NCBI RefSeq assembly: GCF_003704095.1
Contig: NW_020846063.1
Coordinates: forward strand, 1,178,001-1,242,000
Direction of reading: 5' to 3'
Length of the DNA: 64,000 bases
From: Pocillopora damicornis
Taxonomy: Eukaryota
The notes beneath the pieces were generated by a model. The model saw only the letters and a list, made by a program, of their open reading frames with translations. It made no database searches and was not told the DNA's origin. Positions 1 to 64,000 of this stretch are shown piece after piece. Every line of letters begins with the position of its first letter. Within the stretch, counting starts at the first letter, position 1. Made by a program: the position numbers and the translations under genes.

Positions 1-180
1 TTCTTTTTGCTGTGAGGTTTTTTCTTTTTCCGTGAGTCGTTTTCTTTTTTCCGTGAGGTTTTTCTTTTGCGGTGAGTCGTTTTCTTTTTGCCGTGGGGTT
101 TTTTCTTCGGCCGTGAGTCTTTTCTTTTTGCTGCGAGGTTCTTCCTTTTGCCGTGAGGTTATTTCTTTGGCCGTGACAGT
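1..180. repeat. Minisatellite, about 20-21 bp unit (consensus about TTCTTTTTGCCGTGAGGTTT), about 9 imperfect copies, intronic in PSMC6
   Basis: Repeated ttt(t)gccgtgag(g/t) units directly visible from base 1 to about 180. Confidence 0.9.
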
Positions 181-261
181 TGTGGGCCACCGTACTTATT
201 GATTTGGAAAGATCTAAAAATATAAAAGGAGCAACTATAATCTCGGGAGGAACAGAAGTAA

Positions 262-690
<429 letters not shown>

Positions 691-2109
691 TGTAGAGTAG
701 ACGTAGACTTCAGAAATCTTTTTTCTTTCAGTATGTTGTCGAAGTCCTAAATTTTCCTTCAATAAATCTAGGTATAGTGCCTGAGTGAAATATGAGAACG
801 TAGTTCAATTGTGAACAGTGTAACTATGTTTTGCTCTGACATCATTGGGCCAAAAGATAGAGCTAAAAACTAACAACTAGCCAACACATTTGACAAAATG
901 AATGAACATTGATTTCGCCGGATTTTTTCTAATTCCAAGATATATATTTAAGGAGTATATCCCCCATTGATAACGATTACAAAAGTTTTTCTCATAAATA
1001 CACTTCCCTGAAGGCCGGAAAGCAGATAGCGACGGTCTTAAAAATCACTTGTGTTAACCCGTAACTCCCAAGATCCGATTGGTAATTCTCCATTCGGCCT
1101 GCCGCACAATTCCTTGAAAGTCACATGAAAGAATTTGGTTTTGAATCAAGATGACTCCTTCCAGCTGACAAGCTAGTCTACTCTCACGACTCCTTTGAAG
1201 GATGTTGCATCGAAATCGTGAGGAGAAATGATATGTAGATCCTTTCTGGGGCGGTAAACTGCCATCAAACTCTCACATTAAAGTATGTCCTTTTATTTTG
1301 GACAGCGAAGTTGCGAGAGTCACAAGAATGATATCTGGTTACATCTGTCTGACTATAGATCCTCCTTTAATGTCAGTTTCTATGCATTAGTTTGTGTTTA
1401 CGGCAATAGATGATGGTATTACCGTTAAAAATTTTTTGTTCGAGAAATAAGACTTCTTTGCCTCAGGGGAGAACCGAAATAAGAGGCCAACTCCTCACCC
1501 CTCCCCTCCAGATCGTACCAAAAATAGTCTTGTCAAAAATAGCAACTAACTATAAGTGGATGTTATGACTTGTTACCANNNNNNNNNNCCCCCCCGAAAA
1601 AAACAAAAACAAAAGAACGAACAAGAGTGATTATTTTGCTTATCTAAACAGTGAGCAAAGTAAGCCTGCTTTTATTTTTTCCTCCAATTTTCGTTTCCTA
1701 GTTTTCGTGTTCTTATGAAAAATAGGATAGAAAAACATTTTTCCGGACTTCTCAAGATAAGAACAACCAAAACTATCGGCACGAAAATTATGTTTTAAAA
1801 ACATCGATGACATTTGTCGCGTATAACCGCTTAAAAGCAGATATTGTCATTTGGATAGGTTCAGAACAGACCGGGCGGTCGGGATAGCGATTTAAAAAAA
1901 AGGAAAAAATGTATGGTACAGTTGGCGGGCGGAAAGATAAAAGTTGTTTTCCTTGACGGCAGGATTCTATCATTTTGCATGTAGTATTGAACAAAACATC
2001 CTGCCTGGTGCTAGTTTTGATAATTTCACCGACCATCATGTGAGCCAAAGAGTTATTCCTGATATCATGAATTATTTTGATGACAGATTTTGTTGAGTGG
2101 CTGCTAGAA

Positions 2110-2542
2110 TCTTGAGAACCAATGAGAGTAGATTTTCTTAGTAAAACCGTTAGCATAATTTCTGAAAAAGAACATTCTTTACGAACAGGTAGAGAAGGAG
2201 CAATCTTACAGCAGACGCTGTGCATTTCTCTGCTTTATGAGCGGTTTAACTCCTCAAGTCACAGCCAATCACGAGAAACGATTGCAAGAGATGGCTCATT
2301 CCTTTCTCTTGCGCGCAATTGGCTGATTACATCCACGTGACTCACTCTGTGGCCGCTGGCACGCAAAAGGCGTTTATCATGTTGATTTTATCGAATGTGG
2401 AGCGGTTTGGACTTAAGTCATCCTTCCTTCGGGACTAGTACCTGGGTAATTTTCGTCAGAGGGCTCGGGAGCATACCGTTAAGTTTTGTTTCGCTTTGAA
2501 TTTTTTGTTTCAGTCATCTGGGAGGCGTAAAACGGCGGGATC
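2110..2542 (+). promoter_or_regulatory. Probable DLG1 promoter/5'UTR: CpG-rich, CCAAT boxes, E-box
   Basis: CCAAT at about 2119 and 2265, ATTGG at about 2318, CACGTG at 2334-2339, directly upstream of the DLG1 ATG (2543). Confidence 0.55.
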
Positions 2543-5500
2543 ATGCCGGTTCGTAAAGAAGGTAGGTCGTCTCCGCGAGTTTGAATTCACGGGGAGTTCT
2601 GCAATAAGCAGTGATCACTAAAATAATGTTACTGCCATGAAGTGATTTTTCGCATTAAATTCAAATGTTATTATTTCAGATGCTGGTAAAGCTCTCGAGC
2701 TTTTGGAGCGTTACTATGAGAAGTTAAACAAGCCGCAAGATCGAGCGCTTCGCATGGCCATCGAGAGAGTAATTCGGATATTTCAAAGTCATCTGTTTCT
2801 AGCTCTACTTGGTAAGATCCGTTTGATATTTGCATTTCTCGAGTGTTATATTTAGTGAAGGGTACTAGTTAGCGATGGTACCTGAATAATTATTATTGTG
2901 CGGTTTTATTTTCTGTTCGATTTCGTTGTCTTGACAATCTAGAATGAGATATAACCCGCTGGAGCAAGCCGTCGAAGAGGATTTCAATAGGTCCGCGTTT
3001 CTAATATTTCTGTAGGCCCCTCGCTGTTGTGTTTTCAAACTGTATGTTTCTTGTATAATTAAAATTCAGATATACAAGAGTTTTACGAAACCACATTGTT
3101 AGATGACACCAAAACACCCGAACAAAAAGCTGAAGAAACGCATGAAGCCTTACGAAGTTGGCAGAGTCATCATGCCCCTGTGGAATCGCCTCCAAGCTAT
3201 CAGGATTTCGAAGAGGTAAATTTGTAGCTAGACTTTGCTTCCTGTACTTTGAAACGGTTTTTCTAGAGGAGCGCAACGAAATCTGATAATGTAGCGAAAG
3301 TTCGAAATAACTAACAATAACATCTTGAAGTTTGTGTCTTATTCGAGGAGAGACAATCACAAAGGAAATGGAAATTGACATATTTAAACATTGGAACATT
3401 TCCTGATGCAAGGTGCAATTTTACAAAATGACAGATTGCGTGTGTTAAATCTGAAATATTGGTCATGTGTAGGTGAATCTTCATCGTTGTCCTTAAAAGA
3501 ATTCTATAATTATTCTTTTGTGTATAAAACATTACTATCTGCGATCAGTTTACGTTAAAACAACGTTTTACTGATGTCTTTGACAAGATTCATATAATTT
3601 AAAATTTATTGTTACCAGCAGTGATAATTAAGTTTTTTATTGTTGTAGATTGAACTGTGATTTATCATAATGCAAAATAAACCATTTTTAAATGGCATGT
3701 TGCTTTTGGCAAGACATTTAAACTGTGAGGTTTTTCCCTCAACCTATTTTTGACCAAATATTAGTGATGATTTATTTTTAAGCAAAATTCTGCTTTGTTC
3801 TGCAGTTTGTTTTGAGGGTAACTTAAATTTGTGCTAAGTTCATGAGCCTTAGTGAACATGTTTCAAAAAGTTCTACTTGTAATCATAAATTTATTGACCT
3901 TCTATTTTTGTAGATGTTATAGTGTTAAAAGGATTTAGATTTCAAATTGATATGCAGGAAATAATCTTCAAGTTGCAATATTGGTGGAAATTTTGTCCTT
4001 ATACTTTTGTACCTCTAGATTTTCTTACAGGTTTATCTCAGCATTATTAACATTACTAAAAATGACATTAGTCCTTTCAAAAAATAATTCCATTTGGCAG
4101 CACAAGAAATAAAAAATTACAGGAATTGTTGCTTGATTTTAATGCTGTCTCTCGTGACTTCGCATGCTTTTGAATTGATATCTAGTTTCATTTTGTTATT
4201 AAGATTGTATACCTGATAAAAAAGCTATCATTTTACAATTTGTTCTTATTATATCTTCTAGGGAGGTGTAAATGGAGAAACAGTCCTGACTCCAGTGGTT
4301 ACACAAAGTATTGTCCAGAGTGACCAGCAAGACAGCTTTGTGGAGGTTTGCTATCGTTTTTTTGAAAAATGAACCTAAGATTTTATCTGTAATTCTATTT
4401 GTGGCTGCTATACGTTTATTTGAAAATCAACAAAGATAATTTTTGTGTTTAACCAAGATAACTACTTTTAGCTGATAATTATATATATTATTATCACCTG
4501 CTTTTTGGGTAATATATCAACATAGTAAAGAGAAATCACTTTTTAGTCACCAGTAACAGTTTAGGGTTAACCATTTGACTCCCAGAAATTATTAGTGGAT
4601 AAAGGATAACTATCTATTTGGAGATGTTGCCTTGATGTAACAGCAAAGTTGCCAAAGTAGTCAAGAAAGAAATTTCAGATCTTGGAAGCTATTGAAGGGT
4701 AAAGCATCTCTGAAATTGCTTTTAACCTTAAAACTGCTACCAGAATTAACTATAATGTCTCAATATTGCTGATTTTAGAAGATTTTGAAACTTTGAGAGA
4801 GGATTATTTTGATGATTTTGTCAGATTGTGTTTAATCCAAATTTCAATTTGTATGGTAAGGTTTTTAGTGATCTAATTTGATGTATGTCTGTTGCTGTGG
4901 AGATTAGAGGACTCACTTTAAAGTGAATTAAATCTACAAGTTTCTAAAATTGTGTTCACAGTATTTCAGTTTGCTCTTGATTTATATAGCATCACTAATC
5001 ATCTAGTTGGTCAAAGTGCTGTACCTTCATTTTTTGTTTTCATGGTTGAGTACAAGACTCTGCTTTAATCTTTTTAGACAATGCATGAAATAATTTTAGT
5101 GTGTCTGTTTTTTATCTTATTAGTGACATATAATTTCATTAAACCAATTCCACACATTGCTGGTTTGTCTAAGTGCAAACCTACTTAACATTTTGAACAC
5201 ATCTTAGTTTAAACAATCTTAGATCACATAACTCCAATTTGGATTAATCTAAACTTTATTTTTGATTTGAGAGAGCAAATTTTTCTACACATAGATTTAG
5301 ATAAATTCTTTCTCCTCTATTACCAAAAAGGTTGTTCGATATTCCCACTTTCCTTGAAAGTTAGTCAACCACCTATCAGTGAGATAAAATGATGACTGGT
5401 TTTTGGAATTTCTTTCAAATTTCCAGTTTCAAATTAGTTTAGATATTTTTATGTGTAGTGCAGTTCCAAAATGATTTATGTTTTCTCATGTTGGAGCTGC

Positions 5501-5555
5501 CTTGTACTCTGAGCCCAAAGTAAAGATTCCCTTTATTGTTTGTATGTTATCTCAT

Positions 5556-5593
<38 letters not shown>

Positions 5594-8500
5594 GTTATTA
5601 TTATGCGAAATTTGCTTTTCATCTTTTAGTTGAAGTTTTCTGTAGTTTGTGAAATTCTTCATTCTCACTACATACATGTGATATGTATGGAGAAGTTAGT
5701 CACAAATCATCCTTGCAATACTTTTTCTAGTGGATCAGGAAAGGGTGTTTCCTGTGAAACCACAATTTTTCCTATGGTGATAATTAATTGCATTGTGTCA
5801 TAAATGGATTGTCATCTAATGTGGTAGAAGAAAAGAAGGTCCTAATCTTGAACTATGCCAATAGTTGTACCACATTTTTTTTAAAAAATTTAAGGAAAGA
5901 ATAACTTTTTGTCTGGGTTTTATCAGCTTGTGCACTGAAGCTTGGCATTTGTATTCAGTATTAAAAAGATTGTGGTTTTGTTTGCATGATGTTTTGACTT
6001 AAGCAGCTTATTAGTATGCATAGTTATTACTACTTACTGAAGCTTGAAGTTTCATGTTACAACAGATGCCATCAACTTCTTGTGTGAATTCGTGATAAAT
6101 TCACCCAAAGAATTGGAAAATGTTTGCACTGAAAATTCCTTGTCCATTAAGTTTTACAAGCACATAGCTTTCAACTTCACAATGAGAAAATTGCTAAGAT
6201 CCTGTACACCTTTCAGTGGGGTACAGACACTCATTGAAGTGTATCTTGTTTAATAAGTTTGTTTTTGAATGTTACTTGTATATCTATTCAACCTAACTTG
6301 GGTTGTGTTTTTTTATCCTCTAACATTAGAAATCAACTGCAGAGTCTTCACATGTTGATAGTGGATTGGTAAGTAGAGAAATAGAACTGTAGAACTAAAC
6401 TTGTTAAGTGCCCTCGATTGATAGGAGTCAGCATATTGTTATGCTTATCCATTGTCCAAAAATTACACACTGCTCTGTGTTTGTCATATTTTTCTCATAC
6501 CAGTGGGTTGTCTTACATAATTCTTCTGGCCAACAGATGGTGCTTTAGTAGTTCAGTTTCATTTGAAAGTGACAAGGGAGCTTGCACAGCTGACAATTGA
6601 TGGTTGTCATATATGCTAATAAATAGAACAGAGTGTCACCTCAAGTAGTAAAAAGCATGATACAATCTGTTGTCTGCACATCCAGTCTTTAGTGGTTAAT
6701 ATGAGATTATTACACTAAAGCTGTCAGTAGAGGTCAACAAATTTTTTTTGGGCTGCAAATGTTAGCCTAGGGGCAGTGTTTGTTCCAGGATAGTTTTTGC
6801 TTCCATTTCCCTGCCTTATTTATAATAGAAATTGCAAAGTTCATCTTGATTTATCAGACCTTTGGACCTTGAAATGATGTTGTGTCAGATATTGATACTC
6901 TTTCTGGAGAATTTTTTTTTGCATGTTAAATTAGTTTTAGTTCACCAAGGGTGGGAAAATAGACATTTCAGTTTAAAAGCTGTTATTTTGTCAATACCTT
7001 TTTTACAACAATTAAGTTTATTTTTTCCAAATGTAAATTATGTTATGGACAAGTGGAGTTGTTTCTGGAAGTTCAACAACTTTTTCTTTGCTAACATTGT
7101 CTATGATGTTCTCTCTTTCCTTTCTGTCATCTGCATTCTTGAAAAGAAAAAATCAACATCAAAATGTCAGGAAATATCAATAAATGAATAAAAACAAATT
7201 TTAAACCAAAGCTGCTTAGTATTAAACAGTGATTAATTTATACACCAAAAAGGTGCAAACAATAAAGAAAAAAATGTGTAAGGTGCTGTTGTTCAAATTA
7301 TATTTTCTTTGAATGGCTTCATTAAAAAAAACCTCAAACAATGGTGGAGATGGTTTAAATGTCCTCAAAGATGTATAATTTCTAGTCAGTAAAGTTTGTT
7401 TATTCTTTGAAATTTGAAAAACCTCTGATTTCACCATTGGTTGTTGTATACATGTACATCCATGTTTGTTCAATTCAAACAAGTTCTCTTCAGTTGGAGT
7501 TGTCCTTGTGGTCAAAGCCAGTTCAATTGCTTAATCATCAATTTTAAAGCTGTTCAGTCTTTCACTTAATACAGGGGGCTCTCAACATGATAACCACTTG
7601 ATAACTATTGCAATGTAGCTACATACACAACAGAGTGCTAATTGTTTTGATAAGTTACTAATGACCACCTGTTGTGGTAAACACATTGGTTTCTTTGGTG
7701 AAAATCAAATGACAAGTTGAGTTAACTTGAGCTGTATTTTCCCATCACTTTCAAGCAACAAATTTAACAATATTGGTTTTTTATCCCACATTGTTTTCTG
7801 AAATAAAGGGGAAAAAATTGGACTGATTCTCCTATACTTTTGGATTTTGAATCTCAGATCACATAAAAGACACAAAGAAATTGCAAGGTGACAATTCTGT
7901 GGAAGCACAGAGATCAAATGTGGAAGTTAATGTGAGGGAATCTATGGTGAAAGTTCTTGTCATTGAAACTAATTGAAAACAGAGCTTATGAATACCCAGA
8001 TGCTGTTGTAAACAAACTGTATGCATCAGTTGTGAATGTGACAAAGTTTCTAAACAGTTTTCTCTTTTTTCTTTTACAGGAAAATGGCCATGTTGACTCT
8101 GGGGATTATCAATGCATTGACATCACTTTAGAAAGGGTGGGATTATTGTACTGATTTTTTTTAAGTTAAATTTGTGCTCTCTCTTTCCTAGGAATTTTGT
8201 ATTTATTTTTGAGACATGTCCTGCCAGTGAGGCAAGGAACTTTAGCAACATGAATATTGTGTTTGTAATCAGCACTTTATAGTGCAATTTAGTGATAAAA
8301 GATGAAGGTGCAAAATATTCTGATATGTTCTGGCAGACTACCCAAAAGGAAGCTGCATGCATTTGTAAAGCTCTTTGTCAAACAATATTTTTTTTTCTGT
8401 TTAAAAAATGAAATAAATGTCTCTTTCAATCTCCTTGTCCATTCACAACTGACCTAAAGAGTTGTTGATTATCTCTTCAGTGATTCAGCTGGTTGTGATT

Positions 8501-11500
8501 GTGTTTTGTTTTCAGGGGACAACAGGTCTTGGTTTTAGTATTGGTGGAGGAAAAGATAACCCACATATAGATAATGATTTTGGCATTTACATCACAAGAA
8601 TCATCAAAGGAGGCGCTGCTGCTCAGGATGGGAGACTGAAGTAAGTTTTCTGCAAACTAAACTATTATTACTATTCGCCAAATAGAGGTCAATATATTTT
8701 TTAATGCCATTTTACTTTGATTCAGGACAAGGTAAGGTTAATTTCACATAGGTGCTCTATATGGCACCTTGGATTTAAAGCCTGACATCTGGGGATTTTA
8801 CCAGAGGTATCTTTTTCATTTGAATTATTATTGCTTATTGATTAAATTGTTCATTTTATTTGCAGTGTTGGAGATTGTATAGTGAAAGTAAACAATACAT
8901 CAACAGTTAATGTGTCTCACCAGGAAGCTGTGGAAGCCTTGAAAGCAGCTGGTGGGACAGTGACATTGGTAACTGCCTGCTTTTATTTGTCAACCATTTC
9001 ATCAATAATGATTCTGTATCAAACAAGCGCTGTTATGTTTGCTCACAGTTTGAAATATTGAGGAAGTATTTTGAAAGCAGTCAAGGTGTTTAAAGTTGTA
9101 TTTATTCTGCATTTTGATTGTTGTCACATCCTTTCTTACAGAATTTGATTAATAAATACAGATGGTATAAGGACATATTAATGAGTTTAAATCAAATTAC
9201 CCATTGTTTTTGGTAATGTAATAAAGTTTAATGTGCAGAAGTACAGATATAAAGCTCAGTGGGAAAGGTGCACAAGACAGTCTCAGAGAAACTTTAATTG
9301 ATATTTGTTCTATGCAAGAAATCAAAATGACATTGTATGAAAACAGCTGCAATTATGAGTAACTATGTGATTATTTGAACTGACAGACATTAAAGAGAGA
9401 GCAATCTGCCAAACCAGGCTCTGAAAATCAGCAGACTGAAGAAATAGTATTGACAAAAGGAACCAAGGGTAAGAGAGGTGATTTTGTTTGTCACTACACT
9501 TTTCAAGTGATTAAGATGCCATATTATTTTGTTCATGCAGGTCTTGGTTTTAGTATCGCAGGGGGCAAAGGAAATCAACATGTACCAAATGATGATGGAA
9601 TTTACATCACCAAGATAATTGATGGAGGGGCAGCACAGCAAGATGGAAGACTACAAGTAGGCGACAAGATAGTTAGGGTGAGTTACATGTTGGTAATTAA
9701 CCCTTTACAGCCTAACATCAGTATGCATATTCTCCACACTGCTCTTTATACATTTCCTAAGGTGCTGACAGGGAGAATTTGTTTGCCAATCAAAATGTTC
9801 CTTCCCTGGTGACCATTTCCTTTATTCTCATAACCTTAATGTGTGAAACAGGAGTGATATTGTAGGGAGAAATTAGATGCTGGTCACTCATAGGGTTTAA
9901 AGGGTTAAGTATTTTATTGATATATCTTAGGTGTGGCATACTTATTCTATTTAAATTTTCCCCCCACCACTGGATAAAATTTAAATTAGGAAAAAAGAAA
10001 GGATGCAATTAGCAGAATGTAGTGTATATAATGGGAATAAGGGAAAAAATAAGTATGGTTCAAACTAAGTACTTTACATCATTCTTTTAATAAATATCAC
10101 AACCTAGCCAACTTCCTCCCTCAGCTGCTGGTGCATGAAGATATTTGACATGTGGTGTCTTTGCCCCACTGTAGGTAAATGATACATCCTTGGAGGATGT
10201 GGCACATGAAGATGCTGTGGCCACTCTTAAGAAGACACAAAATAAAGTTGTTATAGTTGTGTCAAGAGTGGGCATGATGCATACTACTGATTCAGGAACC
10301 CCTCCCCCAGTTTATCACGAAGCTGTAAATTTAAGTAAGTACCAGACTTCTTAGCTTTTAATTAGCAGACATAACATGTTGTTTTGGTTGGTTACATATG
10401 AATATATCAAAAGTAAGCTGTTCTCTGCAGAGATTCTGGAATGGACAGACAGTACTTGTACTTATAATGGTGACATGTTATTATTAGTGACATGAAAGTT
10501 TTTATTTTGGCCCACAAATAAAAAGCACCTGATATTAATCATACAAATCAGGTAAAACATGACTGAAAACCTGGTATTTGGGTTTCCTCCATAATTCTTG
10601 CCTCAGCCGGAAGGAAGCGTACCAGTCAGGTATTTACCAGTGTGACTAAGGAGTTGAACTAAGGACTACCCAGAGAGGTCTGTGAACCTGGGACCTCAGG
10701 ATTGAGAGTCCAAGGCACCCTCCACATGATCATGCCACTACCCTTTTTTTAAATGGAACACATAGTGTGCTGTGTGCTCTATGTGGTTTCTGTATGTACC
10801 AACATGGGCTGTGTTTTGGGAGATTTTGTCTTGGTCTCCTATCAACAGGAATGGTATCATGGAACAAAGTGTGAATCATAGAGGATCTATGATCGACACT
10901 TTCTCTGGGGCATTAAATCTGGTACAAACAAAAATTTAATGCAATTTTGGAGAAAACAAAGACCATAGCATGTGGCATTCTGAGCTTGGTCTTTGCTAAA
11001 GCTTATTTGAAAATTTGTTTCTGTTTGAAACTTTTGAAAGAAACATGTAATTTTGTGACAAGGTCAAACCCAGTTAATGGGAGTTGTACAACTGAGGCAA
11101 GTTTAATTAAAGTATATCTATTTCCATGGCAGGTCAACCACCTCCACCATCCCCCCCACCAGAAGAAAAAGTTACAGATAGCATACTGCCAATAGCGGTG
11201 CCTGTTCAAGAAAGTGCTCCACCAAATGAACATACTAACAGTTTGAAAAAAACACAAGCTCCCTCAGTGCCAGAGGATGATGGATTTACAAGGTTAGAAT
11301 GGAAGCAGTTTTGTAGTTTTGTAGTTAGGACCCTTTTTCTGTTTGATTGTTTGGTTTGGAGGTTTGAAAAGTTTATAATTTTGGAGAGTGATAAGATTGC
11401 AGTTGTATTATGTTTACGAAAGAGGTGTCGTTTGTTGCTCTTCTTGTAAGGAAGCGTTTTTAAAAAACATCGTTCTGACAATTTTTCATAGAAATACATC

Positions 11501-14500
11501 GCACTTTTTATTTTTTAATGCACTTTCACAGTTTTTGTGCAGATTTTCTAAACCATCAACATACACAGAAATACTGTTTTTAGTTAAAATACAAACAGAA
11601 CTGACCCCCCCTTTACACAACTGTAACTGCATGGTGAGAAAGTTAGGTTTCAATATGTGATTAATTTGAAGTGGTATCTTGACAGAGAGCCAAGGAATGT
11701 CGTGTTGAACAAGGGACCCACGGGTCTGGGGTTTAACATCGTGGGCGGTGAAGATGGTGAAGGAATTTTTATCTCTTTCATTCTTGCTGGTGGTGTGGCT
11801 GATCTCAGTGGAGATCTGAGAAGAGGCGATCAAATCCTCTCGGTAAGATTGTTATTAACTATGTAACTCTTAGTTTCGTCGAAATTCTTCTATAAAGGAG
11901 GAGTATGTAGCATCAAGGCGAATCAGGGCGCGCGTGTGGCTAATCACAGCTTAGATGACGTTCTCTTATACAATCAGGTGTAACGCTTGAATCGATATTT
12001 TCCCCACGCTTTGAGAAACTGTGATTTGACCGTGTCTAATTTCTTTAAACCAGTGAACTCCCTTTCCAATCAGAAGCAGATTACATCAATCATTTCCCAA
12101 CCTTTCTTGAAAATGTCCTGTCTTTGTTGGTTCGACCACAAATATTGCAACAGTTATTCTTCTGTTCTTTAATCCAAATATTTGTGCAGTAACCGCATTG
12201 TTTGGTTGTTATTAATTCGTTTGAAATCAGCGTGGGTGGGAATTTTCGGTGTTGTCCCGTAACCCGTGGGTAGCGCAGTCGATTCTCGTCAATTTATTCA
12301 ATGAGATATAACAAGAAACAAATATCGATCCGCTGAACAAATGGTATTGAGAAGGAAACAGCAATACACGTCAATGACTTAACCAATATTTAACAATTTG
12401 CCTGTCTTGCCATCTTCCAGGTAAAAAGGAAATACATATGAAATGTTTAGATGAAATTTGTCATTTATTTGATCTCTTAGATTGATCTAAGCGCAATGTG
12501 ATCTTGGTGTTGGTTTCTTTCGTGAATTGAAAGGATGTTAGAAGGTTTCTTCTTGATCAGCATTAGCTATTCATTTTCCATCAGTATTAAGTAACAAGTA
12601 CTAATATTTTCACAAGTCGCAATTAAAATGTAAATTTTGACGCGCTTAAATCATTCTCTACATAATTGCCGTCGTTGGAAGAGTCGCTATCGTTGTACAG
12701 ACCCATGTGATGAATTATAAATAACGAAATCAGATATGCCAACAAATTAAACCGAATTTGTGCGAGAAGACGCCATGATATTCGAGTCAGTTTTGTTAAA
12801 ATTTTAATTATTACAGCATCGTTCTTAACATTGTGTTTCAGAGACAGGGCGTTCTATTTTAGTTCATGTAACCGTTTTTTTAAGATAAGAACGTATTTTA
12901 AGCTTTTCTTGATGTATTTTCCTTTTTATTTTTTGAGTTCGTTCGATTCATTTTACTTCAGGTAAATGATGCCGATTTGGAGGACGCCACACACGAAAAA
13001 GCAGCCGCTGCATTGAAGGGCGCTGGGAACACTGTGGTGATAGTGGCTCAGTATAAACCCGAAGGTAAGCGCTATATTGCTTCTTGATTTTATTACGAAA
13101 AACTCTTCTAAATTTCATCTGTGGTTTTCCCTCGATTTCTTAAAAGTTTCTCCGAAAGTCTAAAAAACTTTCGCCAATTGGCTAGGTTTTGAATTGAACA
13201 CTCAATATTAGTTTGGACAAAATTTCTTTGAAATAATATTATTTATAGAATCGGTTTTTCGAATTTATATTAACTAGTATACTGCCGGTGAACTTCGAGT
13301 TTTCATGTCTCACGGAAATATGAATATGCGTCTTGGACTATGATATTGTTAGTTTTTTTCCGTCCAGTTTTCATCCTTCGAATTGTCATTTTCACACTTA
13401 AGAGAGTCGTAAAATTTACAATCGCAGCTGATGGTCACAAAAACCTTGTAACTAATTTGACAGATTTATTAGGTCTCGTTAACCGCTTGGTGTATTTTTG
13501 GTTGGCATGAAACAGTGTGTATACATTTGATTTGTTCTTATTCGACTTCCTGCATAAAATGTTTACAAATATCGCCATGTGTGTCTGTAATTTTATCAAG
13601 GCGCTTGTTCCGCTCATGGTAATTTTTTGCAAGAGTGTTTTATTTTAAGAGTTGTTATAAAGTGATGTTTATACAATGGTTTTCGGCGAAATTGAAGCTT
13701 TTTGTAGATTTTTATAGTATTTTGTAGGGTTCAGCACTGCGAATTTTTTGGGGTTCAACATTGTGATAAATCAAAACTTTCGTAAGGATCGGACATTGAT
13801 TAAAAGTGACATGCTTGAAAATAATGTATGTGTGATGTTTCAACAGATTATGTTGAGTTTCCGTTGTTCTTCCCATTCCAATATCTATGTTTTCTATGCC
13901 CCTTTCATATGTTCATATGGTGTAATTTCCCTTTCGACAGAGAGGAAAAATACCATAATTGTGACAATCATGTTCTAAAAATGCTACTCAAATTGTCATT
14001 TGACTTATTCGTTGAAGTATCTTTCATTTAAGGACAGAATATTCAGAAAGTCATCAGCATACCAATGAAAGCAATTTGTAAAGATGTCGCCGTGTTCAAC
14101 TCGAATATGTGATTCATCTTGTGCTGTGAATGAATACTGCTAAGTTTTCAAAAAGTGGATGTATGCCAAGGCGTGGATTATTTACTTGACTAATATTTTT
14201 ATATTTTTATTGATGATCAGTGTGTGTTTTGTTCTGATTCAGTTTTAGTTTTGTGGCCTTGTGAGAATTAATAAACAAAAGCTTAGTACACCCAGAAGGG
14301 AACGCGCTTGTGATAGTTCATTAAATATGAACGGACATAATGGATTAGATATGCGCTGCGGCTAACGATTTCTGCTGCTGTTGTCTGCATTCGTTGGCCA
14401 TCGCGGAAAATTTAATGAACTCAACAGCGAAATTGCTATCAGTCGATCGAGTTTGACAGTTCGGCGCTTCGCGTAGCCCGCACGCCCGTGCCAATATAAT

Positions 14501-17500
14501 ATCATATGGTTACACCAAAGTTGAAATCTTGATTCGTCGATTGTGAAACGAATATTGCGTTACATTTGATTATTTATTAGTTAGTTTATCTTCGTGGATC
14601 TGATTTTAGAGTTCTAGTGGGTATTTCGGTCGGTTGTTAATTGATGAACAAGGCTGCGCTAAGAGTTTATGTACGTAACAGGCAAGTATCTCCAACAATT
14701 TGCATATTGGAGTGGGAAAATTACTCGTTAGCGCCGAGTTATTTTGTCTGTTTTAGCCGCGTGAACGCCTGGTTTTCTTGTAAGTTTGCAGCGAAATAAC
14801 GGTGTGGTTTTGTGTCTGTTGTCTCTTTACAGAATACAATCAGTTTGAAGCGAAAATTCACGATATTCGTGAGAAAATGATGAACAGTGGAAGTCCGGGA
14901 ACTTTGAGGACGTCCGTGAAGCGCCAGCTATATGTTAGGTAAGAAATAAACGTGAATATTTATCTCGTGTTTTAAAAATAGCTCGCTTGACTCAAAATAC
15001 GACACTGACTCGTGTCTTAAATCTAAGGAGATTAGTTATAACGCTCTTTTCACCCTTTTCTGTGATGGGTATCATGTTCGCTAGGATCCCGTGTTCACTT
15101 ATAAACTAGGAGTTTTGTATGTCTCAAATACCAAATTGCTATCTTTATTTTGAACACTGTTTCTTTCTCAGTCAATTCAATCTGTGATGCTTGTTTGAAG
15201 TCACTGGCATTCTTGAAATGTTCGTCATTTTCTGTCGACATCGATCTGACTTAGTTTTGCTGTTGTTATTTTCTCACTTGCTTCAACGCGCCAAGTAGTT
15301 TATAAAGTTTACCATGGCTGTTCTATTATATTTATTGTCGTGGAAGTGAATCTTTTAGCGGATGTTTCATGTGCAAAGCAATACAACGGTGAAACGGAGA
15401 GATAGTCTGGAATATTCACAAAAGTTGTCTTGCGTGACTATCTCAAAACAACCCTCCTGTTGCGTTATTTGCAAAACACACTCAGGGCGACAACCCTTCA
15501 ATATACCTCCTGTTGTGTACAAAATCAGAAATCGCATTCATAGTTTCAGACTAGTTTTCCTCTTTTCACCATGAGCGCGAATACTGATTGACGCTTTTTT
15601 TCCAGCTTTGCTGCTTTGATAAATAACACTTTTATGGGCAGGTTTCGATACACTGAGCTGATTAAATTGAACTAATATATTACTCTTATCCTGTAATCTG
15701 CTCTGAATATTTGTTTTGTTTTGTGTGAATCCAGCTGGAGCTGGTTTTGAGTTCAGAGCGAGGGCTAAAAATTTTGCCGCCCGGTATCTTTCTCCGCATG
15801 CTTGTCTTTCGATGTCTTTAGAATGAGAAAGAGCTTTTAATTAATAGTAGAAGAAAAACAAGATATAAACTGGGTTTTACACAAATGCCTCACACTCGCT
15901 TTGTATCCAGGCTTTTAGTTCCAATTATGAATGCAGTTGATTAAAGAATTTTCCTAATAGGAGTAAATTTAGTGACTAAAGTAGTCTAAATGGTCGAAGG
16001 TATGAGAGCAAATCAGGCTTAAACAGATTTAATTGACAATTATTCTAGATGATGGTGAAGGAGATAAGTAAATCAATAGTGCTTGTAGTTAATTAATCTC
16101 AAGCTCCCATTTGTAGTTCTTGGTAATCCACGGGGATTTCTCCTTCCTTTTCCTTATTAATGTATTTCAGCTCAATTTATGTTCGCGTTCTCTTTTTATT
16201 TTATGGAAGTTTTCTGAGTCGCTTATTGGACTCAAAATATCCTAGTTGCTTCCGCTTTCACGGTGCCCCTCCTCTGTTGCCGACGTCACGTTCCTGAGTT
16301 CCTCATTTCATGTCAGTGGGTGCGGTTGTTGTTGTGGGTGGGTGTGGTCGTTGGTGTGAGTGTGATCTTTGGGAGAGGAGCGGAATGCCTATCATGGCTT
16401 TCATTTACTCCCGAGGTCTTTCCTGATATCGAGACATTTTACCTGTCATCCTAAATTTCTTAAGGAGGTTAAAGGAAGACCTCCTTTATGCGTTTTCATT
16501 CCTAAAGCAGATTTCACTGTCCACCCTGAATTGCTGAAAAGTTGTTTTCTGAAACCTAGCGAGGTCTAAGTTTATAATCCTGTCTGATTATAGGAGTCTG
16601 ATTTTTGACCCACTTAATACATTTTACGTTTTTTAGGGCTCTGTTTGACTACGACAAAACAAAGGACAGTGGTCTCCCCAGTCAGGGCCTGAGCTTCAAG
16701 TACGGCGACATTCTTCATGTGACCAATGCTAGTGATGACGAGTGGTGGCAGGCCAGACGGCTGAATGCTCTGGGGGAGGAGGAAGGGAGAGGTGTCATCC
16801 CCAGTAAGAGGAGGTAAGATTAGGACAAGGCTACTTCATTGATCAAGATACTTCTTCTCATTACCTAAGGCAAATTGTAAACTCCTTTTTGTTTTTCAGA
16901 GTCGAGAGAAGAGAAAAATCAAGAATGAAAACAGTGAAATTCTCAAGAAATAGCGAGGAAAATAAAACAAAGGTAAAACCCATTTTAATTTTTTTCAGTG
17001 GTGTATTTATTTACTCGGATATTCATTAGTCTATCGATTTATTTGTTTTTGATGGAAAGAAGTATTTTTATTTAGGGGTGAATTAATGTAGTTCAGCTCC
17101 CATATTCACCATTATCCGCTAATTTCATGACAAGAGGAAAGGAAATTGAGTTTGAAACTGATCTTGATCACTTTCTTTCATACTTATTTCATTCAGCAGC
17201 TATCTGATAGTTTCATTTCGTGTAACACGAGTAAAGTAAACAGAAAAGATTCGTCTTGAATTAGAGAAAAAAATTTCTTTTGTTTTTATCCTTTGTAGAC
17301 TTCGTTTAATGAAGGAACAGGAGGCCGAAAGCGAAGTTTCAAATTTTCGAAGAAGCTACCGTTTTTCAAGAAAGAATCCGAAAACGAGACGACAAGTGAC
17401 GTAGAACCAAGCTATACATCAAATGCTAGCGATAGTGAAAGCAGTTACAGCGCACGCGCAGAGGACAACATCCTATCGTACGAAGCTGTGGTCCAACACG

Positions 17501-19516
17501 AATTACAACACACTCGGCCCGTGATAGTCTTGGGACCGCTTAAGGACAGAATCAATGATGACCTCATCTCAGAATTCCCGGATAAATTTGGCAGCTGTGT
17601 ACCCCGTATGTAGTCATACCAAAAACACTTGAACAGTGTTGTTTCTGATTGTTTTGTTTTGAAAGCTTTAGTGTAAGGGACCATGATCTCTTCCTGTCTG
17701 CTGATTCAGTTTTCGTTCATTAGTAGGAGTGCATTGTTTTGACAAACAAACTGCTTGCCTTCCCGCACACGGCTCACTTCTACCCCGCTTTTACCTCGTC
17801 GTCGTGCGACTATTGTTCTCCACAACCGGACGACTCTCCTTCGCTTCCTGTGAAAAAGTACAACCCCCGCCTCGCATCGCCCCGCCCCCGCCCCTCCCCT
17901 CCCGTCCGCTCCTCCGCACACTCCCCTTTCCTCATAGAGCGTCTAACATAAGATTTACCAAACAGCAGGATAAAAAAAAATTCAATGTTGTTATTTGACT
18001 GTTTTCTTTTGATTACAGATACGACGCGTGAGAGGCGTGACTACGAGGTGAATGGGCGGGATTATCATTTTGTAGAGTCACGTGAGGAGATGGAGCGATC
18101 AATTCAGAACCACATGTTCATCGAAGCCGGTCAATACAACGATAATTTGTATGGGACCAGTGTGCAGTCAGTCAAAGAAGTCGCCGAAAAGGTACACTCG
18201 CAAATGCAAGGGTGTGGTTAGGAGGTGCTAAGAGACCCCTCACTCCCCCCTTCCCATTTGCCAGAAAAAGTTATAAACCAGCTCAGTATCCCCATCTTCA
18301 AATACTAAGACGTCAATGTAGACCCACTTGACTGGGAAATTCTGTCCTTATTCCCTGTCGTCACTACTGTGGTTAAGTCCCTTTTTGTAAAATGAAAGAA
18401 GCGTAAATGTGGAGGTACTAATTTGGCTCTCCGTAGCTATTAGTCTCCAGAGAAATGTGCCAAAAAAAGTCCTGTTGATATGGACACTCATTGGACATTA
18501 ATTTGTCTCTCTTCAATTGAAGAATCCCAGGGTTTGCCAAACGATGAAATATTTGTCTCTTAATGATTTTCCTACTCAATGTGGAATCCACTTTAATAAA
18601 TCCACTTTAATAACAGACAGAAGTATCAGAATGTTAAAAAAAGTGTTTCATTATCTCCGCTGAAGTCAATGCCAAAGATTGCTGAAAAACAACACCAAAA
18701 AAAAACACAACAAAGAAGGCTTAAAGCCCCAAAGGAATCACAACGCGTTTTGTTGTCAGTAGAACTGGGCAAGTAGTTTTACGTCACTGAAAATGTGGTT
18801 GTTTTGATGAGAACTTTCAAATATTTCAAATCCGAATTACTACGATGAAATGCTTTATTTCGCAGAATAAACATTGTATTCTGGACGTTAGTGGTTATGC
18901 CATAAAGCGTCTCCAAGTTGCAACACTTTATCCGATCGCCATCTTTTTGAAACCAAAATCTGTGGACTCCATCCGGGAACTCAACAAACGACTAACGGAG
19001 GAGCAAGCGCAGAAGACTTATGACAGAGCCCTTAAACTAGAACAAGAGTTTGGAGAGTATTTTACTGGTAAGTTAATAAAACCTGACATGGAACTATCAC
19101 AAATTTCATTTATCAGTAATAAAACATTTAATATCTTCATATCTCTTACCTCTGTCGTTATTTGCCAGTTTTGATGAAGCACCAATTTTGTCAATTCAAA
19201 CCGATTTTGGCTTTCTCTTTGTTTTGGTTTGTTTTAATTATCGTGGTTCTTCTATATTTTCAAGGAGTGTTCAATTTCTATCACCAGACAGTGATCACAC
19301 CCCTTTTTCCTAGCTCAGAAGGAGAGAATCCAGAATTTCCCGGTCACATGAAAACTGTGGAAGAGTAAATTTACTTCGTTCATCTTTTTTCCCCTTTTTT
19401 TTTCCCTAGCGGTTGCCCAAGGTGATACCTATGATGAAATCTACACCAAATGTAAGGAAATTATACGTCAGCAGTCAGGGCCTGTTATATGGATCCCTTC
19501 TAAAGAAAAACTCTAA
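2543..19516 (+). CDS. DLG1: Discs large MAGUK scaffold (L27-PDZ1-PDZ2-PDZ3-SH3-HOOK-GK), about 882 aa, 21 exons
   Basis: Phase-consistent exons 2543-2561, 2680-2811, 3070-3215, 4262-4345, 6330-6368 (tentative), 8080-8136, 8516-8640, 8866-8968, 9387-9468, 9541-9677, 10175-10334, 11133-11292, 11686-11842, 12962-13064, 14833-14938, 16637-16813, 16900-16972, 17299-17605, 18019-18191, 18866-19067, 19410-19516 (2649 nt). Starts [25 protein letters not shown] (L27); three GLGF PDZ domains; SH3 ALFDYD..DEWWQA; GK ending [15 protein letters not shown] at about 20475. Confidence 0.95.
5558..5603. repeat. (ATT)n microsatellite
   Basis: About 15 tatt/att triplets in a DLG1 intron. Confidence 0.9.
9697..9908. 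mobile_element. Non-autonomous piggyBac-type MITE (212 bp including TTAA ends)
   Basis: TTAA|CCCTTTA ... TAAAGGG|TTAA termini; same length and ends as 30127-30338; interior similar to 51093-51282. Confidence 0.8.
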
Positions 19517-21714
19517 GTAGAACCGTAGTCCACACACAAGTGAGTCAGCGGATCAACCTCCAGACATGCGCATCCGTTGTCCTGTGTTTCCATGGTTATG
19601 TAATGACGATTGCAATGTGGCGTTACGATGGTGCTTCGTTGCTTTTGCGGGAAGAGATTAATTTGGCTGCGCCTGGGTTGAAGTGACTTTGACAGCATAT
19701 ATATTTTCAGTTGACTAAAATTCATTGCCCAGCCACGTTTTTGATTGTCATTGCCTTTGCTTGTAGGAGTCGGCGACGTTATTTCGGCAGTTTTTTCGGT
19801 TAGTTAGACATCTGAATTTTAGAAGTAGCACTCTGCCAAAGTTAGTGCACAATATCGTCTTTGTTCATATATTTGTCACTGACGAACACCCTTATGTTTC
19901 TTTCGTGACTTCCTCCGTGCGCAGCTCTTATTTGTAATGTCACGCACACCTATACTTCGTGAAATAGCGTAACAATTGTTTTCCAAGCGCAGAGATCAAA
20001 CAACGGCTCTTGATTTATCCAAAGACGAAAACTTTATTATACTGGTTTGGAATGCTTCTCAAATATAAAAGTGACTTTCTGACCAGTCGCTTAATTGAAC
20101 TTTAACCACCTGTCGGATTTGTATATCCTGGTGTAACTTAGATTGCTGACTGCCATTTGGGCTTTATAATTCAATATGTCGTAACTTTTGTTACCTTTAC
20201 GCTTCGTCTTTCAATTCGAGTTAACCTGAATGTTACCCTCTTACCTTCTAGTGATGGTTAGAGCGGTTTTTAATGTAACTGTCAATCTTATCAAGGCAAA
20301 CAATTTATGAAACAGCGAGAATTCGGATCAAAATCGTTTGATGACGGAGCCAAAAATGTACAGTAAAAAATTCGAATTAAGGATTCCTTTAAAAGTTTCA
20401 TTAAAAATCGCTCTAACTTGTGCAGTAATAATCCTTTGTGTTATTCATAAATTTAACAGAAGTATTGTAAGATAAATAAATAATTTTAATCTGAGTTGAA
20501 TGGTTTGTCAAGGCCGAAGAATTGAACTGTTAGTCAGCTTACTGGGCCGTAAGACCTTGAACTGAGAATCATTTGGGTTATTAAAAGAAATAGTGTCATA
20601 CTTGATCATTTAGAAGAGACCTTAAATTAAAATTTAGCCCAGAACAATAGTACGTAGATTCTCAAATAAACTTGTACCCAGGACTAGTTTGCTCAGTTCA
20701 GGGGGGATTACGGGCTCACTTCCTGGTCGTAGGCTTGTAATCGAGCGGACCAGTTAGTCTGTCTTCAGCTGAGGTTTTCCCGGGAGCTCATGATCCTCTC
20801 CAGGTCTGTACAGGCGCGGTTCCCAATTAAATATTTCTAACGTCCTGGGAACAGACCTAGTTTGTCAAAATCATCGCGTTCAGGCGATTACACGCCTTTA
20901 ATCGTTTCATTTCACGTGGCGCTGTGTTTCCTAATTTTGGTTCGTTGTACAATTCATGGTCAAGCATTACCAAGTCACAGTAAACGCCCTTCTTTCAGAT
21001 GTGGTTCTTTTATTGCCGCTTGATACCCAAAGAAGGAGTCCTCTTCTCAGGCTTAAGGAAGAGGGCGTGGACATGAATTCAGTGCAAAATAAGTGTTCGT
21101 GCCCGCGTAAATTCTTTGTTCCTGATCTAAACATGACGTCAAAACTTTGAGATTGGAGAAGTTCGGGGAAAGTGATCTTGGATGATAAGGAACTGTACGC
21201 AATTAGCATCGAAATGGCCGATTATGCCTTCTGGTTAAAAGTCATCCGCTTGTGAATGTGAGTAGTCAAACATGAACAGAGTTATCGTTATTTGAAAGTA
21301 CACAGTCAAGGGATAGACTTAAATTGTACCTCTGCCAGTGAACATGCACCTTTTAATTGCTTCGAAATTAAAGTCACTCGTCGGAAGACTCAAAACTATG
21401 CGTGTTTCAGGACGTTGGAAAATGTAACATTTCTCTGTACAAGCGCGACTCAAGGATTAGGCTTCCGGTCGAGGCTGCCTAGGACACGATGAGAGTCGTA
21501 CAATATACAGTCAAATGTTTATTGAAGCGACTTTCACCATGTCCACAGACAGCAGTTTATTCCACAATCGTTGACTATGTGTCATCCTTCTGACAGTCGC
21601 AAAAAACCCCATGTTTTACACTTAACGTAAACACATAAGAATGATATTTGAACAGCCGTGAGGTAACGCATATTCACGCTTACGCATTCGCACGCCAACT
21701 CCACACTTTCGTTA

Positions 21715-22595
21715 TCACAAAAACAGTTCTGTTCCTCGTGGAGAAGAAGTGCCACCTACGAAAACTTCGAAAAAAATCATGACAAATGGTTCCAGAGGTA
21801 TTCGTAGAAGAAATAGGTTGATTACAGGGTGGATATTTCAATTACTTGCCAAGTCTTCACAGATGTAAATATTAACTTATTTAAGGTTCGTGAAAAAAAG
21901 AACTCGATACGAATTTGCATCCTCAATTTGTCAGGGCTCCATGAGCTGCTCCGAGCTACGGAAAGTTAAATGTTTTCATTAGAAACATAGAAAGAAGTAA
22001 TACTTAATTCGGAATTCCCTTTGACAACTATGCTAATGACAGATGTGAATATACAGATATAAACAGGAACACGAAATTCTAGAGACAACTTCCTGCGGAA
22101 GACAACAACCTCAGGCTGATTGGTAAACTGTAAATTAAAATGTTTTACAAATTTAGATATTTTATTGTCTTCCTGTTTGAGTTCATTAATTACAGCTTTT
22201 ACCCTCTTTTTGAATAATTAGGATTATTATAACTACATCTTTTGAGATGTTTTAAAAGTTGTCAGAGTTCATCAATACACATGTGGGCCCTTTAAAGCCT
22301 AATAATTAGCTTCACTACTGACATTTTGTTAATGATCCATAAGATAAAACGTAAAAATTTCCGTGGGTTTCACTGTCTCTTACCTCTATCAGTAATGGTG
22401 GGCAGTTTCTCTTTGATCGGCAAAGTGAGCGCAGGATCTGAGCGTAGATATTGAAATTGGCGGCCTCAATTCTGTTCATCGCAGGCTAAAATGTAGGACT
22501 CAGCTTGTAGCTATGAGCACTCACCGAATTCATGACTGAGGTGTTGGCTCTCAAGTGACTGAGAGCCATCCACCAGCCGTCTTATGGAGATGAGG
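21715..22595 (-). CDS. Candidate 3' exons of an unannotated small-exon gene (product unknown)
   Basis: Minus-strand exons 22595-22525, 22437-22384, 21955-21911, 21755-21715 have AG/GT ends and consistent phase-1 junctions: ..LISIRRLVDGSQSLESQHLSHEF-DPALTLPIKEKLPTITDR-ARSSSWSPDKLRMQI-RGTSSPRGTELFL*. Minus-strand AATAAA at 21561-21556 and 21523-21518. Confidence 0.45.
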
Positions 22596-25500
22596 CTGAG
22601 AATACGTTAATTATTCAAGAGTTTTAGGATAAATACACGACAGGAATAAAGGAAAGTTCTGCTCGATAAAACAACGGAAACCAGTTAAGATCTCCTCAAT
22701 ACCTGTGCCTTACGTTCAGTGCGTTTCAAATCTTCTTAGAAATGATAAGACGTTAGGTGATAAAAGTAAAGCACAATGTTCGCAAGGGCATGTGGCCTAC
22801 ATCCGTAGGAGTTTATTCCAGTTTTCGTTGTGCGAAGCGACCACTAGAGGGGAAATTGCGGTATCCCCTCTCTCCCTCCCTCCCCCCTCCCTAACATCCT
22901 GAATGGGATATCAATTTCACACGCCTCCCTCCCCTACTGAGTTAGTTTGCCGTATCAGTTCACCGCCGTGAGTCCCATTCAGTCTTAGGCCTGGGTAGGG
23001 TGGGGTGAAGAGAGACTAGTATCAGAGTAATCTGTTTCTATAGTTCATCTTGACACTGCTGGAATGAAATAAACGCCTCCATAAGTCAATTATCCCCTCG
23101 TGAAACTCCTTCTATCTGTAAAATTTCGTTAGAAATGAGTAATGTTGATGACTCCTTCTCAGAATATCATTTAGCCTTTCTCCTCGCTACATTCAGTTCG
23201 AAAGAGGAAAAGTCCTTCCCTCTCCAAATTTTTTGTTCTCATTTTCATGTACTGAACTCTTCAATACACTCAGATATGGAGTTAGTTCAAAAACAACGAA
23301 TTTGCCATCTAATTTGCGATGCTTTGAGACAAACCCTTAGGAGTTTAAGAATCACAAATTTCGTCTTCACACGCATCAGGAACGTTTCTGTTGCATGATT
23401 TTGGTTTACAAATTGACAGATCACATGACTGAACTTATTGATTTTCTTCGATTTTTCACCTAAAGCCTCGTATTGTTAAATATATTTAAAAAATTTAGAT
23501 GTGGATACATTGAATGGGAAAGTTTCTTTGACTCGAAAAAGCAGGGAGACGCTATGAATAAGAAACAAGATTTTATCATTACCCGCTGTATAGATTGAAA
23601 ATGAAATAAATATTCTTCGACTTCACTTATGCACGCGAACGTTAAATTGGACTCTGTCTACGTTTGCCCGATGCAAGATGAAGAGGTTTTATTTTCCTTT
23701 TGTCAGCATGAATTCCGGTTTAGTGTGTAGACTGTTTGAAGAAGAAGAAAGAGTACAACCTTTTCTGTTATTCAAGGTCATCAAGTGTTTGTGTAAAAAT
23801 GGTTATTTTAACTTAATCCACGCAAATGAAGACGTGTTGCACATTTTCCGCCGACGCAGCAGAATTCAATAATTGGAAAATAAAACTACTCATAGAGTTT
23901 CTCGTAAATTAACATAACGACAAGTGCAATTCATTTATCAAAGCGATCGCTGAATTCATTCTGTTGAGACAATGGATATTTGAGGAATTATTGATGTAAC
24001 ACGTATACATAAGCTATGTTTTTCTTGAAGGCTTTTTTCGTCTGAGTTATTTGCTCAAATACTAAACTGACAAAAGCACAGATTTAACTTGATCACAGGC
24101 AGTATGTGCAGAATGTGTCTCTATATAATCGGTCAGAGAAAAGCGGTGAAAACTACTAGCATAAAAAAGAATGCTGAGTAGTTTCTTGGCTTGAAAATTC
24201 CGGGTTTGATGGTTTGATGTGTGATTCGTATGCAAAAATTCTACTAGGATTATTAATTATGAGACTCAGTGAAGAAGCAAACCAATTCAATTACCATTCT
24301 TGTCTGTCTGTGTAGGTGTTAGAATTTACAAAGCATCGAGAGAATCAATAAAGCTATTTTGGTAGAGGAAATATGAGAAGAACAGCCTCTTTTAAACGAA
24401 TGCAAGAAAGAAAATTTTAAATTGAAATATTTTTGTCCATGTAGTATTTTTTTAACTGGTTTCATACAGCGTCATATTTTCTTTTTATATTGACTTGCTC
24501 AAGAAAATTGTGGAGTTAAAATTTCCAACGAAAAGCCATGAAAGAGTGCATTGGCCGCACGCAAAGCTTAAAAATCCGAATCATTGAGTTAAATTTTGAA
24601 ACAGTGGGGTGTTTCTAGAAATATTGAATATTAAAGCATTCTCCTGTGCAATTTATTAAAAAAAAAAAACCGATCAAAGTTCATCGTATTAAGAAGAGTA
24701 AGGGTCGTTTTTGTAACACGTCAGCATGGCTAGCATAAACTCAAGTAAGATTTTACTGAAGGTAAGACGTGACGAGAAATATACTCTGGGATTTCTGTGC
24801 GAGGTTGAAAGTTTTATCGCAATTGAAAAATGTCGAATTCTTAAGGAGAGACCAAAAAAAATTGGCACGAAGTGTTGAAGGAAACAGGAAGTGACTACAG
24901 ACATAAATAACAAAATCTTTCTCGATCGCACACTCTAAGGTTTGTACTTAAAAAATATAATTGCAGTTGTTACCTTTTATACTTACCAAGCTGTTAGATT
25001 AATCGAAGCCTTGCAAAGAATAATCCACTTGCAATCGCCTGCTTTAGAGAATCGGGTGTTTTTATGGTAGAGATGTGATCAAACTGCTGACAGAGCCGGC
25101 AACACGCGGTGGCTCCTTTTCGAAGACAATCACGTTAAAACTGAAAATATCTAGTCTCTGGGATGCCATGGTCAATTCGAAACTTTAAATCGTTTCAAGA
25201 ACGATTTGACACATTTTTCAAAGACCTTGGTTCTATTTAAAGCGAAAAAAAATTGTTCCTTGACTGCGCGGAAATCATTTGCCAAAATACGATTTTTTTT
25301 CTGTCCCGATTTTGACGTTGTGCGCCATATATTGGCGAATTTCTAACGAGCGCGCGCAGTCATAACCTGTCGATTGCGTGGGTGAGAGACCATTCCGGGG
25401 GCAGTGCCTGCCAGTCAAGTGGCCCATCCCACGCGCGTTCAATTCTCTTCTGACCAATAACACGCGCACAAAAATCGAAAAAATAAAATAATATCCAGCA

Positions 25501-28414
25501 CCTAATAAGATCAAGTTTAATTGGACAAAAAAGTAAAAAAACCTAAAGATTTATCTTGCAATAAAACGAAGAGATTTAAATGACGTGTTGTGGCTAATCC
25601 AAGTGATCACTTAAAACAAAAGATTGAATGGCTTTTAAGTCAGACGTAGCTGTTCTGTTATAATCAGCCATTAACTTTCCATACAATAGAATTTTAGTTT
25701 AAAAAAAGAGTCTGATTTGAATTACTTTAAAATTCATCAGTCGCTGAAGAGGGTTTGTTCTTAGAACGAACTCACAAAGAAGATTAAAAATAGTGCGTAG
25801 GTTGTATTAGCGTGTCGATACTTCCATTACGGGAAAAAGTAAAGTAAAAAATTTATGGAAGAAAAAATTAGAAAACGTTGTATCAGCGTGGTTCCTGTTG
25901 TTTACGGATCGTTATTCAAATGTGATTTTGAATTCTCATTTATAAACATTATTTCAGTTAGAAAGAAATATAGCGGACCTTTTAACAAAGGAAAAAAAAA
26001 CTCTTCTCGAGCTCGCACTGACAAGATAACAAATTTTAAATTACTTTAAAAAATGCAATGGTTCTGATCTTCTCTAACGCGGGAGGGTGGAGCAACTTGT
26101 TAACATACCATAAGATAATTAATTCAATCTGACCACCAAGGAATTCATTCGGCCATCAGATGAAAGGGTTTCCATTGTAAGGTAAGTTAATTTCAATAAC
26201 CTGTCGCCTCGCACGTGCTAAAGACGAGTCGACTGTGTCCTTTGAAAGGGTTAAAATGTTTAGTGTCTGGGTCACCTTCTTCCCCACAGAGAACAAATTT
26301 GAATAAAAGAGAGTGATTTTACTTGACAAACTGTGATAGTAACAGGCTGCCGTGCTTGCCACATATAGATCTAATAATAGTAAAAAATCTACAGATTTGA
26401 CAAGTAATAAATCAGTCACCTCAGGGAGTCATTTTCCTCGACATAATCATTCAAGTTTACCAAACAACTTCAAAATACAAGAACCGATTCTTAGTTTTAA
26501 ATGAAAATTCTCAAGCTAATAAACACTTGAAATGCTACCCACCTCATTCTGTATCGTAGCACGTGTGTTTGTAGGGCAGGGTGAGTTTCGTGTCTGCATC
26601 ACTCGAGTAATTTGAAAAACTGACACAAGTAATATTCTCCTAGCCTCCGCTCAGTGGGATCTCAGCCTTTGATTAGGAGAGCACAAAGATTTTGATAGAC
26701 ATAACAACGGTTTTTTCAGGAGTGTGTCAGTATAAGATGTAAATGTTGCCTAAAAAATCGCTACATTTCTTGCATGATGTTTTGGAGAATTTTGTGCGGG
26801 CGAGCATACGTTTCGTTCATGCCAGCGGGTATTTTTAACTGTTTGTAGTTCACAGAATACTTAAAAATTGTTGACAATTTAACTTGGCATGTACACAACG
26901 ACAGCGGAAGTTTTCCAGAAAACTAGAAAAACGGTTGATAAAGTCATAACGTAGACCAGTAACAAAACATAATGAATAAAGAGAGTAAGGTTTTTTAAAG
27001 AAACTGTGGTGCTGCGTTGGTTGGGCCTATATGATTTTTACATATTCATAGTAAAAAAAAAAGAAACAATTAACAAAAAGTAACAAAACCGTGTCACTTT
27101 CTATTTGAATTACCTAAATTTAAGCAGGTTTTGTCTGAATACCAAGAGACTCAATGTAATAACTTTTTTATTTGTTACCTCCAAGGCATCACATAACAAA
27201 GTACTATCCAGTCCTTGCCAAAATATCGGTCTGTTCAGCCAATCAGAAAGAAGTAGAAACACTTCGTGACCCATGGCAGTTACTCATACAAACGCAGGTA
27301 TGTACACATTTGCTTTTCGGGAGTTTAAGAAGAGTACTACTTGTGTTGGTTACGTGTCTGTGAAAACTTCACTCGTATGTCAATTCTTAACTTGGTAACA
27401 AGCACTTATGCAAAGTCACACCATAAATATAGAATAAAGGGGATTTGTTTCAACACCTTTTAAGTCCTTTTAACTATATCGTAATTATTTCCGAGTTCTG
27501 CAGACGGATAATGTAGAAAGGTTCCTCTGCACTTATATGAAATTCTATGCATAAAAGATTCCCGGTTTTCAACGATTCATGAAAAATTAATTACAATTTC
27601 CGAGCCAACCGTAAACACGTGGAAAATTTAAAAGCTTTGTTGACTTAGAGCCATTGTTTGAAAACTAACAAAACTTTAAATGTAAGTCGCTTTGTACTGC
27701 TTTTTTTTATGCACGTGGATTTTGTCTTAAAGAAATTCCTACACATCTATATTTCCTGTGAGGATGAAATAATGAGTCAGAGTCCCTGTGCAAGTCCGAT
27801 TTCACAGTCGGCTGCTACATCAACTGAGCCACAACGAACTCTTTAAGGAGTTTGGCAATACAATAGGTTCATGATTTTATTAGTTTTCTGATTTTAAAAG
27901 CTGAAAATGAAAATTATTACCATCGACATCTACACGTACTGTTAAAGATTTCCGCGGCCTTAAAATAAAAACAAATCACGGCAAGTCTTACGGCGGATCT
28001 TTAAAAACCAGTAATTTTACCTTCCTTAGCCATGTGACCACTTCATGGCATTCAAACGTACTAAATTAAATTTTTTCATTTGCGTACGTTCTAACTCAGT
28101 TGGTAACTGAAAACGCATTGCACATGAAGTCGAAGTTCAGAGCTAAATGAGCTATATACAATTATTCAATACTTCAGTTCCAATTCCACCGAACTAACAG
28201 AGCAATAACTGACTCTTGTTTTAATCAGAGTCCTGAACATGATAAAATAAATCAAACAAGACACAGTCATACTGTAAAGATGAAGAAAAATTTAAGTTTA
28301 GATCTAAGCAGCTCAGCAAGGCAATAAATCATTATCAGCTCTTCATTAAATAGCCACAACTTTGAAAATGTCCTTAATACATTTATTTTAAGCTATAATT
28401 TACAGAGTCAGCTG

Positions 28415-31400
28415 TTATGGGCTGTCGCTGGAAGATGATGATGATGATGATGACATGAACTCTACTTCATCCACACCTTGTTCTTGTCTACCATTGGTCA
28501 CTTCCTTTGTCAGATTGTTTGTTAGGATATCCAAACTGGAAGATGCATCTTGCTGTGAAAAAAAAAATTTTCAGGGAAATAAAAATAAGTTAATGAGTAA
28601 AAACATTTATTTTGGTCAAACTGCTCCCCCCTTCCCTTCACTCCCAACAAGCCCTTGGCTTATCAAAGGTTTAGTAGAATGAGATGACTGAGTATTGTAA
28701 CTGCAATTTTCAGATACAGGAAGCATGAAAAAAGTGATTTAGGATCCTATGTTTAAGAACTGCTGATCTAAGGTTCACATTCTTCACTCTAACACTCAGT
28801 TGGACTCATTTCTAGGATGTCTTGGCTTCAACATCTCTGCCACACTTTGTAAATGACCAACTTGTTGGCCTCCCAGCAGTCTGGATTGGTAGTGATAAGT
28901 GTTCATTTTTACTCAGTTTGTTTATGTATTGACAGCACCAAAGAGGAGACTGTTATGCTTCCTAAGTCTACTCACTCAAGAGAAAAATAATATTTACAAG
29001 CTTTATTAAGATCAAATATCCACAACATTATTATGGTTGTAATTCCCACATTTAAACTTGGATAATTAAAAATTATATCAAGACAATCATTTTTCACCTG
29101 TAAAGGTCCAGACTGCACTCCTGGAAGCTGGCTTTGCCAGGAAAATGCTGCTGCTTGACCATTTGTGAGGCCTTATAGAAAGAATGGAAAAGTCAATCTC
29201 AGTTATTTATAACTATTTAATGAAACCAACAAATGTACTGATAGAATTACAAAAATAGAAAATGAATTCCCTTGAGTGCAATTTTTATTCAATCTTACCC
29301 AGTCCACCAGTAGGCTGCAGCATCTGTGATGCAGAGGCAGACGACTGGACCACTTCCTGAGGAGCTGAACGATCAGCCCCAGGTCCTTCAGTTTCACCAG
29401 GCACACCTTCCATGAGTTTCCCTAGCCAGCCAGATCGCATCTCAATATCTTGAGGATATGGTCTCCGTGGGTCACCTGTGTGATACATCAGGATGGGTAA
29501 ATATAATTAGCCATCTGAGGTGGTCTTTTGAGCTGAACATTAAATAAAAAGTCTTGAGGCTGAGCCTTGGAAAGGTCATTGTTTTGCATTCTTAGATAAG
29601 CTCTGGATGTTACATCAATAAATTTATCATGCAGTTGTTAATTTCATACCAAATCATGGAAGGACTAGATAACTAAAAATATCACATCTGCAAGATAAGC
29701 ATTGTATGACCTTCAGATTACCAACTAAGTTTCTCAAACACCAAGAGCAAGAAAGAAAAGGACATTGATAAGTTAACAGGAAAAAAACTTTAGAGCGTTA
29801 GCATTCAGATGACAGATTTAATGTAAACAATGAAAGAACTAAATTCTTCCCAATGGTCTTACAAGAAATAGAACAAAAGGAAATTAATCTATTGAGAAGC
29901 ATGACTAAACAAACCTGGCATCCATGATACTGGGGCCTCCACAGCGTTGCTGCTGCTGATTCGATGAGCATACTTGATAAGGTCTTCAGATGAAACCATT
30001 CCTTATCAAAATGAAAGATCATATCAGTCATGCAAAAGAAGAGGCTTCTTTTTCAGAAATTTTCGTGTGTTAATATTTTTCTATTTTTGAGAGGGGGAGG
30101 AGAAGATAAAAGGGGCAATTATATTTTTAACCCTTTAACTCCCAAGATCTGATTGTTAATTCTCACCTCTAGCTGCTACACATTTCCTTGTAAATAAGTT
30201 ATGAGAATAAAGTGTTTGATCAGGATAAAGACTTCTACCTGATACATTTGAGTACTCTCATTACTTGTTTGCCAGATTATTTATGAATATGATAGGGAGA
30301 AGTTTCATGTCAATCACTTCTGGAAGTTAAAGGGTTAAAAAACTTTTCATGGTATAGAAATTGATAATTTCATTCTTCTGTTACTATTTTTCTATCTGTT
30401 ACTACAAATTCAAATTTGAAGAAACAGTTGAAAGCTTTAGCAATGACATGGACATATGAAAAAGAGGGCTCTAACTCTGACACTAGTTTGCTATCTCATG
30501 AGCCAAGGGGGGCAATTCACTTTTGTTCAGATTTTCCTGTCAATATCCATACTCATTTCTATTCTCTCTCTTACGTACCCAATCCCTTGAACCCTGCCTG
30601 ACACAGAATAATAAATAAATAGTTACAAAAAAAACTAGAAAGATCTCTAAAGTTGAAATAATCCTTTCCATTTACCTTTACTGGCCTGATTAATGGCAGA
30701 CAACTTTTTCTTTGCTTGAAATAATGCCTGGGACTAAATATAACCAAATGATGTAAGTGTCCCTATTTTTTTATATTTTCAAAGAGTGTGCCATTTGGGT
30801 CAGTGGCGAGTAAAGAGTAGTGACCAGGGGGAGATGGGCTACTACCCTTTTTGACAAAATTATAACAAATGCTGACTGCAGGTAAACATGGATGCAAAAA
30901 AACTACAGGCAAGCTCTCAAGGACTTAGTTGAAACACAAGACAGATCATTGTCATTCTCAGTATCATGTTCTATTATACAACACTATTTCTTTACACCTG
31001 TGTCTTTACCTACCAATATTTTTTCAGCTTCCTTTAGCTGGGATTCAAGGTTAAGTATTTCCCGATCTTTCTTTGATATTTCTTCCCTCACAGTTTGGAT
31101 TTCCTGTTGTCGTGCTTGCTGCTCCTGAACTTTCTCGATAGCTGCTTGCAGTTCTTTCTCCTTGGAAATAAGTTGATCGACGGCCTGCGCCGAAAAGGCA
31201 AAGTAACAAAAATTTAAATTCACTGATGACCTTCCCTTGTCCTTCGTGATTGCGTCTGACAAAGTTTAACCTTAATAAAATAGCTTACCTTTGCTGTTTC
31301 TCCTGAATTAGCATCTTGCTTTGTTGTTCGATACAATGAAGTTGCAGACAAACTTTCGAATAATTCTCTACATACAAAAGCGGATGAAACTAAGCATTAA

Positions 31401-31592
31401 TCAACATCTGTCGCGATTATAAACAACCCTGATATTTTAAAGAACAGAACTCATCGCATTAGAAATGACGCAGAATAACTGATTTAAGAAAATGGTATAA
31501 CAAGCAACGTACTTGGTTAATTTTTCATAATCATCTAATATCGAATTTATTACATCTTTCGTGCTTCTTTCAGAAGGAAATGCAGCCGCCAT
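28415..31592 (-). CDS. MED4: Mediator complex subunit 4, about 287 aa, 8 exons
   Basis: Exons 31592-31513, 31367-31289, 31184-31014, 30733-30676, 30001-29915, 29475-29299, 29171-29098, 28552-28415 (864 nt). Motifs [41 protein letters not shown], and C-terminal [17 protein letters not shown]. Minus-strand AATAAA at 28387-28382. Confidence 0.95.
30127..30338. mobile_element. Non-autonomous piggyBac-type MITE (212 bp)
   Basis: TTAA|CCCTTTAACT(C)CCA ... TGGAAGTTAAAGGG|TTAA terminal inverted repeats, in a MED4 intron. Confidence 0.85.
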
Positions 31593-31682
31593 TTTGTCTC
31601 GATTGGAGTTGAACAGCGGTATGCCTCATAAATAGTTTTGATTGTGGTGTAACTGTCATGTAGTGGTATTAATGAAAACATC
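31593..31682. promoter_or_regulatory. Minimal bidirectional promoter shared by MED4 and TAF9
   Basis: 90 bp between divergent ATGs. YY1-type GCCGCCATTTTG overlaps the MED4 start codon. Confidence 0.75.
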
Positions 31683-34600
31683 ATGGCGGACAAAACAGAT
31701 ACCAATGAACAGGCAGAAGGTTCTTTACCTGCAAAAAGCACACCAAAAGATGCCTTGGTCATGGCTGCCATTCTAAAAGAGATGGGAATCAGCGAATACG
31801 AGCCAAGAGTTATCAACCAAATGCTAGAATACACATACCGTGAGTTTAAACTGTCACTAACATTTTCAGATGTGATCCACTTCAGGGACAAGGGCATCTG
31901 TTTCTATTGATATATTTTTTGTTCAATTTAAGCAATGTTGAATTGAAATAGTGGTGGCAAAAGTGTCATAGCTAATTTTTTACCTTAAACTCAGGATCTG
32001 ATTAATAATTATCCTGTCAACTTTTACACCTTTCGTTGTACATCAACTAAAAGGATTTGGTTTCAGATCAAAATTATACTCTCTTTTTTATACTTTGGTC
32101 AACCATTATGATCTTTTTTTTTAGGATAATGTGACTCGATTGTGAGAATGAGCTGCAGTTTGCTCATTCTCGGTAGTTTTCAGTGTCGCTTTTGTAGGGT
32201 CATAAATTATTTTCATGAATTTAAGTGGAACTTTAATATAAAGTGGACACAAGTTAGAGACAAAATATTTTGAATCTGCCTACAGGTTACATTACAACAG
32301 TGTTAGAGGATGCTATGGTTTACAGTAAACATGCTGGCAAGAAAGATCTTGATGCAGAAGATGTGCAGTTAGCCATCCAGTCCAGACTGGACCATTCTTA
32401 TACTAATCCTCCACCTAGAGAGGTATGTTTTGAGATGCACAGCTCATTCTGTTCCTGTTTCCTTTTTTTGAGTACAAGATGTAAGAGACCTACACCATAG
32501 CTGCTTATTTCACTATATCTTTGCCAAAATATAACATTCCATGGATACTCTCTATTAGGGGTGGGGAGGATGTACATGTGAAGTTATGAATTAAAATTTT
32601 GTGTTCCTAGCAAAAATATTACACCTTAAAAAAGTTTTTGTCAAACATTAAACAAAGAAACAACACTTTTTGTGTACTATGTGCCCCCACCTTTTTTTTC
32701 ATGACATTTTTCCCTTTTTCCAATCTCCTATTAAGCAAGTCCTAAAGTTGTGTACCTCTGCGGAACTGCACTCATAAATGTTAACCTTCAAATTCCAGAT
32801 ACTTTTAAAACATCTTCAAGTCTGTCAGGAAGGGAATTCCCATCCTCATCCATATTTTGGCGGTCTTAAATTGTGTCAGTAGTTGTCATTCAGGATGCAC
32901 TAAATAGACTGATACATCAGAAGGGAGTCACCATGAAACTGCTTAGGCCTTCATCCAGCTTATCTCTTAGCATAAATGTTAGGGTCCTTAGCACTTATCA
33001 TAACTTTTTACCCCTCTATCTAAGGAAAGTTACATAAGTTATATTAATTTCTCTTATCAGTTTCTGATTGAGATTGCACGGCAGAAGAATCGACACCCTT
33101 TACCTCAGATTCAGACAAAGAGTGGTTTACGGCTACCACCTGACCGCTATTGTCTCACCTCAACAAACTACAAAGTCAAGACACAGAAAAAGGTGATGAA
33201 GAAAGTTTTCACTCTTTTACTCCCAGATCAAATTTGTAATTCCCTTTACTGTCAACCATACAATTCTTATAATGTTAGTTCAGAGAATTTAGAATTGGAT
33301 CAACTAATTATCCCCACATTGATCTCATTCTTTATTCTCATCACTTATCTGGTTGATAAATTGTATAAATACTGTAAGGAGAAATTCTGTTTTGGTCACT
33401 CGCAGGAGTTAAAGGCTTAATGAAACAGGGTTCCTTATGTGCCTGCACTAAGTCAAGTCTGCTTCTGAAATTTGTGGCTTGTATTGTGGAAGATTATGTG
33501 GGTTTGCAGAGCCTGAAACGACTAAAAGTATTGCCATTCCTACCTGGATAGGATGCTAGTTCCAATGACAGATTACCTAATAGCATTTCATCAAATTTCT
33601 TTGGCAGTTTTCAGGTACCCAGTTCCGCCCAAGACACAATGCAATGATCTGGTCTGGTGTCTAACATGGACATTTCAATCCCGAGTCTATCAGGCTAACC
33701 AGTGTTAATACATTGTGTCCCTGTGCTCTGACCAATGCCTCTAAAATTACTTGTTTTATCTTTTAGCAGCATGCTCAGGTTCGTGCCAATCCAGTTGTAG
33801 CTCGAACAATCTCTCAGTCAGCTGTATCAACACTCATAAAACCAACACCAGCAACTATTGTCACAGTCAAAATGCCAACTGCTGCTCCAGTCACAGCATC
33901 TGCAGGACCTGCAGCAAATACTGCAACAGCTGTCACAGCTGGTGTAGCGGTAAAAAAGGAACCAACGGGGACCACTGTGGTACAGAAACAGGCAACAGTG
34001 GCTACAGGAACCCCAGCAATACAGGTGTGATGTTCTATAACCAGACATTATTTTTACTGTAGCTACCTACCTACCAGGAAACTTGTTGCTTGGACAAATT
34101 ACACTGATGGTTTTCCCTGTAACACATACTCATTTAGATGGAAAACTTATTTCACAATGACTGAATTGTTACCATAGTTCTTCAGTCTCACATTGTTTGC
34201 AGTGCCATTACAAACTGTTATGTCAAAAAATTCAAATGAACCTACAATGTGCATCAAAACTCTCAAATGGGCCATGTGTGCCAACTGTACAATGAAATTT
34301 AGTATTTATTATTGAACAGTTGCCACATTATTAAGAAAATTTGGTAAAAATGACTGTCCATGATTAAAAAAATAAAAATTTTGGTCGAATTTGAATCTAA
34401 TCTGATGTGCTTATAGTATATCCTTTCTTATGCTAAAATGCTTCCATAATTGGCTTTTTCAGCAAATACTTCTAACCATCAGTAAACTGTTTCTGGCTCT
34501 TTGTCTCACATCCTTCAGCTTATGCAGGGCATAAACTAACAAGGTAATTTGGTATTATCAACATAGTTGATATCATAAATTGGTCACCCTAAAGAGTTTC

Positions 34601-35135
34601 AAAGCTTGACATTTTGAGTGTTAGCCCTTTGCCAGAGAGAATGGAGGAATTGTGGGTTGTGTGTTTTCCTCTATTTGCTCTGACAAAGGGCTAATGCTTG
34701 AAATGCCAGCTTTGAAACTCTTTATTGTGGCCAATTTACGTCATCAACTCAGTTGACGATACTAAATTACCCTGATACACTCTCCCACAGAGGCAGCACC
34801 ACAGTTTCTTTAGAAACCTACCCCCTTTATTGATAAACTCAAAAGCTAACCAGACAAGTTGTAAGATATATTTGATGATGTCAGGAAAATCCAACAAAAT
34901 TATTTGTGTTTCTCTTCAGGTGAAAATTGAACCAGGAGTGACTGTCACTAAAAGTCAGCCTATCGCAGGTGTACCAGCTGCAGCTAAAGCCTCTCAAAGT
35001 ACAGGCAACCCAGCTTCAATGCTCACAGTGTCAGCGCTTCCAAGCATGGATGAAACAGTTGCCAGCACCCAGCAACCATTGATAACTCCACTTAAGCGAA
35101 AACATGAAGATGAAGATGATGATTATGACACATAA
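31683..35135 (+). CDS. TAF9: TFIID subunit 9 (histone-fold TAF9), about 299 aa, 5 exons
   Basis: Exons 31683-31839, 32286-32422, 33061-33192, 33767-34024, 34920-35135 (900 nt). Motifs [51 protein letters not shown], and C-terminal [14 protein letters not shown]. Confidence 0.95.
33207..33420. mobile_element. Degenerate copy of the TTAA MITE family
   Basis: Starts ttcactcttttactcccagatc, ends gagttaaaggcttaa; about 210 bp. Confidence 0.6.
34543..34831. repeat. Palindromic repeat with about 97-bp inverted arms, each containing a decayed minimal hammerhead-like core (Penelope/retrozyme-type relic)
   Basis: Arms about 34543-34640 and 34675-34771 are imperfect reverse complements. Right arm reads CTGACAA-AGGGCTAATGCTT-GAAA. 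Adjacent gcagcaccacagtttctt motif recurs inverted at about 27000 and 50450. Confidence 0.6.
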
Positions 35136-35710
35136 CTATCTGTTTCAAGTTTCCCTTGAAGTTGTGGGAGGGAATGCATAGGAAGGTCAATTTTTTAGCT
35201 TGACTGGTTTGCTTTGTTCTGTAGTCTTACCCTTGTACATAACAAGCTCATCTGAATCCCCGTCTCACAACATTTAAGCTAAGTTCATTCAATAATATTT
35301 CATATTGAGCAACTGTACATATATCCCAAAACAAACATTAAAGATCTTAGGATGTTTAAAGAATATCATTAAGGTCAACTCTAGTGGCAGCCCAAGGAAT
35401 TCTTCTATCTTTCAGTCAGAACTGCCTGGTTAAAACAATACAGTGAGTAATGGCCAACCATTACAGCTAGGTACATTTGTTCTAGAGGGAAAAGATTTGA
35501 TCAGAGAATTTCATGCAAATGAATTAGAAAATAAGAAATCTTGCTTCAAAGGCATCAAGAACTGCCACAGTCTCTTTATTTACCAGGTAATATACAACTG
35601 TCTGCTTGTTCCTGGTTCAAACTATTTTCTTTACAAAAATAAAGGGAAGAAGGGGATTAAGGTAAATGGTAAACCTGAGCAAAACACAAGTTTGTAAATT
35701 CAAGGAGAAC

Positions 35711-35920
35711 TTAACCCTTTAACTCTCAAAAGTGATTAACATGTAACATCTGCCTGTAATATCTAAACATCATCCAGCAAACAGGTCATGATACTCAAAA
35801 CTTATCAGTTAGAAGCTGTTGTCTTGATCTAATACCATATTCACATAACTAATTTGCGAGGAAATGTGTAGCAGCTAGAAAGGAGAATTAACAACCAGAT
35901 CTTGGGAGTTAAAGAGTTAA
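35711..35920. mobile_element. piggyBac-type MITE (210 bp), inverted relative to the 30127 copy
   Basis: TTAA|CCCTTTAACTC ... GGGAGTTAAAGAG|TTAA; interior is similar to the reverse complement of 30127-30338. Confidence 0.8.
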
Positions 35921-36084
35921 CATTCTTTTATACTTTTGTTCAGCGGAAAAGAGAACATGAATCAGCTTGAGAACAGAGACAAATAAAGTTAGGAGAGATT
36001 CATCAGATTATTAAGGTTCACAGTATCAACATTGAGAGAGTACCCCTGCATATAAGTCCTTTGTTGAGCACAAAACATCTGGAC

Positions 36085-37254
36085 TTAAAATATTGCCACC
36101 AGTAACAATGCTGCCACAATGGTAACTAGTATGAACAAAATCCACCCCCAAGATTTCCAGGGATTTTCTTCTTTCTTGGGATCCAACTCTGTGGAAGTTG
36201 TCCTTTCCTTGGCATCAAAATGACAAGGAGTCTTCCCTTTTGAAGGATCCAATTTCGAGGATTTGGTGACGACCCGTTCTATGCCCCTGTATCTCCAGTT
36301 CTGAGCCCAACTGTTGTGTCTGAGAATTCTTAGACCTGCGCGACGGGCAACCTCCTTACACACCCTGCATCTTTGCCCCCGTCGTCTGAGTTCCGACGAC
36401 CAGAACTCATCTCTTGGAAACAACCTATGACAGCAGGTGCATGCTGTATCAGCTCGGGGAAAATAAACATTTCCTTTATCAGGTATGATGTTAAGAGGAA
36501 GAAGTGCATTCTTCTCGTATTCGTCAAAATACCTTTTGGTTTTACATCGAACGAAATCAGCGTATCTCTCGGATGCTATTCGTAGGCGAATCTGATCAGC
36601 ACCTTGTAAGATACCCTTCAACTTGTCGTACAAACTGAACATGGCCAATGTATCAACAATACAATATTGTATTAACTCATTTGACAAAGGTCTCTTCTTC
36701 CATATTTCTTCATCATTCTTCAACAAAAACCTTCCCTCATCCTTCATTTTGATTAAATTTTCATCACCGACGTACAGCTCAAGGCAGCGACGAAAACCGA
36801 AAATGCTCTCCACTTGATCATTTGGTCTTTGATTACGATGAGAGTGGCCCGCACCGAAGAAGGTCTGACCAGTCGCTGAGTCGTTTTCACGACGGTAGAG
36901 GATTTCAAGGAGCTGCAAATCCAAAATACCTGTCAGTCTTACGTTAAACTGATGCCAGAGAGCATCTGAATCCTCTCGGCAATCAAACATCAGCTTCGTG
37001 CACGACTTGTCTTCAAGGATTTGACTCAGTCCACCACTGAATGTAAACTTTCCCAACTTATAGACATCAAATATGTAGACTTCTTCCTCAGTTGCGACTG
37101 CTATAATTGTAAGTGCTCCATGTCTACTCAAAGAAACTCCTTCACAATCAACAGCTATAAACCGTGAGCTATTATGTTCTAATTTCCGTTTGAGGTTATA
37201 AATAGCATCCTTCAAACTTCTCTGTTCATCGACAACTTTGTAGTAATTTTTCAT
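36085..37254 (-). CDS. EXD1/Egalitarian-like DEDDy 3'-5' exonuclease with C4 zinc finger and C-terminal transmembrane helix (copy 1, 389 aa, intronless)
   Basis: ExoI AVDCEG (D36,E38), ExoII FDCREDSDAL (D95), WKKRPL, ExoIII YCIVDT (Y197,D201); C272-x2-C-x20-C-x2-C299; hydrophobic end WGWILFILVTIVAALLLVAIF. Confidence 0.85.
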   Translation of the reverse strand: MKNYYKVVDEQRSLKDAIYNLKRKLEHNSSRFIAVDCEGVSLSRHGALTIIAVATEEEVYIFDVYKLGKFTFSGGLSQILEDKSCTKLMFDCREDSDALWHQFNVRLTGILDLQLLEILYRRENDSATGQTFFGAGHSHRNQRPNDQVESIFGFRRCLELYVGDENLIKMKDEGRFLLKNDEEIWKKRPLSNELIQYCIVDTLAMFSLYDKLKGILQGADQIRLRIASERYADFVRCKTKRYFDEYEKNALLPLNIIPDKGNVYFPRADTACTCCHRLFPRDEFWSSELRRRGQRCRVCKEVARRAGLRILRHNSWAQNWRYRGIERVVTKSSKLDPSKGKTPCHFDAKERTTSTELDPKKEENPWKSWGWILFILVTIVAALLLVAIF

Positions 37255-37390
37255 CTTGCTTGTCGTTCACGATTTCCACTCAAGCAAAAAGGTTGCTGCC
37301 TACCTTCTTTGAGACCTTATTTTTAGGTTTAGAGCGAATCCGAGCTTTCTTGAAACCACTTCGTCGAGTGAACGAGTTTCAAGAATTCAT

Positions 37391-37412
37391 CAGTTTCCAC
37401 TTTCACTTCCGG
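37391..37412 (-). promoter_or_regulatory. Ets-IRF composite / ISRE-like motif upstream of exonuclease copy 1
   Basis: Minus strand CCGGAAGTGAAAGTGGAAACTG contains GGAAnnGAAA, about 140 bp upstream of the ATG. Further GAAAGTGAAA at 37632-37641 and AAAGTGAAAG at 37750-37759. Confidence 0.45.
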
Positions 37413-38699
37413 CGGCCATTTTTCTTTTGTTTACATTGGGGAGGAGGGGGTTGGGAGCTTGCAGGAAGAAGGATGCTCTCAATATTAACAAAAAGGTGCA
37501 GAGATTGTCGTTAAAGAATGGCCTTACACTTGGGTCATATGATAAGAAGCAAAGTGTTGTAGTTTGGATCTACTGCAGAATATCGTGGTGCCTTGATTGA
37601 TGCTGGGTGTGGAGCAGAATTACATGGAGTTGAAAGTGAAATTTTGCCATGTCTAAACTCAAACAGAATATGAAACAGAATTCTACCCGTTGATTTTGAA
37701 GATGTCAATCTGTCTCTACTGTGCATTTTGAGTTGTAATTATGAATGTTAAAGTGAAAGGAGTCCAGCATGGTCTAACTCCCCTATTTTCAAACTAAAAC
37801 GCCTGTTGAACCTCAAGGGAATGCATTGACCTTGACGAGACATACCCATCTACTTGGGTTCTTGCACTAAGTAAAAACGCGATGTGCATACATAAGGCGG
37901 ATGAACAAGGCAGAATACTTACTAACATTCATTTCTATGTGCAGACGACATAATTACTAATAACTAAACATTTCATATGACCGCAAATCACAACAAGCGA
38001 AACAAATGCTACCAGGCTTTATCAAGTACAGGTCATTTATTTTTTTACCCCAAAATCAAACGCCATTTCATTGTTTTGGTTATCATGATTGATGACATTT
38101 GAGATACCTTAGAAAAATTATCGCCATATCTATGAGACCTACAAATATAATCGTATGTTTCAAGCTTTATACAGTACTTTCTGGATATTTGCATTTTTAG
38201 GCGAGGCAACAAATTTGAACCACCGCGCAAGTCACCTTCCCTTAGAGGCAGTCATCGGCAGTCACTACTATTTATGGAGATTATTCATATAACTGAAAAG
38301 CTCACACTAATTATAGAAATTATTCGTGTTCATTCGGAAACGCGCAATCCAAAAAAATGGGATATAATATAGAAACCATAAAACTAGCGACCCTTTACTA
38401 ACTAAGAGCGTAATCGATTTGTCTGACTTCAATAAAAAACATCGAAACATGCCAAGCTCGAGTCTCTAAGCGAGCGCTTGACTGACTTCGTGTGAACAGC
38501 GGTTTTAAAAAATGCTACCGACGGGAATGCTTAAATTCATTGTGAAGACAAGTTCTAGTATTCGATTCTTCAGTACAATTTTCTTATTTATGATTTAAAG
38601 ATATTTAAGTTAGTTCTTCCTGATAATTATAAAAATTAATTATACGCTTAATTTACCTTTTCGCTAGAAGTAGAAGAACCAAAAATAACAATAACATAA

Positions 38700-39645
38700 C
38701 TACACACGATAAAGAAAGTCATCCTGGCTATTCGCTTCTCTCTTTCGTCGTACATCTGCTCGGCGTTTTATTTCCTTACATACCCTGCACTTCTGCTCAT
38801 TATTCTTTAGTTGTGTTTTGGTGAACTCTTCTCGTGGAAATAGTCTCTTGCAACGAGTACATTTAGTGTCAGCAGGCGGAAAAGAAAGAGTTCCTTCGTC
38901 CGGGATGATGTCGAGTGGAAGCAATGCATTGGTTTCGAAATCGTCGAAAGATCTTGTCGTTTTGTTTCGATACAGATCAACATACTTCTCGGAGGCAACG
39001 CGTAGACGAGCCCCCTCTCTTTCTTCCACATCTTTCATATTCTCGTACAATCGGAACATCGCCATTGTATCTACGATGCAGTACTGAATTAACTTATCAG
39101 GTAGAGGCCTTTTCTCCCACACTTCAGTGTCCCTCTTTAACAATTTACTTCCTTCATCCTTCATCTTAAGCAAATCTTCATCCTTTAGATACAGCTCGAG
39201 GCAGCGACGAAAACCATAAATGCTTTCAACTTCATCTGTTCTCTGGCTTCGAGTTTTATGCTTAGTGCGGGAAAGCTCAAGCTCAAAGGATTTCAAGCAA
39301 CTGAAGATCCAACACTCCCGTTAGCCTGACATTCAACTGATGCCAGAGTGCATCTGAATCTTGCCGACAATCAAACATCAGCTTCGTACATGACTCGTTG
39401 TCCAGGATTTCACGAAGTCCACTTCGGACTGTCGCGCGTTTTCCCAGCTCCAAAACATCAAATATGTAGACTTTCTCCTCAGTAGCAACTGTTATTATAG
39501 TAAGTGTACCTTTTCTGCTGAGATCAACACCTTCACAATCAACCGCTAAGAGTGCGTTATGCTCTATTTTCTGTCTGAGTTCGGATATGGCGACTTTGAG
39601 ACCAGGATCGTTATTAACCAGTTTATAATCATACTTGCTGGCCAT
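38700..39645 (-). pseudogene. EXD1/Egl-like exonuclease with C4 zinc finger (copy 2), split by one frameshift: pseudogene, assembly error or recoded gene
   Basis: 39645-39283 encodes ExoI and ExoII up to DLQLLEIL*. The +1 frame continues FELELSRTKHKTRSQRTDEVESIYGFRRCLELY..YCIVDT..CTRC..CRVC to 38700. The linker is 26 nt shorter than in copy 3, and there are no other disablements. Confidence 0.75.
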
Positions 39646-40516
39646 TCTGTTTGGTTTTACATAAGCAAAGCATTGATTTTTTCCTAAGCTTAATCAACAA
39701 AACTGCCAATTGTGCATTCGTATAAAGTGTTCATTAATATTAATGAGTTCTTGGAACTCCACCTTTGTTTCTCATTGGTCAGCTTTGTCCGGCCTTGTTT
39801 TCTCACTCCACCCCTGCAGCGTTCTGCCAAATGCGTCTTTGATGGGGGTGGGGTAACTAGGTAAAACACGTTCACTACGGTTTAGTGAAGAGACAAATTA
39901 TAAGAAATCAAGAGGTTGACTCTATAGCCCTCGATGTGTTTAATCATACGCCTTAAGAAAAACTTGAGCTGAGGAAAGATACCGAGGGCTCAAACTCATT
40001 CCCTCTTGCAGTAAGTACAATGATCATTGGTGATATTTCTTGGTAAAATGTTCTCCCGTTTTAAAAATGTTCATAAACAGGCCAAACGTTATTAACAGCT
40101 AGTGGGCCGGTTACGTATTTTCAAAGCAAGAATTTGTAGAATCAATAATACACAACGGGCCAGGTCAAGTGCCGCGAGCCCTAAGGAGTCTCTTTTCTCC
40201 TGTGATTTGCTTTCTAACAGCCGTCCTTTTTGGAAGGGATACTTTCCGTCTTTGCTGTCAGGTATGAGCTTTGTTTAAACTAAAAATTCAAATGAGCCGA
40301 TGAAAGGATTGTCTCTGATCCTCTGTCACTCAGAAGCTATCTGTCATATTCAATGGCCATCAGGAGAAGGGAGAGGAGGGAGGAATCACAATCAGCGGAA
40401 ATGAATATTATTTTCTCAGAACTCATGACTCGAGAGGTTCCAAGAAAGCTGTCGTACTCTCCTTTCGCAAGACGGGCTTTCATCAAATCAGGGCAAAAAT
40501 TCAAGTGAAATCAAGA

Positions 40517-41563
40517 ATGGCGTGCAAGATCTCAAGTGATTTCAGACTGATCGACGATGAAGCTGGTCTCGAAGATGCTCTTCATGAGCTTAAACGAGAA
40601 ATTATCGATAACTCTCGCTTTATAGCTGTTGATTGTGAAGGTGTTAACCTGAGCAGGAAGGGAGCGCTCACCATCATAACAGTCGCAACGGAAGATAAAG
40701 TCTACATATTCGATGTTCTCAAACTACAGCAAGCAGTTTTTTCCTTTGGCTTTGGCGAAATCCTGGAAGATAAATCGATTGGGAAGCTGATGTTTGATTG
40801 TCGGGAAGATTCAGACGCCCTGTGGCATCAATTTAACATAAAATTGACGGGAGTGTTGGATCTTCAGCTGCTTGAAATCCTCTACCGCCGTGAGAATGAC
40901 ACAGCTACTCGCCACGAACCTTCTAGCGCAGGGTACACACGTCGGAGCCACAGACCCTACGAAGTAGAGAGCATCTATGGTTTTCGTCGCTGTCTTGAGC
41001 TGTACGTTCAGGATGATGAATTGATCAAGATGAAAAATGAGGGAAAAATTCTTATGAAGAAAGACTATGGAGTTTGGAAAAAAAGACCCTTATCGGATGA
41101 ATTGATGGAATACTGCATCGTGGATACAACGGCGATGTTCAAGTTGTACGAGAAGATGAAAGATGTAAAAGAAAGAGAAGAGGCTCGTCTCCGAGTGGCA
41201 TCTGAGAAATACGCTGATCTCTATCGGCAGAAATCCGTGAGGTCCTTTGATGATTACGATATGAATGCGTTGCTTCCACTCGATATAATCCCAGAGAAAG
41301 GGAAACTTTATTTTCCGCACGCCAATACCGAATGTATCAAATGTTTGCGACGGTTTCCACGAGAGGAATTCAGTAATACGCAGCTAAGAAACGGAGAGCC
41401 GAAATGCAGGGTGTGCAAGGAGATAAAGCTGAAAGAAGACGAAGAGAGGAGCAGAGACATCCGAGACTTTCATAAGTTCCTCCGTTTTGAAGTCTTTTCT
41501 CGATATAGCGACGATGATTTTATCTGTGGCGATAGCGACGACGAATACTCAGTCTACTGGTAA
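40517..41563 (+). CDS. EXD1/Egl-like DEDDy exonuclease with C4 zinc finger and acidic tail (copy 3, 348 aa from ATG 40517, intronless CDS)
   Basis: AVDCEG, FDCREDSDAL, WKKRPL, YCIVDT; CIKC..FPREEFSNTQL..CRVC at 41333-41416; ends DDDFICGDSDDEYSVYW*. The ORF-track start at 40505 is a GTG; the first ATG is 40517. Confidence 0.88.
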   Translation: MACKISSDFRLIDDEAGLEDALHELKREIIDNSRFIAVDCEGVNLSRKGALTIITVATEDKVYIFDVLKLQQAVFSFGFGEILEDKSIGKLMFDCREDSDALWHQFNIKLTGVLDLQLLEILYRRENDTATRHEPSSAGYTRRSHRPYEVESIYGFRRCLELYVQDDELIKMKNEGKILMKKDYGVWKKRPLSDELMEYCIVDTTAMFKLYEKMKDVKEREEARLRVASEKYADLYRQKSVRSFDDYDMNALLPLDIIPEKGKLYFPHANTECIKCLRRFPREEFSNTQLRNGEPKCRVCKEIKLKEDEERSRDIRDFHKFLRFEVFSRYSDDDFICGDSDDEYSVYW

Positions 41564-44269
41564 TGCAGAGAACTCTAGACCCCAGATGAGAATCCAGAAC
41601 CATGTGATTCACTTTAGCGAATTTAAAACTTTGTTCCTGAATTCAAAAGGAGTAACGTTAAACTATTCGTAATTAGTAAGTTATGTCATTTTCGATTGTT
41701 TTACATATCTAACATGTTAGTGCCGCAGTTTCCCGTGATAACCATGGCCTGTATCTACTGATGAATCATGCAAACATAAACGTACTTCATTTAAAGTAAT
41801 TTAGATGTGACACTGAGTCACGGCCATCACAATTACATTACAATCAAATGACTGATATTTCTATGTAGAACAGTGTTAGGATGTGTCAAATGGTCGTCGA
41901 AGGCCCGCACAAAGGATGGTTACCAGTTACAGTTTAGATTGGGCTAGTAGCATAGATTTACCAATTTACTTCTTTAAGTATAATAATAACAAGTATTCTG
42001 TTCTCCAGAATTCTGTGTCAGGAATGACTTAAGCCAAATTTCGTTGACCTGTGGTTGATACAAGTTGGAGAATCCGGTACAGCTTTTGCAACACATATCA
42101 GATTAAGTAATGTCATTTAAACCACGTCAAACTCGTCCTACGATGTTTCCACGCTCAATGCGTGGCAATACGAATGCGAGACTGCAATTTTGCTACTGAA
42201 CACAATAACTGACCTCACAAGACACCCACTTAAATGATTCGATAAAATTAACATTGTTGTAAAGTCTTACTTTTCAAAGTTAACCTTTTCTTTATTATAA
42301 TCACATAACTAACAAGTACTTATTGGACCTCCTTCATTTAACAAGTTTGAAAGCGTTTTTTTTTAAGAATTGAAACTTTGATTCTGCTTTTGACTTAAGT
42401 GGTACGATTTGAAGTAAAATTAAGGTACGAGGTTCAGGAGTTGTTCAGTATTTGCACAGAATCATGTAACTTTAGGATTTGTCAAAATAAAACTTCAGAA
42501 AATAACTTAATCTTAGTTTTCTTTTTTCTTTTAAATTAGAAGCGTTTAAATAGATCTCCAAACTTTGTGGGGTAATTGTATAGATAAGGACAGTATCTCT
42601 CCCTTTTCGTTATACACAGCGTTATGTGTAATTAAACCGAAATATGGCTTGAGCTCCGACGAATCATGTACGGAATGGCACTATATAAAACCACCCCTAA
42701 AGTTAAGAAGCCTGCAGTGCAGGCGACTTATTAGAGCGAGCTAACATTATAAGCTCGCGATTGTTTATCCAACCGGCCATATTTGATTTCGAGTTAGAGT
42801 GGACGGTGGGGGTAGAGGGTGGGGAAAGGGCGAGAAGAAATGAGCAGATAACCAATCAAAATGAGTTAAATTAAAAACCGGAAGCACTGTCTTCTGACAA
42901 AAACAAACATACGTAGAGCCAATAAGTGAAACGGTGAGGCAGTTTTTTTTTTCAGCCTGAAAAGAAATGGCATCGACAAAACCTCCTCCGCGGTCACAAA
43001 TATGAGCTGATTTTTGCTGCACTCTAGATTTTCTGAACGAAAATCCTTGAGTATGACTGCCATTAATCTATTTGACAATTTTTTTTTTCCATTTGATCGT
43101 AAACGATACTTGGAAGTAACAAACAACTGCACTCGAAGGTTTACCCGCCATAATTTATTTGATGCAAACCGGAAAACTCTGGTGAAACGGTGTGGGTATT
43201 TTTTTCATCAACGAAAAAAATGGCTTCACCAAAATGTTCTCTGCTGAGGCAAATACGAGTTGATATTTGCCGCATTCTATATCCTCCAAATGACAACCCG
43301 TGAGCGTAGCTACAGTTAATCCGATCGAAGATGTTCATTCCATTATGATCTCTAACTATACGATGAAGCGAACAAACGACAACTACGCTCGAAGGTTTAC
43401 CGTCATTATTTCTTTCATAAATACCAACCCTGAAATATCAGGCTTTTCCAAAAGCTAGTTGGCAACATGGTCAGTAAATCCTTTCNNNNNNNNNNNNNNN
43501 NNNNNNNNNNNNNNNNNNNNNNNNNNNNNNNNNNNNNNNNNNNNNNNNNNNNNNNNNNNNNNNNNNNNNNNNNNNNNNNNNNNNNNNNNNNNNNNNNNNN
43601 NNNNNNNNNNNNNNNNNNNNNNNNNNNNNNNNNNNNNNNNNNNNNNNNNNNNNNNNNNNNNNNNNNNNNNNNNNNNNNNNNNNNNNNNNNNNNNNNNNNN
43701 NNNNNNNNNNNNNNNNNNNNNNNNNNNNNNNNNNNNNNNNNNNNNNNNNNNNNNNNNNNNNNNNNNNNNNNNNNNNNNNNNNNNNNNNNCCCGCTCTGCG
43801 GGCTAAAATTTAAGGTGAAGGTAAGGTTGGAGTATTGTGTGAAAAAGCAAGAGCTGGGCAGTAATAAGTATTTTCCTGTTTAAGTGAGGCTGTTCTTGTA
43901 AGTTATTGGAAAAACAGTTATTTGTAGTCATTCAGTGTTACTAACTGCTTTATTTACTTGTTATTCACAGAACAAGTTCTTCCACTCAAATCACATTCTA
44001 CCTAAAGGGTTGTCCTTATTTTTCACGCTCTACGTCCTCTTTTCTTGACAACACGTCATACTATGTGCGTTAACTTAGGTAAACAAAACATGTCAGGCCT
44101 TCCCTTGTGCCTTGATTAAGTATTACTCCTTTACGGTATAATTGCCTCAAGACTTAACAATTTGATAAACTTTGCCAAAAGTAACAATAGCTTTCTCTTA
44201 AAATAAATTTTTGAGAACTGCTCTCATAATACTGGGGTAACAGTTCCTGATTCCTGAGGGTTCCTGCTC

Positions 44270-46801
44270 TCATTCATACTGGTATTCTTCAATCCTTTTT
44301 AGTTGCCGAGTCCTTGAGCGTTTAGCATTCTCAGCCGCTACTGCACGTGCGCTACTTGTGGTGAAAAAATCCCCTGGTTTGGATGCATTGCTCACCGGAG
44401 CATCAGGGAGTGGGGATGACTGTCCTTCAGCGACGACAAGGCGTACTTCATCCACTCTCTGGGAAACCGTATTCTTAATGACGGGTGTGAGTTGTAATAG
44501 GGTCAGATAACCAGTGATCTGTGCCAGTCGCATCACGGATACAGAGTCATCAGCGGTTCTCAAGTGTTCCACAGACTCTACAAACAGACGGCGCCGCATG
44601 CGTTCCGATGCCAAGGGACAGATGTTATCGATAGCTTCAGCATATTCAATATCGGTCATAAACCCAGGCCTCCTTCCTGGTTGTTGCAGCAGTTTAACTT
44701 CCATTTCTTGAAAGCGAGGTTCTCTGTACTTCAGAATGATGTACAGGAAATACTCGGACACCAGTTCTTTAGAAATCTTGTTTTCGCTGAAGGAGGTGTA
44801 GCCCATTGAGAACTGCTCAATGTCTTCCTCATTCATGAAGGGATAAACAACTTGAGCAAAAATCCTGATGTCTTTGACGGCCAACCACTCAACCAGATCG
44901 ATAAACTCATTTATCAAAAGGATGTAACGAACCACAACTGGGTCCAAGCTGCCACACATCGCCTGAGCAAACAACTGAATGTTCTTGTTGCCCGAGGCAA
45001 ACTTGATCACACTTGTGAAGAAATCAAACACAGCTAGAAATGTGACATCTGGAACAAGATATCGTTCGTGGAAGAAAGAGTACAGCGTATCCACAACTGA
45101 AACAATTTGTTCATCTTCCACTGCGTAATCATCCTGCCAGATAAGTGAAGAGTAAAACTGCTCAATGATGGACGATACACGATCCTGAGAAAGAGCCCTT
45201 GGTATCTGTCTTCTAATTGATGTCCTTGAGTAGTAATCATCCCAGAGGAACTTGTATGTCGTGGTCAGGTGTTGTTGTTCTTTCAAGATGGACTCTTCTC
45301 CGTAAGTTACAGTGCTGTTTGAAATCGCCGACATCGCTCGGACGCTCTCGGGAGTTTCGGTTACAAGAACAGGAGGTTTTTCCTCACGTGATATGTGCAC
45401 TGTTGGCCTGATGATCTTTATGTGGGTACAGTTATGAGGCAATGAAACAACCTTGTGATCTGTAACTTTGTGAGGACAGAGTAGAGTTGTCTCACCACAA
45501 CTTGCACAAAACTTGGCATCTTTAAACTCGTGATAGTTCTTTCCCTGGTTGCAGGAGTAGTACATCATTGCTGAGTACTTGCTCAGGATTCTTTCGTGTG
45601 AAATAAATGGATCTTGATTATGTGCACTGTTCATGATCTTCACAAAGTCAATCTCGTCATCGTCTTCAGGTGTATCTGGTTTCCTTTCCTTTTCTCCTTC
45701 CATGAAAAACATGCTTTTCTTTCTCTCTTTCTTTTCGTTGGTTTCTCTTTCTATCCTCTTAGCTTCCTCCTCAAGTTCGGCCAACTGATCTTCAAGACTA
45801 GACCTTTGAATCTCAATGAGCTGAAATTCGTTTTCAATATCAGCAATACTCTTTTTAAATCTTTCCTTGACTTTGTGCAGCTCCTCTTCCAGTTTCACTC
45901 TCATTTCGTGTTCATCATCTGGTGTTGCACGAAAGTTACTTCCACTGCTCTTCAAGTCAACTTCTTCTGTTGGCAAAGCCTTATTCTCCTCCAAGAAGAG
46001 TTCATATTCCTCAATAACTAAATTCTGCATGGTAAGGAGTTGCTCTTCCAGAAGCTTAGCATTAGATATTTCTTGAATGAGTTGAGCTCTCCTTGTTAGA
46101 ACAGCTGGTTTTTGAGGCTTATTATCGAACACTGTTGAATCATTAAATGCTTCTTCAAGGGCGTCATAACCTTCTTTAAACTTTTCAAGGAATTTGTTCC
46201 TTTCCTTAGCTTGAGTGAGATCCTCTTTAAGACCTGAAATGCGTTTTTCGTAACGGTCTTTAGCCGCTTGTTGCATCATCTGTTCATATTGGACGCTTGT
46301 TTCAAGTTTCCTCTGCTCGAGATTCTGGTTTTCCATTTCGATTTCCATGTTGTAAATCTTATCACTGCACTCTTTAAGTGATTTTTTAAGTTGCTCGATG
46401 GTTTTATTAGCCTCTTCCAATTGTTGATCTTTCTCAGCAAGTTTGTTTTCTAATGCATTAATGGCTTCTTTTAGCTGGTCTGCGTTTTTATCGCGTTCCT
46501 CAAAAACTCGATTAACAAGTACGAAATAAGGAATGCGTTGAATATAAGTCGTCTTGCTTTTCCCTTTTTTAGGTGTTGCTGTAGTGTATTCATTGCTATA
46601 CACAGCTTCGTATAGTTCATCCCGAAGCATCTTCAAAACTTTCTTATAAACTCCCAACTCTGGAATTAGTTCATCATAGACATGAAAACATGTTGTCATC
46701 CGTTCTTCGGAAAGTCCTTTCTTTGGCGTATCTTCGACAAGAAGGACTTCATACCTCGTGGCAGGTGACCTAGATGATAAAGCTCTTCTTTCAAAATCCA
46801 T
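44270..46801 (-). CDS. Intronless 843-aa coiled-coil protein, possibly TSNAXIP1-like / cilia-associated
   Basis: 2.5-kb open frame with long heptad regions. N-terminal CFHVYDELIPELGVYKKVLKMLRDELY and later LYSFFHERY..IQLFAQAMCGSLD segments resemble TSNAXIP1-family patterns as I recall them (unverified). CASCGETTLLCPH motif at 45508-45470. Confidence 0.8.
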   Translation of the reverse strand: MDFERRALSSRSPATRYEVLLVEDTPKKGLSEERMTTCFHVYDELIPELGVYKKVLKMLRDELYEAVYSNEYTTATPKKGKSKTTYIQRIPYFVLVNRVFEERDKNADQLKEAINALENKLAEKDQQLEEANKTIEQLKKSLKECSDKIYNMEIEMENQNLEQRKLETSVQYEQMMQQAAKDRYEKRISGLKEDLTQAKERNKFLEKFKEGYDALEEAFNDSTVFDNKPQKPAVLTRRAQLIQEISNAKLLEEQLLTMQNLVIEEYELFLEENKALPTEEVDLKSSGSNFRATPDDEHEMRVKLEEELHKVKERFKKSIADIENEFQLIEIQRSSLEDQLAELEEEAKRIERETNEKKERKKSMFFMEGEKERKPDTPEDDDEIDFVKIMNSAHNQDPFISHERILSKYSAMMYYSCNQGKNYHEFKDAKFCASCGETTLLCPHKVTDHKVVSLPHNCTHIKIIRPTVHISREEKPPVLVTETPESVRAMSAISNSTVTYGEESILKEQQHLTTTYKFLWDDYYSRTSIRRQIPRALSQDRVSSIIEQFYSSLIWQDDYAVEDEQIVSVVDTLYSFFHERYLVPDVTFLAVFDFFTSVIKFASGNKNIQLFAQAMCGSLDPVVVRYILLINEFIDLVEWLAVKDIRIFAQVVYPFMNEEDIEQFSMGYTSFSENKISKELVSEYFLYIILKYREPRFQEMEVKLLQQPGRRPGFMTDIEYAEAIDNICPLASERMRRRLFVESVEHLRTADDSVSVMRLAQITGYLTLLQLTPVIKNTVSQRVDEVRLVVAEGQSSPLPDAPVSNASKPGDFFTTSSARAVAAENAKRSRTRQLKRIEEYQYE

Positions 46802-46859
46802 AATATGCGTGAAATAGCTTGAAGATTCTCACAAAATACTACACTGTTAACATTGTAAT

Positions 46860-46975
46860 CTAACCGCCATGTTTGTTTTCCTGTTGCTATAAACGAAAAT
46901 TCTGGTAGTCTGGAATCTAGTGTATCGCTGACCGTCTAAAGATTATGAACGCCGGCTCATTCTTCCTCTTCGGGT
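46860..46975. promoter_or_regulatory. Bidirectional promoter: X-box-like site on the 843-aa gene side, TCT/5'TOP pyrimidine tract on the RPL35A side
   Basis: GTTGCTATAAAC at 46883-46894; CCGCCATGTT at 46864-46873; TTCTTCCTCTTC at 46960-46971, followed by a GTGAGT donor at 47002. Confidence 0.55.
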
Positions 46976-47251
46976 CGACATCTCGGCTTCTGAGTGACTG
47001 AGTGAGTGGAGATTGAAATCTTCTTCCATCGTCGTACATTTTCAGTTATTTCCTATTTTTACGCAACTGAAACTTATTTTATATACTACTTCCATTCTCT
47101 GTCTGTTTAAGTTTAGAAAAAAATGCATATCACTTGATGTTTTGTTTCTTCGTATGTAGACTAGTATGGCTGCCTTATTTTCGAATGATGATTATTTTCC
47201 TTGACGTTAACTGTTTTGATCGGTTTATTTCAGGTAACTAGAAGATTTAAA

Positions 47252-48993
47252 ATGTCACAACCTACACGGTAAGTTCATCTTAATGTATGCCCATGCTTAT
47301 GTTTATCTAAGATTTTGAGGTAAAGCTAAAAAATGCTAAATTTTTAGATTTAGCTTTGTAGTAGATTTCGAGTATAATTTGTTACTGTCTGATTATGAGC
47401 AGAATTTTCATCGATTTCATTACTAGCTAACCGATGCTTACTACTTAAGGGTAGCATCCGTTATGTATGTTAATAACAGTTTGAAAGAATATCGCAATCA
47501 CATTTTCACACAGAAAAACTAAAACAGTATTTGGACTCATTCCCTATTTCGTGGTACAATCCTTTTTGCCAAATTGCAAAAGAATCCTATCCAGTTAAAG
47601 CCTAAAATAGCACAGACACTGGTGTCTATAAAACCTTGTGTGTGACTGTAGTGAGAATATAATGTGTTTGTAAGAATTGTTGAATACGAAAATCATTTCT
47701 TTCTACCTCTGCATTTCGGGTTTGGAGCTCTTCACTCGAAAGTGATTTTAAGGTTTTTATCACTCATGGTTGGCAGTCAATCTTAAAACTTCTTGATAAG
47801 CTCTGTGTTTTATTCTTATTAATGAATGTTGTATTTTTTGTTTTTTGATCTGATACTTCTGGGAGCGAAAGGGTTGTGACATTAAGATGAGAAGCCTTCC
47901 TATCAGAGCACTTTTGTTTTTATATTTTAGCCTGTATACAAAAGGCATTGTCCTTGGCTACAAGAGAGGCTTGCGTAATCAGCAACCAAACACCTCCCTT
48001 CTAAGAATCGAAGGAGTAGCTGCCAAGAATGAAACAGATTTCTACCTTGGCAAACGCGTTGCCTTTATCTACCGTGCCAAAAGAAAGTCAGTAGCCAAGG
48101 GAGATAAGAAAGCCAGTAAAGTGCGAGTAATGTGGGGAAAGATCACAAGACCTCATGGAAACAGTGGTGTTGTACGAGCAAAGTTCAGGCATAACCTTCC
48201 ACCTAAAGCAATGGGTGCTACTGTTAGAGTGGTAAGCTATTTTTCAAAAATAATACCGTAGATGTTTGAGATCCAATGTGTGATTCTCCCCACTGACTGC
48301 AGTACATACCTTGTAAATAACACAGGAGAATTTGGTCTTTTAAAGTAACCTCTGGAAGTTGAAAGGCTAAGGCTCTCTTCACACTCGCAATTTATTTGAT
48401 AGTCATCAAACAGAGATAATTCTTTTTTCTATTTTTCTTAAATATTAAAAATTCTCACTGTGTATTAGAGTGTGTCTATGAATAAAGCTGAACAAAGTGA
48501 AAACACTCTTATCCTCAATAAGTCATTCAGATTGATCAGTTATTGAGCCTACTTAGTGGAACAGAAAACTTTGCCTGTGCTTTGCTTCAAAACTTTGCCT
48601 GTAAAACCACAACAGATATTTCACTGGTGGCTTTCATGAAATTCATGTATACACTAGGCAAATCTATGGAAAAGTATGTGGTTTGAAAAAAATTCAAATT
48701 TATTGTAATGTGGCTTAGGTTAACTTAGTCAATCAAGGAAAATTTTGAAGTTCTGAGCTGTGACGAAATATATGTTTCTGTGAAATGCTGATTTATTAAT
48801 TCAGCATTCTTGATGTTTAACTACACTTGAACAGAGCTCAGAATATTTAATTCTCTTATAGCATTATAAATTTCTTGGAATTTTCTTATCAGGACTAGTC
48901 CAAGTAATGATTTGTATGACAGAGAAGTATCTGACAAATCTTATGTATTGTCTTTCTTTCTGTTCACAGATGTTGTACCCTTCAAGGATTTAA
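47252..48993 (+). CDS. RPL35A: 60S ribosomal protein eL33/L35a, 113 aa
   Basis: Coding exons 47252-47268, 47931-48231, 48970-48993: [77 protein letters not shown]. Non-coding first exon about 46960-47001. AATAAA at 49023-49028. Confidence 0.97.
48751..48926 (+). ncRNA. Candidate intronic structured RNA (snoRNA-like) in the last RPL35A intron
   Basis: Nested perfect stems TTCTGAGCT/AGCTCAGAA and AATGCTGA/TCAGCATT, AGAATA (ANANNA) at 48840-48845, second hairpin CTTGGA/TCCAAG, ACA at 48919-48921. Confidence 0.3.
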
Positions 48994-50081
48994 GTTGAAT
49001 TCTTGTGCTCTACAGTTGTACAAATAAAATCCCTTCATAACATATTTAAGTTGTGAGTGGTTGTTGCTGTTTTGTTTATTTTTTTGCTTTTCACCGCTTT
49101 GTAACCTATTGGAAAGAGAACTCTGTACTTCCTTTGAGTACTACATTGCAATGCCACTCAAACTATCAATGTATTTTGTCACCTAACAATCTGTTACCAT
49201 AATAGAATAATGTCATCTGGAAATTGAATTTGTTGTATAGAAAAAGCATTTTAAAAGAAATTGTGGAATCCCTGGAGAATGGCAGTATGCAACTTATGCA
49301 CTAATGTAAAGGGGCTCATCAACACCCTGTTTAATCGCCTGGAAGAAAATTTCTCTTTTAGGGGTGGGGGGTTAGGGTAATTGTCTCTTTACACCCACAT
49401 CATGATAATAGTTGAGGCAATTCACTAGGCCAAACTAGGAAAATGAGACTTGCTTGGCTCAGACAAAAACCCCTTAATGAGGAAATAGTTCACAAGAAAA
49501 ATAACGTGTGTCAGTTCGTTTTTTCCGGTCTCTGGAAATGTGGTGGAATGTAAGATGGTATAATGGTGGTAATGCACGAATAGGATGCAATCGGAGAATA
49601 TGATACATTTGTTCCCCTTTTTGAAATCTTCTCCAGTGTAAGTTATGGGCTAATACTCGTCAAGTTCCAAGAACACTGACCTTCGAATTAAGGCGAATTA
49701 CAGAACTATTCTTGTGAATCAAATTCTTGGTTCGCCCTTTCCCTTGTTTTAGAGCTGAGTCATGTATCTGCCTCATTTCAAGTTGCAATTGTCTGCCTTT
49801 TCCCTTGCGATGAGAACTCTTCCGTCATAACTAAGACAACTGATGACGTATGTGACGACACAATCATAATTTGACATCGTAAGCGCAAATTTTCGCGCGC
49901 AGCGCTACCAGTCGAACGGTTTCGCCAGATGATTAAGCCTTTTTGAAGAAAACATGTAGCATTTTTTTTGGCAGCGGAAACCCTTGTGGGGTTCACACAG
50001 CGATTGACAACATGATCACCAACATTTCCTTACAGAGGTGCAAGTTTTTGAAACTCTGAAACATTTCCTTCCGAGCACACT

Positions 50082-53000
50082 ATGTCTCGAAGATACGAAT
50101 TCGCCATGCAGAAACATGGTAAAGGGCAGAGGAGAAAACCAAAAGAAAAGCTTCAGCTCAACAAACTTGATCTCCAGGCGTTACCGTTACTCAAAGACCA
50201 ACGGGAATCCGAGTATGAGGCCAGCTGGAGAAAAGACCTGTTGTCACCAGAGGAAAAGGAGGAAGACCTAGCGACAGCTACTAAGAGTGAGAGTGATCTT
50301 CCGTTAACAGTGCATGCAGTGGGAATAGGACAACAGAAGTCTAATGACTACATCGAGCAGGAGTTTAGCGGCATCACTGATAGAATATCAAAGGTAAAAT
50401 ATCACGAATAAAGGGTGGAGAGGGGAGGGGAGGGGAAATAAGCTTCTGACGAAACTGTGGCGCTGCGTCGGTGGGCAGAATAACAAGATAATTTGATTTT
50501 ATCGACTGGGTTGGCAGTGAAAATTGTCCGCCGTAAAGAGTTTCTAAAGCTGATCATCCCAGCGTTAGCCCTTCGTCAGAGCGAGGGACATGTATTTGAT
50601 TCGTAGGTTAAGAAGCTGTAGGCAAAAGTTCCCCTAGGGAGGGAGAGTAAAAACTGTGGGATGATAGATGTAGAGATTTTTGAGACTACACTTTGAATGA
50701 TAGGCCAAGCTCACATTTGATTTAGCCTCGATAAATACCATTATCCTTGTTTGATAAGTAAACTGTTAGATGTTTTAAAAAAATAATTTTCTGATTAATT
50801 ATACCGCTTAAAAAGTATGGTGACGATTTTCTTGTCGTTTAATCCTTTAAGAGTTACTCGATAAGATGATCAAAATATTTTTAAAAAAACATTCTTAGAC
50901 GAGTCAGCATTTGTAGTTAAGACCGAGTGATCTCCTGGAGGTCGCTTTCTAGAAAATAGACGTCATATGTTCGATTCAGACAAATTTTAATGTTTGAGAA
51001 TTGGTTTTTTATCTTTCAGTTGCTAACGGAATACGAATCCATGTACGATGACAAAGATCCAAAGGTAAAGCCTATGAAACAAGAAACGTTTCGCTTTACA
51101 CCCTAACATCAGTATCCATATCTTTCATACTCTTCTCTATATTTCTCCTTTGGGACTGACTCGGACAATTTGTTTAACAATTTTCGACCATTTCCGATAT
51201 TCTCACGATCTTAATGAATGATTCAGGAGTATTACTTTAAGGAGAAATAAGATGCTGATAACTCTTGGAACTTGAACGGTTAAGTTTGATTAGAGTAAGC
51301 CGCGTGCATAAAATTGTAAACTAGATTATCAGGAAGCATTTCTCGTTATAACCTAAGGAATTACAAATCTGAAAGGTCTCGTAAGGAATGGGAAGGCTCT
51401 GAGCTTGGCACAAGTGTTATAAACAACAAGAAGCACAGGATACCCAGCATCGCCTTAACCAAAGATACGCCTAGCGTCATCCTGTAATCTTTAACAACTT
51501 TATAAAAGTCAAAGAAAGTCGAGTTTTTTTAAGTTAAATTTTTAGCTTTCTTGTTTTCACTTTGTTACTCATGTGTGTGTGTGTCCGCTAATGGTAGCCT
51601 CAAGGAGGTTTGATCGCAAGCAGTGTGTCATCTTTTTGTCTCCTCAGGGATATGGCGCCATGCAGGAGCATCTCAGCGGCCAAGTATTGCACCCTTCTCT
51701 TTGCTCTTGTTAAAATTATCTTTCGTTCTTCATGTCATAAATTATCTGCCAGGATTTCGTTTTTCAACGGGCTATCACCAATAGAACGGAAATAAACTGA
51801 TCCATTAGACGTAGAATGTAGAGGTGATAGCCCTCCCTGATTCCATTCCACAACATCGCCTGAGAAACAAATATTAATATTTCAAAAAAATTCATCTGAA
51901 ATTGAATTTGTCTGATCCTCACAATGACGAGAAAAACTACCACACTGAAGTATCTAAGAATCTAAAACGCATCCAATTTCAAAACGCTGATTTGACACTT
52001 TTTTTTTTTATTAAGATTGCCATGGAAAGTTTGTTAAGTGATTACAAAACTTTGTGTGACGAAAGAGAAGAGGTAAGTTCACCACAAAACTGAGTAAAGA
52101 TAATCTACAGTTTAATTGTGGTTTAACATCCGCTGCGTGTTATTCAACCGTAAGCTCGCCTGCTTACGTAGCAGATTCACGCACATCGATATTCATAATT
52201 CTTAGTACTGATAAAGCTCACAAATTTGGAGCACAATTTTCTAGAACTGTTTCAACGTTACTTGGATAGTCAATGCGTGCAAAAAGGAGAGAGACAAAAC
52301 AATTCTAACATGACGGTTCATCTTAGCATTTTTTCTCCCCGCGTTTCCCCGCAAGCCACCTAATGTCACAAATCAAGGAAACTTTCTTTGGTGGATATAT
52401 TTAACCTCTAACGACAACGATCATCGACAGTAGAAGCTAATTTTGCTTTATTCATTGCAGTTACTAAATTCCCTTCAAGATGTAAGTATTATCCTTTTGT
52501 TCTCGTCCTGTTGCACTGCTTTTTATGGCTGCGAAAACATCCTACCCGAAGCTGCAGGCGGCACACCGATGTTATGGTCTACATCGGGAATTTTTTACGG
52601 CATTTTAACTTGCCATTACGGAAGGCAATTTACTTGTCGTGTGAAGCGGTGTTGACTTACTTTTTATTCTCGGCTCATTTTTCTACAGTCGCTTGAATTT
52701 GACGAGGAAGAAATCTTAAATGAGGTAACTTTTAGGTTTTGTTTGTTTAGTGTTCACTTGTATTTTTTACTCTCCATGACTGAGTCTCAATCCAACGGAA
52801 CAATACCCGGAAATATGTGACTTGGATTGGAGGATGTTGCTTGTGATTCGGTTATTGTAGTAAATGTTATGTGTATCTTTGTTACAGCTGGAGGCGATGA
52901 GCAAAAAAGATCAAACAATAGACATGGAGGGCACACAGCGAGCAATTCAGTATGTGAACTGTAAACTATTTTCCTCGCGAACAGCGAAGAGGCGGAGAGG

Positions 53001-54931
53001 GAATGTGTGGCTGGTGCTAGTGGCAGAACCTTATATATGGATGTCTGAAATGTTCTAAACCCTCCCCTCCCCCAGAAAAGTAAACACGAAGAAATAAACT
53101 TTATTTGAATTAGGAGTAAAAACTGCAGCCACCTAGGCCCCCTCATTGCTCCGCCGTTCTTTATGCTAATCCCAGTATAAGATTCTGCAGTCTGTTTTAA
53201 CCCAGTTGCTAAGTTACACGTTAATTCATGCTCTCATGTTGTTTATCCTCTTTTTGTTTTACAGGGAAACGTTCCAAACTGTGAAAGACACTACCACCAA
53301 ATTGGAGAAACTCAACAAAAGGATGATTGATGAATCGAAAAAAGGAGAAGCTACTAGGGCCTTAGAGGAGTATGTTTGGCTCCATATCTGCACCATAAGC
53401 TCTAAATAAGTATTTCGCCGGCTCTCTAAGCTAAGTTTGTTTTCTCAAGGTGTAGATACTCTGGTCTCCTCTTCTGGAACAAATTTTCCCTTCCTCGACT
53501 CACCTAAAGCCCTCTCAGTCCAACCAAACGTTCTTATTATTTTCATTCCGTTATTATATTACCTTATCAGATGTACCATTTGTTTGTCAATAATCATCTG
53601 GGGAAAAAAAATCAGGCCTAAAAAATTCAGAATTCAAACCCAGGCCTCTCAGATGCTAGTTGGAAGTTACTACCAACTGCAAGGAATTCACACAATAGTA
53701 ATGAGGCGAATCTTGGATGATTCTTTGTTCAAGGATGTCTGAATGTTGTCCTACAGCCTTGTTGAAGGCCTCATTCGAACTGCAATATTGCTAATCAAAT
53801 TTCTATCAAATATAGACATATGTGTGTCTTAATACATTATTTCGTTTTTGTTCATAACTCTCCAACAATCGGAGGGTCGCTTTTCACGTGAAGCTAAAAT
53901 CATGATCATCCTAGGAGTGAGTTTCTCTTTTTTCCAGAGAAAAGAGACAGTTGGAACGGGAGCTGCAGATTCACAAAAGGATGGCCACGCAACAAAGGAA
54001 GGAACTTTTCTCAAGTAATTAGGACTCAAAAATTTCATTTGTAGCAAAAATAATTCCGAGGCAAAAGCCTCCATCTTTCCTGGTCAATGTTTGAGGGTAG
54101 ATAACACTGTAGTGAAAGAAAAACTCTAGAATAAATACGTTGATCCCATTGCTATCGTATGAACTTGTATTTTAATTGTTTGATCTGTCAACTCAGAATC
54201 TCTTTTTTTGCGAGATCTTTTCTAGCTAGATTTTCTCTGGCGAAAGTTTTCACGAAAGGCAAATTTTCGTTTATTAGTACTTCAACAAAGGTCGCTCTTT
54301 CGAATTTTTATAAATTTATTATACTGATTCAGTCAGAAATTTGCCCGAATGTCTTCGAGGTGACCTTAGTAGGGGAAATGTCAACGATCTCCCAAGGTCA
54401 GTCCTCCTTCAGATCCTCCGAAGATAGCTTAAACCATAAGTTCTGGATTCCTCAGCTTTCTGTGTAGTAATCAGCCATCCATGAATCTATGAGAGCTGGT
54501 ATTTTGCCTTGCGAAGTCACAGGGTATCGGGGTTTCGTAATGGTGTTTCTTTTATTATTACAGGAAGGCAAAGCGTTCGAAATGAGACACAACAATGGAA
54601 ACTTGTGGCTGGTGAAATGGTTGAAATACTACACATGGTGCGAAACGAGGGAAATTTAGGTAAAACTGAGGGGAACTGACCCCTTTTGTTCACTATTTTC
54701 TATCACAATCTTCAGATATTTGAAGGATAACAAACACACTTGCCTCCATTTGACGGGAAAGCATGCTCGTATAGTTGTCCTCATACATTTTCTGTTCCTC
54801 GAAGCTCACAGTTTTCGTGTGTGTTCGCAGCTCGGATCAGATAATGTCCTCAGCAAATATCCGTGCATACTTTCTGGCCAAATGGCTATTGTTTGTATAT
54901 TATCATAATTATCACCACTGTCATTTTTTTA

Positions 54932-54968
<37 letters not shown>

Positions 54969-57900
54969 TCTTAGTGTTATTATTTTTATTGATACCATTT
55001 TAATTAATTTTATTACTACATTGAGACTGTAGACCTCAATGATTATCCTGCTTCATTTTTTCATAGATAAGGAATCCTTAGAAAAGGAACTTCAAAAAAT
55101 CGTGGCGACTCTTAACGATCAAAATGAGTACATCGAGAAGTAAGTATTTACACAGGGAAGCCAAGCTCAAGCTCTTGGAGCAGGACTTATGGTCACTACT
55201 GTGGCTTATGCTTTGTCAGTTCAAGAATGTCCGACTGATACTTCGTAGCGTCACCTATAGCGGTATCAAAATGCCTCAAGAAAAATGAACTAAATCTAAT
55301 CTTGGCAATACTAGCGCAATTTGGTAGCAACTTAGGGAAGAATCAGCACTTCAGCCAAGTGAGCCGCACCGANNNNNNNNNNNNNNNNNNNNNNNNNNNN
55401 NNNNNNNNNNNNNNNNNNNNNNNNNNNNNNNNNNNNNNNNNNNNNNNNNNNNNNNNNNNNNNNNNNNNNNNNNNNNNNNNNNNNNNNNNNNNNNNNNNNN
55501 NNNNNNNNNNNNNNNNNNNNNNNNNNNNNNNNNNNNNNNNNNNNNNNNNNNNNNNNNNNNNNNNNNNNNNNNNNNNNNNNNNNNNNNNNNNNNNNNNNNN
55601 NNNNNNNNNNNNNNNNNNNNNNNNNNNNNNNNNNNNNNNNNNNNNNNNNNNNNNNNNNNTTCAGTTAATCTATGACCGTCTTTTAATTCCAGCTTGAAAA
55701 AAGACATCAGCAAACACGAAAAAGTAAGTACGAAAACAAGTTGAATCAAATGAAATCTCTCAACGTTTTAGGAATTCTCTTAGATTTTTGCCATAAGAAA
55801 AAAATTGTTTGCAAAACAGTTATGTAAGAGACATCTTTCTAAGAGCAGGAACATCTGCAATTTTCCCAATACAACGAATACATTTAAACGCGTATTCGGC
55901 TACCTTATCAATTATTATTTATTCATTAATCTGTTTATGCAGAGCCAGAAGAACCTCGAGAAAGATAAAACTCGTATATACAATGACAAGATTTCAGTTG
56001 AGGGCCAACTGGAAAAAAAGCAGATTGAACTGAAGCAGTGTAAACAGGTTGGCAATGTTCTTATTAATAAATTTAGCCTCCGCCCTTCATGCTGATTACC
56101 CATACCCGACCCCATACCCGAGAATTGGTGTACGCATGCGTAATGCCACTCAAACTTTGTTTTATCGGAAATATTCTGCTCATGCGTAATTATGTTTACG
56201 ATCGCACATGCATGTGAGGGAGCAAATCGCTTCCCTAGGCTTCAAGAGGGTGATTCCTAAAAATAATTTTGAACAAAAAAAAAAAAGGCAAAGGAAAATC
56301 AACACAATTATTGACCTGTCTGTGTTTCTGTTCATATTGCAGCATCTTCGCAGATTTCTCGCCGAAAAAAAGGACAATATTAAAATCAGTGAAGCAGTAA
56401 TTGACCAGACCGAGGAAACAGAGGAGGTGAGAATCCTGTACCATAATCTGTGGATACAAGACAAATGTTTAAAATTAAAAGTTTTTTGAGTGGCTCTCCG
56501 ATAAGTAGCACTCGCTTACGCTTGGTCCGTCGCCCACGTAAAGAGTAAATTCCTATTTCCTTGGTGGTGATTGGTTCATTTTGTCTAAGAAATCTAGACA
56601 TCGATGACATTAGTGGTAACCGATAGATTAAAATTTTTTTCATGTCATTTTCTGCCAATGATGGTTTCATTGCGTGAAGAACGCTTTTTTGCTCATTTTT
56701 CCGGCCTTAATTATTTTTTGTGGCCACGGCATAAAAATAGATTAAGATTTGTTTAAATATGTCAATCAGCTGGAGGAAAACTGCGCACCAGTCGCTATAT
56801 CTTAAATTTTGCGTTTGTTTGTGTGGAAAACTTTTCATTTGTATCAAGAAAAGTTCCGAGAAGTCAAAAACTGATTCCTTGGAAAAGATGAATATGGCCT
56901 TGATTTTTTAAATCAGATCATTTTTTTTTCTCCAGTTGCTTCCTTTGCAGACGAAATCCATTACAGGTTCAAGCGAGGATTTTGCCTCGACTGATATACT
57001 GCAGGCTCAAGTGAGAGACGCGCGGAATGTGGCGCAGAAACTTGAAAAGGCGAGTGCCGAGATTTCAGCTTTCCTCAAAACTGGGATTCGGGGAAGTGAA
57101 ATGTTTAAATATATCTCATTATCACATTGTTTTTAATTCTTCGTTACAGGAAAACAAAGAACTGCAAAGAAAGTTGGAATCTTTAGATGGTAACAGAAAG
57201 GTCTGAAGAACTCTTTTTGTATGATGATTGAAACTAATTTTTATGTTTGATAACTATGGTCATAGGCAATGAAAATATGAAATTGAACTCAGTGATCGAT
57301 GACAGAAATTTCTGGTTTTGTTAATTTTAAAAGCCGTTTAAAGAAACTGATCCATCGAGTGAGGTCGAAAACATTCAGACTGAACCTTCTGCTGCGGAGT
57401 GTCCCAACTGCTCCTCTTACAGAGACCAGTTGACCAGTCAGTTACAACAGATAACGGAGAAGGAACAAGAAATCACGCGCACTAAACAAGAGTTGAATAA
57501 ATTAAGATCGCAGCCGCGTACTTCTAAGAAAAAGGTATCTATAACAAATAAATCCTTGGAAATTTGTAAGACCTCAACTTATACTGCTTATGCCATGTAA
57601 TGAGTTTTCAACATGTCTCGTGTAGATAGCAAACTTGGTCCATTGTTTTTTAAGGACAATACCACCTCTGCAAAATCTGAATTGACGACTTCTGAGGAAG
57701 AGGTATCTATAACAATAAATCCTTGGAAATTTGTAAGATCTTAACTTATACTGCATGTGCCGTGTAATAAGTTTCAGCATGTCTCGTGTAGATAGCAAAC
57801 TTGGTCCATTGTTTTTTAAGGACAATACCACCTCTACAAAATCTGAATTGACGCCGGCTGAAGCGCAGGCAAAAATACGGTCTAAAAAGACATCAACCAC

Positions 57901-60900
57901 AAAAGGTATTCAACTTTTGTCACTTATAATATATACGACTGTAATACCGCTAACATATCTGCAAGCTGCGGGCGAACTGAAAGCAAATACACGGAATTTG
58001 AAAACTTTTCCCGCGTTCATGAAATATTGCTTATGTGAGCAAAGTATGCGCACCAGTGATTTGCTGCTGTGCACTGCACTTTGTTGATAATGTCCAAAGC
58101 CCTCACAATGCTCATTTCTCTTTTAAAAAAACAGCCGTGAATCCAACCCAGATCTCATCCGAAAACGATACAGGGTCTAGTATGGAAGAAATAGAGGAGG
58201 ATCAATCAGAGCCGGGCGGACAGAAAAAAAACAAGACGGCTAGAAGGAGCAAAAAGTCAAGGAAACGGAAGAAGGAAGAAGAGGAACTGTCACACGACGA
58301 TGAAGAAGGGGATAAAAGTATCGAGGAAGAGGATGATAATGCTGCCAAACCAAGAAAGGCGGCCGACTTAAAAAGAGAGGAGGAGAGGATAGAAGTGAAA
58401 TCAAGAGGACGTAACTCAGTTTTGGGTGAATGTAGGGAGGAAAAGGCTCCTTACGTGACCGTTAGAGAGGCAAAAGTGGTCACGCTTGCTAATAAAGTAA
58501 GTACTGCATGCATAATATAATAAGATCATATTGTTGGCTTTTGCACTAATATCGAAGGAATTGTCTTTTAAGGGGACTCAGACCAGTCAGTATGACCGCA
58601 AGCTGTATGAGGGCATAAGTCAGAGGCAATCTATTTCACGACCGCCACCGCCGCAAGATGGTAAATCGCTGGCTGAGGCTATCGTGGCGGTAAAACCGAC
58701 TAATGTCGTCGAGCAAGAAACGACCTCTGCTGTGACATTTATACAGGACGAGGTAAGATGAAGGTCTTGAACCAGTCATCGATTATTTGGTAAGAAAAAT
58801 CTTAGGATACCACCTGATCCCATCTTGATACCAGGTCAGGCGTCATGAAAATATATCGATGAGAAAACCACTGCTACTGCGTCAGACCTGAGACTAACAG
58901 TTTGCAATTTGTATATTTTCATGAGCACCACACGTAAGTCAGAATAACTGCCTTGGTGGGAACAAATGACTGTCTTCGCTAGTTCACAAGGAGCAATTCA
59001 CCCGAACTGTTTTTATGCTTTCTTTGTTGAACAGGTAGACCGACTTTGTGATGAAATATCTGGATTTGTCGAATACGGATATGATCTTGTTGAGCAAGGA
59101 GGTATTTTTTTGTGGTTTTTGTTGTTATTGTTGTTTGTTTTTTTTAAAGTTTTTCTCAAAAGACGAGGTTTGTCAGGATAATAATTTCTCATTTATTTCG
59201 ATCAACAGCGAAGACCTTGCGAACAGTGACCGAGAAACACCTTGGTGAAAAAGCAATGGAAATATTGGAGTCCATTGATGCTGAAAATATTCCGGTAATT
59301 TGACAAACTCTTTCCCAGGACTCTTTTTCCAAGCTATCCGATGAAAGCCATGGAAACTAGACCAGGAAGTACAGACGTGAAATAATAAACTTGGTGTCAG
59401 TATGAAACCTTCATCATGTTTTCCGGGTCAATCAGCCCATTCTGTTATTTTTTTGTTTTGGCTTTTTTTTTTTAATCTTAATCTTTTGTAGTCAAACCAA
59501 TCGTTTTTTTCAGGGAGGGGTAAAATGAGAACGCAGAAAGGGAAACTAAGATGGTTGGTCTTTTACAATTTGTAGAGATGCCATCCCTGATTACTGTGTT
59601 CCTTGTTTTTATTGTCAGATTGATAAAGCTAGAGTAATCAGGGCTCTTGCGTCAACTGAGCAAGGTAGACTGAACAAGCTTGGAAACAAAAGAAGGCGTT
59701 CCTCATTACAATTGAAGCGAGGCGGAACCATTTCAAGGTCGTCTAAACATCAAATATCGAATGGCGAAATGACTGGAAAGGAGAGAGAAAGTATCAGCGC
59801 TGAAGTGGACAGCACTCATCCTGAGGTGGTGTCCTCTGAGCAAACAATGAAGAAGGTAGAAGAGCCTGATGGCGTGACAGGAGAGAGAGACATAGCAGTC
59901 ACGTCAACGGAGCAAGGCAGACTAAACAAGCTTGGGAACAAAAGGAGGCGTTCCTCATTACATTTGAAGCAGGGCGGAACCATTTCAAGGGCGTCTAAAC
60001 ATCAGATATCAAAAGACGAAATGACTGGAAAGGAAAGAGAAAGTATTAGCGCTGAAGCGGACAGCACTTATCCTGAGGTGGTGTCCTCTGAGCAAACAGT
60101 GCAGAAGGTAGAAGAGCACGATAGCGTGACAGGAGAGAGTATCATAGCAGCCACGAAAGAACAAGGGAATTTAGAGGTTCAAAAGGTAGACACGACTGAC
60201 AAGAAAGAGCCAGGGATTCCAAACCTGCGCATTAACAATTTCTTCCTTAGTCAACTAGCCTCTGAAGAACCCGGTCAGGCTTTCGACGCAGAATTTGTCA
60301 AGAAGAGTCAATGGAACACACTGAATGACATTCTTCACTTGCTCCCGCCCTACTCAAAAGTACCGAATAAAGTAAAAGTTACAGCCGAGGGGTCAGCATC
60401 AGGGGCGCCGTTGAGGGAAGACCTAGTGAAGGGACAGTTGACAGTGATGGCACAACACGCTATTGATAGTAAGTGAACCATGAGTGTTTCACCACGTACA
60501 CCAAGACCCCAGCATAGACTGTTAAAAAACCTCCTGTCTTTGCTCAGATCATCTACCCGAACGTGAACGAAATAACAGCCGTAAAGAGCGAGGAGGGGTG
60601 AAGGGGTGGGTGGAAAGATATGTCCTTTACGGGGTCGCTCGCCGCACCTTTTCCTGTTGATATAATGGCCCTGGAGTTGGCTTTGGACTAACAAGCCCCA
60701 GCGAAAACAAACCATCAGGTCCGCGGAGCCTCTAATTTGATTTCCTAATTACCTAGGGACATACAGCTGGTAATCAACAGCTCCCATGGGAGATAACCTG
60801 TAGAGCTGGCCTAAAGTAAACAGTTATTTCATTCGTTCTCGTTCGATATGGGACAATTGTACCCATCGAGCGCTTGCTAGGTTCCATTTAAATTCTTGTG

Positions 60901-63900
60901 CAGAGCCTTCAATAATAAAAACATATTTTCTTTCACAGCGCTTCAATCGACAGCCAAGTTGGTGAACCACGAGTTACAAGATGGTGTAAGTGTAATGAAA
61001 CAACTCTTAAAACGTGCTGGCCAAGTTGATGTTTTAGGTTACATGTTGGCCCATAGTTTCGTATAAGTTTGAAAGTTTGTCACCACTCTTCCTTAGTCGC
61101 ATATACTATCCTACCCCACCCTGTTCATCTCGACTAAATTCCCCACGTGTGATGTCAGGTAATGAGCCAAATCAGCCTCAACATGATGAACTCGACTTAG
61201 AGGTCTCTAAGGCTCTCCTCCAAACTCGTCGAAATGTAGTGGGAAAGCGCTGAGTTGCTATCTTGTCTCAACAATTTTCCTCCTGCCATCTCTACCGCAA
61301 CTTTTAAAGAGATACCTCGGTTTAAGGTACAAAACTATACTCAGACCACGTCGCAATACATTTTTGTTCGACACGTGTTTACAGTTTCTCTTACTTTACC
61401 AGCTAAGTATTTACCAGAGGTTCTATACGCTGTGGAATGACTTAAGGGAGGTAAGAATCAATCATACTTGCAAATTTAGTGACATTTTCCCTTTTACAGC
61501 CACAAATCATTTCTTTCTGATTAGTTTGAAACTTGAGAGGGCGAGGGTTAATTTCAATAACTGAAGAATTTAAACNNNNNNNNNNNNNNNNNNNNNNNNN
61601 NNNNNNNNNNNNNNNNNNNNNNNNNNNNNNNNNNNNNNNNNNNNNNNNNNNNNNNNNNNNNNNNNNNNNNNNNNNGTAAGGAGTTGCATACTGCCTGTAG
61701 CCCATTCATTGTCTATCCAAGCTCAAGTATTTTGATTATTATTATCTTGCAGAGACAGCGAGGCTGCCATTAAACCCGAGGTACAGTGACATGGGGAAGT
61801 TCACGAAACACACTTTTATCTAATAATGCACGTCAGTAATAAGATTAATCACTGACCAATCACAACTGACTTACACTCCTTGAATCAGACAGACAGTGAC
61901 ATTACAGCAAAATTGACCAATCAGTTTACTTGGACTGAACTTCTAACACTTAACTGACACCTCTTTACCATAAGACTCTAATGGTGACTTCTTCTCAAGT
62001 TCACAAAACGTCAGTCACTACTACTAAAACAGTTCCTCTCAGGATTATTCTCACCCGGACAGTCATACTATATAATCCAATGGTACTCCTTGGTTGAAAC
62101 CATTTACTGTAAGATCAGTATCCTTTGAAGCCGTCACTTTCTTTACTGACCCACACATATTCTCCATGCCATGAAACAAAATAACAACTGTAAAGGAGTC
62201 CATGAAACTGATGAATAACCAATAAGTTCTGATGGCCAATAGCAATGTTTTCACTAATAGAATACTGGACTGCTGCGACACAAGTTGATCGCTTAATGCT
62301 GCTTTTTTTCTGTACACTATTCAAAGCCCAGTATTTTCTTATGCTTTTCCTTGAACTTCCACCTGAAAGGGAGCTTGCAACAATATGAATCAAAAGGGAA
62401 AAGGAGTGCACAAGAAACTTTTTTCTTTGGCCTATTCACAGCCAATATAATTGTTTTGCGGTTTACTTGGAATTTTTTTTTGTTTCACTGATTAAAATAC
62501 AAAGAGAATGAACCTGTAAAAAAATTCTCTATTATGTGCAAGCACCAAGTTTTCAAACACACAAAATACATAAACTAAGTAAAGAAAGTTTGGTATAAAG
62601 AAGAACACTGACATAATCTCTTGTTTTAGGAATCTTCCTTTTTCACACCAATTACTCCCCAAGTGTCCAGCTATCAGACTGGGGAACGAATGCCAGTGTC
62701 CACAGTACAACTCTCTCAAGGAGGAGAGATGATGATCATTGGAGCCACGCCCAACCCCATCCCTCCTACAGTCTCTAAAACCAAGATGAAGAGGCGAGGA
62801 AAGGTTAAGAACTGGTCAAGACGAGATTTGTTACTCAAACAAAAGGAGATTATGGACAAGGTTTTACGAGTAGATGCCAGAATTGCCGATTTGAGGAACA
62901 TATTTGATGGCATGGAAGAACCTCAGAGGTACTTAATCCTTATGTGCTCCATAAATGGAAAACACATCTACAAAATTGCCTTCAAACAATTTCAGCACAA
63001 GTGGGCCTCAAGAGATTTTACCAAAAAAAAAATTCCCATAAGAGGCTTTTGAAAAAAAATTCAAGTACCTTTTAAATTCCTTAATTCTCCCTCCCTTTAT
63101 TAATGGTTTAGTTTTCAAGTCTCTCTTTTATCAAAATTCTGTCAGTTATTTTCTCCACAGTCAGCCTTAGCTTCTCCTTGTTCTATTTTCTATAACATCT
63201 ATTTAATCAGAGTGTTCTTTATCTTGCTATTCAAGATATTCTGATCTCTCAATCTCAATTATCACTCCTTCATTTCCCTTATTGTTAATATTTATTTCTC
63301 CTCATTTATCAGACATAGAGGAATACCACAAACACTATCACAAAACTTTCCCTTGCAAACACACTCTGTTGCCCTACCCTCTCTAACAAATAGTTTTCCC
63401 CTATCGACACACTCTTTTGCCCAACCCTCCCTACCCCAAGTATTACAGATACAAGGAGCAGTTGGTCAATCTTCAATCAAGGTGGATGTCACAGGGGAGG
63501 CACCAAAAAGGGAAGAACAAAATGAGGCTACAAAGCTACCAGTAAGTTGAAATTTCAAATAGGTAATAATTCTTTTTTTTTTTTTAACAAAGAGGTTGCC
63601 ATGAAATAATAAAGGCTTGGAGAATGGCAATGATAAAATCACAACATTTACCATAATAAGCCAGAGGTGTCACATCTGTACCACAGCAAACAAAATACCC
63701 ACCAGTAACAATATGACTGATCTCTGGTGGGTAAAAAAAAGACACCATATATAACTTTAAAGATCTTTAATTTAAAAACCTTAAAAATTTTCCCGCAGAT
63801 TATGAACAACTCTCTTTGGCAGAGGAGGCAGTCCATAGCAAAGTTTCCTTCACAAACTCTGCGCAAACCTTCAACACAACAACAAACAAAGCTACCTCTA

Positions 63901-63936
63901 TTAAATATTGGTCACTTCCTAAAAGTTGAACTGTGA
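50082..63936 (+). CDS. Uncharacterised coiled-coil/low-complexity protein of about 1,300 aa, about 29 exons
   Basis: Phase-consistent exons 50082-50393, 51020-51064, 52016-52072, 52461-52481, 52689-52724, 52888-52949, 53265-53369, 53938-54014, 54564-54659, 55067-55139, 55693-55723, 55943-56047, 56343-56426, 56936-57049, 57150-57200, 57334-57534, 57655-57702, 57821-57905, 58135-58496, 58573-58752, 59035-59101, 59209-59294, 59619-60468, 60939-60985, [exon inferred in gap], 61753-61780, 62630-62928, 63313-63541, 63799-63936. No family recognised. Confidence 0.75.
50450..50585 (-). repeat. Partial copy of the hammerhead/Penelope-type repeat seen at 34543-34831
   Basis: gaaactgtggcgctgcgtcggtggg ... 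agcgttagcccttcgtcagagcga. The minus strand keeps CTGACGA-AGGGCTAACGCT but has lost GAAA. Confidence 0.55.
51093..51282. mobile_element. Degenerate TTAA MITE copy (9697-type interior)
   Basis: ctttacaccctaacatcagtatccatat ... cttgaacggttaa aligns by eye with 9697-9908. Confidence 0.6.
54730..54896. mobile_element. Palindromic MITE-like element followed by an (ATT)n tract
   Basis: Imperfect inverted arms acaaac..ccattt..gaaagcatgctcgtatagttg and caaatatccgtgcatactttc..aaatgg..gtttgt. Confidence 0.5.
57520..57853 (+). repeat. Tandem duplication, 2 x about 167 bp, spanning exon end, intron and exon start
   Basis: 57520-57687 and 57688-57853 are near-identical (gtatctataacaa..gtctcgtgtagatagcaaacttggtccattgttttttaaggacaataccacctct). 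Confidence 0.92.
59652..60155 (+). repeat. In-frame coding tandem repeat, 2 x 252 bp (84 aa)
   Basis: STEQGRLNKLGNKRRRSSL..EMTGKERESISAE.DST.PEVVSSEQT..KVEE.D.VTGE occurs at 59652 and again at 59904. Confidence 0.93.
61970..62110 (+). repeat. Degenerate interspersed repeat, possibly a Penelope-type terminal/hammerhead relic
   Basis: aaacgtcagtcacta..acagttcctctcaggattattctcacccggac resembles a common cnidarian repeat as I recall it; the ribozyme core is not intact. Confidence 0.3.
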
Positions 63937-64000
63937 TCAGGTCAATCAAAAGCTTTGAACCAAACACAACAGTAATACCAAAGAAAGTCAAAGGATTCAA

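Follow-up and report, generated by a model that had tools for sequence, protein, structure and literature searches.

Intronless RNase D-like exonuclease and zinc-finger genes form a position-conserved cluster in the coral Pocillopora damicornis

Results

A tandem array of intronless paralogs

The window analysed here is a 64,000-nucleotide stretch of the P. damicornis genome (contig NW_020846063.1). Positions 36085-41563 of it hold three paralogous open reading frames, A, B and C, on the minus, minus and plus strands, among small-exon housekeeping genes (Med4, TAF9 and RPL35A). Their coding regions are intronless, and across them the RNA contigs of three studies run collinear with the genomic sequence; the coordinates, the strands and the intron-rich housekeeping surroundings are thus as the original prediction had given them. 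The features are:

36085..37254, minus strand: gene A, intact 389-aa ORF with DEDDy exonuclease domain, C4 finger and putative C-terminal tail anchor
36088..36150, minus strand: gene A, putative tail anchor (residues 369-389, 21 unbroken hydrophobic residues at the protein end)
36358..36441, minus strand: gene A, zinc finger (C-x2-C-x20-C-x2-C)
36652-36666, minus strand: gene A, YCIVD motif (ExoIII)
36958-36984, minus strand: gene A, ExoII motif
37138-37149, minus strand: gene A, D36/E38 (ExoI)
38700-39645, minus strand: gene B, split into a 120-aa ORF (39283-39645) and a 198-aa ORF (38700-39296)
38778-38861, minus strand: gene B, zinc finger (C4 motif)
39283-39285, minus strand: gene B, premature TGA, arising at the junction of a 26-nt deletion
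39646..40516, no strand: spacer between the divergently transcribed B and C, presumed shared promoter region
40517..41563, plus strand: gene C, intact 348-aa exonuclease with C4 finger (41333-41416) and an acidic, aromatic tail that has W as its last residue

The three proteins are 56-68% identical in pairwise comparison, and the whole genome contains four family copies: A, B, C and an unlinked gene, D, on another contig. A second coral carries four paralogs at the syntenic site, between TAF9/Med4 and an 843-aa gene. Between these two corals, which belong to different genera, dN/dS is 0.16-0.22 for A, B and C, which argues for long-term function; the comparison of substitution rates that had been proposed for the locus, made here between two corals, therefore finds all three constrained over the long term. 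No terminal repeats were found around the cluster, where the sole repeats are the coding regions themselves. The cluster is an old, position-conserved tandem array of intronless genes. A cluster look-up had joined A and its 843-aa neighbour in one cluster; we rejected this grouping, and disregarded the size of the joined cluster, because BLAST finds no similarity between the two.

PolyA RNA contigs from the three studies cover A, B and C, but over most of the spacer between B and C there is no coverage or only a trace; being assembled contigs, they attest the presence of the transcripts, and expression level, strand and tissue cannot be read from them. At the spacer, contigs reach to about 39703-39716 on the B side and start from about 40437-40460 on the C side. 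Over the interval ~40011-40392, X15 and X17 have no RNA contig and X18 has only one of depth 2.5, and a DNA run covers the interval fully.

Allele states differ among the three genes

The reading frame of A is intact in all six of the haplotypes compared, which differ by 2 nonsynonymous and 5 synonymous changes (pN/pS 0.11; p=0.006 versus neutral). A is the only copy with clear constraint, is consistently intact, and is the working member of the cluster in the P. damicornis genome.

B, which had been read as one open gene, is broken: when it is compared with A, with C and with intact alleles of B, a 26-nt deletion between 39285 and 39284 shifts the frame and leaves the TGA that separates the two ORFs. 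Intact B in other Pocillopora haplotypes (P0041/P0317) encodes 323 aa and is 98% identical; haplotypes L025 and L026 carry a larger deletion whose breakpoint is common with that of the 26-nt deletion. We considered and rejected two trivial explanations. A short intron is rejected because a polyA RNA contig, from the same sample as the DNA run containing the B-deletion sequence, crosses the site identical to the genome with the deletion unchanged, and no GT..AG fits; RNA contigs of other lineages hold 26 extra bases at this point. An assembly error is rejected because the deletion is also present in an independent Tara scaffold and in another study's DNA run. B is a transcribed pseudogene in the P. 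damicornis genome, and its two pieces were used separately, unjoined, in searches.

The mechanical ORF of C opens at GTG 40505 (352 aa); the true start is most likely ATG 40517 (348 aa), because orthologs are called at 348 aa. C is frameshifted in haplotypes L027 and L029. Its differences among haplotypes, pseudogene alleles included, comprise 17 nonsynonymous changes versus 1 synonymous change; we rejected positive selection as the cause, given p=0.09 versus neutrality, the counting of pseudogene alleles and a dN/dS of 0.19 between genera. Polymorphism of both B and C in Pocillopora is near neutral and, taken together with the frame-breaking alleles, indicates that both genes are dispensable now; C is a fast-evolving, dispensable member in the P. 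damicornis genome. The original prediction of three working nucleases consequently does not hold: B is a pseudogene here, two related haplotypes carry a broken C, and only A is both constrained and intact throughout.

The exonuclease domain

All copies match PF01612 above cut-off, with E 1e-18 to 1e-19 (1.4e-18 for A; 67.7-70.2 bits for A and C versus a gathering cut-off of 23.6), and the Pfam domain begins at about residue 6-14. A, B and C all carry D-x-E, DCR(E/Q)DSDAL, W.KRPL, YCIVD, NALLPL(D/N)IIP and C-x2-C-x20-C-x2-C, so that the predicted ExoI D-x-E, ExoII D, ExoIII Y-x3-D, linker and C4 finger are found in each; A and C retain the full catalytic set D, E, D, Y and D, which in B is spread over its two frames. 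We aligned 78 diverse family members with 26-68% identity to C. PF01612 was found in every one of the 78; E45, D102, Y203, C277, C301 and C304 are invariant, and D43, D207 and C280 are conserved in at least 90% (C numbered from GTG 40505).

An AlphaFold2 model of C (pLDDT 90.4, pTM 0.86) retrieves EXD1, Trypanosoma brucei RNase D (TbRND) and Egalitarian (Egl) as top Foldseek matches (E 1e-12), with Rrp6 at 1e-8 to 1e-9. Searched against solved structures, the family profile matches Egl at 1e-37, TbRND at 1e-33, EXD1 at 3e-29, WRN at 2.5e-10 and EXD2 at 1e-6. In the profile alignments TbRND and Egl keep D, E, D, Y and D, whereas three of these positions are occupied by S, D and L in EXD1. Sequence, profile and fold matches thus bear out the proposed placement on the EXD1/Egl-like branch of DEDDy nucleases, and the suggested profile check against EXD1, Egl, EXD2 and RNase D relatives finds Egl, TbRND and EXD1 nearest.

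The zinc finger and the C-terminal tails

The four cysteines of the finger are invariant or nearly so in the 78 members. The finger bears a weak, sub-threshold resemblance to Stc1 (PF12898): scores peak at 20.1 bits for B and at 21.4 bits in the genome scan, against a cut-off of 24.8 bits, with matches at E<=0.01 in 16 of the 78 members and above cut-off in none. These matches span positions 50-83 only of the 84-position model, with four Cys ligands. In a Foldseek search with the finger module, Stc1 (2LUY) comes first among 350,542 chains, though at E 0.37 and probability 0.63 over 45 columns, and VIA-align of the module gave nothing above Z 3.2.

The C-termini differ as had been described: A ends in a 21-residue hydrophobic stretch, B is short, and C is acidic and aromatic; the tails of C and of the unlinked D are both acidic and Trp/Tyr-rich. 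A hydrophobic C-terminus like that of A is also present in the syntenic ortholog of the other coral (P0112), and A appears to be membrane-tethered by this helix. The idea that the proteins are sent to different compartments therefore stands in part, in that the tails differ and the anchor of A is conserved, but only the tail of A has a recognisable targeting signal. In coral tails tryptophan shows a 12-fold enrichment, chiefly within PWE, NWE and terminal YW/WW contexts, and W is the last residue in 43 of 100 proteins. Trp-acidic motifs may also be compatible with kinesin light chain, adaptor-ear and nucleic-acid-mimic tails.

Discussion

We read these genes as members of an RNase D-like (DEDDy) 3'-5' exonuclease family, as yet uncharacterised, which falls in one subgroup with Egalitarian, EXD1 and TbRND and is probably active on single-stranded RNA ends. 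Each protein opens with an Exo domain whose start lies within ~10 residues of the N-terminus; a helical linker comes next, then a single C4 finger and a long helix, and last a tail that differs between paralogs. The Exo domain holds a complete two-metal active site, and on its sequence we take the protein to be a putative 3'-5' exoribonuclease acting on single-stranded RNA ends, catalysis and RNA as substrate being predicted from relatives and conserved residues. The linker and finger may help hold RNA or a partner, by analogy with the zinc-finger domain of TbRND; for the finger, an RNA-binding role is analogy only, because it is a single C4 module, whereas TbRND has four CCHC knuckles. The tails would determine where each protein sits or what it binds: A would be anchored to a membrane, and C and D carry acidic Trp/Tyr-rich tails.

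The retained residues are no proof of catalysis, because Egl keeps the same five and yet they are dispensable for its function (PMC13186709). The coral proteins could instead be non-catalytic RNA-binding adaptors like EXD1 and Egl, with the acidic residues kept for binding or stability; the two nearest animal relatives both work without catalysis (PMC4712191, PMC13186709), and Egl retains all five DEDDy residues and needs none. We nonetheless consider this unlikely: across the 78 members, with their 26-68% identity to C, each of the five either never varies or is kept in at least 90%, while EXD1 has lost them; the family is without the partner-binding domains of EXD1 (Lsm) and Egl (LOTUS-like EDs); and the closest active relative, TbRND, aligns almost full length. 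DNA exonucleases for repair or replication, like EXD2 or the WRN exonuclease domain, belong to the same Pfam family and give the weaker profile matches listed above, but RNA-acting or RNA-binding relatives score better by 20 or more orders of magnitude, and the same genome has separate WRN-like and EXD2-like genes; a role on DNA is very unlikely.

A more specific form of the favoured exoribonuclease reading, compatible with it, is that these are small-RNA pathway nucleases, in which the Stc1-like finger or the Trp-rich acidic tails dock on Argonaute/PIWI complexes to trim or clear the 3' ends of RNAs related to small RNAs, with A acting on membrane as PNLDC1 does. The recurrent though weak Stc1 signal (16 of 78 members, and first rank of 2LUY among the chains searched), the tryptophan enrichment with its terminal W, and the status of EXD1 as a piRNA factor are consistent with this, as is the function of Stc1 itself, which ties Ago1-containing RITS to the methyltransferase complex CLRC in fission yeast (PMC8490990). 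The Stc1 match, however, lies under the Pfam cut-off, covers half the model only and has a fold E of 0.37, VIA-align gives nothing above Z 3.2, and Trp-acidic motifs may fit other partners too; we hold this form to be unlikely. The processing of small RNAs, control of transposons or antiviral defence that the original prediction envisaged are candidate functions, argued only from analogy and a sub-threshold Stc1 match. Bolder still is the view that the family is what survives, still catalytic, of the lineage that led to EXD1 and Egl, an Argonaute/PIWI-docked, zinc-finger-guided exoribonuclease (docked via the Stc1-like finger or the Trp-acidic tail) with A as a trimmer-like, membrane-tethered member, and that the B and C null alleles reflect conflict with transposons or viruses; we regard it as improbable.

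It could also be argued that the genes are transposon cargo, or decaying duplicates without distinct roles: they have no introns, the present copy of B and two haplotypes of C are broken, and both of these genes show near-neutral polymorphism. As a description of the cluster this is exceedingly unlikely, since the genome has four copies only, no terminal repeats flank the array, its position between the same neighbours is kept in another coral, dN/dS between genera is 0.16-0.22 and A is clearly constrained. We reject transposon cargo for the cluster on the copy number, the repeats and the synteny; decay may apply to B and C, within Pocillopora only.

Many family paralogs occur per coral genome, as the proposed lineage expansion had implied, but the architecture is not coral-specific: relatives with exonuclease plus C4 finger occur in bivalves and in many divergent clusters, and feature-similar PF01612 clusters occur in echinoderms and Basidiomycota. 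We found no characterisation of the family in literature on EXD1-like proteins, coral or cnidarian EXD1, or an Stc1 domain with an exonuclease, so that the claim of an undescribed architecture stands for the family itself, whereas TbRND offers a characterised precedent (PMC7797062). NCBI names coral members 'piRNA biogenesis protein EXD1-like', a label used to interpret a coral stress transcriptome (PMC6385260) and misleading because the defining EXD1 features are absent. EXD1 and Egl have been studied as nuclease-fold proteins working without catalysis; corals and bivalves retain close relatives in which the active site is fully conserved and joined to a zinc finger, and one constrained, putatively tail-anchored copy lies beside copies with natural null alleles in wild Pocillopora that could serve in a phenotype search.

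Comparison with known systems

Egl (Drosophila; PDB 9RVY and others) gives the best profile match (1e-37), with the same five residues and motifs, but the alignment goes no further than the Exo domain, stopping at position 221. In Egl, three LOTUS-like domains precede Exo, a tetrahelical XAD follows it, and there is no zinc site (PMC13186709); the coral proteins have nothing N-terminal of Exo, hence no LOTUS-like domains or BicD-binding region, and carry four conserved Cys. EXD1 (mouse and Bombyx; PDB 5FIQ/5FIS) ranks first among single-sequence matches (E 6e-17), as it does in Foldseek. Its N-terminal Lsm domain binds TDRD12, its DEDD residues are lost (SDLN or AELE in place of DEDD), and it is inactive and dimerises via a C-terminal hook (PMC4712191). 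The coral proteins, in contrast, are without the N-terminal domain, have DEDDy intact, as originally contrasted with EXD1, and continue after Exo with linker, C4 finger and helix; a search for the Lsm domain gave no match in them, and the RNA contigs end ~60-170 nt upstream of the start codons. The family fails membership of both EXD1 and Egl, having no Lsm or LOTUS domain and an intact active site.

The C-x2-C...F(S/T)..Q...C-x2-C pattern of the finger fits the second half of the Stc1 model (S. pombe; PF12898, 2LUY), but Stc1 has a tandem zinc finger with eight ligands, versus the four of the coral finger, and no nuclease domain. PNLDC1 is a pre-piRNA trimmer, a 3'-5' exonuclease held at the membrane by a C-terminal transmembrane helix. 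It resembles gene A by analogy only and belongs to another nuclease family (CAF1/PARN, DEDDh); a PNLDC1 look-up in the P. damicornis genome resolved only a PARN-like gene without the anchor.

TbRND (PDB 7C42-7C4C) shares with the coral family a DEDDy Exo domain with FDCR.D..AL and W..RPL, a linker and zinc-binding modules at the C-terminus; the profile alignment extends from position 23 to 320 (Exo, linker and first fingers), and the folds match with an rmsd of 3.6-4.4 over some 255 columns. The trypanosome enzyme is active, and both RNA binding and cleavage are enhanced by its zinc-finger domain (PMC7797062). It differs in having four CCHC knuckles (zf-CCHC matched in 1 of the 78 family members), a mitochondrial presequence and a function in guide-RNA U-tail trimming, whereas in the coral proteins a single C4 finger and a long helix lead into tails that are acidic or, in A, putatively membrane-anchoring.

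Results

Three paralogous frames appeared in the ORF listing where the original prediction had placed three intronless nuclease genes:

36085–37254, minus strand: A, a 389-aa ORF
38700–39645, minus strand: B, split into a 120-aa ORF (39283–39645) and a 198-aa ORF (38700–39296)
40505–41563, plus strand: C, a 352-aa ORF from GTG; the ATG at 40517 gives 348 aa, the length called for C orthologs

The proteins are 56–68% identical and match PF01612 (3'-5' exonuclease) well over the cut-off, and every motif named in that prediction is present: D-C-E-G, DCR(E/Q)DSDAL, W.KRPL, YCIVD, NALLPL(D/N)IIP and a C-x2-C-x20-C-x2-C finger. The last 21 residues of A are all hydrophobic, B ends in a short tail, and C in an acidic and aromatic tail whose last residue is W. 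No terminal repeats surround the genes within 33–45 kb, where the sole repeats are the coding regions. On a public scaffold of identical sequence, the genes called next to the cluster are Med4 and TAF9 (exons) at one end, and an 843-aa ORF and RPL35A at the other.

Several further features were observed in this region. The 843-aa ORF (44270–46801, minus strand) is intronless, looks coiled-coil-rich by eye in its N-terminal half, gave no match in a Pfam search, and adjoins the cluster in all Pocillopora haplotypes examined and in a second scleractinian assembly (hereafter, the other coral); protein P0303 is 99.5% identical to it. An inverted repeat lies upstream of the cluster (arms 34537–34606 and 34708–34777, 70 nt, 81% complementary, 101-nt spacer). 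At A, one low-depth RNA contig skips 36913–37303 (minus strand, 391 nt, GT..AG ends), which, if spliced, would delete the start codon and first 114 codons; support is weak because its shorter side spans just 28 nt. Downstream of the B stop, 510 nt (37864–38373) are absent from an RNA contig of another lineage; the ends are non-canonical, and this is probably a between-lineage indel rather than an intron. In the acidic tail of C, 9 nt are missing in frame at 41458–41467 in other Pocillopora lineages.

The observation of three such genes is real except for the middle copy. Relative to its two paralogs, B is missing 26 nt just 3' of the LQLLEIL codons, so that the frame shifts and meets a TGA at 39283–39285. 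An independent Tara Pacific scaffold carries the identical lesion, as does a DNA run of another study; an RNA contig from a polyA library, whose sample also gave a DNA run containing the window sequence, crosses the lesion with no difference from the window, and the broken allele is thus transcribed and unspliced. RNA contigs of two other studies (95–99% identical) have 26 extra bases at this site, and in three other Pocillopora scaffolds B is intact at 323 aa and 98% identical over the part aligning to the 198-aa piece (the 120-aa and 198-aa pieces were searched separately, unjoined). On the Tara scaffold (L001:8621–8720, about window position 39285), an N gap with ~55 nt duplicated on either side occupies the deletion site, suggesting that the assembler encountered two alleles at this point. 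In the window's genome, B is a pseudogene that is transcribed.

Allele states and segregating differences among six Pocillopora haplotypes: the window and five further scaffolds (L025–L029), each ~99% identical to it; the five are metagenome assemblies without species assignment, and difference counts are small
Gene; state; nonsynonymous/synonymous; pN/pS; versus neutral
A; intact in 6/6; 2/5; 0.11; p=0.006
B; window lineage broken by the 26-nt deletion, L025/L026 lacking the 5' half of B and part of the B–C spacer (~885-nt deletion); 14/5; 0.77; not different
C; intact in the window, L025, L026 and L028, frameshifted in L027 (+4, −1) and L029 (−5, −1); 17/1; 4.4; p=0.09

The ~885-nt and 26-nt deletions have a common breakpoint, so one lesion of B may lie nested within the other, the two not being independent. 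In L027 and L029, an A7 run has lost the same 1 nt. A is distinguished from C by its segregating differences (p=0.002). C is most likely dispensable within Pocillopora.

A comparison of the two corals gives dN/dS of 0.22 for A, 0.16 for B and 0.19 for C (dS 0.8–1.2); all three were therefore long maintained as coding genes. The other coral has four paralogs at the same place: after the 843-aa gene come a C-like gene (opposite strand), a B-like gene, an extra copy and an A-like gene whose end is hydrophobic, followed by TAF9 and Med4. Four family copies are all that the window's genome (234 Mb, 4393 contigs) contains; besides A, B and C there is D, which is intact, encodes 363 aa and lies on contig C3843. 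The 90% cluster of D has a member named from P. verrucosa, which points to Pocillopora as the genus. In a tree of 129 sequences, A, B, C and the other coral's paralogs form a small, faster clade; D falls in a large, slowly evolving one, whose members carry names from Acropora, Montipora, Orbicella, Oculina and Desmophyllum, among others, and which is marked by a conserved tail, IPEGMSDYAW...EPWE...YW.

Matches (E values) of C and of the 78-member family profile to solved structures
Match; single sequence C; profile
EXD1; 6e-17; 3e-29
Egalitarian (Egl); 2e-15; 1e-37
Trypanosoma brucei RNase D (TbRND, 7C42/7C45); 3e-12; 1e-33
Rrp6, Nibbler; weaker; about 1e-13

The profile alignment to TbRND, whose structures are 7C42/7C45 (PMC7797062), spans positions 23–320, through the linker and into the zinc-finger region. 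In profile alignments, TbRND and Egl keep D, E, D, Y and D at the catalytic positions, whereas Bombyx EXD1 has S, D and L at three of them. Within the family, E45, D102, Y203, C277, C301 and C304 are invariant, and conservation is at least 90% at D43, D207 and C280 (C numbering from GTG). A confident AlphaFold2 model (pLDDT 90.4, pTM 0.86) has EXD1, TbRND and Egl as top fold matches. Among representatives at 26–45% identity, some carry names from Argopecten, Mya and Mytilus; the exonuclease-plus-C4-finger arrangement occurs in about half of the best 150 representatives, and a protein atlas gives similar PF01612 clusters in echinoderms and Basidiomycota.

Elsewhere in the window's genome, PF01612 genes (L007–L009) at G000:C2721:641341–646180 (two in tandem, in open frames of 192, 392 and 659 aa) and G000:C2640:420566–421039 have long low-complexity N-terminal regions before a domain that looks WRN-type by eye. 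An intronless PARN-like gene (L031, G000:C2824:283365–284537) encodes 604 aa; its CAF1 domain is complete, and it has no membrane anchor.

B and C match Stc1 (PF12898) weakly, as do 16 of the 78 members at E<=0.01, none over the cut-off and always at model positions 50–83 only. When the linker-finger-helix module, folded alone (pLDDT 87.4), was compared with the PDB by Foldseek, Stc1 (2LUY) ranked first, but with E 0.37; VIA-align gave no match above Z 3.2. The Stc1 likeness is a lead and not a membership. Beyond the finger, tails of 100 coral members contain 8.5% Trp (0.7% in the remaining protein), 29% Asp+Glu and almost no Lys, 43 ending in W. Since acidic Tyr/Trp/Phe tails also occur in many divergent non-coral members, we infer that the C tail type is ancestral and that the anchor of A and the short tail of B are derived.

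Discussion

By analogy with TbRND, the coral proteins would most likely be two-metal 3'-5' exoribonucleases acting on single-stranded RNA ends. The linker and the finger, a putative zinc binder, would probably contribute to the binding of RNA or a partner, and the tails would probably determine the location of each protein or its partner; A is the member under constraint and is putatively membrane-tethered. Conceivable tail roles would be Argonaute-hook-like, kinesin-light-chain-type or nucleic-acid mimicry. A link to small RNAs or defence, which the original prediction favoured, draws on EXD1 kinship, the weak Stc1 signal and tail composition only, and we consider it an unlikely, minority reading. 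The NCBI name "piRNA biogenesis protein EXD1-like" is a mere similarity label, and an Exd1 annotation of this kind has already been used in one coral transcriptome paper to discuss transposon control (PMC6385260).

Three features define EXD1: a TDRD12-binding Lsm domain at the N-terminus, a degenerate active site, and a hook for dimerisation (PMC4712191). In Egl, three LOTUS-like domains precede an Exo domain with dispensable catalytic residues, and a tetrahelical XAD without zinc follows (PMC13186709). Unlike these, the coral proteins open directly with the Exo domain and have both a full active site and a C4 finger; RNA contigs reach just 60–170 nt upstream of the start codons of the cluster genes. 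The proposal of a lineage-expanded set of active nucleases is supported only in part. The cluster encodes a known kind of enzyme in an uncharacterised variant, and is moderately interesting rather than the top candidate it had been ranked. The architecture is widely distributed and has a characterised precedent in TbRND.
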